From: a bacterium | Lineage (GTDB): Bacteria; UBA8248 | NCBI GenBank assembly: GCA_965219955.1 | Contig: OZ244799.1 | Span: 992,001-1,056,000, forward strand | Direction: 5' to 3' | Length of the DNA stretch: 64,000 bases | In this document: piece after piece, positions 1-64,000 of the stretch | How the letters are laid out: each line of letters opens with the position of its first letter | Numbering within the stretch: position 1 is the stretch's first letter | The notes under the pieces: model-generated | What the model was told of the DNA's origin: nothing | Databases searched by the model: none | What the model saw: the letters and a program-made list of their open reading frames with translations, nothing else | Program-made: the position numbers and the translations under genes

Positions 1-423
1 GGCGATGGCCATCGACCCGCCGCTGCCGATGCCGAGCACGCCGTCGTCGGGCTCGATGATGTCGCCCGTGCCCGAGAGGATGAGCGAAGTATTCTCGTCC
101 GCCACCGCCAGAAGGGCTTCGAGGCGGCGCAAGACCCTGTCCGTTCTCCAGTCCTTGCCCATCTCCACGGCGGCGCGCGAGAGGTTCCCCCGGTATTCCT
201 CGAGTTTGCCCTCGAAGCGCTCGAACAGGGCGATGGCGTCGGAAGCGGAACCCGCGAAACCGGCGAGCACCTTGCCGTCGCCGAGCTTGCGGATATTCAC
301 GGCCCCGTGCTTCACCGCCGCATTCCCCATGGTGACCTGCCCGTCCCCGCCCAGGGCCGTTCGCCCCCTGTAGCGCAGCGCGAGAATGGTTGTGGAGCGG
401 ATGATTTCACCTGGCGTCGTCAT
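1..423 (-). CDS. hslV: ATP-dependent protease subunit HslV (3' end outside window; absent from ORF track)
   Basis: Manual translation from ATG at 423: [33 protein letters not shown]...[24 protein letters not shown]...[13 protein letters not shown]...GIGSGG; downstream of xerC. Confidence 0.95.
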
Positions 424-426
424 CAG

Positions 427-1365
427 TCATCCTCGTTCGTGCTTCATCTTCGCCCTGGGGTGCGCGTCGTCGTAAACGGCGCGCAGGTGCGAGAAATCCA
501 CCTGCGTGTATCTTTGCGTCGTGGACAGGCTCGCGTGCCCCAAAAGTTCCTGAATCGATCTCAGGTCGGCCTCCTGGCTCTCCAGCAAATGCGTCGCCGC
601 CGTATGGCGGAGGGCATGAGGTGTGAAATGATAGCTGAAACCGCCTTTTTTTTCATACGCGCTGAAGATGGAGCGCACGAAGGCCGGCGAAATCCGCTTG
701 TTCCGCTTGTTGATGAAAAGGGGAGAATCCTCGTTCGGATCTGTTTCTGCTTGCGTGAGATGGCCGGTTACGGCTTTGGCCGCCTCTTTGGTGATCGGCA
801 CGATTCTCTCTTTTCTTCCTTTGCCGCGAACGCGGATGAGCCTTTCCGCCATGTTCAAATCCGAGTGGTTGAGCCCCGTCAATTCGCTGACCCGCAGGCC
901 CGATCCGTAGAGAAGCTCGAAAATCGCCTTGTCCCTCATGCCTTCGGGGGTCGAGGTGTCGGGCATCTCCATGAGGCGAACGGCGTCATCGACGGGCAGG
1001 AAGGCAGGCAGGGGCCTTTTCTCTTTGGGAGAGGGCACCTCCCCCGCCGGGTCGGCCAAGGGCAATCCCTCTCGCCTTAAAAACCGGAAGAGGCTGCGTA
1101 TGGTCGACAGGTGCCGGTTCACCGTCGTCGCAGATACGCCCTTGCGGTATAAAAACCCGAGGTAGCCGCGGACGGCCAGCGAATCGATCTTGTCCAGCGG
1201 AACCGGCTGTTGCGCCCAATCGGTGAGAAACTCATCGAAATCTCTCAGGTCCGACGCGTACGCGCGAACGGTGTGCTCCGAACTGTCGCGCTCATCGCGC
1301 AGGTGCGCTTCAAACAACTCCCGGGCTTCGCTCAGGCTGTTTGTGAGGCGAATTTGTTTCGCCAT
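427..1365 (-). CDS. xerC: Tyrosine recombinase XerC
   Basis: GLRVSEL, GKGRKER, HALRH, LGHASLSTTQRY catalytic motifs; trmFO-xerC-hslV order. Confidence 0.93.
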   Translation of the reverse strand: MAKQIRLTNSLSEARELFEAHLRDERDSSEHTVRAYASDLRDFDEFLTDWAQQPVPLDKIDSLAVRGYLGFLYRKGVSATTVNRHLSTIRSLFRFLRREGLPLADPAGEVPSPKEKRPLPAFLPVDDAVRLMEMPDTSTPEGMRDKAIFELLYGSGLRVSELTGLNHSDLNMAERLIRVRGKGRKERIVPITKEAAKAVTGHLTQAETDPNEDSPLFINKRNKRISPAFVRSIFSAYEKKGGFSYHFTPHALRHTAATHLLESQEADLRSIQELLGHASLSTTQRYTQVDFSHLRAVYDDAHPRAKMKHERG

Positions 1366-2666
1366 TGCTCCAGATCCTCGATAGCGCGATTGGTGACGTG
1401 CTTTTTCCTGAATTTTTTGGGAACGCGCTTTTCCAGGGGCGGAAAGAGGCCGAAGTTGATGTTCATGGGCTGGAAATTTCTCGGATTCGCTTCGATGATG
1501 TAGCGGTTCAAGGCGCCGAGCGCAGTCGTCGCGGGCGGGGGCGTGATGGGTTCCCCCTGCATGATGGCCGCCGCGTTGATCCCGGCGATCAGGCCGATGG
1601 CGGCCGATTCGAGGTATCCCTCGACGCCGGTGAGTTGGCCCGCCATGAAAATATGCGGGTGACGCTTGAGTTGCAAGGTTATCCGCATCAGGCGCGGCGC
1701 ATTGATGTAGGTGTTCCGGTGGAGGCTTCCGTAGCGCAGAAAGCGCGCATTCCCGAGAGCGGGGAGCGTCGAGAAGATGCGCTTCTGCTCCGGGTAGCGC
1801 AGCCGGGTCTGAAAGCCCACCATGGAGAAGTAATCTCCCGTCAGATCCTCGCGCCTGAGTTGCGCGACCGCGCAGTAGGTCTCTCCCGTTTCGGGATGCT
1901 CCAGGCCCACGGGCTTCATGGGCCCGAACGCCAGGGTGTCTTTTCCGCGGGCGGCCATTTCTTCGAGAGGCAGGCAGCCCTCGAAGTAGATGGCGCGCTC
2001 GAATTCCCGCAGAGGGATTTTCTCGCCGTCGAGCAGATCCCCGACGAATTGGTAATACTGCGCTTCGTCGAGGCCCAGGTTGAGATAGTCGCCCTCGCCG
2101 CCTTCTTCGTTGCCCTTTCCGTAGCGCGACGCGGTGAACGCCACCGACATGTCGATGCTGTCCGCGTGCAGGATGGGCGAGATGGCGTCGTAGAAATAGA
2201 GGTACTTGCCTTGCGTCAGGCGGGCGATTTCTGCGGAGAGGGAATCGCTCGTCAGCGGGCCGGTGGCGACGATGGTGAGGGTTTTAGCCTCCAAATCCCT
2301 GATTTCTTCTCTGTGGATGGTGATTCGCGGGTCGTTTTCGATCGTTTCGGTGATCGCCTTGCTGAAAGACGCCCGGTCGACGGCCAGCGCCAGGCCAGCG
2401 GGAATCCGGCAGGAATCCGCTCCCCGCAGGATGAGCGAATCGAGCTTGCGCATCTCATCCTTCAGAAGGCCCGAGGCGTTTTCCACCGAATTCGAGCGGA
2501 AAGAATTCGAGCAGACGAGTTCGGCCAGCCCGCTGGTTTCATGGGCGGGCGTTTTCCTGTGGGGGCGCATCTCGTAGAGGTCGACTTCGACGCCCCGTCT
2601 GGCCGCCTGCCAGGCGGCCTCACAGCCCGCAAGGCCGCCGCCGATGATCCGCAGTCTCTCGCTCAA
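1332..2666 (-). CDS. trmFO: Folate/FAD-dependent tRNA (m5U54) methyltransferase TrmFO (Gid)
   Basis: IIGGGLAGCEAA, AELVCSNSF, FGPMKPVGL, GQLTGVEGY, FQPMNINFGL. Confidence 0.96.
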   Translation of the reverse strand: MSERLRIIGGGLAGCEAAWQAARRGVEVDLYEMRPHRKTPAHETSGLAELVCSNSFRSNSVENASGLLKDEMRKLDSLILRGADSCRIPAGLALAVDRASFSKAITETIENDPRITIHREEIRDLEAKTLTIVATGPLTSDSLSAEIARLTQGKYLYFYDAISPILHADSIDMSVAFTASRYGKGNEEGGEGDYLNLGLDEAQYYQFVGDLLDGEKIPLREFERAIYFEGCLPLEEMAARGKDTLAFGPMKPVGLEHPETGETYCAVAQLRREDLTGDYFSMVGFQTRLRYPEQKRIFSTLPALGNARFLRYGSLHRNTYINAPRLMRITLQLKRHPHIFMAGQLTGVEGYLESAAIGLIAGINAAAIMQGEPITPPPATTALGALNRYIIEANPRNFQPMNINFGLFPPLEKRVPKKFRKKHVTNRAIEDLEQWRNKFASQTA

Positions 2667-5209
2667 GCCGAGGCCTCCCGGGCGGGAGCGTTTTTCGAGG
2701 CTTCCATCCGCTCGACGAGTTCAGGAGGGCATTCTACCGCATATCCGCACTCTTTTTGCGGGCAGACGAGTTGGTCCCCGTTCTTCTTTGTCGTCTTGAT
2801 GGTGAGGATGGGGTTCCCGCAGGAGGGGCAGGGCTGCGCCACGGGCCAGTCCCAGGCGACGGTCTTGCACCCGGGGAAGCGGTTGCACCCGTAAAACGGC
2901 TTTCCGGTGCGGCGGGAGCGCCGCTCCACAAACTCACCGTCGCAACCCTCGCGGGGGCAGGGCACGCCGGTCGACCTGGGCGCAGAAGCGGCCTGCCCGT
3001 TTCCGAGCGCCTTTCTTTTCTTATGGGTATCCGGGGATGCCGTGCACGAAAGATATATCCCGTAAGGCCCGCGTTTCGCCTGCATGGGCGCGCCGCACTC
3101 CTCGCAAGGCTGGGCGATTTCCTCGATGCGGGCCATCTCTTCCGCCGCTTCCGGCTCAGGCTCGCTATCGGTGGGGATATTCTCCGAATACCGACAGCCC
3201 GGATATCCCGAACAGGAGATGAACCAGCCGTTTCTGCTGAATTTCTTCACCAGTTCGCGCTCGCATTCAGGGCAATTCCTGCCGATTGGCTCTCCCTTCG
3301 TCTTCAGGTTCGGCAGTTCCTTTTTGGCTATCTGAATTTTCTTGTCGAAGTTGTCATAGAAATCTCTCATCACGGGCAGCCAGGGCGTCGTCCCGTTTTC
3401 GATGTCGTCGAGGTATTTTTCCATCTTCGCCGTGAAGCCCACGTCGATCTGGTCGGGAAAGCCCCGGATGAGGAGGCGGTTCACCTCCCGGCCAAGGGAG
3501 GAAGGCGTGAATTGCCTGCGTTTTCTTTCGATGGTGACGTATTTGCGCTTCTCCAGCGTGTCCAGGATGCTCGCGTATGTGCTCGGGCGGCCCACGCCGT
3601 CTTCCTCAAGCTCCTTCACCAAAGAGGCCTCCGTATAGCGCGGGGGAGGCTGGGTGAAGTGCTGCTCGGGCTTGACGCCCGTGGGAGCGGATTCGGATTT
3701 TATGAGCGATAGCGGGTCACCGTCTTCCAGGGGCGGCAGAAGCCTGTCCTGATCGGAGTTGGCTGGCCTGGCTTTCGGGGCGTCCACGTTGTTCGCAGGC
3801 TCGAAACTGGTTTCATATACCTTCAGGAAACCTTTGAATTTCAATATGGAACCGCTCGCCCGCAGGAGGAGTTCCTCATTGCCTTGAGGGTCGAGGGTGA
3901 TGTCCACGCTCGTCTGGTCGTAGACGGCCGGCGCCATCTGGCTTGCGAGGAAGCGCCTCCAGATGAGGCTGTAGAGGGAGAATTGCTCCGGTTTCAGGAA
4001 AGTCCGCACCTTCTCGGGCGTGAGCCCGACGTCGGTGGGCCGGATCGCCTCGTGCGCGTCCTGGGCGGTCTCTCTCGTCTTGAAGACGTTGGGTTTTTCG
4101 GGAAGGTGGTCTCGCCCGTATTTCGTCTCGATATAGGCGCGGGCCGCAGTGATGGACTCGGGCGCCAGGCGCACGGAATCCGTCCTCATGTAGGTGATGA
4201 GGCCGACGTTGCCCGCTTCGCGCCCTAAATTCACCCCTTCATACAATGACTGGGCGATGCTCATGGTCTTTTTTGCGCCATAGCGCAGTTTGCCGGAGCT
4301 TTCCTGCTGAAGGGTGCTGGTGATGAAAGGAGCGGGCGGCCTGCGCCGACGCTCTTTTTTCTCCACCCTGGAGACCCGCAAGCCGCCGCTCGCTATTTTC
4401 CCCGCCAGTTCCATCGCCCTGGCTTCATCCGGAATTTCCGCCTCTATCCCGTCGATTCGGTGCAGTTTGGCCTCAAAGGGGGGCTCAAGACCCGCTTTTT
4501 CCAGATGCGCCGTGATGCTCCAGTATTCTTTCGGCTCGAAGGCTTCTATCGCGTCTTCGCGCTCGCATATCAGTTTGAGCGCGACCGACTGCACCCGGCC
4601 CGCGCTGAGGCCGAATGCGACCTTGTTCCAGAGTATTTCGCCGGAGAGCTTGAAGCCGACGATTCTGTCCAGCTTCCGGCGGGTTTCCTGCGCGTCCACT
4701 TTTTTCTGATCGATCCGGCCGGGTTTCGAGAGCGCCTCCTGCACCGCCCGTTTCGTGATCTCGTTGAACGTCACCCGGTAGAATTCGCTTTCGGCCCCGG
4801 AAGCCCCGAGGAGTTCCTGGATATGCCAGGCGATGGCCTCACCCTCGCGGTCCGGGTCGGGGGCCAGATAAATCTCCTTCGCCGCCGTAGCCGCCCTGCG
4901 CAACTGGTCGATGGTCTTTGCTTTTTTCTGAATGACGCCGTAATCGGCCTGGAAATCGTTGTGGACGTCTATCCCCATTTTGCGCTCGCCCGTTTTCATC
5001 AAGTCCCGCACATGGCCCCGCGATGCGAGGATGTCGAAATCCGGGCCCAGGAATTTCTGGATGGTGCGCACCTTCGTCGGCGATTCCACGATGAGGAGCT
5101 TGGACGCGGATTTCCCGGCCTGCGCGGTTCGAGAAGCGCTTTTCCGGGTATTCTTCTTGCTCGAAGATCGCTTCGAAGCCGCTTTGTTCGGCGTTTTTTT
5201 GTCGTTCAT
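2663..5209 (-). CDS. topA: DNA topoisomerase I with basic N-terminal extension and C-terminal Zn ribbons
   Basis: LLIVESPTK, DPDREGEAI, SAGRVQS, ITYMRTDS, several CxxC ribbons. Confidence 0.97.
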   Translation of the reverse strand: MNDKKTPNKAASKRSSSKKNTRKSASRTAQAGKSASKLLIVESPTKVRTIQKFLGPDFDILASRGHVRDLMKTGERKMGIDVHNDFQADYGVIQKKAKTIDQLRRAATAAKEIYLAPDPDREGEAIAWHIQELLGASGAESEFYRVTFNEITKRAVQEALSKPGRIDQKKVDAQETRRKLDRIVGFKLSGEILWNKVAFGLSAGRVQSVALKLICEREDAIEAFEPKEYWSITAHLEKAGLEPPFEAKLHRIDGIEAEIPDEARAMELAGKIASGGLRVSRVEKKERRRRPPAPFITSTLQQESSGKLRYGAKKTMSIAQSLYEGVNLGREAGNVGLITYMRTDSVRLAPESITAARAYIETKYGRDHLPEKPNVFKTRETAQDAHEAIRPTDVGLTPEKVRTFLKPEQFSLYSLIWRRFLASQMAPAVYDQTSVDITLDPQGNEELLLRASGSILKFKGFLKVYETSFEPANNVDAPKARPANSDQDRLLPPLEDGDPLSLIKSESAPTGVKPEQHFTQPPPRYTEASLVKELEEDGVGRPSTYASILDTLEKRKYVTIERKRRQFTPSSLGREVNRLLIRGFPDQIDVGFTAKMEKYLDDIENGTTPWLPVMRDFYDNFDKKIQIAKKELPNLKTKGEPIGRNCPECERELVKKFSRNGWFISCSGYPGCRYSENIPTDSEPEPEAAEEMARIEEIAQPCEECGAPMQAKRGPYGIYLSCTASPDTHKKRKALGNGQAASAPRSTGVPCPREGCDGEFVERRSRRTGKPFYGCNRFPGCKTVAWDWPVAQPCPSCGNPILTIKTTKKNGDQLVCPQKECGYAVECPPELVERMEASKNAPAREASA

Positions 5210-5345
5210 TTACTTTCTCGCGCCCACCGGCTGTTTTTCGGGGCGCCACCTGCGGGTGAATTTTCCTGGTGAGCGGCTATTGTTATTGCGCGGGCCAATT
5301 CCTCAAGTCTGAATTTCCCTGTCGACGAGCGAACCGGACCTCCTT

Positions 5346-6533
5346 TCATGAAACCCGTTCGTACGTTCCTGAATTCGTCTGTCTCACGAGGCCTCCCAGC
5401 TCCAGGCGCAACAAGGCGGATGAAACTTCCTGCGCCGGCAGCCCCCGCTTCCGGGTCAGGCCCTCTATGGTGCTGTCTCCATTCTCCAGCAAGCGCAAAA
5501 GCGCGTTTTCATCATCCGTGAGATTCGGGTGCGGCGTCGCCTTTGGAACTTCTCCGGCTTCGCTTTTTTCGGGACCCAATCCCTTGACTCGAATCTGCGC
5601 TGGATTATCTAGCATATTTCGGGCGTATTCGGGAAGAGCGTTGATGATGTCATCCGCATTTTCCACCAGATGCGCTCCCTCCCGGAGGAGGTAATGGCAG
5701 CCGGCGCTCTTCCGGGTATGAACGGACCCGGGCACGGCCATCACCTCGCGCCCCTGTTCGAGCGCCAGCCGGGCGGTCAGGAGAGCGCCGCTTCGCTGCG
5801 CCGCCTCGACGACGACCGTCGCCAGGGACAAGCCGCTGATGAGCCGGTTTCTCCGGGGGAAATTCTCTTTTCTCGGTTGAGCGTGAAGGTGGAATTCGGA
5901 TACCACGGCGCCCTGGGCGGCGATCTCTTGTCTGAGTTCCTTGTGCTCGGCGGGATAGTTCCGGGTCAAACCGCACCCGAGGACGGCGATGGTTCTTCCC
6001 CCTGCCTCGAGCGTGGCCTTGTGGGCTTCCGCGTCGACCCCGTAGGCCATTCCGCTTACGATGGTGACTCCCTTTCTGGAGAGGTCGGCCGCAAGCTGTC
6101 TCGCCACTCGCCTTCCGTAGTCCGTCGGGCGCCGCATCCCGACGATGGCGACTGCAAGGCGATCCGCGGCAAGGATTTCCCCTTCGGTGAAAAATGCGCC
6201 CGGAGGGGCGAAGATCTCATGCAGGGGCTCGGGATATCGGGCGGAATCGCGCGTGATGACACTTGCGCCCAGGTTCGACGCCTCCCGGCGGATTCTGGCG
6301 GCCAGGTCGACCGGAGAATCCTTATCGAGAACTTCACGCGCCTTTCTGCCGCAAAGGCGGGCGAACACGTCGGGGGGCGCTTCCAGGGCATCCGCAGGGT
6401 GGGCGAATGCTTCCGTCAGCCGGTTCAGGCGCTCGGGCGTCATGCCCGGCAGGGTCTGCAAGACGAGCCAGGCATCGGCTTCGCTCAAAGAGTCCCGGTT
6501 CCCGGAACGCGTCATGGGATTGGAGGCGCTCAT
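5346..6533 (-). CDS. dprA: DNA processing protein DprA/Smf
   Basis: IVSGMAYGVD, FPRRNRLISGLS, VVEAAQRSGAL; start chosen at ATG 6533 with GGAG upstream. Confidence 0.95.
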   Translation of the reverse strand: MSASNPMTRSGNRDSLSEADAWLVLQTLPGMTPERLNRLTEAFAHPADALEAPPDVFARLCGRKAREVLDKDSPVDLAARIRREASNLGASVITRDSARYPEPLHEIFAPPGAFFTEGEILAADRLAVAIVGMRRPTDYGRRVARQLAADLSRKGVTIVSGMAYGVDAEAHKATLEAGGRTIAVLGCGLTRNYPAEHKELRQEIAAQGAVVSEFHLHAQPRKENFPRRNRLISGLSLATVVVEAAQRSGALLTARLALEQGREVMAVPGSVHTRKSAGCHYLLREGAHLVENADDIINALPEYARNMLDNPAQIRVKGLGPEKSEAGEVPKATPHPNLTDDENALLRLLENGDSTIEGLTRKRGLPAQEVSSALLRLELGGLVRQTNSGTYERVS

Positions 6534-6628
6534 CCACGATCTCCGGCTTTCATGAACCCTGAACCCATAACATGGATTCCGCATCTCCTGTCAAGATGCC
6601 GGAAAATTCAAGGCGAGGGGAGAAAGAT

Positions 6629-7432
6629 TTATTTTTTGTCATCGGGCTTTTTCCGTGTGAAATGCCGGAGATTCTGGAGCTGGACCCTCGCTTTTTTCGA
6701 TATGGGGTGTGCGGGGAAACTTTCCACCAGTTTTTCAAATTCAAGCGCTGCGTTGAGGGGGAAGTTCCGCCGGAGATAGGTGAGTCCCCGTTTGTAATAG
6801 GCGTCCGGAACTTTCCGGCTGTCGGGGTATCTTTTGATGAGGTTGAGGAACTCGTCCAGCGCTTCAGGGTATTGTTTGCGGGCGTAGTAGGCTTCCCCGA
6901 GCCAGTACCGGGAGTGAGCGGCCAACTGGCTTTTGGGGAACAGGCGCAGGAAAAGGCGGAATCCGCGAATGGCCGCCTCGTTCTTCCCGTCCCGGACGGC
7001 GCGATAGGATTTGTTGTAGAGCACTTGCGGCGTGACTGACGCGCGCCCGGGTTTTTCCGGCGCTGCGGCCGGCTTGTCGGGCGCGGGTTTGGGTGTTCCC
7101 GCCGGTCGTCGCGGGGGCGAGGAAGCCGGAAAACTCTTTGCGATGATGTTTTCCCGCCTCAGCCTTTCTACAGTGGCTCCCAGATTACTGCCTATCATTT
7201 TCAGTTCGCGGATTTCCCCGGTGAGCCTCTCGATTTTCCTGGTGGATTCGGACACTTGAGCCTCGAGGCGCGCATTTCGTTCTTTGGCGGCGGACAGTTC
7301 TTTTTCAAGCGCTTTCGTGTCGGAAGCACGCTGTGGCGCATCTGAAGTGGCCGATTCTGGATTGAACTGGGGGAAATTGGCGCACCCCGCCATGAACATA
7401 GCGAATGCCAGCGCGCATGCACTCCGCCGCAT
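6629..7432 (-). CDS. cpoB: Tol-Pal associated TPR lipoprotein CpoB/YbgF
   Basis: Lipobox-like MAGC, coiled coil, TPRs (YWLGEAYY, YPDSRKVPDAYYKRG). Confidence 0.8.
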   Translation of the reverse strand: MRRSACALAFAMFMAGCANFPQFNPESATSDAPQRASDTKALEKELSAAKERNARLEAQVSESTRKIERLTGEIRELKMIGSNLGATVERLRRENIIAKSFPASSPPRRPAGTPKPAPDKPAAAPEKPGRASVTPQVLYNKSYRAVRDGKNEAAIRGFRLFLRLFPKSQLAAHSRYWLGEAYYARKQYPEALDEFLNLIKRYPDSRKVPDAYYKRGLTYLRRNFPLNAALEFEKLVESFPAHPISKKARVQLQNLRHFTRKKPDDKK

Positions 7433-7483
7433 GTCGTCTGTCCTCAGGGCGGCAACATCACAGAAAAAACGCAGGGCGCCTCG

Positions 7484-9094
7484 TTACAGGCGGACGACCT
7501 CGAAGCCTTCGCGATGCAGTTCGGCGTCGCCTTTGATGACGAGTTGTATGTTGAGCAGGCTTTCGAGTTCTTCCACGTGTCGTCTTTCTTCATCGAGAAG
7601 AAGATCCACAACCTCGGGGTGGACGTTGATGAGGAATTTTGCGGCATCCTTGTGCGCTCTTCTCATCCGGCGCACTTCCCGCATGGCTTCATAGCTCACC
7701 GAAATCGCGGATTTCACCTGTCCACGACCCTCACAGTAGGGGCACGCGGTGCAGAGTGTTCTCTGGATGCTGTCGCGGACGCGCTTTCGGGTCATCTCGA
7801 CGAGCCCGAGTTCGCTTATCTTCAGGATGTTGGTGCGCGAGCGGTCTTTTCTGAGTTCTTCCTTGAAGGTGTTGAATACTTTGTCCCTGTTCTCTTCTTT
7901 TTCCATGTCGATGAAATCGACGATGATGATTCCGCCCAGGTTGCGCAGGCGCAACTGGGCTACGATTTCCCGCACCGCCTCGAGATTGGTTTCGAGAATC
8001 GTCTCCTCCGGGCTCTTCTTGCCCACGAATCGTCCGGTGTTGACGTCGATCGTCGTAAGCGCCTCGGTCTGATCGATCACGATGTAGCCGCCGTTCCTGA
8101 GCCACACGCGCTGCCCGAGCGCGCGTTCGAGTTCGAGTTCGACCCCGAAATAATCGAATATCGGTTCATCGCCGTCGTAGTGCTGGAGTTTTGGAACCAG
8201 GTGCGGATAGTAGTTCTGCAGGAATTTCCTGGTCTTCAGGTATTGATCCTTGTCGTCGATGATCATCCTGGAGACGGAAGAGTTGAACAGGTCCCTGACG
8301 GTCCGCTCTATGATGTTCAGATTCATGTGAATCCGGGACGGGGCGGAAGCCGAGTCGTTTTTGATCAGAATATCTTCCCAGAGCGCGTGCAGGAAGTTCA
8401 CGTTGGCTTCGATGTCCTGGGCCGGCATGGTTTCGCTCGCCGTGCGCACGATGTATCCGGCTCCTGGCTGACGGTTTCTGCGCACCAGTTTTTTGAGCCT
8501 TTTTCGCTCATCTTCATTTTCGATTCGTCTGCTGATGCCGATTTGCTTGATGGTGGGCATGTAGACCACGTACCGGCCGGGCAGGGTGATATAGCTCGTA
8601 AGCCGGGACCCTTTGGTGCCCAGGGGTTCTTTGCTGACCTGGACGATGACGTCCTGGCCGTCTTTCAGCAGGTCTTCTATGTGTCGGTCTTCCTTATCCC
8701 AACGACGCGAACGTTTGCTGATTATGGTGCGCTGAGAACCGTTCTGCTGCTCGTAATCGCCGTTGTCGTGTTCATCCCCGTTGCCGAAGTCATTGCCCTC
8801 GAAATCCAGGTCATCGTCGTCATCCGCCTGTTCGGCCGCGAGTTTTCTGTAATTCTCGATGGACTCGATGGTATCCACGTCGCTCACGTAGAGAAAGCCC
8901 GCTTTTTCCAGCCCGATGTCCACGAACGCCGCCTGCATCCCGGGCAGCACTTTCGTCACTTTTCCCTTGTAAATGTTGCCGACGATGCTCTTGCCGCTTT
9001 CGCGTTCGATATACAGCTCGGCCGCCACCCCGTTTTCAAGCAGAGCGATGCGCGTCTCGAACGGCTCGGCGTTGACGACGATTTCAGACGGCAT
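7484..9094 (-). CDS. rng: Ribonuclease G (Rne/Rng family)
   Basis: GNIYKGKV..VLPGMQAAFVDIG, IDVNTG, LRNLGGIIIVDFIDM, CPYCEG. Confidence 0.95.
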   Translation of the reverse strand: MPSEIVVNAEPFETRIALLENGVAAELYIERESGKSIVGNIYKGKVTKVLPGMQAAFVDIGLEKAGFLYVSDVDTIESIENYRKLAAEQADDDDDLDFEGNDFGNGDEHDNGDYEQQNGSQRTIISKRSRRWDKEDRHIEDLLKDGQDVIVQVSKEPLGTKGSRLTSYITLPGRYVVYMPTIKQIGISRRIENEDERKRLKKLVRRNRQPGAGYIVRTASETMPAQDIEANVNFLHALWEDILIKNDSASAPSRIHMNLNIIERTVRDLFNSSVSRMIIDDKDQYLKTRKFLQNYYPHLVPKLQHYDGDEPIFDYFGVELELERALGQRVWLRNGGYIVIDQTEALTTIDVNTGRFVGKKSPEETILETNLEAVREIVAQLRLRNLGGIIIVDFIDMEKEENRDKVFNTFKEELRKDRSRTNILKISELGLVEMTRKRVRDSIQRTLCTACPYCEGRGQVKSAISVSYEAMREVRRMRRAHKDAAKFLINVHPEVVDLLLDEERRHVEELESLLNIQLVIKGDAELHREGFEVVRL

Positions 9095-11906
9095 GGTCGA
9101 TTGCGCGGGACGCTCCCGCTCTCCAGTGGACGGAGATTTTCCGGATCCGGGCCCTCAGGCATGCCTCGGGAGACAAACCGAAGCACCTTGCGAGTATTTC
9201 CGTTACCTTCGGTTTCATGCCGTCCCCATAGCGCAGCGTGAGGTGCAGGCGGATGACGGCGTCCGTCGGTGGTTCGAACGTGAAGCGGGCGATGGATGGC
9301 CGCGCGTCGAATTGCTTTATCTTTCCCTTGTGTTCGCGCGTGATTTCAATGCTTTTCTCATCCATGAACGCTTCGATGGTGGTTTCGATTCGCCTATCCT
9401 GCGCTTCATGCGGGTCCAGGTCTTTTCGCAACAGGGAAATTTCATAGGTCGCCGCGCTGAGCGCATTGGCGGAGGAAGGCGTTTTCCCCTCGATGCGCCA
9501 TCCGGAACGGGGCCTGAGGCCTCGCGGGAGTTCCCGTTTCAGGTTTTTGAATAAATCGCCCAGCCGGATTTGTCCGTCGACCTCCAAAAGCGAGAAATCC
9601 ACCACCTCCGCGCGGCTTTCCACCCCGACGGGCAAAGCATGGGAGAAGACGATTTTGGGATGCGGGTTGAAGCCTTTGGAGTGTTCGAGGCGATAGCCCG
9701 CGCGCTGAATGGCGCGGATGAAGGTTCTCAGAATCTCCAGGTGACTCAAAAAGCGCAGGTCCCCGGATTTTTCGTAGATAAACCTGAATTTGCGGATGGG
9801 GGCGTCGGGCTGTTCCTCGCCGAGGCCGGGATTGTCGTCGTGCGCGCCCTCGAAGCCCACCGGAACGGGGCCGGACTCCCGGGCGACGCTCTTGCGCCTC
9901 CTCTGCCTGGGACGCTGCGCCTCGGGCCGGGCCTTGGCGATGGCGAGTTCCACCGGCTCGGCGGGAGAAATATCCAGTCCGGGCGGCAAATCCGCCGCCT
10001 GAGCCATGCCGCCAGCCCGGATGGGCGCGTTGATGACCGGGAGAGGGGAGTTCCCGGGCGGCAGGGGTTTTTCGTAGTGGTATTTGATGCCCTTGTATTT
10101 ATCCAGAATCCCGCATTGGCCGCACGCCTCGTAGCGGCAATCGCCGATGGTGACCTCTCGCAGGGAGCGTTTCCAGTCGGCGAGTTGGTACTCCTTCGTC
10201 ACACCGCAGTCGAGGTGGTCCCAGGGCAGCGGGGCGTCTTCGGCTATTTCGCGGTAGGCGTACCATTCCGGGTCGAGGCCATGGGCTTCAAAGGCGGCCA
10301 TCCACTTCCCGTAATCGAAAAACTCCATCCAGCCGTCGAATTTGCATCCCATGTCGACCGCCGTCTCGATGACGTCCGCCTGGCGGCGGTCGCCCTTCGA
10401 GATGACCGCCTCCAGAAAACTGTGTTCGGGGTTCGACCAGTGCAGCTTGATCCGCCGGTCGGGTACCGCCCGCTTGATGAAATCGAGTTTCGCCTTGATT
10501 TCCTCTTTCGTGTTCTGGGGGAACCACTGGAACGGCGTATGGGGTTTCGGCACGAAGGTGGAAAGGCTGACGTTGATGAAGCGGAACGGCTCGCCTGTTT
10601 TTCGCGAGCGCATCTTCATGCAGGAGGCGAGCATGTCCGCCATTTCCTGCAGGTCGTCGAAATTCTCGGTGGGAAGTCCGAGCATGAAATAGAATTTCAC
10701 GCCCGGCCAGCCGGTATCGAGGATGTCCTGAAGGTTTCGCTTGAGGTCCGCCTCGGTCAGCACCTTGTTGATGACGTTGCGCAGGCGCTCGCTGCCCGCC
10801 TCCGGCACCAGGGTGAAGCCCGTGCGGCGCACCCGCGCAATCTGGGCCAGGAGGTCCGGGCTCATCGCACCGACGCGGAGCGACGGCAGGGAGATGGAGG
10901 TCTGCATGGGAGCGAGGCGCTCCATCATGCGGGGCACCAGGCCCTTCAAGGGCTGATAATCGGCGATGCAGAGCGATGAGAGGCTGATTTCTTCATAGCC
11001 TGTGTTCTTGAGGGATTCCTCGGCGAGTTCGAGGACTTTGTGCGGCTCCCGGTCCCGAACGGGGCGGTAGACCATCCCCGCGTGGCAAAAACGGCACCCC
11101 CTCGTGCACCCGCGCTGCACCTCGAGCGTCACCCGGTCGTGAACCACCTGGGTGTAGGGGATGACGGGCTGCGTGGGGTGGGGCGAATCGTTCAAATCCT
11201 CCAGCACGCGCGCCAGAACGGGTTCCTGGTGTCCGCTGACGTGATGGAAGCTCTTCACCTCGCCGTCGGACTCGTGCTCGACCATATAGCGGCTCGGGAC
11301 GTAGATTCCGTCGATCTCCTCCAGCATCCCGAGCAGCGTTTCCCTGGGCGCGCCCGTTTCCCGCCAATTTTCGTGAGTCTTGATGACTTCGGGGAAAAGT
11401 TCCTCTCCGTCTCCGAGGGCGACGACGTCGAAGAAAGGCGCCATCGGCTCTACGTTGAACGTCACGGGACCGCCTGCGATGACGAGCGGGTCTTCTCTCC
11501 GCCTTTGGGCGGACCGCCTGGGGATGCCGGCCAGATCGAGCAGCAAGACGATGTTGCTGGCGGCCAGTTCGTAGAGAAGCGATATTCCCAGGATATGGAA
11601 TTCCCGGACGGGCGTTCGGCTCTCCAGCGTGGTCAGGAGCGCATTCTTGCTTCTCAGGATGGTTTCGAAGTCATCCCAGGGGAGAAAAACCCGCTCGGCG
11701 GCGACGTCTTCGGCTTCGTTCAACAGGTGATAGAGTATGCGGATGCCGTTGTGCGACATGCCGACTTCGTAGGTATCCGGGAAGGCGAGAGCGACGCGGT
11801 TCTTCACCCCGGCGAGGTCTTTGTGGATCGAATTGACCTCGTTGCCCAGATAACGCGAGGGTTTCTGGACGAATGGGAATACGTCCCGTGCGTAGTCTAA
11901 ATTCAT
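9084..11906 (-). CDS. B12-binding-domain radical SAM protein (TIGR03960-like) fused to DUF2344/TIGR03936-like domain
   Basis: FPDTYEVGMS, RGCTRGCRFC, FVPKPHTPFQW; C-terminal RFLSHLE..GFNPHPKIVF; adjacent to rng. Confidence 0.88.
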   Translation of the reverse strand: MNLDYARDVFPFVQKPSRYLGNEVNSIHKDLAGVKNRVALAFPDTYEVGMSHNGIRILYHLLNEAEDVAAERVFLPWDDFETILRSKNALLTTLESRTPVREFHILGISLLYELAASNIVLLLDLAGIPRRSAQRRREDPLVIAGGPVTFNVEPMAPFFDVVALGDGEELFPEVIKTHENWRETGAPRETLLGMLEEIDGIYVPSRYMVEHESDGEVKSFHHVSGHQEPVLARVLEDLNDSPHPTQPVIPYTQVVHDRVTLEVQRGCTRGCRFCHAGMVYRPVRDREPHKVLELAEESLKNTGYEEISLSSLCIADYQPLKGLVPRMMERLAPMQTSISLPSLRVGAMSPDLLAQIARVRRTGFTLVPEAGSERLRNVINKVLTEADLKRNLQDILDTGWPGVKFYFMLGLPTENFDDLQEMADMLASCMKMRSRKTGEPFRFINVSLSTFVPKPHTPFQWFPQNTKEEIKAKLDFIKRAVPDRRIKLHWSNPEHSFLEAVISKGDRRQADVIETAVDMGCKFDGWMEFFDYGKWMAAFEAHGLDPEWYAYREIAEDAPLPWDHLDCGVTKEYQLADWKRSLREVTIGDCRYEACGQCGILDKYKGIKYHYEKPLPPGNSPLPVINAPIRAGGMAQAADLPPGLDISPAEPVELAIAKARPEAQRPRQRRRKSVARESGPVPVGFEGAHDDNPGLGEEQPDAPIRKFRFIYEKSGDLRFLSHLEILRTFIRAIQRAGYRLEHSKGFNPHPKIVFSHALPVGVESRAEVVDFSLLEVDGQIRLGDLFKNLKRELPRGLRPRSGWRIEGKTPSSANALSAATYEISLLRKDLDPHEAQDRRIETTIEAFMDEKSIEITREHKGKIKQFDARPSIARFTFEPPTDAVIRLHLTLRYGDGMKPKVTEILARCFGLSPEACLRARIRKISVHWRAGASRAIDHAV

Positions 11907-12227
11907 TGTAATCAACCTGTTAGAGCCTCTCGCCATATGCGGTGAGGCATATATTCATCTTTCAGGTTCCCGACCTGCGCCTATTGGGGGTCTGGGCGAA
12001 CCGATCCCTTATAATGACGGAAACGGAAGGAATTGGCAACCGGGGTATATGCGGAGTGCGCACCGTCTCGTTTCCGGGCGAATGCTCCCGCATGTTGGTC
12101 GTCAGGTTTGCACGATTGCGCTTTGCCGTAATTCAATATAGCAGGTATTTTCTCAAAGTGTTTCCGGGAGATATGTATGATTCTACGAATTCTTGACCAC
12201 CTCTAATCGACTCGGGGAGTTTCGCTG

Positions 12228-13691
12228 ATGGAACCGATGAATTTCTTGCTCTTGATGGATGATGAGCACACCCAGCAAACCCTGGGTTGCTATGGCCACC
12301 CACTCGTGAAAACGCCGAACATCGACGCGCTCGCTGCGGGGGGCACGCGGTTTGAGAGCGCCTATACGAACTGCCCCATCTGCGTGCCTGCCCGCGCGAG
12401 TTTCGCCACGGGCAGGTATGTGCATGAGATCAGCGCCTGGGACAATGCTCACCCCTACGAGGGAGAGCCGCCGAGCTGGGGTCATCGCCTTCAGGAAGCC
12501 GGCGTGAGAACCACCTCGATCGGCAAGCTCCACTACCGAAACGCCGAGATCCCCGTGGGTTTCGACGAGCAGATCATCCCCCTGCATCTGCCCAAAGGCG
12601 GAATAGGTGATATCCACAGCGCGGTTCGCGATGAGCAGGGCCTGCCTCCCAGGAACAATCCGGAGTGGATGGCCGAGCGCATCGGGCCGGGAGACTCGAA
12701 ATACATCGCATATGACGGGCAAATCACGGAATTGGCCTGCGAGTGGATAGCTCACGAAGCGCCCAGGCACGGCGAGCGTCCCTGGGCGTTGTTCGTCTCC
12801 CTGACGTGCCCTCATTTTCCCTTCATCGGGCCGCCCGAGTTTTACGAGCACTATCCGCTGGAAGACATTCCCCTGCCCAAGCCGCACCCTTCGGGTGGTT
12901 ACGATTGGCACCCGTGGATCGCGGCGCTTCATGAATGCGCCCCGTACGATATTTATTTCGATGACCACAAGCGCCGCGTCGCTCTGGCGTCTTATTTCGC
13001 CATGATCAGTTTTGTGGATTCGAACGTCGGAAAAATCCTGAACGCCCTGGAGGAATCGGGTTTTCAGGACAACACGCGGGTGCTCTTCGCCAGCGATCAT
13101 GGGGACAATCTGGGCGAGCGCGGCCTTTGGGGAAAATCCACGATGTATGAGGAATCCGTCTCCGTGCCTCTCATCGTCTCAGGCCCGGGCCTTCCGAAGG
13201 GCAAGGTATCGCGAACGCCGGTCTCGCTTATCGATCTTTATCCCACGGCGCTCGATTGCGCGGGTTTGCTCGAGAGCGGCGAGGAAGCGCGGCTGCATGG
13301 CGATTCCATGTTCCGGCTCGCGAATGAGCCCGACGACCCCGAGCGCGAGATTTTCAGTGAATTCCACGCGCTCGGCGCCAAGACGGGGTTGTTCATGATT
13401 CGTCGCGGACGCTACAAGTACATCCATTACGTGGGGCACGAACCCGAACTCTTCGACCTGGAGACCGACCCCGAAGAGCGGCGCGACATCTCCGGGAGCC
13501 CGGCGCACCAATCCATCCTCTCGGAGCTTGAAGCGTGCCTTTTCCGCATCCTGGACCCCGATGAGGTGGACAGGCGCGCAAAAGCGGAGCAGGCGGCGCT
13601 GGTCGAGCAGCACGGCGGGCGCGACGCCGTGATCGCTATCGGGAACAGTTTCGCGTCTCCGCCCCCGGGAGAGAAGGAGTACGGGGAATAG
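12228..13691 (+). CDS. Cys-type sulfatase (choline-sulfatase-like)
   Basis: DDEH, CVPARAS (CxPxR), GKLH, SDHGD, ELFDLETDPEE. Confidence 0.9.
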   Translation: MEPMNFLLLMDDEHTQQTLGCYGHPLVKTPNIDALAAGGTRFESAYTNCPICVPARASFATGRYVHEISAWDNAHPYEGEPPSWGHRLQEAGVRTTSIGKLHYRNAEIPVGFDEQIIPLHLPKGGIGDIHSAVRDEQGLPPRNNPEWMAERIGPGDSKYIAYDGQITELACEWIAHEAPRHGERPWALFVSLTCPHFPFIGPPEFYEHYPLEDIPLPKPHPSGGYDWHPWIAALHECAPYDIYFDDHKRRVALASYFAMISFVDSNVGKILNALEESGFQDNTRVLFASDHGDNLGERGLWGKSTMYEESVSVPLIVSGPGLPKGKVSRTPVSLIDLYPTALDCAGLLESGEEARLHGDSMFRLANEPDDPEREIFSEFHALGAKTGLFMIRRGRYKYIHYVGHEPELFDLETDPEERRDISGSPAHQSILSELEACLFRILDPDEVDRRAKAEQAALVEQHGGRDAVIAIGNSFASPPPGEKEYGE

Positions 13692-13697
13692 GGGAGG

Positions 13698-14840
13698 TCA
13701 GCTGAACATGGAAGAGAGGCTCTTCCTCCTCACGCCGACGTTCAAGACCAGGCCGATGGCGATGAAAGACGAGATGGAGGCGCTCCCCCCGTAGCTGACC
13801 AGGGGAAGCGGGATTCCGACGATGGGCATCAGGCCGAGCGTCATCCCGATGTTGAAGATGACGTAGAGGAAAAACGCCGTGGCGATGCCTATGGCGAGCA
13901 GGGCGCCTTCCTTGTCGGCGGCGTTCAGCGCTGCGCTCAGACACCGCAGAATGAAAATAACGAACAACGCCAGGACAGTGACGCTGCCGATAAAGCCCAG
14001 TTCTTCGCTCAGTACGGAGAAGATGAAATCGGTGTGTTTCTCCGGCAGGAAATGGAGCCTGCTCTGCGTTCCCTGGAGAAGTCCTTTGCCCCATATTTCC
14101 CCGCTGCCGACGGCGATGATGCTCTGCATGCTCTGGTAGCCGGCGCCGAGGGGGTCGGCGTCGGGGTTGAAAAGCGTCAAGATTCGGCGGCGTTGATATT
14201 CCTTGAGAAAAAACCAGCCCAGGGGCGCGCACGCGACCGCCAGGCAGCCGATGGTGATGATGACTCTTTTTTTGACGCCGACGGCGAGGACCATTGCTCC
14301 CGCTATCAGGAAAACGGTGAGCCCGGTGCCCAAATCGGGTTGTCGAACGATCAGCAGCACAGGCGCGAGCACCAGTAAAAGCGCCGGGAAGAGTTCTTTG
14401 AACCCCACGGGTTCTTCTCCCACGCGGGAGCCGAAATATCTGGCCAACACGAGGATGACCGCCAGGCGCGCGAGTTCGGAGGGTTGCAGGCGCAAGGGGC
14501 CGAAAACGAGCCAGCGTTTCGAGCCGCCGACCACCTGTCCCGAGAAGAGGACGGCGATGAGCAAAACGATGACGAGGGCGTAAAAGAAATAAGCCCACCG
14601 CGTAAAGAAGTGGTAGTCGAAGAAGAGGATGGTGAGCAGCACGCATAATCCGATGGATGACCACAGCGCTTGCTTGAGGTGCAGGGAATTATTCAGGAAA
14701 ACGGGGTTGGAATGAATGGCGCTGTAGATCATGTAGACGCCCGTCAGGCTGAGCAGAAGCGTTGCGAGAACGAGCAGCCAGTCCATCTGCGCGACGGCTC
14801 GCTGAAAAGGGGATGATTGAGAAGTAGCGATGCCTGTCAT
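13698..14840 (-). CDS. rodA: Rod shape-determining SEDS glycosyltransferase RodA
   Basis: LQPSE, QPDLGT, FLPEKHTDFIF, PLVSYGGS; start at 14840 overlaps mrdA stop (ATGA). Confidence 0.95.
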   Translation of the reverse strand: MTGIATSQSSPFQRAVAQMDWLLVLATLLLSLTGVYMIYSAIHSNPVFLNNSLHLKQALWSSIGLCVLLTILFFDYHFFTRWAYFFYALVIVLLIAVLFSGQVVGGSKRWLVFGPLRLQPSELARLAVILVLARYFGSRVGEEPVGFKELFPALLLVLAPVLLIVRQPDLGTGLTVFLIAGAMVLAVGVKKRVIITIGCLAVACAPLGWFFLKEYQRRRILTLFNPDADPLGAGYQSMQSIIAVGSGEIWGKGLLQGTQSRLHFLPEKHTDFIFSVLSEELGFIGSVTVLALFVIFILRCLSAALNAADKEGALLAIGIATAFFLYVIFNIGMTLGLMPIVGIPLPLVSYGGSASISSFIAIGLVLNVGVRRKSLSSMFS

Positions 14841-16738
14841 CGCCGCTCTCCCCGAGCCCGCCTGAGCGGGGCGGGCTGTTTTTCTTCGGTCGCGTCGTTC
14901 GAGGCGAGAATCCTTGTTTCGTTTTTCTTGAGATAAAAGGAAATGAGCTCTTTTGCGTACGGGGCGAAAAAAGACCCCGGCCTGCCGGCGTTTTCTCCTA
15001 AAATGGCGATCGCGATGGAGGGGTTTTCGTAAGGGGCGAAAGCGACGAACCAGCCGTGGTCCCGGAATTTGCGCGGCAATTCCTCGGGCTTCCTTTTGCG
15101 GCCCGTGTATTTGAGGTCGACGGTCTGGGCGGTGCCCGTCTTGCCGGCCACGGAGATGCCGGGCACCCGGGCCTTTTTCGCCGTACCTTTTTTGCCATGG
15201 ACGGCTTCCTTGAGCCCTTCTCGAACTTTCCGGAAGATTTTCCGGGATATCGGGATTTTGCGGATGAGTCGGGGCCTGGATTCGAAGAGCGGCTTGCCAT
15301 CGGGGCTCAGCACTTTTTCCACGACGTAGGGTTTCCACAGGTTGCCGCCGTTCGCCACGGTGGCGATGAGGTTGGCGGCCTGCATGGGCGTGATGAGATT
15401 AAAGCCCTGCCCGATGGATACGCTGATCGTCTCGCCTTCGTACCATCTTTCCTTGAATCGGCGGCGCTTCCAGGCATCCGACGGCACGAGCCCTCCTTTT
15501 TCGGCCGCTCCGAACCCGGTGGGTGAGCCCAGGCCGAACATGCGCGCGTAGTGCGCGATTTTCTCGATGCCCAGCTTGTGGCCGTTCGTGTAGTAGTAGA
15601 CATCACAACTCTGGGCCAGGGACTGGATGAAGTCGATGCGTCCGTGCCCCCCTTTCTTCCAGTCCTGAAATATCCTTTTTCCGAACGGAAATGAGCCGTG
15701 ACAAAGGATCTTCTCATTGGAACGCGCGACTTTCTCGTTGAGAATCGCGAAACCCATCACGATTTTGAAAATCGAGCCGGGAGGGTATTGCCCCCGGATG
15801 GCCCGGTTCTCGAGCGGCTTCAAGGGGTCTTTCATGAGGCCTTTCCAGTCTTTGGCTTCAATGCCGCCGGCAAAGATGTTCGGGTTGAAGGATGGCTTGC
15901 TCACCATGGCCAGAATCGCGCCGTCCGACGGGTCGAGAATGACGATGCTGCCCTCGTGCGCTTCGAACAAATCTTCCGCCTTTTTCTGGAGTTCCATGTC
16001 AATCGTCAGATAGACGTTGTTCCCCGCCTTTTCCACAAATGGGCGGACGATGCGCAACTCTCGTCCGTAGGCGTCCACCTCCACCTGTTTGAAGCCGCTT
16101 TGCCCGCGGAGGAATCTTTCCTGGGTTCGCTCGACGCCGTATTGTCCGAGCAGGTCTCCCTGCCGGTAGTTTCGTTTTTTCAGGCGTTGCAGCTGGCGGT
16201 TGCTGACCTCTCCCAAATAACCCAGGAGATGGCTCGCCTGTTCTTTGGAGGGGTATTGCCTGAGAGGCGTCACTTGAACGAATACGCCGGGATATTCCGG
16301 CTTGTGCTCTTCCAGGAAGGCCATGGTTTTGCGGCTGATGTCCGCCTTGATCAGAAACGGCCGGAAGGGATTCGCAAGCCGCGTTCTTTTGTAGAGTTCC
16401 TCAAACGGTTGTTCCGTGATCTCGGACAGCAGCCGAATCGTCTGTTTCAGTTTTTTTACATTTTCCCGGATGAGATAAATGTTGAACGACGCGCGGTTGT
16501 CGGCAAGAAGCTCTCCATTCGAGTCGAACACCATGCCCCTGGGGCTTTGCACGAGGCGGTAAGCGATCCGGTTGTCTTCGGAGAGGGTTCGGAATTTTTC
16601 GCCCTGGATCACCTGAAGGTTCCAGAGTCTGATGAACAGGCCGAGAAGAATGAGGCCGAAACAGATGCCGAAAATGAGAACACGCCGCCTGAGCGCGTCA
16701 CTCGTCGAGGGATTTGAGTTGAACGGCGACTCTTTCAT
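14837..16738 (-). CDS. mrdA: Penicillin-binding protein 2
   Basis: YPPGSIFK (SxxK), SCD, KTGTAQ; N-terminal TM anchor. Confidence 0.96.
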   Translation of the reverse strand: MKESPFNSNPSTSDALRRRVLIFGICFGLILLGLFIRLWNLQVIQGEKFRTLSEDNRIAYRLVQSPRGMVFDSNGELLADNRASFNIYLIRENVKKLKQTIRLLSEITEQPFEELYKRTRLANPFRPFLIKADISRKTMAFLEEHKPEYPGVFVQVTPLRQYPSKEQASHLLGYLGEVSNRQLQRLKKRNYRQGDLLGQYGVERTQERFLRGQSGFKQVEVDAYGRELRIVRPFVEKAGNNVYLTIDMELQKKAEDLFEAHEGSIVILDPSDGAILAMVSKPSFNPNIFAGGIEAKDWKGLMKDPLKPLENRAIRGQYPPGSIFKIVMGFAILNEKVARSNEKILCHGSFPFGKRIFQDWKKGGHGRIDFIQSLAQSCDVYYYTNGHKLGIEKIAHYARMFGLGSPTGFGAAEKGGLVPSDAWKRRRFKERWYEGETISVSIGQGFNLITPMQAANLIATVANGGNLWKPYVVEKVLSPDGKPLFESRPRLIRKIPISRKIFRKVREGLKEAVHGKKGTAKKARVPGISVAGKTGTAQTVDLKYTGRKRKPEELPRKFRDHGWFVAFAPYENPSIAIAILGENAGRPGSFFAPYAKELISFYLKKNETRILASNDATEEKQPAPLRRARGERR

Positions 16739-16739
16739 C

Positions 16740-17261
16740 TCAGATTCGCTCCGGGTAGGGCGTGTCCGCCTCGGATGGTAGCACCTTTTCCTCCATCTTT
16801 CCCAGAAGGCTGATGACGATGGGCGCCAAAACGACGGTCAAGCCCGCCGTCTTGATCGAATCCATCCAATAGGTGATGGGCAGGATTTGTGAGGGCACGA
16901 ATATCTGCACGAGAATGAAAGAACATAAAATGTTGAATATCGAGGCGAAAAACACCACCGCGCAGTGAAACACGACGAAGCGCGCCGTCATATTGGGTTT
17001 CAGGCCGCCCGTATAATGGCCAATCAGCCCTTTGAGCAGCGCGTTGAAGCCCAGCAGGCCCCCTGAGAGCACGTCCTCGAAAATTCCGAGGCTGAATCCT
17101 CCTATCAGGCCCGTTTCCCTGTCGCGATTCAGACCCAGGTAAATTGTCGTGAGAAGCATGGCGTCCGGCCTGGCGCCAATCCAGATCGAGAAATAATCCG
17201 CCACGGACGTGTGCAGGACAATTGTCAGGATGGCGAGTATAATATAAAATAAAACAATCAT
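16740..17261 (-). CDS. mreD: Rod shape-determining protein MreD
   Basis: Hydrophobic, GIFEDVLSG; between mreC and mrdA. Confidence 0.88.
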   Translation of the reverse strand: MIVLFYIILAILTIVLHTSVADYFSIWIGARPDAMLLTTIYLGLNRDRETGLIGGFSLGIFEDVLSGGLLGFNALLKGLIGHYTGGLKPNMTARFVVFHCAVVFFASIFNILCSFILVQIFVPSQILPITYWMDSIKTAGLTVVLAPIVISLLGKMEEKVLPSEADTPYPERI

Positions 17262-18091
17262 TTCCAGGGACTATCCTTGGGCTTCGTCATCAGGATCAGC
17301 GCCTCTTCCAGATTGGAAAAATCCACAATCGCCTTGGCCTTTATATTCGGGAAAAGCCCTCTGACGTCTACGATTTCCGTTATGTGGGCCACGGGGAGTC
17401 CTTTGGGAAAAATGCCCCCCAACCCGGAGGAAATGAGCAGGTCTCCACGCTTCATTTCCGCGTTGAACGGCATGTAGCGCACCTCGCTCTCTCCTTCCGA
17501 GGAGATGGCGAAAACCCCCTGCGCGCGCGAGCGCTGGGCGATGACGTTGACGGCGCTTCTCGAGTCGAGCAGGGTCAGTACCTGGCTCACGTTGTTCCCT
17601 ACACGGGTAATTCTTCCCACGAGGCCTTCCTGGTGTATGACCGGCATGTTCTTGCGCACGCCATGTTGCGAGCCAAGGTCCACCAGCAGCGACTCTCCAT
17701 AGATGCTCCTGTTGCGAGCCACGATCCGGGCGAGGCGAACAGGCGTCTCCTGACCCTTGGAAGCGGCAAGCAGTTTCTCCAGACGCGCGATTTTCGATTT
17801 CAACTCCTGCACCTGCGCATGGTTCGCCCTGAGCGATTGCAGCTTCTGTTTCAACACGACGTTTTCTTCATGCGCATTCTTGAGGAGCAGGTATTTTTGC
17901 CAGAGTTCGGCCGACCATGTCCTGGGGATGTCGGCGACCCGGATGGTCGATCCGACGAGGGAGAGAAGCGCTCTTTCAATCAGGGTGGATTGTCCCCGAA
18001 AGCGCACGCTCAGCGTCATGAGCGTGAAGCAGACGACAAACAATCCCAGGAGGAGGGCCAGGCTTCTGCGTTCGACGAAAAACTGAAACAT
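17258..18091 (-). CDS. mreC: Rod shape-determining protein MreC
   Basis: TM plus coiled coil, GLVGRI, SSGLGGIFPKGLPV. Confidence 0.93.
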   Translation of the reverse strand: MFQFFVERRSLALLLGLFVVCFTLMTLSVRFRGQSTLIERALLSLVGSTIRVADIPRTWSAELWQKYLLLKNAHEENVVLKQKLQSLRANHAQVQELKSKIARLEKLLAASKGQETPVRLARIVARNRSIYGESLLVDLGSQHGVRKNMPVIHQEGLVGRITRVGNNVSQVLTLLDSRSAVNVIAQRSRAQGVFAISSEGESEVRYMPFNAEMKRGDLLISSGLGGIFPKGLPVAHITEIVDVRGLFPNIKAKAIVDFSNLEEALILMTKPKDSPWK

Positions 18092-18170
18092 AGTATTCTA
18101 GGGTTGATTATCGGAAACGCGTGAAAGCGCTATTGCGGGCAGTGACCGAAGCTTCTTTGAAGCAAGGCGG

Positions 18171-19229
<1,059 letters not shown>

Positions 19230-19477
19230 TTATTCCATGGGCGGTATTTCGATTCGGCCTATGATTACATTCCAAGTGAGAATACTCAAGGAAACCGGCA
19301 ATATCAAGGATAAAGGCGCTCGATTCGATAAAAATTTTATCGGGCAGCGGGCCGGGTTCGTGAATATCGTCTCCTCCGGTTTGCGATGACACGAGAGGTG
19401 GGCTATTTTCTCTCTTGTTTGCCGCTGAAATCGTGCTCGATCGCATGGGTGGTCGATTTAGAAGGAGTGCAACATTG

Positions 19478-21376
19478 ATGCTTCGCTTTTTGAGGGAAAA
19501 GGGCAAAAGCTGGGTCCTGAAGGCGCTGCTGGGCTTCGTAGCGCTCACGTTCGTGTCTTTCGGCGGGTTCGCGCTCACGGACAGGCAGGCCGACACCGGA
19601 GGCGGCCGGGTTGCGGCATGGGTGGAAGATACGCCCATATCGGTGCACGAATTCGAACAACGCTATTATCAGCGGGCGGAAACGCTCAGGCGGCAACTGG
19701 GCGCCGCATATAACGAGGAACTCGCGCGCAGGCTCGGCCTGAGGCGCCAGACGCTCGATTCTCTCATTTCAGAGAAACTCCAGTTGCGCGAAGCCCGGCG
19801 GCTCGGCATCGAGGTCACCAACGCGCAAGTCGCCCTCCAGATACAGGCGCTCGCCCCCTTTCTGAGGGACGGGAAATTCGACGCCCAGCGGTATCGCAGC
19901 ATCCTGGAGTCGAACGGCATCACTCCCCGTCAGTTCGAGGAAGAACAAAGGCGGGTCGTTTTGCTCAATCAGCTCCAGGACTATGTGAACCTGGGCGTGT
20001 TGGTCAGCGATCAGGAAGCGCGGGGCGCCTATGAGTGGAGAAACGCGGAAATCAGGTTGGCCGCCGTTCGCCTGAAACCGGAAACCTTCGCATCGGATGT
20101 GGCGAAGATCGAAGCCGACCTGAAGGCCCATTATGAAAAAAACAAGGACCAGTTCAAGACCGGTCCCCAGCGGAAGGTGTCCTGGTGGCATCTGCCGTTT
20201 TCCGCGGTGGCGGGAGGGGTCGTGCTCAGCGACTCGGACTTGAGGTCGCACTACACGCGGACTCGCGCGAAGTATGAGCGCAAGGAGAGCGTGTCGGTGA
20301 ACCAGATTCTGCTGAAACTGCCTCCCGGTGCCAAGGAAGAGCTAATCGAGGCGAGCCGCAAGCGGCTCGAGGGTCTGCGCGAGCGCGTCTTGAAAGGCGA
20401 GGAATTCACCGAGCTGGCCAAAGCGCACTCCGAGGGCCCGGGAGCGAAGCGCGGGGGCGAGCTCGGCGTTTTCGGCAGAGGCCAGATGCTGCCCGAGCTG
20501 GAGCAGGCGGCCTACGCCCTGAAAAAAGGAGAGGTGAGCAAACCGGTGAAGACTTCTTTCGGCATGCACCTGCTGTGGGTGCGGGAGAAGGTCTTGCCGG
20601 GCGAGAAGCCCTTCGAGGAAGTGCGAAAGCAGGTGGAAACAGATTTGCGGGCCTTGCGCTCCAGGGAGCGGGCGAAAAATGAATTGAGGAAAATCCGCTA
20701 CGCGGTGGAGGACAAGAAGGCGGAGCCTGCCCTCGCCGGGTTGCGGAAGGGGGAAACCGGTTTCTTTGAGAGAGGCCGCCCTCCGCAGGCGGTGCCCGCA
20801 TCCGGCGTCGTGAGTGGGCTTGCGTTCTCTCTGAGCGGCGAGGAGAAGATATCCAGAGAGCAGGAAGGAGCTGGGGGCGTCAGCTTCGTGCGGCTCGAGG
20901 CGAAAAAAGCGCCTTTCGTCCCGGAATTCCCGGATGTCCGCAAACAGGTGGAGGCTTCATTCCTGCGCTTGAAGGGAGCCGAGATCGCGAAGCGAAATGC
21001 GGCGCTTTGGCTCCAGGAGCTCAAGGATAAAAAACGCGACCTCTCCTCTATCGCCGGGGAACTCGAGCTTGAAGTCCTCAGGCCAAAAGCCTTCAAGCGG
21101 ACGGACGTGCCGGATGAGCTCGGGCCTTCCGCGGATATCTCGAATCTCGCTTTCACCCAAAAGAAGGGCGGGTTCGGGATGGCCCGGGCCGGCAGCGACG
21201 TGATTCTGTTCGAGGTGTTGGAGGGGCCGCAGACGGACATGCAGAAGTTCGATTCCGAGAAAACGGATTTCCTCCAGGGCCTGCTTCACCTGAAGAAGGC
21301 GATGGTGTTCAACCGGTATCTGGACAAGCTCCGGCAGGCGGCCAACATCCGCTTCGAGGAAGGGTTCAACCTGTAG
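19478..21376 (+). CDS. ppiD: SurA-N/parvulin periplasmic chaperone PpiD
   Basis: N-terminal TM, SurA-N helices, rotamase FTELAKAHS..GGELG..KTSFGMH; AAGGAG upstream. Confidence 0.85.
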   Translation: MLRFLREKGKSWVLKALLGFVALTFVSFGGFALTDRQADTGGGRVAAWVEDTPISVHEFEQRYYQRAETLRRQLGAAYNEELARRLGLRRQTLDSLISEKLQLREARRLGIEVTNAQVALQIQALAPFLRDGKFDAQRYRSILESNGITPRQFEEEQRRVVLLNQLQDYVNLGVLVSDQEARGAYEWRNAEIRLAAVRLKPETFASDVAKIEADLKAHYEKNKDQFKTGPQRKVSWWHLPFSAVAGGVVLSDSDLRSHYTRTRAKYERKESVSVNQILLKLPPGAKEELIEASRKRLEGLRERVLKGEEFTELAKAHSEGPGAKRGGELGVFGRGQMLPELEQAAYALKKGEVSKPVKTSFGMHLLWVREKVLPGEKPFEEVRKQVETDLRALRSRERAKNELRKIRYAVEDKKAEPALAGLRKGETGFFERGRPPQAVPASGVVSGLAFSLSGEEKISREQEGAGGVSFVRLEAKKAPFVPEFPDVRKQVEASFLRLKGAEIAKRNAALWLQELKDKKRDLSSIAGELELEVLRPKAFKRTDVPDELGPSADISNLAFTQKKGGFGMARAGSDVILFEVLEGPQTDMQKFDSEKTDFLQGLLHLKKAMVFNRYLDKLRQAANIRFEEGFNL

Positions 21377-21415
21377 AGGATTTCGGAGCAGTTTCTATTT
21401 TCCGGCTTTTCGGCC

Positions 21416-21730
21416 TCATCGCCAGAAATCTTCCCGGTCCTCGGGCCTGATTTCGTGTTTTTCCTGCATTCCTTTCTCGAAGAGGTCGGCCGCTTCTTTC
21501 TTTCGGGCTTCTTGCCGGCTCATCAAGTCCTGAATGTCGGGGGTCTTCTTCCTGGCCGCTTCGGCGAACGGGTCTTTCACCTGATGCCGCAGAATCCGCA
21601 CGGAATCCTCCCCGATCTCGAAGCGGATTTGATTCCCGGGTCCGGCGTCCAGGGATTTCATGATGTCCTTGGGAAGATGGATTCTTCCCCCCTGACCGAT
21701 TTCGACGATATATGGTTTCCTTTCGTTCAT
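21416..21730 (-). CDS. AbrB/MazE/SpoVT-family DNA-binding protein
   Basis: GQGGRIHLPKDIM..L..GPGNQIRF swapped-hairpin signature. Confidence 0.75.
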   Translation of the reverse strand: MNERKPYIVEIGQGGRIHLPKDIMKSLDAGPGNQIRFEIGEDSVRILRHQVKDPFAEAARKKTPDIQDLMSRQEARKKEAADLFEKGMQEKHEIRPEDREDFWR

Positions 21731-21827
21731 GAATAGTTCTCCTCAGAACCTGTTGTCCAGCACCTCGTTTCGATTAGCTTAACAGGAGCGAGGAGAAACT
21801 TGAAATACGCCTTTGGGCGCGCCGGGC

Positions 21828-24377
21828 CTAGCCCCAGGTCAGGAGATGCAGGCTGAGCGGATGAATGAGGTGCGGGTGATGGGGCACGGCGCGCACCGAC
21901 ACGCCGTGCATGCCCGGGCTGCGGCATTCGATCTCGCCATGAAAACGGTATGCGCCGCCGCCCAGGTCTTCGGCGAAGACCATGGGAGAGACGGCCTCTG
22001 CGGACAACAGGTTTTCCTCTTTCAAGCGTCCTTCGTAAATCTCGAGGCGGACTTCTTCGGGGGAGAGATTACCGAGAGAGGCCTCCGCTTCGACCCTCAT
22101 TTTCGCGCCCAGGGGAACGACGCCGTTTTGCGCCATCGATATCCGGGTGATCTCCACCCCGGGCCATGCGCGGTGCACGCGCTCTTTCCAGTCGGAGAGC
22201 GATTTGGCGGGGGTTCTTTCGTCCGCCATGAGACGCGCATGGTGCGCCCCCAGGGGCAGGTAGAATTTTTCCGCGTACTCGCGCACCATCCGACTCGTGT
22301 TGAAATAGGGGCAGAGGGACTGCAGCGAGTTCTTGATCATCTCCAGCCAGCCGTATGGAATGTCCTCGTCGTCCCGTTCATAGAAAAGGGGAATCACGAC
22401 CTGCTCGAGCGTGTTGAACAGGCTCTCGCACTCCATCTCGTCCTGGTAGCCGGGGTCGTTGTAGTTCTCGAGGCCGCCGATGGCCCACCCCAGGTGGCTC
22501 GCATACCCCTCCGCCCACCAGCCGTCCATGATGCTCAGGTTCAAGGCGCCGTTGGCGGCGGCCTTCATGCCGCTGGTGCCGCTCGCTTCCTGCGGGCGGC
22601 GGGGGTTGTTCAACCACAAATCCACCCCCTGCACGAGTTGCCGCCCGACGTGGATGTCGTAATCCTCCACGAATACGAGCTTGTCCCGCACGTTTTCCCT
22701 CCGGGCGAAATGGAGGAGTTCGCGAATGAAACTTTTGCCCTCCATGTCCCTCGGGTGGGCTTTGCCGGAGAATATGATTTGAACGGGCTTTTCCCTGTTC
22801 GTGAGTAGCGAGACCAGGCGCTCGGGCCTCTTGAGCAGCAAGGTGGCGCGCTTGTAGGTGGCGAAGCGTCTCGCAAAGCCGATCGTCAGCGCCCCGGGGT
22901 CGGGGAGGATGGTGACGTTGGGGCGCGTGACGCTTCCCAACGGCCGCTTGAGGGCGTGCGCGCGGCAAAATTCGATGAGACGCTCGCGGTTTTTCTCCCG
23001 GACGCCCCAGAGTTCGTTCTCAGGTATTGAGGCGACTCTCTCCCAGATCTCCGGCTTGTCCGTCTCGTCCACCCAGCCGCCGCCCAGATGCCTGTCGAAC
23101 AACTCCTTCATCCCGGGCGATACCCAGGTGGGGAAGTGAACGCCGTTCGTGATGGAGTCGATGGGGATGTCCTGCTCGGGGACTTCCGGCCACATGGATT
23201 GCCACATCTTTCGCGAAACCTCGCCGTGCAGTTTGCTGACGCCGTTCGCCGCCGATGAGAGGCGCAGCGCGAGGACGGCCATGTTGAAAGGCTCGTCCCC
23301 CTGTTCGGGGTTCACCCGGCCCAGACCCAGAAATTCGTCCCACTCCATGGAGAGGGATTGCGCGTAGGTGCGGAAGTATTTTTCCATCATGTCGGGCGGA
23401 AAAATGTCGATGCCCGCCGGGACGGGCGTGTGCGTCGTGAAGACGTTCCCGGCGGAAGTCAACTCCCGGGCCGCGCCGGGGTCGATGCCGAATTTCCCCA
23501 TCGCATAGCGGATTCTCTCGAGCGCCAGGAAGGCGGAATGCCCCTCGTTCATGTGGCAGACGACGGGCGGTAGGTTCAGCTTGTGGAGCAGCCTCACGCC
23601 GCCGATGCCGAGCAGGATCTCCTGGCGGATCCGCGTCTCCATGTCCCCGGCGTAGAGGGCCAGCGTGATTTCGCGCAGCGAGGGCGCGTTTGTGGGCACG
23701 TTGGCGTCCAGGAGGTAGATGGGTATTCGGCCCACCTGCACGTGCCAGACCTGTGCGGTGAGTGGACCGTCGGGGAAATCGACTTCCACCGTGATGGGCT
23801 CTCCGTTCTCATCGTGATCGAGATGGAAGGGCGTGTGATGAAAATCGTTGTCCGGGTAGCGCTCCTGCTGCCAGCCGTCGGGCCCCAGGTGCTGGCGGAA
23901 ATATCCCTGGCTGTAGGCGAGACCCACGCCGATGAGGGGGAGCCCTAAGTCACTCGCGGATTTCATGTGGTCACCGGCGAGGACGCCCAGGCCGCCCGAA
24001 TAGTTGGGCACGGATTCCGTCAGTCCGAATTCCATGCTGAAGTAGGCGATGCGCTGGTCCTCGCTCTTTTCGCTCTCGGGCAGGTTCTGGTACCAGGACG
24101 GTTTGTGGAGATACGCGTGAAGCTCTTTCAGTACGGCTTCCATCTCGCGGAGGAAATGCGCGTCGCGCGCCGCCGCGTCGAGCCGCTCCTGGGAGACGGA
24201 GCGCAGCATTTGCGCAGGATTATAGTGGCAATCCTCCCACAGGGCGTCGTCCAGCCTGCTGAAAAGCGCGCGCGCGCGATGGTTCCAGTCGAAGGCGATG
24301 TTGTCTGCGATTTCCTCGAGACCTTTTAATTCCGGAGGAATGTTGGGCACTACCTGAAACGAAAGCACGGTCGTCAT
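21828..24377 (-). CDS. glgP: Alpha-glucan phosphorylase
   Basis: YSGGLGVLAGD, HMNEGH, FARRFATYKR, EASGTSGMK. Confidence 0.96.
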   Translation of the reverse strand: MTTVLSFQVVPNIPPELKGLEEIADNIAFDWNHRARALFSRLDDALWEDCHYNPAQMLRSVSQERLDAAARDAHFLREMEAVLKELHAYLHKPSWYQNLPESEKSEDQRIAYFSMEFGLTESVPNYSGGLGVLAGDHMKSASDLGLPLIGVGLAYSQGYFRQHLGPDGWQQERYPDNDFHHTPFHLDHDENGEPITVEVDFPDGPLTAQVWHVQVGRIPIYLLDANVPTNAPSLREITLALYAGDMETRIRQEILLGIGGVRLLHKLNLPPVVCHMNEGHSAFLALERIRYAMGKFGIDPGAARELTSAGNVFTTHTPVPAGIDIFPPDMMEKYFRTYAQSLSMEWDEFLGLGRVNPEQGDEPFNMAVLALRLSSAANGVSKLHGEVSRKMWQSMWPEVPEQDIPIDSITNGVHFPTWVSPGMKELFDRHLGGGWVDETDKPEIWERVASIPENELWGVREKNRERLIEFCRAHALKRPLGSVTRPNVTILPDPGALTIGFARRFATYKRATLLLKRPERLVSLLTNREKPVQIIFSGKAHPRDMEGKSFIRELLHFARRENVRDKLVFVEDYDIHVGRQLVQGVDLWLNNPRRPQEASGTSGMKAAANGALNLSIMDGWWAEGYASHLGWAIGGLENYNDPGYQDEMECESLFNTLEQVVIPLFYERDDEDIPYGWLEMIKNSLQSLCPYFNTSRMVREYAEKFYLPLGAHHARLMADERTPAKSLSDWKERVHRAWPGVEITRISMAQNGVVPLGAKMRVEAEASLGNLSPEEVRLEIYEGRLKEENLLSAEAVSPMVFAEDLGGGAYRFHGEIECRSPGMHGVSVRAVPHHPHLIHPLSLHLLTWG

Positions 24378-24454
24378 TTTCTGTTCCCGATAAGGATTGC
24401 GAGTCGGCTCATTATACCGATTTCACGAGGACGATTTCACGCATCGGACCCGAA

Positions 24455-24865
24455 TTATTCGGCGAGTCCATAGCCGCCTTTTTCACGGAGCGCCACGTTG
24501 GGTCCCGGCGGCGAATATAAAACCATATATTTGAACAGCGCGTCACCCGTGCTCGTGATTTGGTGCATCTTGCCCGGAGGCACGAAAACCGCGTCGCCCG
24601 CCTCGACCGAAATCTTCTCCCCCTCGATGTCGATCACCCCCGTTCCGCTGATGATGTAGAAGGCGTGCTCCTCGGCGTCGTGCTTGTGGGCGGTGGAGGT
24701 GAGACCCGGGTCGAATTCGTTGATGAGCAGGGCGAACTGTTTGGCGCCCACGGTCTCCTCATCGAGGAGAATCCGGAACATGCTCCTGCCGCCGGGCACG
24801 GGCAACTCTCCGCTCAGGGCTTCGCTCTCCCGCACGCGCAGGGGTTTGTTATGCTGCTCGCTCAT
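24455..24865 (-). CDS. Cupin-domain protein
   Basis: HKHDAEEHAFYIISG..GDAVFVPPGKMH. Confidence 0.9.
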   Translation of the reverse strand: MSEQHNKPLRVRESEALSGELPVPGGRSMFRILLDEETVGAKQFALLINEFDPGLTSTAHKHDAEEHAFYIISGTGVIDIEGEKISVEAGDAVFVPPGKMHQITSTGDALFKYMVLYSPPGPNVALREKGGYGLAE

Positions 24866-24933
24866 AATGGCTCCTTCCTTTCGTGGAATCGTGGCTTGGA
24901 ATATGAAAATCCGGCTGCCGGAGAATCAGCGGT

Positions 24934-25755
24934 TCATGGCGCCTTTTGCTTCGTTTGCCGGTACATGTGGTTGAGCGGGCCTCTGCCGTTTCCGATGGCG
25001 AGCGCGTTCTCGATGGCGCCCTGGATGAAATCTTTCGCCCGCCTCACCGCTTCGATAGTCGGCTCCCCCTGCGCCAGCCCCGCCGCGATGGCCGAGGAGA
25101 GCGTGCATCCCGTGCCGTGGGTATGGGGGGTGTCGATGCGCCTGCCCTCGAGCGCGACCTCGTTTTCTCCGTCGAAGAAAATGTCCACGGCGCCATCGGT
25201 AATGTGGCCTCCTTTGAGCAGAACGCATTTCGCTCCCCGCTCGTGGAGGGCCCGGGCGGCGTCTCTCATCCGGGCGAGGGTTTCGATTTCTCCGGTTTCC
25301 AGGATGTCGCGCGCTTCTTCCGTATTGGGCGTGACGACCTCGGCCAGCGGGAAGAGGTTGTCGACGAGGGCGTCTCTCGCGTCGGGCGCGAGGAGGCGGT
25401 CGCCGCTTTTGGCGACCATCACCGGGTCGAGCACGACGCGCGCGAGCGCGTGCTCTTTGAGTTTCGCGGCGACGACCTCGATGACGTCGACCGTGGCGAG
25501 CATGCCGATTTTCGCGCTTGCCACGTCCAAATCCGAGCACACCGAGTCGAATTGCGCCGCGATGAAGTCGGGCGGTGCGCCGTGCACCCCTTGTACGCCC
25601 ACGGTGTTCTGCGCCGTCAGCGCGGTGATGACCGAAGCGCCATAGACCCCGAACGCGCTGAAAGTCTTGAGGTCGGCCTGGATCCCGGCTCCGCCGCCTG
25701 AGTCCGAACCCGCTATCGTCAGGGCGATGGGGGGAGGGCTCCCGGGTTTCGCCAT
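24934..25755 (-). CDS. thiD: Hydroxymethylpyrimidine/phosphomethylpyrimidine kinase
   Basis: [35 protein letters not shown]; start at 25755 with AAGGAG. Confidence 0.96.
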
Positions 25756-25880
25756 GTCTTTCTCCTTTCGCTTCACATCATAAGGCGATGCGACATGAAA
25801 ATGTAGCACACCGGGAATATATTGGGAGGTTGTCGGGAATATGACGAAGAGAAAAAAACGGGGAACCGCTTTAATGGGGA

Positions 25881-25913
25881 ATTCTTGACAAATTTGTTTG
25901 GGAATTATAGTCT
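25881..25913 (+). promoter_or_regulatory. Sigma70-type promoter with overlapping Rrf2/IscR-like operator for the sulfur operon
   Basis: TTGACA (25885-25890), N17, TAGTCT (25908-25913); ATTCTTGACAAATTTGTTTGGGAAT (25881-25905) resembles IscR type-1 sites; operon ends in an Rrf2 gene. Confidence 0.6.
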
Positions 25914-25957
25914 CACGCTCGGCTGGTTCGGTGTAAAAGGATTGGAAGGGCACTCTC

Positions 25958-26917
25958 ATGGCATTGGGCACCCGGGGCCGTCCGCCCCAGATTCTGAGGG
26001 CGCTTCCCTCGCTCATCGATCGCATCGGAGGCACGAGCCTCGTCCAGTTGCAGCGTCTTCCCGATGCTTCCGGCGCGCGCGTGTTCGCCAAGCTCGAGCA
26101 ATACAACCCCGGCGGGAGCGTGAAGGACAGAATCGCGCTCAGCATGGTGCTCGACGGCGAGCGGCGCGGCCTCCTGAAGCCCGGCGGGACGATCATCGAG
26201 CCCACGAGTGGCAACACGGGCATTGGCTTGGCGCTCATCGGCGCCATTCGCGGCTACAGGACGATCATCGTGCTCAGCAAGAGCATGAGCCACGAGCGCA
26301 ACTCCCTGCTCACGGGCTACGGGGCCGAGGTGGTCTTCAGCTCCAGCGAGGGCGGCATGTACGGCTCGCTCGTGCTGGCCGAAGCCATCCTGGAGGAGAA
26401 CCCGGACTACTTCATGCCCCAGCAGTTCAACAACCCGGCCAACCCGGAGATCCACCGCAGGACCACGGCGCGCGAGATCCTGCGCGACATGGGCGCGGAA
26501 TCGGTGGACGCCTTCGTGGCGGGCGTGGGGACGGGAGGCACCATCACGGGCGTGGGTGAGGTCCTGAAGGAGAGAAGGCCGGAAACGCTCGTCATCGGCG
26601 TGGAGCCCGCCGCGTCCCCCGTTCTCACGGGCGGGGAACCCGGCCCGCACCAGATTCAGGGGATCGGCGCGGGCTTCGTGCCTGCGGTGTTGAACCGGGC
26701 GATCATCGACGAGGTGATGCCGGTGAGCGATTCGGACGCGTATGAGGTGAGCAAGGCCCTGAGCCGGGAGGAGGGCATGGCCGCAGGCATTTCGGCGGGA
26801 GCGGCGGTAAGCGCGGCTCTTGAGGTGGCGCGGCGGATGGGGCCTGAGGAAAACGTGGTGGTCGTCATTCCCGACGGCTGGGAGAGATATTATAGTCTGG
26901 AGCAGCATTTTCGTTAG
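25958..26917 (+). CDS. cysK: Cysteine synthase A-like PLP enzyme
   Basis: NPGGSVKDR, EPTSGNTG, GVGTGGT, HQIQGIGAGF. Confidence 0.88.
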   Translation: MALGTRGRPPQILRALPSLIDRIGGTSLVQLQRLPDASGARVFAKLEQYNPGGSVKDRIALSMVLDGERRGLLKPGGTIIEPTSGNTGIGLALIGAIRGYRTIIVLSKSMSHERNSLLTGYGAEVVFSSSEGGMYGSLVLAEAILEENPDYFMPQQFNNPANPEIHRRTTAREILRDMGAESVDAFVAGVGTGGTITGVGEVLKERRPETLVIGVEPAASPVLTGGEPGPHQIQGIGAGFVPAVLNRAIIDEVMPVSDSDAYEVSKALSREEGMAAGISAGAAVSAALEVARRMGPEENVVVVIPDGWERYYSLEQHFR

Positions 26918-26970
26918 GCAACTTACTTCAGCATCCCCGGAGAGCGGGGTTTTCAGATCAGGAGAGAGAA

Positions 26971-27249
26971 ATGGCGGTAACGGTTCGTATTCCGACACCT
27001 TTACAGGAGTTCACACAGCAGCAGGACGCCGTGGAGATCGCGGGCGCGGACGTGAAGGAAGTGCTCGCGAACCTCGACAGCCAGTTCGCGGGCATCGGCC
27101 AGCGCCTCTATGACGAGGAGGGCAAGCTGCGGCGTTTCGTGAACATTTACGTGAACCAGGAGGACATCCGCTTCCTGCAGGGAGAGGGAACGGCGGTGAG
27201 CGATGGAGATGAGGTCTCCATCGTGCCGGCCATCGCGGGCGGCCTGTAA
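26971..27249 (+). CDS. MoaD/ThiS-family ubiquitin-like sulfur carrier (CysO-like), C-terminus AGG-L
   Basis: VRIPTPL..RRFVNIYVNQEDIRFL..SIVPAIAGGL. Confidence 0.92.
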   Translation: MAVTVRIPTPLQEFTQQQDAVEIAGADVKEVLANLDSQFAGIGQRLYDEEGKLRRFVNIYVNQEDIRFLQGEGTAVSDGDEVSIVPAIAGGL

Positions 27250-27281
27250 TCGTCCGCAAACCCCGAGAGGAGAGTCGCCCC

Positions 27282-27932
27282 TTGGGCTTGAGCGAAGAGC
27301 AGATTCAGCGCTACAGCCGCCACATTCTGCTCCCTGGTGTGGGAGGAGTCGGGCAGGAGCGCCTGCTGGCCTCTTCCGTCCTCATTGCCTATTCGGAGGA
27401 TGAGGAGAGTGCTGCGCTCACCGCCCTGGCGTATCTGGCGGCTGCGGGCGTGGGCCGGATCGGCTGGTGTCCGCTCGATGGGGGCGACGGGCTCAAGCAG
27501 AAATCGCCGCTCTCCGCCTTCTATGGCGGCAGCCTGGGAGGTGGCCTCAAGAGGTTCAACCCCGATACGAGGCTGGTTCCCGTTCGACCGGACGAGGGAG
27601 CAGGGGAGGTTTTCGACGTCCTCATCCGGCTGGGCGATGAAGGAGCCTCAGATGATGAGAGATTCGAGGCTTCGGCGAAAGCCGCGCTGCGAGGCGTCTC
27701 CCGTGGGGAGGCCGGAGAAATTCTCGAGGGACCCGGCGGTTTCGGGGAGCCGGACGCAATACCATCTCCGAGGGGCGCATCGACAGTGGCGGCCCAGGGC
27801 GCTTTGGGCGCATGGCTGGCCGCGAGAGCCTTGCGGCATCTGGTGGATGAAATGGAAACAGTGGGGTCGACTGCGCAGGCCCGATTCGATTTTTCGCACG
27901 GCCTGATGGAGGCGCGTGCGAACCTTTCCTGA
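27282..27932 (+). CDS. Degenerate ThiF/MoeB-family protein (keeps RYSRH, lacks ATP-binding motifs)
   Basis: EEQIQRYSRHILLPGVGGVGQERL and YLAAAGVGRI present; no GxGxxG, NLxRQ or CxxC. Confidence 0.8.
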   Translation: MGLSEEQIQRYSRHILLPGVGGVGQERLLASSVLIAYSEDEESAALTALAYLAAAGVGRIGWCPLDGGDGLKQKSPLSAFYGGSLGGGLKRFNPDTRLVPVRPDEGAGEVFDVLIRLGDEGASDDERFEASAKAALRGVSRGEAGEILEGPGGFGEPDAIPSPRGASTVAAQGALGAWLAARALRHLVDEMETVGSTAQARFDFSHGLMEARANLS

Positions 27933-27965
27933 GATTTTCAGGAGCTAAGTGCGAGGGCCATACCA

Positions 27966-28904
27966 ATGGTCGAATCGACGGTGGAGAATCCCGCGAGCGC
28001 GTTCAGAAATTTAGAGGATTCCCCAATCATCAAGTGTATCGGCAACACCCCTCTGCTGGAAGTCAAGCTGTTCGAGAGCGAGTTCCCGGACGTGGAGGTC
28101 TACGCCAAGGCGGAGTGGTTCAACCCGGGCGGCTCGGTGAAGGACAGGCCGGCGCTCTTCATGGTGAAGGACGGCCTGGAAACGGGAGCGTTGCGCCCCG
28201 GCAGGATTCTGCTCGATTCCACGAGCGGCAACACCGGCATCGCCTACGCCATGATCGGCGCGGCACTGGGGATTCCGGTGCGCCTCGTCCTGCCTGCGAA
28301 CGCGAGCGACGAACGCAAGGCGACCTTGAAGGGCTACGGGGCCGAGATCGTTTTCTCGGACCCCCTGGAGGGCTCGGACGGCGCGCAGCGCCTCGCGGCG
28401 AAGATGTATCAGGACGAGCCGGAAAAATACTTTTTGCCCTGCCAATACGACAACCCGGCGAACCCGCTCGCCCACGTCGAGACCACGGCGTCCGAGATTC
28501 TCGAGCAGACGGGTGGCCGCGTGGAGCACTTCGTCGCGGGTCTCGGCACTACCGGCACCCTGGTGGGCACGGGGCGCGGCCTCAAGGCGAGAAAACCCGA
28601 CGTCGTGGTGCATGCGGTCATGCCGTCGGAATCGTTTCACGGCCTGGAGGGCATGAAGCATATCCCCACGGCCATTCGCCCGAAGATTTACGATGAGAGC
28701 GTGCACGACAACCTGATTCCGGCGAGCACCGAGGAGAGCTACGAGCTCGCCGAGCGCATCGCGAAAGAAGAGGGTCTCTTCATCGGCCACTCGGCAGGCG
28801 CCGCGCTCGTGGGCGTGCGCGAGGTGGCGAAGCAGATAGGCAAGGGCGTTATCGTCACCCTGTTCCCCGACGGGGGGGACAGGTACCTGAGCGAAGCGCG
28901 CTAG
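27966..28904 (+). CDS. cysM: CysM-like (sulfur-carrier dependent) cysteine synthase
   Basis: NPGGSVKDR, DSTSGNTG, GLGTTGT, GLEGMKH, PDGGDRYLS; context of carrier plus JAB. Confidence 0.82.
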   Translation: MVESTVENPASAFRNLEDSPIIKCIGNTPLLEVKLFESEFPDVEVYAKAEWFNPGGSVKDRPALFMVKDGLETGALRPGRILLDSTSGNTGIAYAMIGAALGIPVRLVLPANASDERKATLKGYGAEIVFSDPLEGSDGAQRLAAKMYQDEPEKYFLPCQYDNPANPLAHVETTASEILEQTGGRVEHFVAGLGTTGTLVGTGRGLKARKPDVVVHAVMPSESFHGLEGMKHIPTAIRPKIYDESVHDNLIPASTEESYELAERIAKEEGLFIGHSAGAALVGVREVAKQIGKGVIVTLFPDGGDRYLSEAR

Positions 28905-28906
28905 GA

Positions 28907-29213
28907 GGGGGTGTTGAAAAAGTCCCGTGGAGCGATTTTGGTTGAGCGCCCGGTCTTGAAGTTCACTCCCCCCTTGAGGGGGTCGGGCTTCCCGAGGGGA
29001 AAGCCCGACAGAAGCCGAGCGTTTTTTGCGAAGGCTGATGCGGTGGGGGGTAAAATGCGTTTTATCGCCACTCCGAATTATACCCCCCACCGAATCGCTT
29101 TCGGGCTTACGCCCTCAGCTCTTCGACTCCCCCTCAAGGGGGGAGTGATTTTTCTCTCTCGTCGGTCAGTTACATACGACAAATCCAGAGTTTCGGACTT
29201 TTTCAACAACCCC
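28907..29213. mobile_element. Non-autonomous TIR-bounded (MITE-like) cassette 1
   Basis: GGGGGTGTTGAAAAAGTCC (28907-28925) / GGACTTTTTCAACAACCCC (29195-29213), 18 of 19 inverted match; internal CACTCCCCCCTTGAGGGGG...CCCCCTCAAGGGGGGAGTG palindrome. Confidence 0.8.
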
Positions 29214-29226
29214 GAGGAGGCTTGGT

Positions 29227-29721
29227 TTGCGTCTGAATCGTGAACAGGTGGAGGCGATGCACCGCCATGCGCGCGAGGCGTATCCCGATGAGTGCTGCGG
29301 GCTGATCATCGGGCCTCCGCGCGGGCGGGGTGGTGCGGAAGAAACGCTCGCCCTCCTGCCTTGTAAGAACGTGCAGAACGAGATGCACGAGAAGGACCCC
29401 GAATTTTATCCCCGGACGGCGCGGCGCGCATTCCTGATCGATCCCTTCGAGTTCGAGCGCATCGTGAGAGAGGCGGAGAAGGGGGGCGAGGTGGTGCGCG
29501 GCATCTTCCACAGCCACCCGGACGAGGACGCCTATTTTTCGCAGGAAGACGTGGATGCGGCGGTTCCTTTCGGGGATATCCCGTCGTTCCCGGAGGCGGA
29601 GCACGTCGTCATGAGCGTGCGCGAAGGCGCCGTACTCGGGCAGAAGGTGTATTCCTGGGACGCGGAGCAAAAGACCTTTATCGAGAGCGATCTGGAAATT
29701 CTCGAGGAGGCGGGCGCGTGA
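29227..29721 (+). CDS. JAB/Mov34 (M67) metalloprotease, Mec-like
   Basis: YPDECCG, HSHPDEDAYFSQED (HxH-x7-S-x2-D). Confidence 0.92.
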   Translation: MRLNREQVEAMHRHAREAYPDECCGLIIGPPRGRGGAEETLALLPCKNVQNEMHEKDPEFYPRTARRAFLIDPFEFERIVREAEKGGEVVRGIFHSHPDEDAYFSQEDVDAAVPFGDIPSFPEAEHVVMSVREGAVLGQKVYSWDAEQKTFIESDLEILEEAGA

Positions 29722-30527
29722 GCCTGCATCATCCTCGCGCGGGGTTGCCCGGTGAAGCGCCGCCGGCGGCCGTGAACGCATCCACGGCGCGCGTGATCGA
29801 TAAAAGCGCACTGGCGGGTTCATCCGTCCTCATCGTGGGCGTCGGCGGCCTGGGCTGCCCTGCGGTGCTCGCCCTTGCGGCTGCGGGCGTGGGGCGGGTC
29901 GGCCTTGCGGACCACGACACGGTGACGCTCGACAACCTCGCGCGCCAGATTCTCCACCGCACCGAAGACATCGGCCGCCTGAAGGTGGACTCGGGCGCCG
30001 ATTCCATATTCAGGCTCTCCGCCCAAGTAGCGGTGGACAAGATTCCCCAAAGGCTCACGCGCGAGAACGCCGCCAGAGTCATCGCGCCCTATGACGTAGT
30101 AATCGACGGCAGCGACAACCTCGCGGCCAAACTCGCGCTGAACGACGCCTGCGCCGCCACGGGCAAGCCGTGGGTGATGGGCGGCGTTTTGCGATTTTTC
30201 GGCCAGGTGATGACAATTCTGCCGGGCCGGAGCGCGTGTCTGAGGTGCCTGGTGGGCGAGGAGGGCGCGGACGTCCGCGGACTCGATTGCGGGGATGCGG
30301 GCGTTTTCGGCGCGGTGGCCGGTTTCGTGGGCATGGCGCAGGCAGCGGACGCGCTGCGGGTCCTCAAGGGGCTTGCGCCGGCCTGGTCGAACAGGCTGAT
30401 GACGGCCGATTTACGGAAAAACGCCGTCGGGAGCGTGCGCGTGGTCCGGGATCCGGATTGTCCCGCCTGCGCGCTCGCCGGGAGCGGGCAAACGAAAATC
30501 CCCGCGGGGCGGGGAGCGCTCGTTTAG
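29718..30527 (+). CDS. ThiF/MoeB-family adenylyltransferase (E1-like) lacking N-terminal RYxR motif
   Basis: GVGGLG, DHD..DNLARQ, K, DGSDN, CLRC, Cys in LDCGDAG, CPAC; no rhodanese domain. Confidence 0.92.
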   Translation: MSLHHPRAGLPGEAPPAAVNASTARVIDKSALAGSSVLIVGVGGLGCPAVLALAAAGVGRVGLADHDTVTLDNLARQILHRTEDIGRLKVDSGADSIFRLSAQVAVDKIPQRLTRENAARVIAPYDVVIDGSDNLAAKLALNDACAATGKPWVMGGVLRFFGQVMTILPGRSACLRCLVGEEGADVRGLDCGDAGVFGAVAGFVGMAQAADALRVLKGLAPAWSNRLMTADLRKNAVGSVRVVRDPDCPACALAGSGQTKIPAGRGALV

Positions 30528-30565
30528 CGAATGGGGCAGGGAGAGACGATGAGAGGATGCCGCCG

Positions 30566-31018
30566 ATGAAGATATCGACCAAAGGGCGATACGCCGTGCT
30601 CGCCATGATAGAGCTGGCCCGGCATTCGCAGACGCATCCCGTGCCCCTGCCGCAGATTGCCGGCAAGCTCGGCATCAGCCAGCACTATCTCGAACAGTTG
30701 TTCGTGAAGATGCGCAGGGCCTCTCTGGTGAGCAGCACGCGGGGGCCGGGAGGCGGCTACATCCTCGCGCTGCCGCCCTCTGGGATCAACATGCGCGACG
30801 TTCTCTGCGCGGTGGGCGAGACGATTCAGCCCGTCGATTGCGGCGAAGAACCTCCCTCGGCGCCGTGTCCGAACATTTCGGTGTGCGGAAGCCGCGCGCT
30901 TTGGAAAAAACTCGAAGACGCCATAGACAAAACGCTGCGCGAGACCACGCTGGAGGAGTTGAGCGCGCCGCCGCCCGGCTCTGGCGTCCGGCTGCCCAAC
31001 TTCGAGGTGGGTATCTAG
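30566..31018 (+). CDS. Rrf2-family (IscR/CymR-like) regulator with three Cys
   Basis: MKISTKGRYAV, YLEQLF, STRGPGGGY, C-x8-C-x5-C. Confidence 0.93.
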   Translation: MKISTKGRYAVLAMIELARHSQTHPVPLPQIAGKLGISQHYLEQLFVKMRRASLVSSTRGPGGGYILALPPSGINMRDVLCAVGETIQPVDCGEEPPSAPCPNISVCGSRALWKKLEDAIDKTLRETTLEELSAPPPGSGVRLPNFEVGI

Positions 31019-31054
31019 GATTGCTACGAAGAATTTTCTAAGTGGAAATTCTCT

Positions 31055-31285
31055 TTAGCTTTTTCTGTCTTGTTTAGCCCATCCCCTCTTAAACCACTCT
31101 CTTTCCTCTATTTCTTCGTCTATCAGTCTTTCAATTTCATTCTGGGCTTTAGGATTGTCTTTGTATTTGATCCACATGGCATCGAGTTTATTTAATGCAT
31201 CGTTAAAATCTCCTAAAACTTCATCTCGCTCTTCGTCCTTTTTCAGGGTTTCTTCGTCCGGCCTATTTGGTCCCACCCATGACAT
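31055..31285 (-). CDS. Small acidic hypothetical protein in AT-rich islet
   Basis: 76 aa ORF with AGGAG upstream; AT-rich codon usage. Confidence 0.6.
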   Translation of the reverse strand: MSWVGPNRPDEETLKKDEERDEVLGDFNDALNKLDAMWIKYKDNPKAQNEIERLIDEEIEEREWFKRGWAKQDRKS

Positions 31286-31428
31286 TTATATTGCTCCTAG
31301 GTGAAAGATTAGTAATGTGTAATTGGCTTGTTCTATTTAGTTTCTATGCAAACATCCAAGATAGCCAAAATGCTCAAGGTGTTTAGGTCTCATTTAAATT
31401 TTTTGGCTCTTGATTGAGGAGAATGATA

Positions 31429-31749
31429 CTAAAACGATTGTTGCCACACGGATTTACCTCGTGAAGAATCAGGCCATACGACTTTCACACCTTTTTGTTG
31501 CTGCCCTTTCTGATGCACAAGCAAAATAGTTTCAGGGTCTAGGGTATAAATTTCTTCATTTTCCGTTCTAATAAACCCTTCTGCTTTTTTCTGTTTGACC
31601 TGCGCATACAAAACACCATTATCATCTTTTCTTGGATTTTCTACCTCAACAGTGAGCACATGCTTCCAGTCATTCTTATTGTCGGGCAGGTTGAATTCCC
31701 ATGAAAAATCATCCTTGAATTGAAAAATTTTGTAACACTCTATTACCAT
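31429..31749 (-). CDS. Hypothetical protein in AT-rich islet
   Basis: 106 aa ORF with GAGGAG upstream; AT-rich codon usage. Confidence 0.62.
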   Translation of the reverse strand: MVIECYKIFQFKDDFSWEFNLPDNKNDWKHVLTVEVENPRKDDNGVLYAQVKQKKAEGFIRTENEEIYTLDPETILLVHQKGQQQKGVKVVWPDSSRGKSVWQQSF

Positions 31750-32064
31750 TGACTCAATCTCCTCGCATTGAAGTTTTCTTCCCAGAATGCCATTGATGGT
31801 TCTAGCACAATTCCATAACTCCTGTTACGAAAAGTCAGCAAAGAAAACTGGCGCTTTATTGGGGATCCTCCGGAGGAACTCGGAAAAACTGATACAAACG
31901 TGTTTCTCGACGCAGCTTCCCATCTGTCATCGTCTCTGTGTATGTTGATTCAAACTGAAGGAATAGGGCGAACAAACGCAAGCTTTTACATCAGCTATCC
32001 CGACGCCTTCGCGAACGTCGAGTTTCAGCAATCATCGGGATTTTCATTTTCAAGGAGAAACAAC

Positions 32065-33099
32065 ATGTCGTTCGAACCCGTGCGCGTCGCCTCGATGGGG
32101 CTGGGCCGCTGGGCCAACGTGCTCGCCGACGCCGCTCTGCGCGGAGGTAAAATCAGACTCGTTTCGTGCTTCAGCCGCACCGCGGAAAAGCGCCGCGATT
32201 TCATGGAGCGCTACGGCGCGCGCGAGGCGGAGAGCCTGGACGCGCTCTTGAACGACGATGAAATCGAGGCCGTCATCCTCACGACGCCCAACCACAACCA
32301 CAAGGAACACATCGAGGCCCTGGCCGCCGCGGGCAAGCACGTCTATTGCGAAAAGCCCATCGCGCACAATCTGGAGCACTCGCGGGCCATCGTGGACGCC
32401 GTCGAGGGCGCGGGCGTGAAGCTGGCGGTGGGCCACAGCGCGCGGCGCCTGGCCGTCTCGCGCCGCATGAAGGAGCTGATCGAGGCGGGCGAGATCGGAA
32501 AAATCTCGATGAGCGAGAGCAATTTCTGCACCGAGCGGGGGCTGGAACTCACGCCCGACAGGTGGCGCTCGAGCAGGGAACTCAACCCCACGGGCGTCGT
32601 CATCCAGCTCTCCATCCACCACATCGACACGTTCCGCTACCTGCACGGGCCGATCAGGAGCGTCACCGCCAAGTTAAAGCGCGCCTACGCGACCGAGGAC
32701 GTGGACGACACCTCGATGATGATCCTGGAGCACGAGAGCGGGGCGCTCTCCTACGTCGGCGGCGGCTGGGCGTGTCCCTGGGCGTTTCACATGAACGTGC
32801 ACGGCACGAAGGGCGTCGCGCACTTCCGCATCACCGGCCAGCAGTGGCGCGACCCATCGAAGGCGTTCGAACCCATCCGCCTGCGCATAGACCGCGACCC
32901 GCTGGGCGAGGACGCCGTATACGACATGCCCGAGGGCGATATGTTCCGCGACGCGCTGGAGGATTTCGCCGACTGCGTGCGCGGGGACCGCACGCCCGAG
33001 GTCGACGGACGCGTCGCGCATGAGAACCTGGCCGTCGTCTACGCGGCGGACGCGAGCTCGCGCACGGGCCGGACGGTGGAGGTTAAGGATTATTTGTGA
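32065..33099 (+). CDS. Gfo/Idh/MocA-family NAD(P) oxidoreductase
   Basis: GLGRWA, TPNHNH, GKHVYCEKP, IHHID; AAGGAG upstream of 32065. Confidence 0.92.
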   Translation: MSFEPVRVASMGLGRWANVLADAALRGGKIRLVSCFSRTAEKRRDFMERYGAREAESLDALLNDDEIEAVILTTPNHNHKEHIEALAAAGKHVYCEKPIAHNLEHSRAIVDAVEGAGVKLAVGHSARRLAVSRRMKELIEAGEIGKISMSESNFCTERGLELTPDRWRSSRELNPTGVVIQLSIHHIDTFRYLHGPIRSVTAKLKRAYATEDVDDTSMMILEHESGALSYVGGGWACPWAFHMNVHGTKGVAHFRITGQQWRDPSKAFEPIRLRIDRDPLGEDAVYDMPEGDMFRDALEDFADCVRGDRTPEVDGRVAHENLAVVYAADASSRTGRTVEVKDYL

Positions 33100-33116
33100 G
33101 TGGGCCGGCGGGACAA

Positions 33117-33565
33117 AGGCTGTTGAAAAAGTCCCTCGATGCCGGAAAACCACCGTCATTCCGGCGAAAGCCGGAATCCATTTTCGCCTTTCGTCTTTGA
33201 TCGTTATTCCGGCGTTAGCCCCGCTCAGGACGGGAGAGAATGCGGAGTCCGGAGCCGATGAGGGCGGATACGTTCAGGCGTTTGATTGCGGCTTTGTCGA
33301 GCATGAATCAAGGCGAAAAGCAAAAGTCAAAATGGATTCCGTCGAACCCTTCCTCTGCGGTCGGCTCCGACACCGGAATGACGAACAAAACCACGCCGCC
33401 TCACCCTGAGTAGCCGCCGAAGGTAAAACGCGACTGAGAAAGGAGCGTTTGTATCGAAGGGCGCTCCCCTTCGGCAATCTCAGGCCAGGCTCCCGGCTCT
33501 CCCTCGTCCCTCGATACGGCGCGCAAGCGCGCCTACTCGGGATGAGGGGGTTTTTCAACAACCCC
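33117..33565. mobile_element. TIR-bounded cassette 2
   Basis: AGGCTGTTGAAAAAGTCCC / GGGGTTTTTCAACAACCCC; cargo CGTCATTCCGGCGAAAGCCGGAATCCA plus inverted copy, and CCTGAGTAG..GTATCGAAGG units. Confidence 0.8.
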
Positions 33566-33771
33566 GGGCAAGGAGGGTTTGAACGCGCATTTCCCCGCAT
33601 TTGCCGGACGCTTTCCCCGCCGCTTCCGCGTTATGCTCCCACCGCCCGTTCATGCGGGCGGACCCGGTGACGCCACCGGGCCTTCACGGCCGGTTCGAGA
33701 CGGGAGAGGGTGTGCAAGCGATGAAATTTCCTGGAACCAGGACGGGAACCCTGAAATTCGAATTCCCGAAC

Positions 33772-33902
33772 AATTCGATAAATATCGATAAATTTCTGAA
33801 AATGTTTATGGGTCAAACTAACGGAATATTATTCTATGAATTAGCAAGATGCCGAGATATGTTAAAGTAATACATTATGAATTTATCGAAATTTATCGAA
33901 TT
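33772..33902. repeat. AT-rich 23-bp inverted repeat, each arm made of two 10-bp direct repeats
   Basis: AATTCGATAAATATCGATAAATT (33772-33794) vs AATTTATCGAAATTTATCGAATT (33880-33902), one mismatch. Confidence 0.85.
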
Positions 33903-33954
33903 AAAAAAGTTTTCCGGACCCCGCATTTGCCCGCATTTCCTCTCGGAAACTCCC

Positions 33955-34638
33955 CTAGTCATCCGGGTTGGGTTCGGGGAACTCCTCGGGCCAGTTGTCG
34001 ATGAGCGATTGCAGGTAGGCCTTCATCTTGTCGGGGTTCCCGCGCACGGATTTCCTGATCTTGTTCACCTCGCCCTCGTTCTCGATGGGGATGGCGAACG
34101 AGTCCATGAAGCGGTTCATCATGCCCTGCTTGCCGCTCATGAGGGACATCTCGACGATCTCGCCGTCGGTGAAGTGCCGCTTGACCTCTTCGAGCACGCC
34201 CGGGTCCTCGCGCGCGGTGTTTCGCGTAAAATGCTCCGCCCACAGGCAGGCGGCGCGTTCACGGGGGCTCAAAACCGGGGATGTCATGTAGTCGTCCGAG
34301 GCGATGGCCTCGATCTGCTCATCGGTGATTCCCGTCGCTTGACCAAGCGCGGTGTTGTGCGCGATTCAGTAGGCGCAGGCGTTGACGAAGCTCGTCTTCA
34401 AGACGACGATCTCCTTGATCCTGCACGTCAGCAGCCCGCCCATACCCTCGCGCTGGAGCGTGGCGTTGAAGGGGAGGTAGAAGCGCGCGATGTAGGGCGT
34501 GTTCGCCATCGCGAGCGCGGAATTGGGGATGCGGCCCAGAAACTCGCGCGTCGCCTCGAAAAAGCGCGCCGTATCGCCCGCCGCCTCATCGGGGTTCAGC
34601 AGCCGGATTTTGCTCGTCTCGCTTGCCTGGTTCGTCAT
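33955..34638 (-). CDS. AhpD/carboxymuconolactone-decarboxylase-family selenoprotein (CxxU, TGA at 34366-34368)
   Basis: ORFs 34366-34653 and 33955-34287 are in frame; read-through gives KEIVVLKTSFVNACAY-U-IAHNTALGQATGITDEQIEAI..LSPRERAA; AAGAGGA upstream of ATG 34638. Confidence 0.85.
34336..34349 (-). promoter_or_regulatory. Candidate bacterial SECIS apical hairpin
   Basis: mRNA sense CGCUU-GGUC-AAGCG; stem begins 16 nt and loop 21 nt after the UGA; G-containing loop. Confidence 0.65.
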
Positions 34639-34801
34639 GGTTGTCCTCTTCATGGGGTTCAGGATTTCGGGTGATTATAGAAGAACCCTCCGCCCTTGGG
34701 AATCGGGGAGGCTGCGCATTACGCCGAGCCCGGCTGTTCTGATAACATGGCGCGCATCTCGCGTGAATTGTACTTGCATACGAAACTGAAAGGAGGCCCG
34801 C

Positions 34802-35446
34802 ATGGCCGATTTTGACCTGGAAATGACCGACAAACTCCTCTCCACGACGCGCTCCGTTAGAAAGCGGCTCGATTTCGGTCGTGAAGTGCCGACGGAGGTC
34901 GTGATGGAATGCTTGGAACTCGGCCTTCAGGCCCCCACGGGCTCGAACCGGCAGGGCTGGCGCTGGCTCGTGGTGACGGATGAGGGTCTGCGCAAAGAGC
35001 TCGGACGGCTCTACCGCAAGGGAGGGGATGAATACCTCGCGCAGGGTCTGGCCCAGGCGCGCGAGAGTGGGGCTTCCCAGGACGAGCGGGTGTTCGATTC
35101 CGCCCTCTATCTGGCGGAAAACATCGAGCGCGCGCCCGTGCACGTGATCCCCTGCATCCAGAATTTCCTGCCCGAGAACCCGCCGAGGTTCATGTGGGCG
35201 GGCCTCATGGGTTCGATCATACCGGCTGTGTGGAGTTTTCAGCTGGCGCTGCGCTCGCGCGGACTGGGTTCGGTGTTCACCACGCTGCACCTGCGCTGCG
35301 AGGCGGAAGCGGCGGAACTGCTCGGCGTGCCGGATGAATTCATGCAGGCGGCGCTCATCCCGGTGGCTTATACGCTCGGGACGGACTTCAGGCCCGCCCG
35401 GCGGCGCCCGCTCGATGAGATCGTGCACGTGAACACCTGGGGTTGA
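34802..35446 (+). CDS. Nitroreductase-family flavoprotein
   Basis: TTRSVRKR, QAPTGSNRQGW, LALRSRGLGS. Confidence 0.92.
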   Translation: MADFDLEMTDKLLSTTRSVRKRLDFGREVPTEVVMECLELGLQAPTGSNRQGWRWLVVTDEGLRKELGRLYRKGGDEYLAQGLAQARESGASQDERVFDSALYLAENIERAPVHVIPCIQNFLPENPPRFMWAGLMGSIIPAVWSFQLALRSRGLGSVFTTLHLRCEAEAAELLGVPDEFMQAALIPVAYTLGTDFRPARRRPLDEIVHVNTWG

Positions 35447-35482
35447 GGAGGGTTCGGTCAGAGTGCTCAAGTGTTTTTAAGC

Positions 35483-35557
35483 TGGTGACCCCTAGGGGAC
35501 TCGAACCCCTGTTACCGGCGTGAGAGGCCGGTGTCCTGACCGCTAGACGAAGGGGCC
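35483..35557 (-). tRNA. tRNA-Glu (anticodon CTC), encoded CCA
   Basis: GGCCCCTTCGTCTAGCGGTCAGGACACCGGCCTCTCACGCCGGTAACAGGGGTTCGAGTCCCCTAGGGGTCACCA folds as a cloverleaf. Confidence 0.97.
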
Positions 35558-35679
35558 ATGAAGCGGCGTCGCTCGTATCGCGCCAACAGGTGCGATGGCG
35601 AGAGACGGGAAGGGTAGTCCCATCGCTTTTTCCCGTCAAGCCTGTACGCAGGAACCATCCAGGTATTTTGACGGCCTCA

Positions 35680-36924
35680 TCAGCGAAAAGAACACGGTGG
35701 CAAGTTGCTCATCGAGGGATGGACGCGCCTTTTGCCCCTGTGCCGGAGGTCGAGGCTCATCTGCGTTGCGAGGACGGGTTCGGGCCCCAGGCGTTTTCCG
35801 CGAAGCGCGAGCCAGCCCGCCGCCGATTTGCGGATGCGACCCAGGCGCGTCAGATCCCTGAAATCGCGGATGTGCGCCTTTCTGCGCACTTCGACCAAGC
35901 GTTTCGCCCAGATGGGGCCGATGCCCGGCACGCGCATGAGCGTCCGGGGGTCGGCGGTCATGATCTCCACCGGAAACAGCGAGAGGTTTTTTCTCGCCCA
36001 CGTCGTCTTGGGGTCCTCATCGAGTGCCAGGTTGCCGTCTGCGGCGGGAATTTCATCGAGGCCGAACTCATATTCGCGCAGGAGGTGCTCCGCCTGATAG
36101 AGCCTGTGCTCGCGCGTCTTGGAGACCGACGGCACGCCGTCCATGGGGGTATCCTCCACGGGCTTGAAGGCGCTGAAATGGGTGTGGCGCAAAAGACCCT
36201 TCTTCTGGAGCGCGTGGGAGGCCGTGAGGACGTCCATGTCGCTCTCTCCGCTGGCGCCGACGATGAATTGGGTCGTCACGCCGTCGGCGATGAGGCCCGT
36301 TCTTTCGAAAAACGACTCGCGCGCCATCTTACCCGCGTATTCGAGGGCGGGTTTCAGGTCGGTTTCCAGGCTTTTTTCGGGCGCCATGGCGTGAAGTCCG
36401 CGCTGGGTGGCGGCTTCCAGGTTCACCGAGAGCCTCGTGGCGATTTGGGCGGCGCGGCCGAGTTGGGAGTCCTCCACACCGGGCAGCATTTTCAGGTGGA
36501 TATATCCGTGGAAGTGGTGCTTGAAGCGGAGGATTTCCGCCGTCGCGATCATCCTGTCCACGCCCGTGACGCCGCTGCCCGGAACCCCGCTGGTGAGAAA
36601 AAGCCCCTCGGCGCGGTTTCTTTTCTTTAACGCCATGAAGGTGTCGGCCAGCTCTTCGGGGCTGAAGGCGTAGCGCGGCATGTTGCGAGAGGCCCGCATG
36701 GGGCAGTAGTGGCAGTCGTAGCTGCATGCGTTGGTCATCATGGTGGAGAGAAGCGGCATGATGCGCCCGCCCTTGAAGGGGACGGGAAATATCGCCGGCG
36801 TGTCCGAAGCCAGGAATTTTCGGCGGTATTTGGGTTGTTTCCGAAAGCCGGGCGGGCCCTCCCTGTCGTCGAAGGATTGTCCGCCGAGGATGGCCAGTTT
36901 GTGGAGGGTTTTTTCCGTCACCAT
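35680..36924 (-). CDS. Putative DNA modification/repair radical SAM protein with HhH (TIGR03916-like)
   Basis: TNACSYDCHYC, EGLFLTSG, GYIHLK, REHRLYQA, DPK..WA, LMRVPGIG. Confidence 0.88.
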   Translation of the reverse strand: MVTEKTLHKLAILGGQSFDDREGPPGFRKQPKYRRKFLASDTPAIFPVPFKGGRIMPLLSTMMTNACSYDCHYCPMRASRNMPRYAFSPEELADTFMALKKRNRAEGLFLTSGVPGSGVTGVDRMIATAEILRFKHHFHGYIHLKMLPGVEDSQLGRAAQIATRLSVNLEAATQRGLHAMAPEKSLETDLKPALEYAGKMARESFFERTGLIADGVTTQFIVGASGESDMDVLTASHALQKKGLLRHTHFSAFKPVEDTPMDGVPSVSKTREHRLYQAEHLLREYEFGLDEIPAADGNLALDEDPKTTWARKNLSLFPVEIMTADPRTLMRVPGIGPIWAKRLVEVRRKAHIRDFRDLTRLGRIRKSAAGWLALRGKRLGPEPVLATQMSLDLRHRGKRRVHPSMSNLPPCSFR

Positions 36925-36960
36925 GGTCGTTCTCCCTGTATGAATTGGCGTGAGGGAGAA

Positions 36961-36989
36961 AATGTATACGAAAATAATACGAAAATCAA
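36961..36989 (-). promoter_or_regulatory. Promoter TTGATT-N17-TACATT with tandem 10-bp direct repeat across the spacer
   Basis: ATACGAAAAT at 36966-36975 and 36977-36986 (plus strand), 11-bp period. Confidence 0.6.
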
Positions 36990-37190
36990 GGTATTTTTTA
37001 ATGAATGCGTAATGGGTTTATCTGTAGTTTTTTAGATGAATTATGTTGAAGTAACAGATGAAGAAAGACGGAAAAGGAAGAGCATTTTCTTTCGCTTTTT
37101 ATCTGTGCGTAGAATGCTGTTGTGAGATGGAATCGCGCCAGGGGGTGGCGTGCTGGATTCCCGGGAGTTAGGTGAGTATCTTCAGATACT

Positions 37191-38441
37191 TCAGGCGCCG
37201 TTTCCCCGCCAGGAAGCGCGCGCTCGCTTGAAAGCCTCGATATCCGGTGGAATGCGCCCCGGTAGCCCAAGGGCCTCGCCCGCGACTTCCGCCGCGTTCT
37301 TGCCCGTGCCCGTGCCGATGCAGACGATCACTTCATCGGCTTCCGGTCTTCTGGGCCGTTCGGCGCCCTCCATGAGGCTCGCGACGGACGCCGCGGAAGC
37401 AGGCTGGAGGAAAAGCCCCTCGCGTCCGGCGATGAGAAACTCCGCTTCCAGGTTCATCGAATCGTTCACGAGAACGCCGTGGCCCTCCGAGCGCCGCACG
37501 ACGCCTGCCACGCGCTCGCCCGCACCGGGGGAGGGGCTCGTGAGACCAGCGGATTTCGTTTGCACCTCGCCCCAGGGTTCGACCTTTCCGCCCGAGTGGA
37601 GCGCCCGGACGATGGGAGCGCAGCCGTCTACCTGCACGACGTCGATGGCGGGCATCCTGTCTATCCAGCCGAGAGCCAGCAGTTCGCGGAATCCCTGGTC
37701 CATCGCGAGGGCCATCGTGCCGCCCGCTGTGGGGCAGACGACGCGGTCGGGCGCGCGCCAGCCGAGTTTTTCGGCGATCTCGAAGGCCGCCGTCTTTTTC
37801 CCCTCGATCCTGTAGAGGTTCCGAGGCAGGGTGGCGTGCAGGCAGTCCAGTTCTTTCGACACCTCTTCGGCGAAGCGCCCGCCCGTGCCCTGATCGCCCT
37901 CGATGATGAGTGTGAACGCCCCGTATGCGCCGACCTGGAGACAATGGACTGCGGAGCTGTCGTCGCGCACGAAGCCGATGAACTCGATGCCGCCCCGCGC
38001 GCAGTAGGCGCTAAAACAGGCCGCCGCGTTGCCGGATGAGGGCAGGACGATGCGGTCGACCCCCACCTCCCTGCACTTGCTGATGGTGACCGACCCGCCC
38101 CTGTCCTTGAACGAGCCCGTGGGGTTTCTCGATTCATCCAGAATGTAGAGGTTTTGGTAGCCGAGCGTATTCCCGAGCCTCTCCGCGTGGATGAGGGGGG
38201 TATCGCCCTCCACGAGCGAGACCACGTTCTTTTCGTCCCGCACGGGCAGGAGTTCGCGCCAGCGCCAGATTCCGTGGGGTCTGCGGGCGATTTCGTCTCT
38301 ATCGACATGGTCCTTAATCCAATCGACGTCGTAGCTGCCCTGCAGGTTCCCGCCCGTGTCGGGGCAGGTGAAGGGGTGTTCCATGTCGTCCACGATTCGT
38401 CCGGATTCCAGGCTCAAGAGGCCTTTCAGCGCGCTGTGCAA
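37191..38441 (-). CDS. Threonine synthase-like PLP enzyme (fold type II)
   Basis: GIWRWRELLP, NPTGSFKDRG, SSGNAA, EGKKT, TGTGK. Confidence 0.85.
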   Translation of the reverse strand: MHSALKGLLSLESGRIVDDMEHPFTCPDTGGNLQGSYDVDWIKDHVDRDEIARRPHGIWRWRELLPVRDEKNVVSLVEGDTPLIHAERLGNTLGYQNLYILDESRNPTGSFKDRGGSVTISKCREVGVDRIVLPSSGNAAACFSAYCARGGIEFIGFVRDDSSAVHCLQVGAYGAFTLIIEGDQGTGGRFAEEVSKELDCLHATLPRNLYRIEGKKTAAFEIAEKLGWRAPDRVVCPTAGGTMALAMDQGFRELLALGWIDRMPAIDVVQVDGCAPIVRALHSGGKVEPWGEVQTKSAGLTSPSPGAGERVAGVVRRSEGHGVLVNDSMNLEAEFLIAGREGLFLQPASAASVASLMEGAERPRRPEADEVIVCIGTGTGKNAAEVAGEALGLPGRIPPDIEAFKRARASWRGNGA

Positions 38442-38484
38442 GTGCGGCTCTCCTTCATGGTATTTGATGCGTTGGCTGAAAAAT

Positions 38485-39855
38485 CTAGGCGATTCCTTCT
38501 TCCTTCATGGTCAGGACGCTCGCCTTGAAGGCGGCGAGGGTCTCCTCGATTACGTCGTCCGTATGGCAGGCGCCCACGAGGGCGCGCGCGCCGTTGAAAT
38601 CCACGCCGTGGAGGATCAGCGCCTGCCGGAGGGCGCGGCTTTTCTGCGCGTTCTTGGAATCGAGACGCCGCCAGTCGATCCCGCTCACGCCCTGATCCGC
38701 CCCGTCACGCGGTGGGGCGTCGGCGTCAAAGAAAATCTTCCAGTCGCTGTATTCGCCATACACCCGCCAGGCCACCGCTTCCTGGGCGAGAATCTCGTTC
38801 ATGCCGTATCTGAGCTTTTGCGCCTGCGCGTTCACCTCTTCGGTGGCTCGGCCATCGGCGAGGGAGGAGAGCATGGCGACGCCCGCGGCGGCGGAGATGG
38901 GGTTCGCGTTGAAGGTGCCGTGGTGGGCGATTTTCATCTGGCGGTTCATTTCGGGGTCCGGCTTGGTGGCGAGGTATTCCAGCACGTCCGCCCGGCCCAC
39001 GACGGCTCCACCCGGCAGGCCGCCCGCGAGTATCTTGGCGAGGCTCGTGAGGTCGGGCGTCACGCCATAGTGCGCCTGCGCCCCGCCCGGCGACACGCGA
39101 AAGCCCGTCACCACCTCATCGAAGACGAGGAGCGCGCCCGCCTTTTGCGTTTCCTCCCTGAGCGCGGCCACGAAATCCTTTTTCATCGGAATGGTGCCGA
39201 AGTGTCCGCCTGTCGGCTCCAGGATGAGCGCGGCGACATCGCCCGAGGCCAGCGCGCCTCGGACGGCTTCCAGATCACCCGGCGGACAGACGGTGACGAG
39301 GTCGGTCACGACTTCGAGTTGCCCCGCTTCGGGTTCGTTCGTGTAGGGGGCGCGCACGCCGATTTCGAGCCCCTCGTGCCAGCCGTGGAAGTGGCCCGCG
39401 AACTTTACGACACGCTTTCTGCCCGTAAAGGCGCGCGCGAGCCTGAGCGCCATGTGCGTCGCCTCGGTGCCCGAAGCCGTGAAGCGCACCCGCTCGGCGC
39501 ACGGCACGAGTCGCTGCACCCATTCGCCCCACTCCACCTCCGACTTGTGGCTCGCCCCGTAGTGCGAGCCCTTGAGAACGGCCTCGCTCACGGCCTCGCG
39601 GATATGGGGCGGGTTGTGCCCGTAGAGTAGCGCGCCGTGGCCCATCCAGTAGTCGATGTAGCGGTTGCCGTCCACGTCCCATTTGTAGGCGCCCTCGGCG
39701 CGCTCGACGTAGATGGGAAACGGCTGCATCCTGCGGTTGTCGTGCGTCACCCCGTCGGGGAAGACCTCTTGCGCCCGATCGTATAGCGCGCGCGAGGCGG
39801 GCAGGGATTCGGCGTAGGCGTCCGCGAGTTTCGGGGTGTCCGTGGGCTGCTGCAT
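38485..39855 (-). CDS. Class III aminotransferase (HemL/GSA-aminomutase-like paralog)
   Basis: WDVDGNRYID, SGTEAT, FDEVVTGFR, LAKILAGGLPGG, GTFNANP. Confidence 0.88.
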   Translation of the reverse strand: MQQPTDTPKLADAYAESLPASRALYDRAQEVFPDGVTHDNRRMQPFPIYVERAEGAYKWDVDGNRYIDYWMGHGALLYGHNPPHIREAVSEAVLKGSHYGASHKSEVEWGEWVQRLVPCAERVRFTASGTEATHMALRLARAFTGRKRVVKFAGHFHGWHEGLEIGVRAPYTNEPEAGQLEVVTDLVTVCPPGDLEAVRGALASGDVAALILEPTGGHFGTIPMKKDFVAALREETQKAGALLVFDEVVTGFRVSPGGAQAHYGVTPDLTSLAKILAGGLPGGAVVGRADVLEYLATKPDPEMNRQMKIAHHGTFNANPISAAAGVAMLSSLADGRATEEVNAQAQKLRYGMNEILAQEAVAWRVYGEYSDWKIFFDADAPPRDGADQGVSGIDWRRLDSKNAQKSRALRQALILHGVDFNGARALVGACHTDDVIEETLAAFKASVLTMKEEGIA

Positions 39856-40025
39856 CGAAATCTCCAGGGAAGAGTTGAGTTTGGAATTTGTCCGGAACAA
39901 CGCTACGCCCAAGCACGCCCGAGCGTCAAGGCGGGGACGCCTCTTGTCAATCAGCCCCTAAATTGTCCATGATGCCGTGTTTCCGGTGTTGACGGCTCAA
40001 TTCTACTTCCACATGGGAGGTTCCT

Positions 40026-40964
40026 GTGCCCAGCTACGATCATGCCAAGGTATGGCTCAACGGAGAGGTGGTTCCGCCAGAGGAAGCCAAGATCAGCGTT
40101 TTCAGTCAGGCGGTCTTGAGAGGCTCGAGCGTGTACGAGGGGATTCGCGCCTATTGGAGCGAGGAGCGGAACAATCTGTTCCTCTGGAAGATGGACCCGC
40201 ACATCCGGCGGCTGTTCGATTCGATGCGCGTGATGCGGATGACGCCGCCCTATACGGCGGAGGAATTCAAGGCCGCCGTTATCGAGTGGATACGGGCGAA
40301 CGAGTTCAGGGAAGACCTTCACTTCCGCCTCAACGTGTATTTCGACGATTCGGGGCCTTTGGACATGAAGGGCTACGCGGCGGACGAGGTGGATACCTGC
40401 GTCTTCATCAGCGGGGGGCCGAACAGCAACCGCAAGCGCCAGGAGGGGGGCGTGAACCTGTGCGTGAGCAGTTGGCGGCGCATCTCGGACGATTCCGTGC
40501 CGCCGCGCGTCAAGGCATCGGCGAATTACCAGAATGGCAGGCTCGCGGGCGTCGAGGCCAGGATAAACGGGTATGACGACGCCCTCCTGCTGAACCGGAA
40601 CGGTACGGTGGCCGAAGGCACGGGCACGTGCATCATGATCGTCCGAGAGGGCAAGCTCATCACGCCGCCGGTGACGGCCTCGATTCTCGAGAGCATCACG
40701 CGCGACAGCGTGCTCGAGATGTTCGGCAGGCACATCGGCCCCGAACCCGTGGAGCGTCCGATGGACCGCACGGAGATCTACGTGGCCGATGAGGCGATGA
40801 TATGCGGCTCGGCCGCCGAGGTCGCGCCCGTGCTCTCGCTCGACCGCATCGAGGTGGGAGACGGAAAGCCGGGCGAAATCACGCGCAGGCTGCAGGAGAT
40901 CTTCTACGCCGCCGCCAGGGGCGTGGACGAGACCTACGAGAAGGACATCCTGCCTGTCTATTGA
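40026..40964 (+). CDS. Branched-chain amino acid aminotransferase-like (class IV)
   Basis: YEGIRAY, KASANY, EGTG, ILESITR. Confidence 0.88.
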   Translation: MPSYDHAKVWLNGEVVPPEEAKISVFSQAVLRGSSVYEGIRAYWSEERNNLFLWKMDPHIRRLFDSMRVMRMTPPYTAEEFKAAVIEWIRANEFREDLHFRLNVYFDDSGPLDMKGYAADEVDTCVFISGGPNSNRKRQEGGVNLCVSSWRRISDDSVPPRVKASANYQNGRLAGVEARINGYDDALLLNRNGTVAEGTGTCIMIVREGKLITPPVTASILESITRDSVLEMFGRHIGPEPVERPMDRTEIYVADEAMICGSAAEVAPVLSLDRIEVGDGKPGEITRRLQEIFYAAARGVDETYEKDILPVY

Positions 40965-40992
40965 TGAGGTTGTGAGGAGCCACCGGGAAAAA

Positions 40993-41404
40993 GGGTTGTT
41001 GAAAAACCCCGATTAACGAGGGTTTGACGCGCCCGATGAAAGGGCAAAAAACACGCCCCCCTGAGGTTGTTGAATAACCCCTCCTCGCTCGGAGTTGACC
41101 ACCGCCGCGTAGAGAAAGGTCGCGACGTGTTCTTAAGGCGCCTCCTCCCCGGTCGGCCCCAAACCTTCATCCTGAGTAGGCGCGCAAGCGCCGTATCGAA
41201 GGATGGGGGTCACGTCTCTCCGGCGGGGGCGAACTTCACCCTTCGACAGACTCAGGACAGGCCCCTTCGATACGCGGCTTCGCCGCTACTCAGGGTGAGG
41301 GGTGTCGGGGAACGGCGGAGCCTGTCCCGAGCGAAGTTGAGGGGCCGCTACTTAGGGTGAGGCGGATCGGCGCGTAGCGCAGGGCGGCTTTTTCAATAAT
41401 CCCC
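40993..41404. mobile_element. TIR-bounded cassette 3 (two left ends, one right end)
   Basis: GGGTTGTTGAAAAACCCC (40993), AGGTTGTTGAATAACCCC (41064), GGCTTTTTCAATAATCCCC (41386-41404); cargo CATCCTGAGTAGGCG..GTATCGAAGG and CCCTTCGACAGACTCAGGACAGG units. Confidence 0.75.
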
Positions 41405-41440
41405 CCAAAGGACGGCTTTCAGACGCGGAACCGGCAAGTC

Positions 41441-42589
41441 TCAACCCAAATGGCGGAACACCTCACCCACGATCTTCATGCCTTTTTCGATGACCTCCTC
41501 ATCCACCGAGTAGGTGAAGCGCAGGTGGTTCTCGCCCGATGCGCCGAATTCCGAACCGCTGCGAATCGCCGCCCCGGCCTCCCAGACGCGCTTTCGAACC
41601 TCGCTCGAAGGAATGGGGTATTCATACCGGCAGTATTGGTAGAAACCGCCTTGCGGTTCGATGGGGATAAGTCCCGGGATGTCGCGTGTCATCTCGTTCA
41701 TGAGGCGGCCACGCTTGTGGTATTCGCGTCTGAACTCCTCCACGCACTCCTGCGAGCTTCTGAGCGCCACTGCGCCCGCGCGCTGGACGAAGGTGTTGAT
41801 CGGCCCGTTGATGGAGCGGTGAACGCTGAACATCGGCTGGGGCAGGTCCTCGGGCACGACCATGAAGCCCAGCCGCCAGCCGGTCATCGAATAGGTCTTG
41901 GAGAAAGTGTCGAGCAGAATGAGGTGATCCCGGTGCTCGGTGAACGAGAGCAGGGGGACGTGCTCGAAGCCGGGTTGCAGGATTTTCGCATAGGCCTCAT
42001 CCGATACGAGCATGATGTCGTGTTCCGTAGCGAGCTCGGCCAGAGCCGCCAGATCCTCGCGGCGGTAGACCACGCCGGTGGGGTTGTTCGGGTTGTTGAC
42101 GAGGATGAGGCGCGTTCGAGGCGTGACGGCGCTGCGCATGGCCTCTACGTCGATTTGATAATCCGCGTCGTGCGGCACGGAGACGGGTACGGCCCCGAGT
42201 TGCAGCGCGACGTGGGCGTAGAGCGAAAACGTGGGGTCCATGAGGATGGCCTCATCGCCCGGGTCCAGGAACGTCGTCATGACGGCGTAGATGCCCGAAC
42301 TCGCCCCGTTCGTCGCGATGATGGAACCCGGCGTGTAGTTCGCTTTCGCTTCGCGCTCGACGTGCTCGCACACGGCTTCGAGGAATTCGGGGTCCCCCTG
42401 CCCGGGGGCGTAGCCCGTCAAGCCCTGGTCGAGTGCTTCTTTGGCGGCGTTCGTGATGTGCTCGGGCGTGGGGAAGTTGGGCGTTCCCGAATCAAGCGGC
42501 ACCAGTCCCGCCGGTTTCTTGGCCGTCATGTGATTGGCGCGCTCTCCGCCTGCAGTCGCGGCGACGGTTTTTGCGAGGCGTCTTTTCAT
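41441..42589 (-). CDS. Class I/II PLP aminotransferase (start may be 42529)
   Basis: NNPNNPTG, SDEAY, FSKTYSMTGWRLG. Confidence 0.92.
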   Translation of the reverse strand: MKRRLAKTVAATAGGERANHMTAKKPAGLVPLDSGTPNFPTPEHITNAAKEALDQGLTGYAPGQGDPEFLEAVCEHVEREAKANYTPGSIIATNGASSGIYAVMTTFLDPGDEAILMDPTFSLYAHVALQLGAVPVSVPHDADYQIDVEAMRSAVTPRTRLILVNNPNNPTGVVYRREDLAALAELATEHDIMLVSDEAYAKILQPGFEHVPLLSFTEHRDHLILLDTFSKTYSMTGWRLGFMVVPEDLPQPMFSVHRSINGPINTFVQRAGAVALRSSQECVEEFRREYHKRGRLMNEMTRDIPGLIPIEPQGGFYQYCRYEYPIPSSEVRKRVWEAGAAIRSGSEFGASGENHLRFTYSVDEEVIEKGMKIVGEVFRHLG

Positions 42590-42657
42590 GCTTTATGGAT
42601 TCTCCAAATGTAAAAGTTTTACGCGAATGGGCCGAATGCTGTGCAAGCGCATCGTTC

Positions 42658-43653
42658 CTAGTCTCTCGTTATCACCACTTTCCCGAATTGCCGGCCCTCC
42701 GCCACGCGCTCGATGGCCTCTCTAAAGCGCGACAGCGGATAGGCGGAGTCGATGTGGGCCTTTATCTTCCCCCCGGCGGCGAGGGTCATCGCCGCATGGA
42801 ATTCTTCGGGCGTCGCCATGGTGGAGGTGTGGATGTCGACCTGCTTGAAATACAGATCGCGCAGGTTCACCTCGGGGATCACGTGGTGCGCCGCCCCGCC
42901 CACGATGGTGATGCGGCCGTTGAGCGCGACGCATTTCGCACTCAGCGCGAAGGTGGGGGCACCCACGTTGTCGACCACCACGTCGGCCCCCCGGCCATCG
43001 GTGGCGTCCATCACGGCACCGGCGACTTCCTGTGTCTTGTAGTTGATGCAGACGTCAGCGCCGAAGCTTTTGGCGGTTTCCAGCTTCTCCTCGCTCGATG
43101 AGGTGACGATGGCGAAAGCGCCCGCCTGCGCCGCGAGTTGTAAGCAATAGAGCATGACGCCCCCGCCCACTCCGTGGATGAGAACGCTCTCGCCCGCTGC
43201 AAGCCGTGCGCGGCTGATGAGCTGTCGGTAGGCTGTGGTGAGAGCGAGGGGAAGCGCCGCCGCCTCTTCGAACGTCAAGTTCTCGGGCTTCGGGAAGAAA
43301 TTTTTCTCCGGCAGGACGATGAATTCCGCGTGCGTGCCGGCGCTTTGCGCGCCCACGAGGCCGTAGTCCGGCTCGGTGGGGTCGCCCAGGTTGGGGTCTA
43401 CGACCACTTCAGCTCCCGGCTTCAAGCCCGCGCCCGGCCCCGCCTTGTCGACAACGCCCGCGCCGTCCGCGCCCATGGTGTGGGGCTTTTCGTGCCGTAC
43501 CATGGCGGGGGTGCACTGGTAGACGTCGATGTGGTTGATGCCCGAAGTCAGGAGTTTCACGCGCACTTCGCCTTCTCCCGGCTCGGGCGTGGGAACCTCG
43601 CCGTAGACCAATCCTTCGATTCCTGCGTCTCCCTGCACTGTGATCGCTTTCAT
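42658..43653 (-). CDS. MDR-family (quinone oxidoreductase-like) dehydrogenase
   Basis: GADGAGVV, IHGVGGGV, GADVVVDNVG, FGKVVI. Confidence 0.9.
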   Translation of the reverse strand: MKAITVQGDAGIEGLVYGEVPTPEPGEGEVRVKLLTSGINHIDVYQCTPAMVRHEKPHTMGADGAGVVDKAGPGAGLKPGAEVVVDPNLGDPTEPDYGLVGAQSAGTHAEFIVLPEKNFFPKPENLTFEEAAALPLALTTAYRQLISRARLAAGESVLIHGVGGGVMLYCLQLAAQAGAFAIVTSSSEEKLETAKSFGADVCINYKTQEVAGAVMDATDGRGADVVVDNVGAPTFALSAKCVALNGRITIVGGAAHHVIPEVNLRDLYFKQVDIHTSTMATPEEFHAAMTLAAGGKIKAHIDSAYPLSRFREAIERVAEGRQFGKVVITRD

Positions 43654-43702
43654 CGTTCATCCTTCATGAGAATGAATCCATATAACATCAATGAAGCTGC
43701 TG

Positions 43703-44032
43703 TTACTTGGGTGGAAGCGAGCCGGCGAACTTCGCCGCTCTGCGCACCCACGCTTTCAGATCGTCTTCGGTCGAAATCCCGGTCGGTTCGACCAGCGCCC
43801 AGCCCTTCATCACCCGGCCCGCCATGTCGGCAGGTTTCGTGTGGGGTTCGGCAAGCGTCGCCTCGTGGTTCTCTCTGGCGAGACGCACGATGAGCGCGCC
43901 TTTCCACGTGCCGACGCACATGTTGCCGTTGATCATGAAGCACACGCCGCCGAACATCCGTTTTTCGGAAAACCCCTTGCGCCGCCTGAGAATCGGGCGT
44001 ATGCGCTCGATCAATATCTCGTCTTCTGTCAC
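43703..44032 (-). CDS. TfoX/Sxy N-terminal domain protein
   Basis: EKRMFGGVCFMINGNMC, MKGW, FAGSLPPK; GTG start at 44032. Confidence 0.85.
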   Translation of the reverse strand: MTEDEILIERIRPILRRRKGFSEKRMFGGVCFMINGNMCVGTWKGALIVRLARENHEATLAEPHTKPADMAGRVMKGWALVEPTGISTEDDLKAWVRRAAKFAGSLPPK

Positions 44033-44106
44033 TTTCGTTCCTTTTTCATCTTTACAGCGGGATGAGTGAAGATGCCACACCGAAACGGCGAACGCCACCG
44101 CGAGGA

Positions 44107-44289
44107 GGAATGCTGATAAAGCCCACTATGCGTCCGGTCGGCGGCGTGATGACCTGTAGGGACAGGCCTCCGTGCCTGTCCTGATGGCAACCATTCCGTA
44201 AAGGACAACCACGGAGGGCAGGACAACCCCAAAGGGATGTTCCTACTACAACCGCCATTCCTCCTTCATCGGACTTTTTCAACAACCCC
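44107..44289. mobile_element. TIR-bounded cassette 4 with GTAG-type REP cargo
   Basis: Degenerate left end GGAATGCTGATAAAGCCC, right end GGACTTTTTCAACAACCCC; internal GTAGGGACAGGCCTCCGTGCCTGTCC and a terminal ..CCTAC. Confidence 0.65.
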
Positions 44290-44317
44290 CGAGGGGTAGG
44301 AGTTGCTCTCACCGATC

Positions 44318-45103
44318 TCATTCATCCCGGGGCGCCCAGGAGGTGGGACGGTTCTCGTGCGCGGCGGCCATGCCTTCCTGGGGTTCGCCGGTTCGGAAAG
44401 AAGCCTCGAATGCGTCGATGGAGGGCGGAACCGCGGCTTCGAGATAGGCCTGCATCCAACGCCTAAGAAGCGCTTTCTGGGCGCTGAGCGCGCCGGGGGC
44501 GGCCTGGAGAAGCTCCGCGACGGCGTCCTGCGTCGTTTCTTCCAGGTTGGATGGCGAGCATATCCTCTGAACGATTCCCAGGCGATGCGCTTCCTGGGCG
44601 TCGAACGTCCTGCCCGTCAAGAGCAAGTCCTGTGCTGCGCCCAGGCCGCAGAATGGTACGAACAACGCGGCCTCGATGACGGAGGGCACGCCGACCCGCA
44701 CCTCGGGCATGCCGAACCTCGTATCGTCCGCCGCGACCCGGAGGTCGCAGCCGAGCATCAACTCCAGAGCGCCGCCCAGAACGTAGCCCTGGCACTTGCA
44801 GACCACGGGATGCGGAAACTCGCGCACGCTGCGGATGAGGGAGTGCAGGTTCGAGATGAAGTCGCGCGCGTTGTCTTCTGTGAGCGCGCCCATCTCGACA
44901 ACGTCGGCCCCGGCGGAGAAGACGCCCCCTGCGCTCTCGATGATCAAGACGCGCAAATCATCCGCCCCCGCAAGATCGGCAATCGCCGATTTCGCCTCGC
45001 GGGTCATCCCCGTGTTCATGGCGTTTCTCTTCTCGGGGCGGTTAAGCGTGAGTGTGGCGAGCGGGCCGTCGCGCTCGACGAGCACCAATGGTTTTGTCGA
45101 CAT
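44318..45103 (-). CDS. Enoyl-CoA hydratase/isomerase family protein
   Basis: LNRPEKRNA, FSAGAD, LGGALEL, FGMPEVRVG. Confidence 0.92.
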   Translation of the reverse strand: MSTKPLVLVERDGPLATLTLNRPEKRNAMNTGMTREAKSAIADLAGADDLRVLIIESAGGVFSAGADVVEMGALTEDNARDFISNLHSLIRSVREFPHPVVCKCQGYVLGGALELMLGCDLRVAADDTRFGMPEVRVGVPSVIEAALFVPFCGLGAAQDLLLTGRTFDAQEAHRLGIVQRICSPSNLEETTQDAVAELLQAAPGALSAQKALLRRWMQAYLEAAVPPSIDAFEASFRTGEPQEGMAAAHENRPTSWAPRDE

Positions 45104-45242
45104 GGAACGTCCTCCCTGGAAACGAAGCCGACAGCCTATGCGAGCTTGGAAGAGAGCGCAAAGGCGAACCCCTGTTTTCGCGTGTTATGATGGTGTTTTC
45201 GTCGAGAGAACTATCTGGCGCTGATACCTGGAGAAAATACGG

Positions 45243-46181
45243 ATGCCGATAGAGTTCAAGGACGTTTGGGATTTTCATACCGATTTGCGCTGGATGGTCG
45301 ATTTGCCCGAGGAGCGCGCCTATCTGGCGGAGCAGATAGACATCGAGACGGCAGCGAAGCTGGGCGGGGTGTTCTCGGCTCTGGAGCGTCTGGAAGGCGC
45401 GCCGCAGGACGCGCAATTCGATCTGGTGAGGCGAGACCTGGAGCGGATTCGCTCGGCGGAGGGCCTGAGCATCGTTCTCACGCGAGCGGATTTAGACGGC
45501 GTGGGCAGGCAGCTGATCCACGCGGAGGGCGTCTATTTCATCGAAACCGAAGACGACCTGAAGATCCTCGAGTGGCTCTGGGAGGAGGGCGTGCGCAGCG
45601 TCGGTCCCATGTACAACGACGACAACCCTCTTGGCGGCGGAGCGATGGGAGACTCCGCGCGCGGCCTGACCCCCCTGGGCCGCGCTTTCTTGATGCAGGC
45701 TTGGCGGACGGGTTTCCTGGTGGATTGCGCGCACGCGAACCATCGCACGAAATCGGACATGATCGACCTCGCCCTCGTCACCGGGCAGGAGATGCACTAC
45801 TCCCACGGGCATCTGGACGATCCGCTGCTGCCCGTCTTCGGCGAGAGGGGGCTTCCGCGCGATATGGCCAGGAGGCTTCTCGAGACGGGCGCGCTCATCG
45901 GCCTTGCGCCGCACCCGGGGTTCTACGAGACGTTCGAGCGCCATATGGAGGAAATCGAGTTCCTGGCCGAAATCGCCGCTCATCAGGTGGCCCTCGGCAG
46001 CGACTTCGCGGGCATCAACCGCCCGGCGCCCGACGGCAGGCGCCTGTTCGATGAATTCAAGGGCATCTGGGGGATAGGGGACTTCGCCGAGCGCTTGAGT
46101 GCAGCGCACGGGGAGGATTTCGCCCGTTCCTATTGCGGCGGCGCGCTCAAGGCGTGTCTCGAACGCTCTTTACCAGCTTGA
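45243..46181 (+). CDS. Membrane dipeptidase (M19)-like amidohydrolase
   Basis: DFHTD, GLTPLGR, VDCAH, YSHG, LGSDFAG. Confidence 0.78.
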   Translation: MPIEFKDVWDFHTDLRWMVDLPEERAYLAEQIDIETAAKLGGVFSALERLEGAPQDAQFDLVRRDLERIRSAEGLSIVLTRADLDGVGRQLIHAEGVYFIETEDDLKILEWLWEEGVRSVGPMYNDDNPLGGGAMGDSARGLTPLGRAFLMQAWRTGFLVDCAHANHRTKSDMIDLALVTGQEMHYSHGHLDDPLLPVFGERGLPRDMARRLLETGALIGLAPHPGFYETFERHMEEIEFLAEIAAHQVALGSDFAGINRPAPDGRRLFDEFKGIWGIGDFAERLSAAHGEDFARSYCGGALKACLERSLPA

Positions 46182-46230
46182 TCCGACTGCAAAAACACGA
46201 TTTTTTGGACGGGTTTTAGAAACCCGGGTA

Positions 46231-48837
46231 TTACGCTGACGCCGCGGGGCTTGGCGAGGCTCCGCCTTCATCCTTCGCGCTCATGAACTGGATGGCGATC
46301 ATGACGGCCATGATGACCGTGCCCGTTATCTTCATCCACGGGACGTAGAAGAACAGCAGACCGCCCGCCACGGCGAAGACGACGCGCTCCCAGATTTCGA
46401 GCTTCCTGCGCATGTAGCCCTCGAGTGACGCCGAAGTGCAGAAAAAGCCCATGAACCCGCTCACCCATACGACGAGGATGTCGAACCACTCGGAACCCGG
46501 CGGCATGTTGATGGGGGTGTAGGCCATCATGAAGGGGACGATGTAGAGCGCCTTGCCGAGTTTGAGCGAGGCGAAGCCGGTGCGCATCGGGTCGGCCCCC
46601 GCCACGCCCGCCGCGATGAACGCGCCCAGTGCGAAGGGCGGCGTGAGCGAGGCGTCCTGGCTCAGCCAGAGGATCATCAGGTGCGCGCTCAGGAGCGGCA
46701 CGCCGAGCTCCACCAGCGCCGGCACGGCGAGAATGGAGAGCAGCACGTAGCTCGCCGTGATCGTCATGCCCATCCCCATGATGTAGCTGGCGACGGTGCA
46801 GAGCAGAATCGCCACCGGGAGCGCCGTTCCCGTGATGCCGAAGGCGTTGTCGATGAAAGAGGCGTAGCCCAGGATGATGGAGGAGAACTTGATGCCGAGA
46901 CCGGGCATGGAGACGCCTGCGAGCACGATGCCCATGACGCCCGCCGTCACGCCGATGATGAGCGAGTTGACGGCGCCGCGCTCCAGCCCGTCCAGAACGC
47001 GCGGGGAGGAGAGCACAACCGCAGCGAGGGCCGACCAGAAGATCGTCTCGGGGAGCGTATGCCCCGCCATCGGGAGAACGATAAGCAGGCCGAATCCTGC
47101 GAGCAGGGGCCAGTTCTCCATGAGCGGATTTCCGGGAGGCGCCGCCTTCGCCGCTTCGAGGTAGGCTTCCGCCTCGGCGTCCGCATCTTCCAGGCTGGTG
47201 CCCGATTGCATCAGTTTCTGGTGGTGCGCCGCCGCTTCGTACTCGAGCCTGTCGTTTCTCGTGCTCCATCCGGGCCTGCCCACCAGGCGCGCGAGGGCGG
47301 GCGGCAGGGCCAGCAGGCGGGTGTCCTCCCTGAAAAATCCAAGCACCATCGCCAGGATGATGGACCAGAGCGCCGCGTCGAAGGGCGAGCGTCCGATGAT
47401 GAGCCGGAAGATGAGCAGGGCCACAGGCAGGAGCAGATAGCCCTCTTTTTTCAAGAGGGGCAGCAGTTCGGGCAACTCTTCCTTCGAGAGGCCGTGGATG
47501 CCGTCCAGCCCCGAGCGGAAGTGCACCGACATGTAGACCGAGAAGTAGTACATCAGCGCGGGGACGAGCGAGATGAGCGCTATCCAGCCGTAGTCCGTCT
47601 CGGTGAACGCCGCCACGAGAAAGGCCGCAGAACCCATGATGGGCGGCAGCAGGTGTCCCCCGATGGAGGAGACCGCCTCGACGGCGCCTGCGTAGTGGGG
47701 CTTGTAGCCCGCGCGCTTCATGAGCGGAATCGTGAAGGTGCCCGTGATGACGATGTTCGCCGCCCCGCTTCCCACCACCGAGCCCACCATGCCGCTCGAT
47801 ACGACCGACGCTTTGGCCGCTCCGCCTCGCAGGCGGCCCACCAGGGCGTAGGAGAGGTCGATGAACACGTCGCCGACCTTCGTCTTCTCCAGAAAGACGC
47901 CGAAGAGGATGAACAGGAACACGTAGCTCGCATAGACGTTCGCGATGACGCCGAAGATGCCCGAGGTCCCGTAGATGAAGCTCACGACCTCGTTGTAGGA
48001 AAATCCCTTGTGCAGGAGCCTGCCCGGGAAGTAGTTGCCGTACATGGCGTAGTAAAAGAAAAAAAGGCCCAGAAGCGGAAGCACCCAGCCCAGCACCCGG
48101 CGGCACATCTCTATCGAAACGATGATGGCGATGGTCCCCATCACGACGTCCGGCCAGAGGACGAGGCCCGCCCTGTCGCCCCGGTCGGCGAAGTTCATGA
48201 TGTATTCCACCGTAAACACGACCACGCCCGCGCACAGCAGGAGGTCCACGGTGGAGGGGCGTCTCGTCGGAGCGCCCACGCGCGCGGGATAGAAGATGAA
48301 CGTCAGTATGGCGGTGAAGGTGACGTACAGGGGCAGATAGAAGTGATACGCATAGATGGAGAGCCCCGGGAAGTAGAGCGTCTCCCAGATCGCCGAGAGG
48401 GATTTCTCCATCTCCGCCGTGAGGAGCGGGGAGAGGACGTAGACGATGACCTCGCCGAAGCCGAGGCCTAAATCCACGGGCGCTCCGTTCGCCGCGCCGT
48501 AGAGGAAATACGAAGCGAACACGAACGAGGAGAGCAGCACCGCCTGTTTCGGGAAAATGCACAGGCCCGAGACGTAGAGCCAGATCAGCGCGTAGAGCCA
48601 GAGTTCGAGCACCGGGAATTCGACTTCCTCCCACTCCCAGGAGATCTCGTAGGGGAGGTAGAGGTTGTACTTTCTTCCGGCGAGGAAAACGACGTAGAAG
48701 AGCAGGAGGGTGGTGAGAAACGCGAAGACGGGCAGGTTGTTCTTCTGAAAGCCGGGTTCGATGTCCCGGCGGACTGCCGATTCCGGGGCGAAGATGAACT
48801 TCAGCCACACCCAGAGAGACTCGAAAACCTTCCCCAT
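46231..48837 (-). CDS. TRAP transporter fused permease (4TM/12TM, TAXI type)
   Basis: GGAAKASVVSS, GSGAANIVITGTFTIPLMK, PPIMGSAAF, LTPP. Confidence 0.92.
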   Translation of the reverse strand: MGKVFESLWVWLKFIFAPESAVRRDIEPGFQKNNLPVFAFLTTLLLFYVVFLAGRKYNLYLPYEISWEWEEVEFPVLELWLYALIWLYVSGLCIFPKQAVLLSSFVFASYFLYGAANGAPVDLGLGFGEVIVYVLSPLLTAEMEKSLSAIWETLYFPGLSIYAYHFYLPLYVTFTAILTFIFYPARVGAPTRRPSTVDLLLCAGVVVFTVEYIMNFADRGDRAGLVLWPDVVMGTIAIIVSIEMCRRVLGWVLPLLGLFFFYYAMYGNYFPGRLLHKGFSYNEVVSFIYGTSGIFGVIANVYASYVFLFILFGVFLEKTKVGDVFIDLSYALVGRLRGGAAKASVVSSGMVGSVVGSGAANIVITGTFTIPLMKRAGYKPHYAGAVEAVSSIGGHLLPPIMGSAAFLVAAFTETDYGWIALISLVPALMYYFSVYMSVHFRSGLDGIHGLSKEELPELLPLLKKEGYLLLPVALLIFRLIIGRSPFDAALWSIILAMVLGFFREDTRLLALPPALARLVGRPGWSTRNDRLEYEAAAHHQKLMQSGTSLEDADAEAEAYLEAAKAAPPGNPLMENWPLLAGFGLLIVLPMAGHTLPETIFWSALAAVVLSSPRVLDGLERGAVNSLIIGVTAGVMGIVLAGVSMPGLGIKFSSIILGYASFIDNAFGITGTALPVAILLCTVASYIMGMGMTITASYVLLSILAVPALVELGVPLLSAHLMILWLSQDASLTPPFALGAFIAAGVAGADPMRTGFASLKLGKALYIVPFMMAYTPINMPPGSEWFDILVVWVSGFMGFFCTSASLEGYMRRKLEIWERVVFAVAGGLLFFYVPWMKITGTVIMAVMIAIQFMSAKDEGGASPSPAASA

Positions 48838-48929
48838 CGCCGCCCTTTCTCAACCGAGGCCGGACGCGGCCCCGCCTTCATCGACCCCCCGACGGACGCG
48901 CGCCGTCCGCCGGGGGAGCCGGGAAACCC

Positions 48930-49928
48930 CTAGTTGACCATGTAGCCCTTCGCCTTCCAGTAGCGGGCGGCGCCGGGGTGCAGCTTGAGCTTGAAGCTCT
49001 TCATCTGCTTGATGAACTCATCGGACTTCGAGGCGAAGTCCAGCCCGATCTTCCAGCCCTTGAAGACGTTGATCAGGAAGTCGCGGTTCGCCTTGTCGTA
49101 CACCCGCTGCGTCACCTCGTAGATGACCTCGTTGGGAACCTTCTCGTTCGCCACGGCGAAGATGGTGTAGGCGACCGTCTTGAACTTCTTGCCCTTCATC
49201 CCCTGGTAGGGGCTGGCGTCCTTGGCGTCCTTGTAGTAGCCCGAGCTCAGTTCGACGAACTTGTCGCGCACCTTGTCGGGGATGCTCAGGATGCGGAGGG
49301 GCCCACTGCGCGAGGCGCGCAGGATCGCGGGCGAGGGAACCGGGTTCGGGATGCTGAAGGCTTCGATCTTGCCGTCGATCATGTTGTTGGCGGCGGCGGC
49401 CCATCCGAGATAGTCCTTGCGGATCTTGTCGGTGATCCCGAGGTGATCGGTGATGAACTTCGTCATGAACAATGTGGAGCTGCCCCTCGGGCCAAAGTTC
49501 ACGCGCTTGCCGGCCAGATCGCTGTAGGTCTTGATGCCTGTCTTGTGGAACGTCGCCATCTGGAACCAGGAGGTCGACACCGGGCCGATGCCCCGGATGG
49601 TCTTCATCCCCTTGTCCTTTGCGAAGGGTTTTTGCTGGCGCTGCATGAAGTCGACGAAGATCCCGTTCGTCATCCCGATCTCCGAGCGCCCTCTGGCGAC
49701 GAGGCGCGTGTTCGCGATGAAGCCCTTGGACTCGCGGTTGGTGACGTTGACGGTCTTGCTCGTCTTGTTCACCGCCTCGGCGAGGCCCGCCGCCATGCGG
49801 AACGCGCCCGCGCCCTTGCCGGCGCCGACGATGGTGATGTTGGTGGTGGCGGCGCTCGCCAGGGAGGCGGCGAAGCCGGCCACAGCGAAAACGGCGGTTG
49901 CTGCGATCAATTTCTTGTGAATGCGCAT
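48930..49928 (-). CDS. TAXI-family TRAP solute-binding protein
   Basis: Signal peptide, DLAGKRVNFGPRGS, LHPGAARYW; GGAGGAG upstream of ATG 49928. Confidence 0.92.
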   Translation of the reverse strand: MRIHKKLIAATAVFAVAGFAASLASAATTNITIVGAGKGAGAFRMAAGLAEAVNKTSKTVNVTNRESKGFIANTRLVARGRSEIGMTNGIFVDFMQRQQKPFAKDKGMKTIRGIGPVSTSWFQMATFHKTGIKTYSDLAGKRVNFGPRGSSTLFMTKFITDHLGITDKIRKDYLGWAAAANNMIDGKIEAFSIPNPVPSPAILRASRSGPLRILSIPDKVRDKFVELSSGYYKDAKDASPYQGMKGKKFKTVAYTIFAVANEKVPNEVIYEVTQRVYDKANRDFLINVFKGWKIGLDFASKSDEFIKQMKSFKLKLHPGAARYWKAKGYMVN

Positions 49929-50311
49929 AGACTCTCCTCCGTAGGAAATCGAAGAAAAATGGGTTTTGCTCGTTGGGGGTGATTCTATCTCATCAACATA
50001 CTTTGGCAAGCGGTGTTTGGTCAGTGAGGCGATATTTTCGAAAAGAGAAAAATACCAGGCATCCTGCATCCCGTCTCTTTCGCCGGAAGCAATCGGCTGG
50101 GTCACGGCGGCGACACCTGTTCGATGAATGATACGGCTTACGGGAATAAGGATAAACGTCTTCGCCGCTCGCTTGGTGGCGTGAGCGGGCTCATGATAAA
50201 TTCGCGGAATGATCGGAGATATATAGCGGATCACCGCAATGTGCGAGTCAAGCGGATCTTTTGCCCAGTTGGGTATTTGCATACGGTATTCCGAAGTGGA
50301 GGGAAGAGGCG

Positions 50312-51334
50312 ATGGCGATTACGGGTCGGGGCGTTCGCAAAGACGCCATAGCTATTCTCGTCCTGGGTCTGGTGGCCATGTGGTTCCACGGATCACATTC
50401 GTCGGCTCAGACTATTCAATCTCCGGAATGGGGCAAGCGCGCAGCGCTCATTGAGCCTAATTCGGAAATGGCGGTCGCTTATCTTGACGGGAAAATCTAC
50501 GTTGTCGGGGGATACCCCTCGACGCGGGTCAGCGTAGATACTGTCCAAGTCTATGACACGGAGTCCGACACGTGGAGTCTGACTACCCCCTATCCGACCA
50601 CGATCAACCATTCCTCGGCAGTCGGTCTCGACGGGATTCTCTATGTGATCGGCGGGCAGACGAATGCCGGCGGCCGGAGGACGAAATCCCTCTACACGTC
50701 GGCCGTCTACGCCTTCGATCCCAGGACGAAGAAGTGGACGCCGCGCACGCCGATGCCGACGGCGCGTAGTGCGATGGCGCACGGCGTTATCGACGGCAAG
50801 ATTTACGTCGCCGGCGGCCGTCCGCCACGCGGGCGCGATTTCGCCGCCTATGACCCGAAGACCGACAAATGGATGGTACTGCCCGATTTGCCGACTCCCC
50901 GAAATCACATGGCGGCGGCGGCGATCGACGGCAAACTCTATGTAGCCGGAGGGCGCTTCGGCGGCGGCTTTCGGAGCAAGATAACTGCGGTGCTCGAGGT
51001 GTACGATCCCATAAGCAACAAGTGGAGCGCCAGGCGGCCGATGTCCTATGAGCGAAGCGGAAACAACGGTATTGCCGTGAACGGCTGTTTCCATACCTTC
51101 GGCGGCGAACATCCGACGGCGAGTCCGACCGGTGTGTTCCCCCACCACGAAGTCTATAATCCAAAAACCGACCGCTGGACGCGTTTGCCCGATATGCCCT
51201 TTCCCGTGCATGGCGTCACAGGGTTGGTCTACCTGAATGGTTGGATCCATCTGCCCGGTGGAGGCACCCGGATGGGCGGCAGCAGCGGCAGCACGCTTCA
51301 CCAGGTGGTTCGCCCCATGATGAAATGCGGCTGA
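50312..51334 (+). CDS. Secreted Kelch-repeat beta-propeller protein
   Basis: Signal peptide and about six GG..Y..W Kelch repeats (KIYVVGG..YDT..W). Confidence 0.9.
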   Translation: MAITGRGVRKDAIAILVLGLVAMWFHGSHSSAQTIQSPEWGKRAALIEPNSEMAVAYLDGKIYVVGGYPSTRVSVDTVQVYDTESDTWSLTTPYPTTINHSSAVGLDGILYVIGGQTNAGGRRTKSLYTSAVYAFDPRTKKWTPRTPMPTARSAMAHGVIDGKIYVAGGRPPRGRDFAAYDPKTDKWMVLPDLPTPRNHMAAAAIDGKLYVAGGRFGGGFRSKITAVLEVYDPISNKWSARRPMSYERSGNNGIAVNGCFHTFGGEHPTASPTGVFPHHEVYNPKTDRWTRLPDMPFPVHGVTGLVYLNGWIHLPGGGTRMGGSSGSTLHQVVRPMMKCG

Positions 51335-51478
51335 GGAGCTGGAAGCGGAGTGCGCGCTCGGTATACAGCGGGAGGCGTTGGCTGCGCTTTCCCGCAAATG
51401 TTGACGCCCGGAAGCCGAGGTGCTAGCTAATGCGCATCTTTCAGGTTTTCTCGCGATAACGCGCCGAACGTATTCTGA

Positions 51479-52705
51479 GTGGAGACCCTCTTGTCCCGCC
51501 TTCTGGAAAACGACTCTCTGACGCTGCTGGGTGAAGGCGGCCTCCCCGTTCCCCGCTACGAGGTTTGCACGGACTCAAGCGAAGCCGCCCGCGCCACCGA
51601 ACGCCTGGGTGGGCGCGCCGTCATCAAGGCGCTCGTGCCGGTCGGCAAGCGCGGCAAAGCGGGGGCGGTCAAGTTCGCCGCCTCTGCCGATGAAGCCCGC
51701 GCGGGCGCAGAGGCCATTCTCGGCATGGAGGTGCGGCGCTTTCCCGTCAAAAAACTCATCGTCATGGAAGCGCTCGATATAAAACGCGAAATCTTCTGCT
51801 CCATCTCCTTCGATGCGCCGAGAAAGTGCCCGCTCATCCTCTTCAGCGCCGAGGGCGGCGTGGACGTGGAGGAGTTGGCCGAGCACCACCCCGACAAACT
51901 GCTCGAGTGGCCCGTGAACATTTTAGAGGGGCTTCAGGCGGAAGACGCTCTCGAGCTTGTCGGGCGCGCGGGTCTCTCGGGGGATCTCGCGGAGCCGGTC
52001 GCAAGTGCGGTGTGCGCGATGTATGGCGTCTTCTGCGCCCATGACTGCGAGATGATAGAGGTGAACCCCCTGGCGGAACTGGCCGACGGCCGCGTGGTGG
52101 CGGCGGCGGGTGTGGTGCAGCTCGACGCGCAGGCGCTCTTCCGCCACCCCGAACTCGAGGCCAAGCTGGGCGTGGAGGGCGGAAACGGCTGGCGGCCTTT
52201 CACCGAACTCGAAATGCGCATGCGCGAGATAGACGCCATCGACCCCCACGTGGGTGCGATTCGGTTCAGCGAAATGGACGGCGACATCGGCTTCATGGTC
52301 ACCGGCGGGGGGTATGGCTTATCGAGCCTCGAAGCGCTGCTGGACGAGGGCGGAAAACCCGCCACCACGTTCGACATCACGCCCGGACGCTACGAGGAGA
52401 AGATGCGCCGGGCGGTGAAGGCGGTGCTCTCGAAACCCGGCATCAAGGGACTGCTCCTGGCGGGGAACGTGAGCAATTTCACGCGGGTGGATATTAAAGT
52501 CGCGGGCGTGGTTCGCGCGCTCAAGGAGGCGGAGCTTGATTTCGATAAATTTCCCGTCATCATCCGCTACGCCGGACCGGGGGTGGAGGAAGCCAGAAGG
52601 CTCATTGCCGAGGTCCCGGGCGTGGAGTGGCATGAGGATGAGGCGTCGATAGAAGATTTGGCACGGCGAATCGTGGCGCGCGCTTACGGGCGGGATGAGA
52701 GATGA
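51479..52705 (+). CDS. SucC-like ADP-forming acyl-CoA ligase beta subunit (divergent)
   Basis: GKRGKAGAV, EGGVDVE, EVNPL; GFMVTGGGYG replaces canonical NGAGLAM. Confidence 0.82.
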   Translation: METLLSRLLENDSLTLLGEGGLPVPRYEVCTDSSEAARATERLGGRAVIKALVPVGKRGKAGAVKFAASADEARAGAEAILGMEVRRFPVKKLIVMEALDIKREIFCSISFDAPRKCPLILFSAEGGVDVEELAEHHPDKLLEWPVNILEGLQAEDALELVGRAGLSGDLAEPVASAVCAMYGVFCAHDCEMIEVNPLAELADGRVVAAAGVVQLDAQALFRHPELEAKLGVEGGNGWRPFTELEMRMREIDAIDPHVGAIRFSEMDGDIGFMVTGGGYGLSSLEALLDEGGKPATTFDITPGRYEEKMRRAVKAVLSKPGIKGLLLAGNVSNFTRVDIKVAGVVRALKEAELDFDKFPVIIRYAGPGVEEARRLIAEVPGVEWHEDEASIEDLARRIVARAYGRDER

Positions 52706-53595
52706 GTATTCTGCTGGATTCAGACACCCGCGTGCTCGTGCAGGGGGCCACCGGAGCCGAGGCGAGGCGTCTTTTGCCCACCATGACGGACTACGGCACC
52801 CGCGTGGTGGCGGGCGTGTCTCCCGGGAAAGGGGGCGAGTCTGTCGGCGGCGTTCCGGTCTACGGTGCCGTGGCGGATGCTCTTCGCGAGCACGAGGTCG
52901 ATCTCTCCGTGCTCTTCGTTCCCGCGCGCTTCGTGCGCGAGGCGGCTCTGGAGGCCATCGAGGCGGGCGTGCCCACCGTGCACATCCTCGCAGAGGGCGT
53001 GCCGCACCACGACGCCTGCGCGCTGCTCACGCGCGCGGCCGAGATGGGAACCTTCGTCATCGGCCCCAACAGCCAGGGCATGGTGAGCCCCGGCAAGGCG
53101 AAGCTCGGCGGTACGGGCGGCGAGGTGCCCGATCTCATGTTCCGCCAAGGGTCCGTGGGCGTCGTGAGCAGAAGCGGCGGGATGGGGGCGGAGATATGCC
53201 TGTTCCTTACGCAGGCGGGCATCGGCCAGAGCACCTACGTGGCTTTGGGCGGAGACTTGCTCATCGGCTCCGCCTTCGTCGAGATGCTCGCCCTGTTCGA
53301 GGAAGACCCCGAGACCCGCGTCGTCGTCATGTTCGGTGAACCCGGCACGGACAGGGAAGAGGAAGCGGCGCGCTTCATCGCTTCGGGCGGGTTCACGAAA
53401 CCCGTTGTGGCGATGATTCCCGGCGAGTTCTGGGAAACCTCGCCCACGCCCGCCAGCGTGAGCCACACCGGCGCGCTCATCACCCGGGGCCGCGGCGCGC
53501 CCTCGGGCAAGAAAAGGCTCCTGAATGAAGCCGGCGTCCTCGTTGCCGAACGATTCTCCCAGGTTGTGCTCCTTGTGAAACAAGCCCTCGGATAA
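52702..53595 (+). CDS. SucD-like acyl-CoA ligase alpha subunit
   Basis: VLVQGATG, GVSPGKGG, IGPNSQG, VSRSGG, SHTGA (phospho-His position). Confidence 0.85.
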   Translation: MSILLDSDTRVLVQGATGAEARRLLPTMTDYGTRVVAGVSPGKGGESVGGVPVYGAVADALREHEVDLSVLFVPARFVREAALEAIEAGVPTVHILAEGVPHHDACALLTRAAEMGTFVIGPNSQGMVSPGKAKLGGTGGEVPDLMFRQGSVGVVSRSGGMGAEICLFLTQAGIGQSTYVALGGDLLIGSAFVEMLALFEEDPETRVVVMFGEPGTDREEEAARFIASGGFTKPVVAMIPGEFWETSPTPASVSHTGALITRGRGAPSGKKRLLNEAGVLVAERFSQVVLLVKQALG

Positions 53596-54083
53596 ACATA
53601 GAGAAACGACTGACAAGCACTGCTTAGAACGGGCGGGATGTTCTCCCCCGAAATCGGCAGCCGTGGAAAAAGGGAGTAATTGAACCTCACGTTATTTCGC
53701 TGTATATTTGCTTGTAAGAGGGAAGCATGGGTGCGTAACGACGATGCAGATAAAGTAGAGGACTCGACATGGAAAGGGAAAAAGCAGCGGCGAAAACGAA
53801 AACGTTTCATTGGTGGTTGCTTTGGGTTGGTTCTCCGGTGGCGATATTCGCCATACTGGGAGGCGGGTTGCTCTATATCGCCCAAGCCGAAGTCAAGCCT
53901 GTTATCGCGAAAGTGAACGCGGAAGTTAAAAGACTCGACGGAGTAGACGGGCAGCTTCAGAATCAAATCACCGAAGTCAAAATGAATCTGGACGAGAGAC
54001 TGAAGCTACTCCACGCGGACCTGAACGCCTTCAAGGCCCAAATGCATGAAGATCTGAAAGGCTTGGCGACCAGGGATGATTTC

Positions 54084-54272
54084 GGTTACCTGAAATAAGA
54101 AATGGGCAGTCTGAAATCGGATATGGGCAGTCTGAAATTAGATGTTGGCAGTCTGAAATCAGATGTGGGCAATTTGAAGGCCGACGTTAGTAGTCTTAAA
54201 ACTGACGTGGGCAATCTAAAGGCTGACGTGGGGGGGCTGAAAGCCGACGTGGGGGGACTGAAAGCTGAGTTG
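54084..54272 (+). repeat. Nine degenerate 21-bp tandem repeats encoding G(S/N/G)LKxD(M/V)
   Basis: GGCAGTCTGAAATCGGATATG, GGCAGTCTGAAATTAGATGTT, GGCAGTCTGAAATCAGATGTG and further units. Confidence 0.9.
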
Positions 54273-54331
54273 AAGAATTTGAAAGAAAAACTCGTTACGC
54301 CGCAACAGATTCGAACCATTATGAGAGAAGT

Positions 54332-54373
54332 GCTGGAGGAGTATCGCGCTAGGCTGGAGGAGTATCGCGCTAG
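54332..54373 (+). repeat. Perfect 21-bp tandem duplication
   Basis: GCTGGAGGAGTATCGCGCTAG twice. Confidence 0.95.
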
Positions 54374-54513
54374 ATAAATCTGAATGAGTTTTCGTGAATC
54401 TTGTTCATCCAATCGCCCCTGGTCATAACTGGGGGCGATTGTTTTTGAGGAATTGAGGGGAATTCGCCTGCCAGAACCAAAACCCGCATAAGCGGCTTGA
54501 GAGCCTGCGGCCC

Positions 54514-55269
54514 TCACACCATCGTCGCGCCGCCGTTCACGTCGAGCGTGACGCCGGTGATGTAGCCCGCCTCCCTGCTGCAGAGGAATATGACGGCCTC
54601 GGCGATCTCATGGGATTCTGAGAGTCTGCCCACGGGCGATGATTTCTCGATGTGGGCGATGCGCTCGGGCGTTCTGATTTTGAGCCCTCTCGGCGTTTGC
54701 ACGTTGGCGGGAGCTACGGCGTTCACGGTGACGCCGTGCGGCCCCAGTTCGCACGCCGCCTGCCGGGTGAGGCCGAGCACGCCCGCCTTGGCGGCGGTGT
54801 AATGGGGGGGATTGGGGTTCACGCCGCTGCGCGCGGCCATGCTCGAGAGCGTCACGAAGCGACCGTAGTTCGCCGCCACCATGAGGGGGGCGGCGGCTTT
54901 CAGGAGATAGAACATCGATTTCAGGTTCGAGTTCACCACGCCGTCCCAGGCCTCTACGGGGCAATCCAGCAGGCTCACGTATTGCGGAAAACCGCCCGCG
55001 CTGTGCACGAGAACGTCGATACTGCCTGCCCGGTTGTGAGCCTCGTTTACGGCGGCGCTGGTCGCCTCCCAGTCGGTGAGGTCGACGACGGCGCAGTGAG
55101 CAGCACCTCCGCTTTCGTTGATGGATTTCGTGACGGCTTCAGCGCCTTCCGCGTCGAAATCCATCACGGTGACCGTTGCCCCCCTTTGGGCCAGGATTCT
55201 CGCTGTCGATTCGCCGATGCCCGTCGCCGCGCCCGTGACGACGGCGCTTTGTCCCTCGAAGCCGCTCAT
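54514..55269 (-). CDS. Short-chain dehydrogenase/reductase (FabG-like)
   Basis: TGAATGIG, YTAAK, ITGVTLDVNGG. Confidence 0.93.
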   Translation of the reverse strand: MSGFEGQSAVVTGAATGIGESTARILAQRGATVTVMDFDAEGAEAVTKSINESGGAAHCAVVDLTDWEATSAAVNEAHNRAGSIDVLVHSAGGFPQYVSLLDCPVEAWDGVVNSNLKSMFYLLKAAAPLMVAANYGRFVTLSSMAARSGVNPNPPHYTAAKAGVLGLTRQAACELGPHGVTVNAVAPANVQTPRGLKIRTPERIAHIEKSSPVGRLSESHEIAEAVIFLCSREAGYITGVTLDVNGGATMV

Positions 55270-55287
55270 TGCCTTGTCCTTTTCTTG

Positions 55288-55327
55288 AAAAAACGGCGCG
55301 CGGCGACCCGGAAGCCGCCGCGCGCCG
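55288..55327 (-). terminator. Intrinsic terminator after dctP
   Basis: 12-bp GC stem CGGCGCGCGGCG/CGCCGCGCGCCG followed by T6 on the minus strand. Confidence 0.75.
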
Positions 55328-55336
55328 CCTGATTGA

Positions 55337-56350
55337 CTAGCCTTCCTGCATCTTCAGGATGCGGTTGATGAGGTCGATGCCGCCCACCTTGTCGGCGAAC
55401 ATCTTGTGCACGGGCTTCACGGCCTCGCGGAAGGGCTTGAGATCGGGCGAGGCGATCGTGAGACCCTTCGCGGCGAAGCCCTTCATGATGTCCTGCTCGT
55501 TCTCCTCGGCGTAGGTGTTCGCCCAGGCGATGGTGTCGCGCGCGGCCATGAGAACGGCCTTCTGCAGGTGCTTGGGCAGCTTGGCGTAATACTTGTCGTT
55601 CATGATGAGCGCGCCCGCCACGAGCTGGTGCCGGGTGATGGAGAGGTATTTCTGCACCTCGTAGAGCTTCTGCGCCCACGCCCAACTCGACCCGCCGTCG
55701 TGGCCGTCCACCGTCTTGGTGCTGAGCGCGCTGAACAACTCCGTCGGCGCCATGCCGATGGTGCTGCCGCCGAGCGCTTTATACGTCTGCACCATGATGG
55801 GGTTTTTCGCGATCCGCATGCGCAGGTCGCCCAGGTCGGCGGGCTTCATGATGGGGTGTTTGCTGTTCATCATGTTGCGGAAGCCCGTGGCGACGAAGCC
55901 CAGCACGCGGATGCCGGATTTCTTGCGGAAATTCTCGCCAATGTTCTGGCCGATGTCGCTGTTGAATACTTTCACGGCGCCCTTGAAGCTGCCGAACATG
56001 AAGGGCAGGGTGAAGATGTCGAGCCGCCTGTCGAAGGCCGTGATGTTGTTCGACGCAACGACCTGCATGTGCACCGAGCCGAGTTGCACCTTTTTCGCGG
56101 CGACACGGTCTTTTCCGAGCTGCGAGGAGGGGAATATCTGGACGTCGAGCTCCCCCTTGGAATAGACCTGCAGGTTCTTCTGCATGGTCAGCGCGATGGC
56201 CTGATAGAGGAGCTGCGGCTTGGGCGGGTTGTTGTGGGCGAACTTCATCACGTACTTGGCGGCCTCGGCCTTGGGCGCTGCGAAGCCGAGGAGCGCGGCG
56301 GCGAGGATGATGACCACCATCGCCGTGAAGCATTGTTTCAGATGTCGCAT
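55337..56350 (-). CDS. dctP: TRAP solute-binding protein DctP
   Basis: Signal peptide, IFPSSQLG, GFRNM, DLGDLRMR, LYEVQKY; GGAGG upstream of 56350. Confidence 0.92.
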   Translation of the reverse strand: MRHLKQCFTAMVVIILAAALLGFAAPKAEAAKYVMKFAHNNPPKPQLLYQAIALTMQKNLQVYSKGELDVQIFPSSQLGKDRVAAKKVQLGSVHMQVVASNNITAFDRRLDIFTLPFMFGSFKGAVKVFNSDIGQNIGENFRKKSGIRVLGFVATGFRNMMNSKHPIMKPADLGDLRMRIAKNPIMVQTYKALGGSTIGMAPTELFSALSTKTVDGHDGGSSWAWAQKLYEVQKYLSITRHQLVAGALIMNDKYYAKLPKHLQKAVLMAARDTIAWANTYAEENEQDIMKGFAAKGLTIASPDLKPFREAVKPVHKMFADKVGGIDLINRILKMQEG

Positions 56351-56376
56351 GTCTTGCCTCCTTTTAGTTCGTTCCC

Positions 56377-57659
<1,283 letters not shown>

Positions 57660-57663
<4 letters not shown>

Positions 57664-58154
57664 CGCTCTTCCTCCTGCTTTTCGACCTCATAGACCACCT
57701 CGGGGCCGCCCTGAATGTAGACGCGGTACATGTACTGGGCGAGGCGTATGGTCATCAGCCCGAAGCCGATGGGAATGATGGCGTGCACGGCCGCTTCGGG
57801 GATTTGAAGGATGTCGGTCTCCGACCAGACCTCTATCTCGCTGTATACGAACAGAAAGCCGAAGTACGTCATGAGCACGTTGAAAGCCATCCAGAGACAA
57901 TCCGAGAAAAAGACTATCGGGCGAGCCCAGGAGGGGGGCGTGAGCATCTCGATAGCGTTCACGCGGATGTGGCGGCCTTGGAGGATGATCCAGCTGATCG
58001 TCAGGTAGATGAACCAGATGAAGACGATGCGCGAGAACTCCTCGATCCAGCTGATGGAGGTAAAGAATATGTAGCGCGCGATGACCTGCGCGGTGAGCAT
58101 CAGCGTGAGCGAGAGCAGGAGAATCCAGGAGAGGTTTCGCTCGATGTTTCGCAC
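57660..58154 (-). CDS. dctQ: TRAP small permease DctQ
   Basis: QVIARY, WIEEFSR, HIRV; four TM segments. Confidence 0.92.
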
Positions 58155-58360
58155 TTTTCTTTCCCATCTTGCGGGGGGAACCGGGCCGCAGGCCCGCCAT
58201 GTTTGGTGGATGGAGGCAGTCTAGTTTGTTTTGACTTGAGCGGTCAATGCGAAACGGGGGTTTGGGAATGGGGGTATATATTGGCAGTAACAGTTCAAGC
58301 AGGGGGTTCTTTAGAATGAGCAATCAGGGTGAAATATTGTTAATGGGAAGAAAAAAGTTA

Positions 58361-59170
58361 TCAGGCGCATGGATCGAATGGCTGGTTGTACACACGGATG
58401 AGAGGGATTAGGGGCGTGCCATTTATTTTCAGGGATTTTACCCAGCAGGAATTATCGACTATGCCGCTGCAATGTTTTTTGAGTGCACGCTCCCATTCCG
58501 CTATAGTCTTGAATAACTTCCCATCTTGTTCCATGTCTTTGGCATTCAAAAATCCGAGATAGATGAGAATGACGGGGATTCCCAGCGAGGCCAGCTTCCA
58601 GGACCAGGCGAACCTGTTGGACAACTGGTAGTGCTTATCTCGACATAAATTCCAGGGATTGCCAGTTAGCTTCTTTAATTCAGCGTTTGCATCCGAGATC
58701 GCCTGACCGATTTTTTCATGATTCCTCTGGCTGTTCAAGGATGTGCCCGGTCGGGATTTCCCTGAATCACTCAATTCGTTTTCGTGGGCTTTGGCTTCGA
58801 CGAGAAAAATCCCTCTTCTGCCCTCGATTTTGCAGGTGCCGGTAATGTCCCAAGTTGGCGTGCGCGCTCCCCGGCCTCTACCGCGAACTGCCAGCCACCA
58901 CTCTTGGAGTTCGATTCGGGTGCCGGGAAATAGGAGAGTTTCCTCCTTATCTAGTTCGGCTTCTTTAGAGGAAGCCTTGTTCCATGCGCCATTTTTATAG
59001 GCAGGCTTGCCGTAGGGCATCCATTTGTCATTAGGCGACACTACCACTCCCGGAAAATCAATGATTTGTGTGAGGCGTTCGGCGACTTCATCGGATTTGC
59101 CGTTAGTGAGCAGTACGCAACGCGGGCGGCTTCCCCGGTTGTCCTTGCCTAGCCCTTCCCGCCAATTCAT
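58361..59170 (-). CDS. Hypothetical protein with PD-(D/E)XK nuclease-like motif
   Basis: TPTWDI..FLVEAKAH; YQLSNR helix; lower GC than flanks. Confidence 0.6.
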   Translation of the reverse strand: MNWREGLGKDNRGSRPRCVLLTNGKSDEVAERLTQIIDFPGVVVSPNDKWMPYGKPAYKNGAWNKASSKEAELDKEETLLFPGTRIELQEWWLAVRGRGRGARTPTWDITGTCKIEGRRGIFLVEAKAHENELSDSGKSRPGTSLNSQRNHEKIGQAISDANAELKKLTGNPWNLCRDKHYQLSNRFAWSWKLASLGIPVILIYLGFLNAKDMEQDGKLFKTIAEWERALKKHCSGIVDNSCWVKSLKINGTPLIPLIRVYNQPFDPCA

Positions 59171-59257
59171 TATTTCCTCGGTTTATCGATATCCTTAACA
59201 GCGCATCTCTAGGGTTTCAGCAGCCAGACAAAACTCGTCTGTCTTTTCGATTTGCTC

Positions 59258-59992
59258 TTAGAAAACAGAAGCCAACCCGTTGAATGCATCCCGAACCATC
59301 CGCCCCTCGGCGGTCAAGCGCTCGGTCCCACACTTCTGCTTTACTTCTTCCCCGCTCGTAAACGGCAGGCTGTCTAACTCTCTTGGGAAAGCAAGCGCGT
59401 CCAGAGACATCGTCAATCCGTCAATTTTAGAGCCAACGTCAAATTCATCGAGGAAATTGCGCATTCGTGCAACCGCCCCTGCAAAGTCGTGGTAGCCATG
59501 ATAATAGGACGTGGGTGCGGCGACTTCGAGCGAGACGTGCCGGGCCTTCATTAGTGGCCGTGTTCGAAGAGGTAATTCGTTTTTATGGATTCGGCAAAAC
59601 ACGTATACGGCGCCGTATCGTAGCACTTCTCTCAGCGCATAAAGCGGGTCGTTACTTACAGTTTTCAACTCGATTAAGCGGGCGTGTTCGTTCGATTCAT
59701 CCCAATGAACGAGGTCAACGTTGCTATGCCTGTTTCTGGCTGAGTCGCCAATCCCGGAGGCGGTCGGGCATTGGTTGTGCCATTCGGGCATGTGTCCATT
59801 GTTCGCCAGTATAGAGACAGCCTTTTCGAGCATTTTTTCAGATGACTTATTGCGAGCAGAAATGTCACATGCCCGCCTCAGCTTCCAGAGTTCTTGGGAG
59901 TTGGAGGAAGGATCAGGACAGTTGGCTTTCATCCGGTTGTATATCTCACTTATGTCCTCCAGGTATTCGGTGCCATCAAACAAACTACCCAT
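59258..59992 (-). CDS. Hypothetical protein with PD-(D/E)XK nuclease-like motif
   Basis: SEKMLE..NVDLV..LIELK..ALREVLRYG; lower GC than flanks. Confidence 0.62.
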   Translation of the reverse strand: MGSLFDGTEYLEDISEIYNRMKANCPDPSSNSQELWKLRRACDISARNKSSEKMLEKAVSILANNGHMPEWHNQCPTASGIGDSARNRHSNVDLVHWDESNEHARLIELKTVSNDPLYALREVLRYGAVYVFCRIHKNELPLRTRPLMKARHVSLEVAAPTSYYHGYHDFAGAVARMRNFLDEFDVGSKIDGLTMSLDALAFPRELDSLPFTSGEEVKQKCGTERLTAEGRMVRDAFNGLASVF

Positions 59993-60079
59993 TTCAATAA
60001 CCTTATCTTCGGGATTAAATTATGGTGGGTGTTCTTTCAGTCATCTCTCGCGCAAGTCGGGTTCCTTACTTGCGGGCGC

Positions 60080-61237
60080 TCAGAACACGCCCTCACGGGT
60101 TTCGGCGAGCACCAGGTCCACCACCCGGCGCAGAGCCTCTTCATCAGAGTCGCCTTCGAGTCGGCGCAGGCGGTAGAGGTCGGCCTGGCGGTCCGCGCCG
60201 CTGCCCTCGCGGATGATGGCGAGCGCGTGGCGGATTTCGGCCTCGCACCCCAGCGCGCGGGCGTCGGGTGCGAGCGTTTCGACGAGATCGCGCATGAAGT
60301 CGTCGATGTCCACCCGCGCGTTCTCGCGCGTCGTATCGCCGAGGAAGGCGAGCGTCCCGTAGCGTTGTGCGACCCAGCGGTTCTCCGCGATGACCTCGGT
60401 CAGCGGCTCGGGCGGCAGCGCGCCCGCTTCGTCCTGGCGCATGAGATACCTGAGGAGAGAGGCGTAGAGCGCCGCGATAGAGACGGCGTCTTCGATGCGC
60501 GGGCAGATGTCGCAGATGCGGAGTTCCACCGTCGGGAAGGCGTGGGCGGGTCGGATGTCCCACCAGATTTCACTTCCGTTCTCGATGAAGTTCATTCGCC
60601 GGTATTCGGCGATGATTTCCTCGTATTCCGCCCGGGAATGCAGCGGCCCGGGCATGCTGGTGCGCGGGAGCCCGCCGATGAGGTTCAGGCGGTAGGACTT
60701 GTAGCCCGTGTCGTGCCCGCCGTTGAAGGGCGAGGAGGTGGAGAGCGCGTGAATTGCGGGCAGGTAGCGGCGCATGGCCGTCATGACCCGGATGCGCGAT
60801 TCGGGGTCGCCGAAGCCCGCGTGGATGTGCATCCCGCCGATGACCAGGCGGCGGATGCTCTCCTGGAACGTCATCGCGAAACGCTCGTAGCGCTCCTTGG
60901 GCGTGACCGCCAGCTCCCGCCACTGCGCGAAGGGGTGGGTGGAGGCGGCCATCACCGAGGCTCCGTGCGCCTCTGCCGCTTCGATGACGACCCGGCGGGT
61001 CTCGCGCAGCGCCTCGCGCGCCTCGGCCACCGAAGCGCAAACCCTCGTGTTGGTCTCTACCTGGGAGCGAAGCAACTCCCGGGTGACCTTGTGGGGTTCG
61101 ATCCGGGCCTCGCAGGCTTCGAAGATGGCCGGGTCGGGGTCGGCGAGAAGATCGCGCGATTCGGGGTCGACGAGAAAGAATTCTTCCTCGATCCCGAGGG
61201 TTATCTTCAAGTCTTCACGATTCTCGGCGTCGTTCAC
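60080..61237 (-). CDS. Carboxylate-amine ligase / glutamate-cysteine ligase 2 (YbdK-like)
   Basis: TLGIEEEFFLVD, GMHIH, STSSPF, WWDIRP, TVELRICD; GTG start with GGAG. Confidence 0.92.
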   Translation of the reverse strand: MNDAENREDLKITLGIEEEFFLVDPESRDLLADPDPAIFEACEARIEPHKVTRELLRSQVETNTRVCASVAEAREALRETRRVVIEAAEAHGASVMAASTHPFAQWRELAVTPKERYERFAMTFQESIRRLVIGGMHIHAGFGDPESRIRVMTAMRRYLPAIHALSTSSPFNGGHDTGYKSYRLNLIGGLPRTSMPGPLHSRAEYEEIIAEYRRMNFIENGSEIWWDIRPAHAFPTVELRICDICPRIEDAVSIAALYASLLRYLMRQDEAGALPPEPLTEVIAENRWVAQRYGTLAFLGDTTRENARVDIDDFMRDLVETLAPDARALGCEAEIRHALAIIREGSGADRQADLYRLRRLEGDSDEEALRRVVDLVLAETREGVF

Positions 61238-61390
61238 GTCGCGCTCCGTGGGGGTGGGCAGGTCTACCCCTTGTTCGTGCGCTTTGCGCTCACGAACGGT
61301 GGTTATCGGTCGAACCTCTCGCAACAGGCGCGACGACTCTATCACTTCATGACAAGTGAATCCAAGTATTCGTGCGGATTTGTCGTCTGT

Positions 61391-62623
61391 CTAGGGCTGA
61401 TGCACCGCTCTTTCGCGCGTGCCGCCCAGGCTCGTGAGGGCGAAGGGCAGCGTGAGAAGCGCTGCGACGACGCCCATCCCCACCAGGCCGAAGGCGTCCA
61501 CGCAAAGGCCGATGAGGGGAGCGAGCACCATGGCGAGGATCGATTTTGCCTGCGTCTCGACGGAGAGTATCGTCGCCCCCGCCTCGGGCGTGCTGTGGGC
61601 GTCGATGCGGCTGATGAGCACGGGACGCCAGAAGTTCTGCAGCACGGCCAGGGCGATGAACCCCGCGATAACGACCGACTCCCAGCCCGTCCAGAGCCCC
61701 CAGGCGAGAGCCGTATAGATGAGGGCGGTGGCGCCCCAGAGCGATTTCGCGGCGGCTTCCTCCGAACCCGTGGCTGCCACGAGGCGGTGCCCCCCGCGCG
61801 AGGCGAAGCTCGAGAGCAGGTGCAGGACGAAGTAGACCGCCCCCATCAGAATGGCCACGCGTTGGTTCTGTTGCCAGGTGGCGAGCAGGGCAAGGCCCAG
61901 GGCGGCCTGCTTGATGACGGGCTGAATGTAGTCCTTGGCGACCTTGTAGGTGCCCTCGTAGCTCATGGATTCCACCAGAATGCCGCGCAGCGGCTTGTCG
62001 GTGAACGCCATGCGCATGGAATCCTTCAGGTGTCCCCACACGCTCGGGATTTTCGTATCCGCCGCTCGTGCGCCTTCGAGTTCGGTGGGGTATCCCATGA
62101 AGTTCACGATGTTGAGCGCGTAGGGGATGACGGCGAGCAGGAAGATGTCGCTGTAGCGCGCGCCCGTGAAGATGAACGCGCTCGCGACCACGACCGAGAC
62201 GGCCGAGCCTATCTTCGACCACGAGCGCGTGAACCCGTAGACGCGGGTGCGCTCTTTCTCGCGGCCCTGGATTCTCAACCACTCGAATATCATCGCCTTG
62301 TGCGTGCCGGTGCGGAACGAATCGCCCAGGGCGAAGGCGAACATGGCGAGGAACAGGGCGGCGAAAGAGGCCGAAAGGCCGAATACCAGGAACGAGGCGA
62401 TGTAGGCGAGGAACGAGAAGATCATCGAGCGCCTTCTGCCGTAGAGATCGGCCACCGCACCGCTCGGGATCTCGAAGATGTTGATGCACACCTCGCGAAA
62501 GCCGATGAGAATCCCGATCTGGAAGAAGGAGAGGTCTTTCTCCAGAAACGCGAGGATGAGGAAGGGCTCGAAATAGGTCTGGTTCTTGAGGAAGCCGTAC
62601 AGCGAGAATCGAAACATCATCAT
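61391..62623 (-). CDS. MFS transporter
   Basis: EIPSGAVADLYGRR motif A; about 12 TM segments. Confidence 0.9.
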   Translation of the reverse strand: MMMFRFSLYGFLKNQTYFEPFLILAFLEKDLSFFQIGILIGFREVCINIFEIPSGAVADLYGRRRSMIFSFLAYIASFLVFGLSASFAALFLAMFAFALGDSFRTGTHKAMIFEWLRIQGREKERTRVYGFTRSWSKIGSAVSVVVASAFIFTGARYSDIFLLAVIPYALNIVNFMGYPTELEGARAADTKIPSVWGHLKDSMRMAFTDKPLRGILVESMSYEGTYKVAKDYIQPVIKQAALGLALLATWQQNQRVAILMGAVYFVLHLLSSFASRGGHRLVAATGSEEAAAKSLWGATALIYTALAWGLWTGWESVVIAGFIALAVLQNFWRPVLISRIDAHSTPEAGATILSVETQAKSILAMVLAPLIGLCVDAFGLVGMGVVAALLTLPFALTSLGGTRERAVHQP

Positions 62624-62899
62624 CGGCCGAACCTCCTCCCTTCAATTTCGGTCCCGCCCGTTTTTCGCGCAAGGGGCGGGAACGAGAGGCGGCCTGTGTG
62701 CGCGCATACTTTATTCCCCTCCCAACGGCGCGCATGAATCATTATAGCGGAAACTTTCTCGCTTGCGGGATGTTTTTTCGCTGAGTGGAGTGCGGGGAGG
62801 GCGCATTCCCGTCATACCGGGGCGAGGGGGATGTTTCAATATAGGAGCCGATCGCGAACGGCCCCTAGGCATTCCGCGGCTTCCCCGAGGTTGCGTTTC

Positions 62900-63784
62900 C
62901 TAGCGTATGCGCCAGCCGATAAGAGCCGCGCCGACCACCATGCAGGCGGTGCCGACGAGGATGGCGGGCGTGATGCGCTCCACGCTTCTGAGAAGGAAGT
63001 AGCTCATGACCAGGCTGAATACGGGGGCGGTCGAGGTGAGCGGGGAGACGACCGAGAGGTCGCCGATGTTCAGAGCGGTGAAGTGCAGGAAGAAGCCGAG
63101 CGCGTTCAGCAGTCCGCACAGCCCGAAGATATACCAGGCCTTGGGGCGGTCGAACTGGTTCGGTTTCTGGTCTTTAGGAAACAGCGGGATGAAGGTGACG
63201 AGGAAGAGAAACCCCGCCAGGGTCGTGAGGGTCGCGCCCATGACGGGGGCCTCGACGTGGGCGAAGGCGAGTTTTCTGAAGAGAAACGAGAACGCGGCGG
63301 CGACGGCGCTGAAAAACGCCAGCCAGAGGTGTTTCCTCTGCCAGGAGGTGTCGTCTGGTTTCTTGTAGCTGAGCGCGACGCTGCCCAGGACGATGAAGAG
63401 CGTGCCCGAGAGGATGAGCGCGCCGGGCCGCTCGCCCAGGAAGGCGATGGCGAGCGAGGTGGAGAACAGGGGCGTCAGCGAGACGAACGGCATGGCCCGC
63501 GCGACGCCCAGGTAGGAGATGCTGAGATACAGGAACACGCGCGACATCGCCGGGCCCGTAAGGCCCGCCAGCGAGAAGAAGAAAAAAGCGGGGAGGTTCC
63601 ACCACTCGGGCTGCCAGTAGTACCAGGTGACGGCGAGCATCACGGGGAGCGATGTGAACAGGCCGATGAAGACGCCCGTGAGCGCGTTTGCGTGCTCGCC
63701 GCCCTTCCTGATGCACACGCTGAAGGTGGCAAAGACCACGGCGGTGGACATGGCGTAGGATGCGGCGACGAGTTGGGGGTTCAT
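62900..63784 (-). CDS. DMT/EamA-family transporter
   Basis: Two EamA repeats (TPLFST..FLGE; SVVSPL..APVFS). Confidence 0.88.
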   Translation of the reverse strand: MNPQLVAASYAMSTAVVFATFSVCIRKGGEHANALTGVFIGLFTSLPVMLAVTWYYWQPEWWNLPAFFFFSLAGLTGPAMSRVFLYLSISYLGVARAMPFVSLTPLFSTSLAIAFLGERPGALILSGTLFIVLGSVALSYKKPDDTSWQRKHLWLAFFSAVAAAFSFLFRKLAFAHVEAPVMGATLTTLAGFLFLVTFIPLFPKDQKPNQFDRPKAWYIFGLCGLLNALGFFLHFTALNIGDLSVVSPLTSTAPVFSLVMSYFLLRSVERITPAILVGTACMVVGAALIGWRIR

Positions 63785-63974
63785 CCGGTTCCCGGGGTTT
63801 GAGGCGTTCTCGCGACGTTGTGCGCGACAATTTTCGGCGAGACCCAATCTACAGCCTGCGCGTTCGCTTGGGAAGCGCAGCCGGGGCTTTCGGTGAAAAC
63901 CGATTCTCCGGATCGGGTGCTCCCACTGCCGTTCGTTATCCTTGAGAGGATGCAGGGACGGTTCCGCTCCTGCG

Positions 63975-64000
63975 GGGGCTGTTGAAAAAGCCCTTGTCAC
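63975..64000. mobile_element. Left end of a fifth TIR cassette (truncated by window edge)
   Basis: GGGGCTGTTGAAAAAGCCC at 63975-63993. Confidence 0.65.

Follow-up and report, generated by a model that had tools for sequence, protein, structure and literature searches.

The UBA8248 bacterium GCA_965219955.1 encodes two proteins of predicted E1 adenylation fold within one conserved sulfur-carrier operon: pE1, which carries an N-terminal Arg-finger helix and lacks the catalytic motifs, and aE1, which carries the catalytic motifs and lacks the helix. The motifs are complementary across 23 pE1 homologues and 20 aE1 orthologues. The reading that best explains the pair, and one that we consider probable, is a MoeB-like but asymmetric dimer that has one active site, with pE1 as the non-catalytic and aE1 as the catalytic subunit. 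From the observed motifs, fold model, conservation, co-occurrence and synteny we infer a physical heterodimer, a role for the Arg of pE1 and the chemistry described below.

Organisation of the gene block

The window analysed is a stretch of 64,000 nt (contig OZ244799.1, positions 992,001-1,056,000, forward strand), and the features of the block within it are listed in Table 1. A cysK-type gene opens the block and occupies the same place in related genomes; the Rrf2 gene is the final gene, and its position is also conserved. The order cysK, carrier, pE1, cysM, JAMM, aE1, Rrf2 is constant in related genomes wherever contigs allow, with pE1 always directly between the carrier and cysM, so that the degenerate copy is conserved in related operons, as the preliminary description of this DNA expected if its proposal was sound. 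At 29 of the 30 related loci the carrier has GG followed by one or two more residues at its C-terminus, and the cysM-type enzyme is presumed to be the user of the carrier thiocarboxylate. The JAMM stop and the aE1 start share the sequence GTGA, an overlap that is kept in the orthologues.

Table 1. Features of the conserved block, with positions in the window.
Feature	Position	Strand	Evidence
cysK-type O-acetylserine sulfhydrylase	25958..26917	+	PF00291 257 bits; TIGR01139 cysK 393.8 bits, cut-off 350.95 exceeded
ThiS/MoaD-fold sulfur-carrier (CysO-like) precursor	26971..27249	+	PF02597 64.6 bits; C-terminus ...AIAGG-L
pE1, degenerate, predicted non-catalytic E1 adenylation-fold protein, 216 aa	27282..27932	+	motifs, alignments, AlphaFold2 model, Foldseek
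cysM-type PLP enzyme	27966..28904	+	PF00291 219.7 bits; TIGR01138 cysM 340 bits, under cut-off 394.2
Spacer between cysM and JAMM, 322 bp, dispersed repeat	28905..29226		genome repeat matches
JAMM/Mec+-type metalloprotease	29227..29721	+	PF14464 72.3 bits
aE1, predicted active ThiF/MoeB-type adenylyltransferase, 269 aa	29718..30527	+	PF00899, PDB alignments, orthologue starts
Rrf2-family (IscR/CymR-like) regulator	30557..31018	+	PF02082 114 bits; reading frame checked

The repeat in the cysM-JAMM spacer recurs as 76 matches across the genome of the window, about 40 of which are 87-98% identical over 140-260 bases. The spacer measures 246-442 bp in this genome and four near relatives; the other loci have about 10-25 bp. 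A search of positions 25800-31200 against Rfam returned zero RNA families at E <= 0.1, and the RNA-library runs X1 and X2 are meaningless for the parts of the block that have no contig cover.

pE1 is a degenerate protein of predicted E1 fold

The RYSRH (Arg-finger) helix found at the N-terminus of MoeB and ThiF is retained in pE1, whose R13 falls at MoeB R14 in the PDB sequence alignment. R10, Y11, S12 and H14 are invariant across the 23 pE1 homologues, and R13 is present in 22 of them (it is His in one cluster, P0060), with overall identity ranging from 39 to 88%; on the sequence data, this motif pattern is not a product of chance. The conserved C-terminal motif is VGSTxQARFD. At the expected position of the G-loop, pE1 reads ...LIAYSEDEESAAL, and the GxGxxG loop, the Arg and Gln of NLxRQ, the Lys and the catalytic Asp are missing in pE1 and its 22 homologues. 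No CxxC pair is possible, because C63 is the only Cys. The preliminary description, which had pE1 keeping RYSRH without GxGxxG, NLxRQ or CxxC, therefore agrees with the motif alignments, and its open reading frames for both pE1 and aE1 were exact.

Database models recognise only the start of the protein. Pfam assigns no family to pE1 at E <= 0.1, the NCBIfam MoeB, ThiF and UbaA models match residues 3-66 only (best 43.8 bits against a cut-off of 633), and PDB sequence matches are limited to residues 2-66 (Uba4 2.6e-7, MoeB 0.006). Most named pE1 homologues are annotated 'hypothetical protein', contrary to the earlier expectation that routine annotation would label both proteins ThiF.

The AlphaFold2 model of pE1 is of moderate confidence only (pLDDT 69.4, pTM 0.73). 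Its best Foldseek matches in the PDB are Uba4, ThiF and MoeB (E 4e-9 to 1.5e-6, TMq 0.6-0.66, about 225 columns), and the matches also include SAE1 chains. Alignment of pE1 with aE1 by hhalign pairs columns 25-152 with 29-164 (probability 88.9, E 2.4e-6). The model and these alignments identify pE1 as a whole E1 adenylation domain by predicted fold. Because the catalytic motifs are missing, pE1 would be a homologue by fold and not an active adenylyltransferase.

The conservation of pE1 marks it as a live gene. Of 30 genomes, 28 carry an uninterrupted full-length frame and two drafts have one in-frame stop each, and a median dN/dS of 0.35 (206 pairs) indicates purifying selection. It is also the fastest-evolving gene of the block, with 42% identity where aE1 has 57% and cysM 77%, and with the highest dN/dS. 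Within pE1, conservation is highest in the Arg-finger helix and in the helices of the E1 dimer interface.

aE1 has the catalytic motifs and no N-terminal helix

aE1 matches PF00899 at 208.9 bits (cut-off 28.1; profile positions 16-238). Its alignments cover residues 26-248 of MoeB and 24-244 of ThiF, with similarity to both at the 1e-39 level. In the window sequence and 19 of 26 further orthologue ORFs, the loop residues G41, G43, G44 and G46 are invariant (20/20), as are D65, R76-Q77, K89 and D133; R76 aligns with MoeB R73. C174, C177, C248, C251 and the crossover-loop C191 are equally invariant. There is no RYxR upstream. Limits could be set for 27 orthologue ORFs, and every one of them begins in overlap with the JAMM stop, leaving 8-37 residues ahead of the G-loop motif. 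The earlier account of aE1, as a protein with all catalytic motifs and a candidate Cys but no RYxR, is borne out by this invariance and by a MoeB alignment that begins only at residue 26.

Neither Pfam nor NCBIfam detects a rhodanese domain in aE1. No catalytic-Cys domain is inserted, the MoeB/ThiF alignment running end to end without insertion, and there is no E2-like gene within the block. aE1 may function like the core of an asymmetric E1, and is not a canonical E1. RYxR[QHN] is present in 9 of the 13 closest E1s examined outside the clade (43-52% identical), and the truncation of aE1 is therefore a derived state; the outgroup E1s P0333 and P0343 likewise have no N-terminal helix, a point against the heterodimer reading.

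pE1 and truncated aE1 co-occur

Of 51 genomes from the phylum, 30 encode a full-length pE1. An aE1 orthologue (E <= 1e-60) was found in 29 of these 30 and in none of the other 21; in the sole pE1 genome without one, G022, the contig bearing pE1 is 3.2 kb long and stops after cysM. Within the phylum, pE1 and N-terminally truncated aE1 co-occur strictly, in one operon with the carrier. The co-occurrence survey suggested in the preliminary description thus came out in favour of a pair.

A predicted heterodimer

The complex of aE1, pE1 and ATP was predicted with a score of 0.92, against 0.00 for the best of three controls. Among solved complexes 58 of 80 attain that score, as do 2 of 110 mismatched pairs, a calibration that our own alignments and the ATP ligand fall outside, and the score may reflect likeness to the solved MoeB and ThiF homodimers and SAE1-UBA2. 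The runs share at least 93% of contacts, with a partner pLDDT of at least 77. The modelled interface, which has the geometry of MoeB/ThiF dimers, brings pE1 residues 6, 9-14, 16-18 and 20 to aE1 71-83; it also connects the long helices, and pE1 200-213 forms part of it. Residues 9-14 of pE1 are set against aE1 74-76, the Arg position being read from neighbouring residues. In the predicted complex, the RYSRH helix of pE1 sits on the phosphate-binding segment of aE1. Conservation at >=90% is seen at 51 pE1 positions, and 23 of these belong to the 55 interface residues (Fisher p 3.6e-4, odds ratio 3.4); with pE1 residues 1-30 left out, the odds ratio is 2.8 (p 0.009). This enrichment depends on the model, because the model used the same alignment.

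In the mechanism that we propose, the JAMM protease would trim off the one or two residues after the carrier GG. pE1 would retain the dimer interface together with the RYSRH helix at its N-terminus, and this helix would dock on the NLARQ phosphate-binding segment of aE1, and R13 (equivalent to MoeB R14) would be supplied in trans to replace the Arg lost by aE1. The carrier would be adenylated by the heterodimer and then thiocarboxylated, possibly with involvement of the invariant crossover-loop Cys191 of aE1. The CysM-type enzyme would use the thiocarboxylate to form cysteine, with release by JAMM.

Alternative readings

The pair was originally described as an obligate asymmetric heterodimer. 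An asymmetric pair is supported by the predicted E1 fold, co-occurrence, the single operon and the model, but 'obligate' is unproven, because PMC13139853 reports the MoeB R14 and ThiF R11 fingers to be non-essential. Since the same is reported there of Tcd1 R59, and TcdA has no finger, aE1 might act alone. It may then be a self-sufficient homodimer, with pE1 in another non-catalytic role such as carrier docking for CysM or regulation of aE1, a reading that we find rather unlikely. The invariable position of pE1 between carrier and cysM fits such a role, as does L144, a degenerate relative that adjoins cysteine-synthase-like and radical-SAM genes with no second E1 in view and whose place in the homologous operon of G481 is taken by an intact ThiF. 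Dead E1 folds may, on the example of L144, have other roles, but its contig is just 2.8 kb and an E1 may lie beyond. A self-sufficient aE1 also sits poorly with the strict co-occurrence of pE1 and truncated aE1, with the Arg-finger and dimer-interface helices being the best-conserved parts of pE1, and with the gap between the heterodimer model and its controls. Alternatively, a heterodimer could form in which pE1 is only a stabilising structural half, with RYSRH kept for packing and no part in catalysis. Co-occurrence, synteny and the model fit this equally well, and the reported dispensability of the finger and the R13H substitution in one pE1 cluster count in its favour; we nevertheless judge it improbable, as the invariance of R10, Y11, S12 and H14 despite drift to 39% identity exceeds the usual packing constraint.

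The window's genome also encodes a canonical full-length rhodanese-MoeB (399 aa, with RYSRH) elsewhere than the block. That this protein is the partner of aE1, giving both an Arg finger and a persulfide with pE1 as an accessory, would suit the lack of a rhodanese domain in aE1, but is highly improbable: canonical MoeB is only 35% identical to aE1 and was detected in 49 of the 51 genomes (the exceptions being G040 and G043) irrespective of aE1, and so does not co-vary with it. Scarcely any weight can be given to pE1 as a decaying, functionless remnant of a duplicated thiF. Its rapid evolution within the block would be expected of a remnant, but the sequence conservation already contradicts this reading, with a full-length frame in nearly all genomes, dN/dS well below one and motifs that stay invariant across 39-88% identity.

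Relatives of pE1

With a profile of pE1 residues 62-216, 11 members of a cross-phylum degenerate ThiF-like class divide into 4 that score 22-29 bits and 7 that score 5.6-16.7 bits; ordinary E1s reach 4-15 bits and aE1 orthologues <=4 bits. By these profiles, the nearest relatives of pE1 appear to be this degenerate class, and aE1 is not a close paralogue, so the earlier picture of two paralogues with reciprocal motif loss was not upheld. Recent duplication of aE1 as the source of pE1 was rejected on the same scores. No fused longer protein containing pE1 62-216 was found among 3206 candidates at E <= 0.001, which is weak evidence. A genome-contig scan with A4, an alignment of the wider degenerate class, added no genomic context, because all 80 loci returned are ordinary E1s with RYxR, G-loop and NLxRQ. 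Phylum-wide A4 searches around three other genomes gave nothing in 151 and 201 genomes at the set thresholds, an uninformative outcome, and one intact ThiF in the third, again of 201 genomes. A metagenome scan with the class member P0130 returned just two short contigs.

Comparison with known systems

Eukaryotic SAE1-UBA2 (SUMO) and NAE1/APPBP1-UBA3 (NEDD8) resemble the present pair in consisting of two polypeptides with the E1 adenylation fold. SAE1 and APPBP1 have lost the ATP motifs, and their N-terminal Arg is thought to complete the single active site of the partner. In a review, SAE is called a pseudosymmetric heterodimer (PMC12355090). In contrast to eukaryotic E1s, the pE1/aE1 system has no catalytic-Cys domain, ubiquitin-fold domain or E2, and presumably yields a thiocarboxylated carrier for making cysteine rather than a protein conjugate. 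The origin of the pE1/aE1 system is independent of eukaryotic E1s and confined to one bacterial clade.

The suggestion of a bacterial parallel to split E1s holds in that a degenerate and an active protein are encoded together, but a fused bacterial precedent is already published. BilD, from the antiviral BilABCD system, likewise combines an inactive and an active adenylation domain, the former giving Arg9 to the latter (PMC10557695). BilD is one fused chain with a mobile Cys domain, an E2 partner and a role in defence, whereas pE1 and aE1 are two genes of a metabolic sulfur-carrier operon with cysM and JAMM between them. All known bacterial E1-like proteins except BilD are homodimers according to the same 2023 preprint. 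Yeast Tcd1-Tcd2, a ct6A dehydratase of ThiF/TcdA type, is another ThiF-family heterodimer with a partly degenerate subunit that gives an Arg finger (non-essential Arg59, from Tcd1 to Tcd2; PMC13139853), but it is eukaryotic, acts on tRNA and has no ubiquitin-like carrier.

aE1 retains all catalytic and zinc motifs of the MoeB and ThiF homodimers. In those, both protomers are active and exchange an N-terminal Arg, whereas here the functions are divided between two gene products. The closest operon organisation is shared with the CysO-CysM-Mec+-MoeZ cysteine pathway and with operon type 4c (PMC1779556), which likewise unite carrier, cysteine synthase, JAB/JAMM protease and E1; their E1 is one full-length rhodanese fusion, whereas aE1 is a truncated protein without rhodanese and has pE1 alongside. 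In the text available from that paper (Iyer et al. 2006), inactive forms are mentioned only for E2-like domains, and the words 'heterodimer' and 'inactive' are both missing from a 2025 review of ThiF-like enzymes (PMC12596934). Our literature search, with supplements and Burroughs et al. 2009 (E1-like superfamily) outside its scope, found no two-gene bacterial E1 and no description of pE1.

Implications

With BilD already known as a fused inactive-plus-active bacterial E1, the two-gene pair is a variant. Eukaryotic E1s are asymmetric, one dead adenylation domain serving one live domain, and the origin of this asymmetry from symmetric MoeB/ThiF dimers has been deduced mostly from end states. 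We tentatively suggest, as an idea that may well prove wrong, that bacteria independently evolved an obligate two-subunit E1, the present pair, within a metabolic sulfur-carrier pathway. The pair would have taken the place of a MoeB-like homodimer: aE1 would have dispensed with the Arg-finger helix, and the dead pE1 would survive mainly as the supplier of that helix. pE1 would then be a branch of an unnamed cross-phylum pseudo-E1 family, and the pair a living model of the passage from symmetric MoeB to the asymmetric eukaryotic E1. Being small, soluble and metabolic, the pair would, if confirmed, offer a tractable test of a trans Arg helix and of a dead subunit. Confirmation would also give a name to a conserved protein labelled hypothetical today, and would mean that annotation of the CysO-type cysteine pathway overlooks a component in the UBA8248 phylum.

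Organisation of the operon

The genes for the degenerate E1-fold protein pE1 (216 aa) and the active E1, aE1 (269 aa), lie in a seven-gene block, all on the + strand, at the same coordinates as in the preliminary description. The order cysK, carrier, pE1, cysM, JAMM, aE1, Rrf2 is unchanged in related genomes wherever contigs allow. The combination of carrier, E1, JAB and cysteine synthase corresponds to type 4c of Iyer et al. 2006, although in the matched passages of that paper the type 4c E1 is a single protein fused to rhodanese, and inactive forms are mentioned for E2-like domains only (PMC1779556). Mycobacteria are where this pathway has been studied.

Genes of the pE1/aE1 block in the window
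Feature	Position	Strand	Basis
cysK-type enzyme	25958-26917	+	family matches
ThiS/MoaD-fold carrier	26971-27249	+	family matches
pE1, degenerate protein	27282-27932	+	motifs, alignments
cysM-type enzyme	27966-28904	+	family matches
JAMM peptidase	29227-29721	+	family matches
aE1, active E1; GTG start overlaps JAMM stop	29718-30527	+	family matches
Rrf2 regulator	about 30557-31018	+	family match, reading frame checked

Of the 30 loci with the carrier gene, the window's included, 29 encode one or two residues beyond GG: R at 13 loci, L at 12, LY at two, and VG and G at one each. The carrier must therefore be trimmed before adenylation, presumably by the JAMM peptidase.

The 322-bp spacer between cysM and JAMM (28905-29226) is a dispersed repeat, which gives 76 matches across the genome of the window; about 40 of these are 87-98% identical. 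A long spacer (246-442 bp) occurs only in this genome and four near relatives (G017, G018, G026 and G027), the remaining loci having about 10-25 bp, and the repeat is a recent insertion within the operon. The summed depth of RNA-library contigs peaks at this repeat (run X2, 383). Elsewhere in the block, a 553-nt contig of run X1 (15 differences, one gap) covers 26810-27361, joining cysK, carrier and pE1, a second X1 contig (27795-28051) joins pE1 and cysM, and an X2 contig lies within pE1 (27616-27757); these contigs, found in RNA libraries, come from relatives and are a hint rather than proof of transcription. Two database proteins, P0303 and P0314 (388 and 393 aa), each combine PF00899 with PF02082; they resemble aE1 joined to the downstream Rrf2 regulator and may be real fusions or gene-calling artefacts.

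pE1 is a conserved, degenerate E1 domain

pE1 matches no Pfam family at E <= 0.1, and neither models of MoeB, ThiF and UbaA nor the Uba4, MoeB and ThiF chains in the PDB match it beyond its first 66 residues. Within this segment, R13 of the RYSRH helix aligns to MoeB R14 in the PDB-chain alignment. AYSEDEES occupies the G-loop position, NLxRQ is absent and the whole protein contains a single Cys. When the profile of 23 pE1 homologs was compared with that of 20 aE1 orthologs, columns 25-152 matched 29-164 (probability 88.9, E 2.4e-6). The AlphaFold2 model is moderately confident (pLDDT 69.4, pTM 0.73). Its closest structures in the PDB are Uba4, ThiF and MoeB, aligned across about 225 columns (E 4e-9 to 1.5e-6, TMq 0.6-0.66), and it also matched SAE1, the inactive subunit of SUMO-E1. 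The predicted fold is that of a complete degenerate E1 domain and not of a fragment.

A search of 5.8 billion proteins returned about 69 clusters matching most of the length of pE1. They are mostly named hypothetical protein (one JGI entry reads 'adenylyltransferase/sulfurtransferase'), and those with organism names are labelled Nitrospinae or Nitrospinota, except one marked just 'bacterium'. An exhaustive search of representatives (E <= 1e-20) found six proteins, of which P0040, P0121 and P0069 are full-length and three are fragments of 119-153 aa. Judged from these database sequences, pE1 is conserved and confined to one clade. Across the 23 homologs (39-88% identity), R10, Y11, S12, H14, L16-P18, G21, G24-Q25, N93, D95 and parts of the C-terminal VGSTxQARFD motif are invariant, and R13 is kept in 22, being His in P0060. 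Median pairwise dN/dS is 0.35 for pE1 (206 pairs), higher than the 0.24 of aE1 and the 0.08-0.14 of the remaining five genes; the pE1 gene is therefore alive, though under relaxed constraint.

aE1 lacks the N-terminal helix

aE1 scores 208.9 bits against PF00899 and aligns with MoeB residues 26-248 and ThiF residues 24-244. It has the G-loop, D65, R76/Q77, K89, D133, both CxxC pairs and crossover-loop C191, aligned to the ThiF Cys that a review names Cys184 (PMC12596934), while the RYxR motif is absent. The motif pattern given in the preliminary description of the two ORFs was confirmed.

ORFs of aE1 orthologs could be delimited at 27 of 30 loci (two run off contigs and one was missed by the search pattern). 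Each of the 27 has a start that overlaps the stop of JAMM and follows a GAGG-type site, and RYxR occurs in none. In 15 ORFs the start lies 8-14 residues before the G-loop motif. In the other 12 the distance is 29-37 residues; these form a subclade including the window (29718-29800 and orthologs) with a poorly conserved N-terminal extension, about 25 residues long in 11 of them and 17 in the twelfth. Outside the clade, the 13 closest E1s (43-52% identity) comprise nine with RYxR[QHN], two with RYxYN and two without the helix. The helix-less pair, P0333 and P0343, is about 50% identical to aE1. By these alignments, aE1 is truncated at its N-terminus throughout, and the truncation is derived.

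Co-occurrence and origin of the pair

Among 51 genomes of the phylum, the window's own included, a full-length pE1 profile match was found in 30. Twenty-nine of these have an aE1 ortholog at E <= 1e-60, against 0 of the 21 others. In the exception, G022, pE1 lies on a 3.2-kb contig that stops after cysM. The 21 genomes without a full-length match have only a canonical E1 of about 400 aa, 35-40% identical to aE1, save for G040, where just a fragment is seen at the edge of a contig, and G043, which has none. The window's own genome also encodes a canonical rhodanese-MoeB with RYSRH. Genome G030 carries the whole pE1/aE1 block twice (contigs C6 and C8); its contamination estimate is 16%, so the copies may stem from two strains.

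The preliminary description had called the two proteins paralogs, which is not borne out. A profile of pE1 residues 62-216 scores at most 4 bits on aE1 orthologs, versus 4-15 on ordinary E1s and 22-29 on four of 11 short degenerate ThiF-like proteins (5.6-16.7 on the other seven); pE1 is therefore no recent copy of aE1, and that origin was rejected. This degenerate class crosses phyla (196-243 aa; P0130, P0257, P0158, P0204, P0151, P0209, P0230, P0140, P0135, P0146, P0221; L144:248-967), and its named members are labelled Nitrospirota and Binatia. It keeps ERYSRQ, GQ, YLAAAGVGR, NPD and both CxxC pairs, lacks NLxRQ, the Lys and the catalytic Asp, and falls far under every NCBIfam cut-off.

At locus L144 (1-2833) the degenerate gene is flanked by a cysteine-synthase-like gene on one side and a radical-SAM gene (PF04055) on the other. 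No second E1 is in view on this 2833-bp stretch, so dead E1 folds may have roles other than pairing. The homologous operon L148 (G481:C2:264817-268563) has a fully intact ThiF at the same position; the shared order is cysteine-synthase-like, ThiF-like, radical-SAM and a putative transporter-like membrane protein. Between synthase and ThiF, G481 has a small ORF, which we take to resemble a NIL-type domain.

In G009, of another family, the pE1 position behind the carrier holds an ORF that is cut off by the contig end (L146, G009:C474). RYARH is retained in it and the GLGGVG loop is intact, but it has neither the acidic residue that follows strand 2 nor the NLxRQ region. The aE1 of G009 (L063/L147, G009:C274) is longer, at 336 aa, and lacks the RYxR helix. 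By its motifs, the ORF at the pE1 position looks like an earlier stage of decay.

A probable asymmetric dimer of aE1 and pE1

The modelled complex of aE1, pE1 and ATP scored 0.92, against 0.00 for the best of three controls; 58 of 80 solved complexes attain this value, as do 2 of 110 mismatched pairs. Contact agreement between runs was at least 93% and partner pLDDT at least 77. In the model, pE1 residues 6, 9-14, 16-18 and 20 face aE1 71-83, the NLARQ segment. This segment contains R76, the counterpart of MoeB R73, which passages of PMC12355090 describe as a phosphate ligand. The long helix aE1 194-214 packs against pE1 168-185, and the conserved pE1 tail (200-213) forms the third part of the interface. 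The MoeB and ThiF homodimers and SAE1-UBA2 are solved, so the score may reflect likeness rather than binding. The 55 interface residues include 23 of the 51 pE1 positions conserved at >= 90% (odds ratio 3.4, p 3.6e-4; 2.8 and p 0.009 when residues 1-30 are left out), an enrichment not independent of the complex model.

Conservation, co-occurrence and the model favour the asymmetric heterodimer originally proposed, but not its description as obligate. In passages of PMC13139853, the trans arginine fingers ThiF R11 and MoeB R14 are not essential, E. coli TcdA has no arginine finger, and the R59A finger mutant of the yeast Tcd1-Tcd2 heterodimer loses only 26%. Asymmetry of a bacterial E1 has a known precedent in BilD, in which, according to passages of its preprint, inactive and active domains are fused in one chain, the inactive domain supplies Arg9, and every other known bacterial E1-like protein is a homodimer (PMC10557695). 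The words 'heterodimer' and 'inactive' appear nowhere in a 2025 review of ThiF-like enzymes (PMC12596934), and a two-gene bacterial E1 was not found in the literature searched. A catalytic need for the pE1 Arg is less certain than the pairing itself; the best reading, and probably the way this E1 is built, is a dimer of aE1 and pE1 that is asymmetric and has a single active site.

Follow-up and report, generated by a model that had tools for sequence, protein, structure and literature searches.

A stop-interrupted AhpD/CMD-fold gene of a UBA8248 bacterium very probably encodes a CxxU selenoprotein

In a 64,000-nucleotide stretch of a bacterial contig (the window), a gene that a stop codon seems to disrupt is very probably intact and codes for a redox enzyme containing selenium. 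The gene is a further member of the AhpD/CMD-like CxxU class that has been predicted since 2005, and its clade is unnamed by NCBIfam. We propose, with a probability of about 0.72, that the product is a selenol/thiol oxidoreductase of this class that cycles through a Cys88-Sec91 bond. The evidence comes from the reading frame, the conservation of the UGA in relatives, the constraint on a downstream hairpin and the fold. The coordinates of the features are collected in Table 1.

The gene runs on the minus strand, which the initial annotation had not given, from an ATG at 34638 to a TAG at 33955. Its frame contains exactly one internal stop in 227 codons, the TGA at 34368-34366 (codon 91), within the sequence VNACAY*IAHNTALGQ. 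The two in-frame ORF fragments around a single TGA that the initial annotation had described, ending in NACAY and resuming with IAHN, were recovered, and the codon does fall at the second-Cys position, since NACAYC aligns with NGCAYC of PA0269. The suggestion that gene callers split the gene also held, as a plain ORF listing gives 34366-34653 and 33955-34287. We favour the start at 34638 over the ATG at 34653 because AGAGGA lies 5 nt upstream of the former, and the database fragments of close relatives begin at the same Met. Two sigma-70-like sites were found compared to 0.4 expected in shuffles. The plus-strand frame of 33955..34638 was discarded as unrelated antisense and not a gene.

Table 1. 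Features of the candidate selenoprotein gene and their positions in the window
Feature	Position	Strand	Basis
Predicted AhpD/CMD-fold selenoprotein gene, 227 aa	33955..34638	-	Translation, Pfam CMD, model, fold matches
In-frame UGA, codon 91, predicted to be read as selenocysteine	34366..34368	-	TGA 79/80, TGC 1/80; opposite second Cys of AhpD CxxC
Cys88 codon, predicted partner of Sec91	34375..34377	-	Cys in 80/80 primary loci
Very probable bacterial SECIS: core stem CGCUU/AAGCG (34349-34345 with 34340-34336), GGUC loop (34344-34341), lower CCG/CGG, bulged A	34332..34352	-	Fold, codon constraint, pair changes
Shine-Dalgarno-like AGAGGA, 5 nt before ATG 34638	34644..34649	-	Sequence
Sigma-70-like promoter match TTCCCA-17-TATAAT, just upstream	34674..34702	-	Consensus match only

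Relatives were collected in one scan of species-representative genomes using the pattern AA[VC]LWAEH, which lies 40 residues from codon 91 and leaves the UGA column untouched. The scan returned 166 pattern matches, of which 119 were confirmed, and the best 80 of these 119 loci, from about 68 genomes as judged by their titles, were used. The 80 loci (numbered L) are 46-98% identical to the window protein, and their titles cover several phyla (Nitrospinota/Tectomicrobia labels, Rhodospirillales, Betaproteobacteria, SAR324 and Acidimicrobiia). The closest labelled relatives, L005, L006, L008 and L010, are titled Nitrospinota or Nitrospinaceae and show 94-96% identity. Among the best 80 of the 119 relatives, column 91 is TGA in 79 loci and TGC in one (L064), and is TAA or TAG in none. 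TGA occurs at no other aligned column of the 80 loci; besides column 91, a terminal TAA is the sole stop within the alignments. The residues E76, C88, Y90, H94 and N95 are each invariant (80/80). The TGA is still present in L023, which has a frameshift near residue 140, and in L080, which runs off the end of its contig. The initial annotation had staked its reading on close relatives sharing both the TGA and the hairpin, and both are present. No close relative was found in the plasmid collection, where all 284 records were below 60% identity and the top rows at 27-32%.

The frame is conserved and purifying selection is seen on both sides of the UGA. For 22 close sequences, pN/pS is 0.18 in codons 104-117, the stretch left untranslated under the split reading, compared to 0.13-0.17 elsewhere in the gene. 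Met118 is Leu in 12 of the 80 loci. The protein collection gave 45 short matches, 17 of them N-terminal fragments, and 16 of these 17 end exactly at C-x-Y; seven of 15 near-length matches are single-domain forms with Cys at column 91. That the UGA is a true stop, in a pseudogene, by sequencing error or between two genes, or that an altered genetic code makes it Trp or some other residue, is extremely unlikely. Databases do hold the two halves as separate proteins, and four database proteins (P0005, P0010, P0153 and P0200) carry Trp at the Sec column, probably as gene-caller translations made with genetic code 4. However, a stop would remove the invariant H94 and N95, and the same codon, never TAA or TAG, is kept in 79 loci from several phyla. 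Recoding is likewise opposed by the confinement of TGA to this one aligned column and by its use at the end of 15 of the 68 single-domain copies and of many window genes; it is therefore an ordinary stop in the genomes of those copies.

The initial annotation had pointed to a CGCUU-GGUC-AAGCG hairpin with its loop 21 nt after the UGA, and this hairpin is present at 34349-34336 on the minus strand. Its 4-nt GGUC loop, stem of 5(+3) bp, distance of 21 nt and folding energy of -10.4 kcal/mol, which includes the CCG/CGG extension over a bulged A, agree with the four bSECIS rules quoted in PMC13188914. The rule is loose. With a crude version of the published rule (limit -7.5 kcal/mol), 341 of the 1859 TGA triplets in the window (18%) also passed. 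The same filter passed 53 of 79 primary TGA homologues and failed 26, among them most of the nearest relatives, with many of the 26 missing the limit by about 0.5 kcal/mol; it passed all nine TGA paralogues and four of 11 non-TGA copies. Compared to shuffles, the hairpin was not exceptional (z of -0.56 to -1.34 in four folds), and we rejected it as stand-alone evidence.

Constraint on the underlying codons was more telling. Codon use was compared in 38 genes dereplicated at 85%, taking family codon use as the expectation and ignoring kinship. Leu98 is CTT in 92% (12% expected), Gly99 is GGT in 89% (12% expected), Gln100 is CAA in 97% (31% expected) and Ala101 is GCG in 92% (38% expected). Near-invariant synonymous positions are confined to codons 96-103, and outside codons 94-103 only two Ser positions deviate, an effect of the two Ser codon blocks. 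Synonymous divergence (pS) is 0.09 in codons 96-103 compared to 0.28-0.39 in long flanking segments. All 84 distinct sequences have a loop starting with GG, which in 75 of them is GGUC, and RNAalifold on 53 of the 84 predicted the same 5-bp stem. Over a 7-bp stem, 88.9% of cells are paired compared to 81.5+-1.0 in shuffles, and 24 double changes were counted compared to 8.1, although divergent paralogues supply most of these changes and relatedness is not accounted for in the shuffles. A compensatory U-A to A-U change in L040 and L054 replaces Gln with Leu. The motif is lost in L064, the only Cys orthologue with DNA, and in Cys-less duplicate domains. Collectively, the frozen synonymous sites, the compensatory changes and the loss in the Cys copy suggest that the hairpin is very probably a SECIS.

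The read-through translation matches Pfam CMD (PF02627) at 33 bits, above the cut-off of 23, and neither half matches. AlphaFold, given an alignment of 24 rows, yielded a model (pLDDT 90.6) with the all-helical AhpD fold, and Foldseek and VIA-align matched it to AhpD-like chains, among them 6k40 (Z 19.6, rmsd 2.9, 185 aligned, TMq 0.68), Bmp8 (Z 17.4, rmsd 2.4, 170 aligned) and Mtb AhpD (Z 13.6). By sequence, PA0269 is the best solved relative. After about residue 196 the protein continues into a clade-specific C-terminal helix and a WP-x-x-FP tail, and the last ~30 residues have no counterpart in solved AhpD-like chains. The frame, Pfam match, fold, conservation and hairpin constraint together support the earlier proposal of a 227-aa CxxU selenoprotein with an AhpD/CMD fold and a SECIS. 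Matches to TAL-effector PDB entries were set aside as summed hits of one short repeat, none significant singly.

The window protein passed no NCBIfam model. It resembles the AhpD-like (TIGR01926/COG2128) and CMD-like (PF02627) CxxU selenoproteins in the CxxU motif, the fold and the in-frame UGA with a probable SECIS downstream, but scores 50 bits with TIGR01926, below the cut-off of 81.8 (Cys relatives reach 56-77). The clade also has about 30 C-terminal residues more than solved relatives, and some members are tandem fusions. The homologous AhpD-fold models NF053654 (YciW-related) and NF041238 (AhpD-related CFYUT) are the best and fourth NCBIfam matches, but the window protein lies far below their cut-offs (53.2 bits against 310 and 22.4 against 175), and the tested relatives fail too.

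The active site reads E76, C88-A-Y-U91-I-A-H94-N95. The canonical AhpD relay Glu-x11-Cys-x-(His/Tyr)-Cys is present as E76, C88, Y90 and U91, invariant apart from Sec/Cys, so that the protein shares with Mtb AhpD, PA0269 and D. radiodurans DR1765 both the fold and the Glu-x11-Cys-x-Tyr-Cys/Sec spacing. In contrast to these proteins, it has Sec in place of the second Cys and no linked ahpC. It also departs from the canonical His four residues after the second Cys, since its relay His stands at i+3 and Asn95 occupies i+4 in all 80 loci. The AhpD relay is given as Glu36, Cys48, Tyr50, Cys51 and His55, with both Cys and His55/His137 called invariant (PMC3141380). The initial annotation had taken CxxC-xx-H for the AhpD motif, which is incorrect: PA0269 and Mtb AhpD have CxxC-xxx-H, whereas the motif here is CxxU-xx-H-N. 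The homologue set has 90 motif matches, of which 59 show the xx-H spacing and a further 10 have both His; the spacing therefore marks a broad branch and not one activity.

In Mtb AhpD the second Cys is the attacking one, and Sec usually occupies the attacking position. By analogy with the standard bacterial mechanism, UGA91 would very probably be decoded as Sec, with the GGUC hairpin recruiting SelB-Sec-tRNA. Sec91 lies where helix 89-101 begins, and its selenolate is then predicted to attack a substrate in the oxidised state; a hydroperoxide or the disulfide of an oxidised partner protein, for instance a peroxiredoxin, is the likeliest candidate. Cys88 would resolve the adduct to form a Cys88-Sec91 selenenylsulfide, and a dithiol donor, which is dihydrolipoamide/Lpd/NADH in characterised AhpDs, is predicted to re-reduce it. 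Glu76, Tyr90, His94 and Asn95 may act as a modified proton relay. Peroxidase activity of the window protein is likewise a prediction. AhpD is reduced via lipoamide/NADH and acts on peroxides or AhpC (PMC8945050), PA0269 is only a weak peroxidase (PMC3141380), and for one AhpD-like dithiol reductase the intrinsic peroxidase activity is low (PMC10460364). The neighbourhoods count against the oxidoreductase reading, as neither a peroxiredoxin nor a lipoamide gene recurs as a conserved neighbour and Prx-like genes occur in only two of the 80 loci. Both of these (L067:7303-8598 and L070 near 6362) have an in-frame TGA in W-U-P-W-C; a GGUCG hairpin and a fusion to a C-terminal extension were also seen.

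The same selenoprotein could instead act as a reductive dehalogenase like the debrominase Bmp8 (6ohi/6ohj; background in PMC7918430), or as another small-molecule reductase, with the selenolate attacking a halogen or electrophile and Cys88 resolving. We consider this unlikely. Bmp8 was found both by sequence (E 1e-6) and by fold, and its site, G-C82-M-Y-C85-K-S-H88, has the His spacing of the window protein, unlike PA0269 and Mtb AhpD. Sec is used for dehalogenation by the iodothyronine deiodinases, and the genes that recur around distant homologues serve mostly catabolism and transport, with PrdB-like selenoproteins in five of 80 loci. However, identity to Bmp8 is 18%, its Z score is equalled or exceeded by those of eight other AhpD-like entries, and the xx-H spacing is common to most homologues. 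Bmp8 also lacks the relay Glu that is invariant in the window clade. Moreover, the Cys mutated in the solved complex (C82A) is the first one, whereas Sec here is at the second position, and no bmp-like cluster was noticed among the neighbours examined. It is doubtful that the clade as a whole is a selenium-dependent reductive dehalogenase on the AhpD fold, with a Bmp8-type CxxU-xx-H site armed with Sec. In that case bacteria of several phyla would have a counterpart of the Sec deiodinases that lacks the thioredoxin fold, has changed repeatedly from Sec to Cys and includes a form fused to a pseudo-enzyme.

A role as redox carrier or regenerating subunit for another enzyme, such as a PrdB/GrdB-like selenoenzyme, and not as an antioxidant, is also improbable. 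PrdB-like genes with U-P-x-C at a TGA, a UxxC arrangement, lie within a few kb in L040, L042, L048, L069 and L072, and all of these except L069 also have extra CxxU paralogues beside them. In ten of the 80 loci a second AhpD domain follows the Sec domain in frame, and it has neither Cys nor Sec in the nine that are readable, which suggests an oligomeric or partner-binding role. On the other hand, the PrdB-like link is restricted to five of 80 loci, and the window gene is solitary, with a nitroreductase divergent from it on one side and a Gfo/Idh/MocA gene convergent with it on the other. Our preferred reading remains a selenol/thiol oxidoreductase of the AhpD/CMD-like CxxU class. In the selenoprotein clusters themselves (L040:5841-11350, L042:7138-10663 and L072:6805-10657, also L048 and L069), one to three AhpD-like CxxU genes accompany a PrdB/GrdB-like UxxC gene that has a long extension at its C-terminus. 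A conserved gene with no Pfam or NCBIfam match (cluster of L045:9174-9920) is divergent from the orthologue in L029, L042, L069 and L072.

The fused form, found in L035, L036, L038, L040, L045, L048, L050, L054, L058 and L060 (for example L048:10001-11365), is a tandem enzyme/pseudo-enzyme of about 450 aa. This in-frame fusion accounts for the 290-360-aa database proteins that top the profile search. In L038, insertion sequences interrupt the second domain. A further nine CxxU paralogues were found in eight of the 80 loci. In a quick unrooted tree of 101 rows, 41 of them Sec rows after dereplication, the window gene falls in a 59-row group (support 98). Every Sec orthologue is in this group, together with the degenerate domains and several Cys forms nested within it, and the paralogues are placed next to Cys relatives in three separate groups. 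P0078 and P0084, rows labelled Cys, are without the motif and fall with the degenerate domains. The tree suggests repeated exchange of Sec and Cys. L040, L054 and L035 are titled Chitinophaga, Bordetella and Streptomycetaceae, but their genes group with betaproteobacterial copies, and these titles may be wrong.

selA, selB, selC and selD were not found in the 64-kb window or its close flanks. SelA/SelB motifs gave no match, Rfam reported only a tRNA in the window, and ARAGORN found no tRNA-Sec in the window or the 80 loci. A SelD motif gave 13 matches, of which the one in L025 was confirmed and the others look like chance. The L025 gene (1027-3294) is an oxidoreductase-SelD fusion with the CGGCGAK form (TIGR00476 282.7, above 125), and it converges on the selenoprotein gene from the opposite strand with a 10-bp gap. 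L024 and L026 come from FO_M_Nitrospinota_01, a genome to which BSepDB assigns 54 selenoprotein genes (PMC13326102 Table 2). It is one of three UBA8248 genomes labelled Nitrospinota/Nitrospinae that BSepDB places in its top ten for selenoproteins (PMC13326102; taxonomy background in PMC10839748). For specialists, a gene of this kind is to be expected in the lineage, and the surprise is low unless the substrate is unusual.

The statement in the initial annotation that AhpD/CMD-like selenoproteins are known from environmental surveys agrees with the literature. The Sargasso Sea set of 2005 contained 27 AhpD-like and 4 CMD-like CxxU sequences (PMC1088965), and the GOS set of 2008 contained 299 and 70, respectively (PMC2398784). 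In Table 1 of PMC13188914 (2026) the class is 'predicted with high confidence' and experimentally unverified. We found no paper in the open literature on the window clade, its fused form or the PrdB-like link; the BSepDB website, figure alignments and supplements may hold them. Recognition of the clade fixes a systematic annotation error, as protein databases hold it as 90-aa and 110-aa fragments or as chimeric-looking 330-360-aa proteins. It is a good test case for Sec versus Cys because it combines a compact, near-invariant probable SECIS with natural Sec/Cys orthologues and a Cys-less duplicate domain. The clade allows a side-by-side comparison of Sec and Cys activity and of the shifted His.

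Flank-ORF clustering of 62 of the 80 loci revealed no neighbour common to the whole family, and the recurring neighbours are housekeeping, catabolic or transport genes. The divergent nitroreductase noted in the initial annotation is indeed the neighbour of the window gene (34802-35446), but a conserved partnership is not seen: the 22 loci (of 80) that have it are all from close relatives, and the remaining 58, many with short flanks, lack it. Its restriction to the closest loci gives no evidence of a functional pair, and the link is lineage synteny only. The synteny in close relatives includes a radical SAM gene, tRNA-Glu and a cysteine-synthesis cluster. In the window this cluster (25958-31018) has, by inspection, two cysteine-synthase-like genes, a MoaD-like carrier, JAB-like and MoeB-like genes and an Rrf2-like regulator.

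Several minor features lie nearby. Two short low-GC ORFs at 31055-31749 (76 and 106 aa) gave no convincing Pfam match and have no counterpart in any of the 80 loci; they are probably a recent insertion. Nested inverted repeats at 33118-33563, with 20-nt arms at 33118-33137/33544-33563 and 33172-33191/33322-33341, resemble small mobile or REP-like elements, and similar pieces are found at 41164-41209. An AT-rich island between two convergent genes (33720-33930) contains 23-nt inverted repeats of tandem TCGATAAA at 33772-33794 and 33880-33902. About 11 close relatives have retained this island and others lack it; it is possibly a protein-binding site or a remnant promoter.
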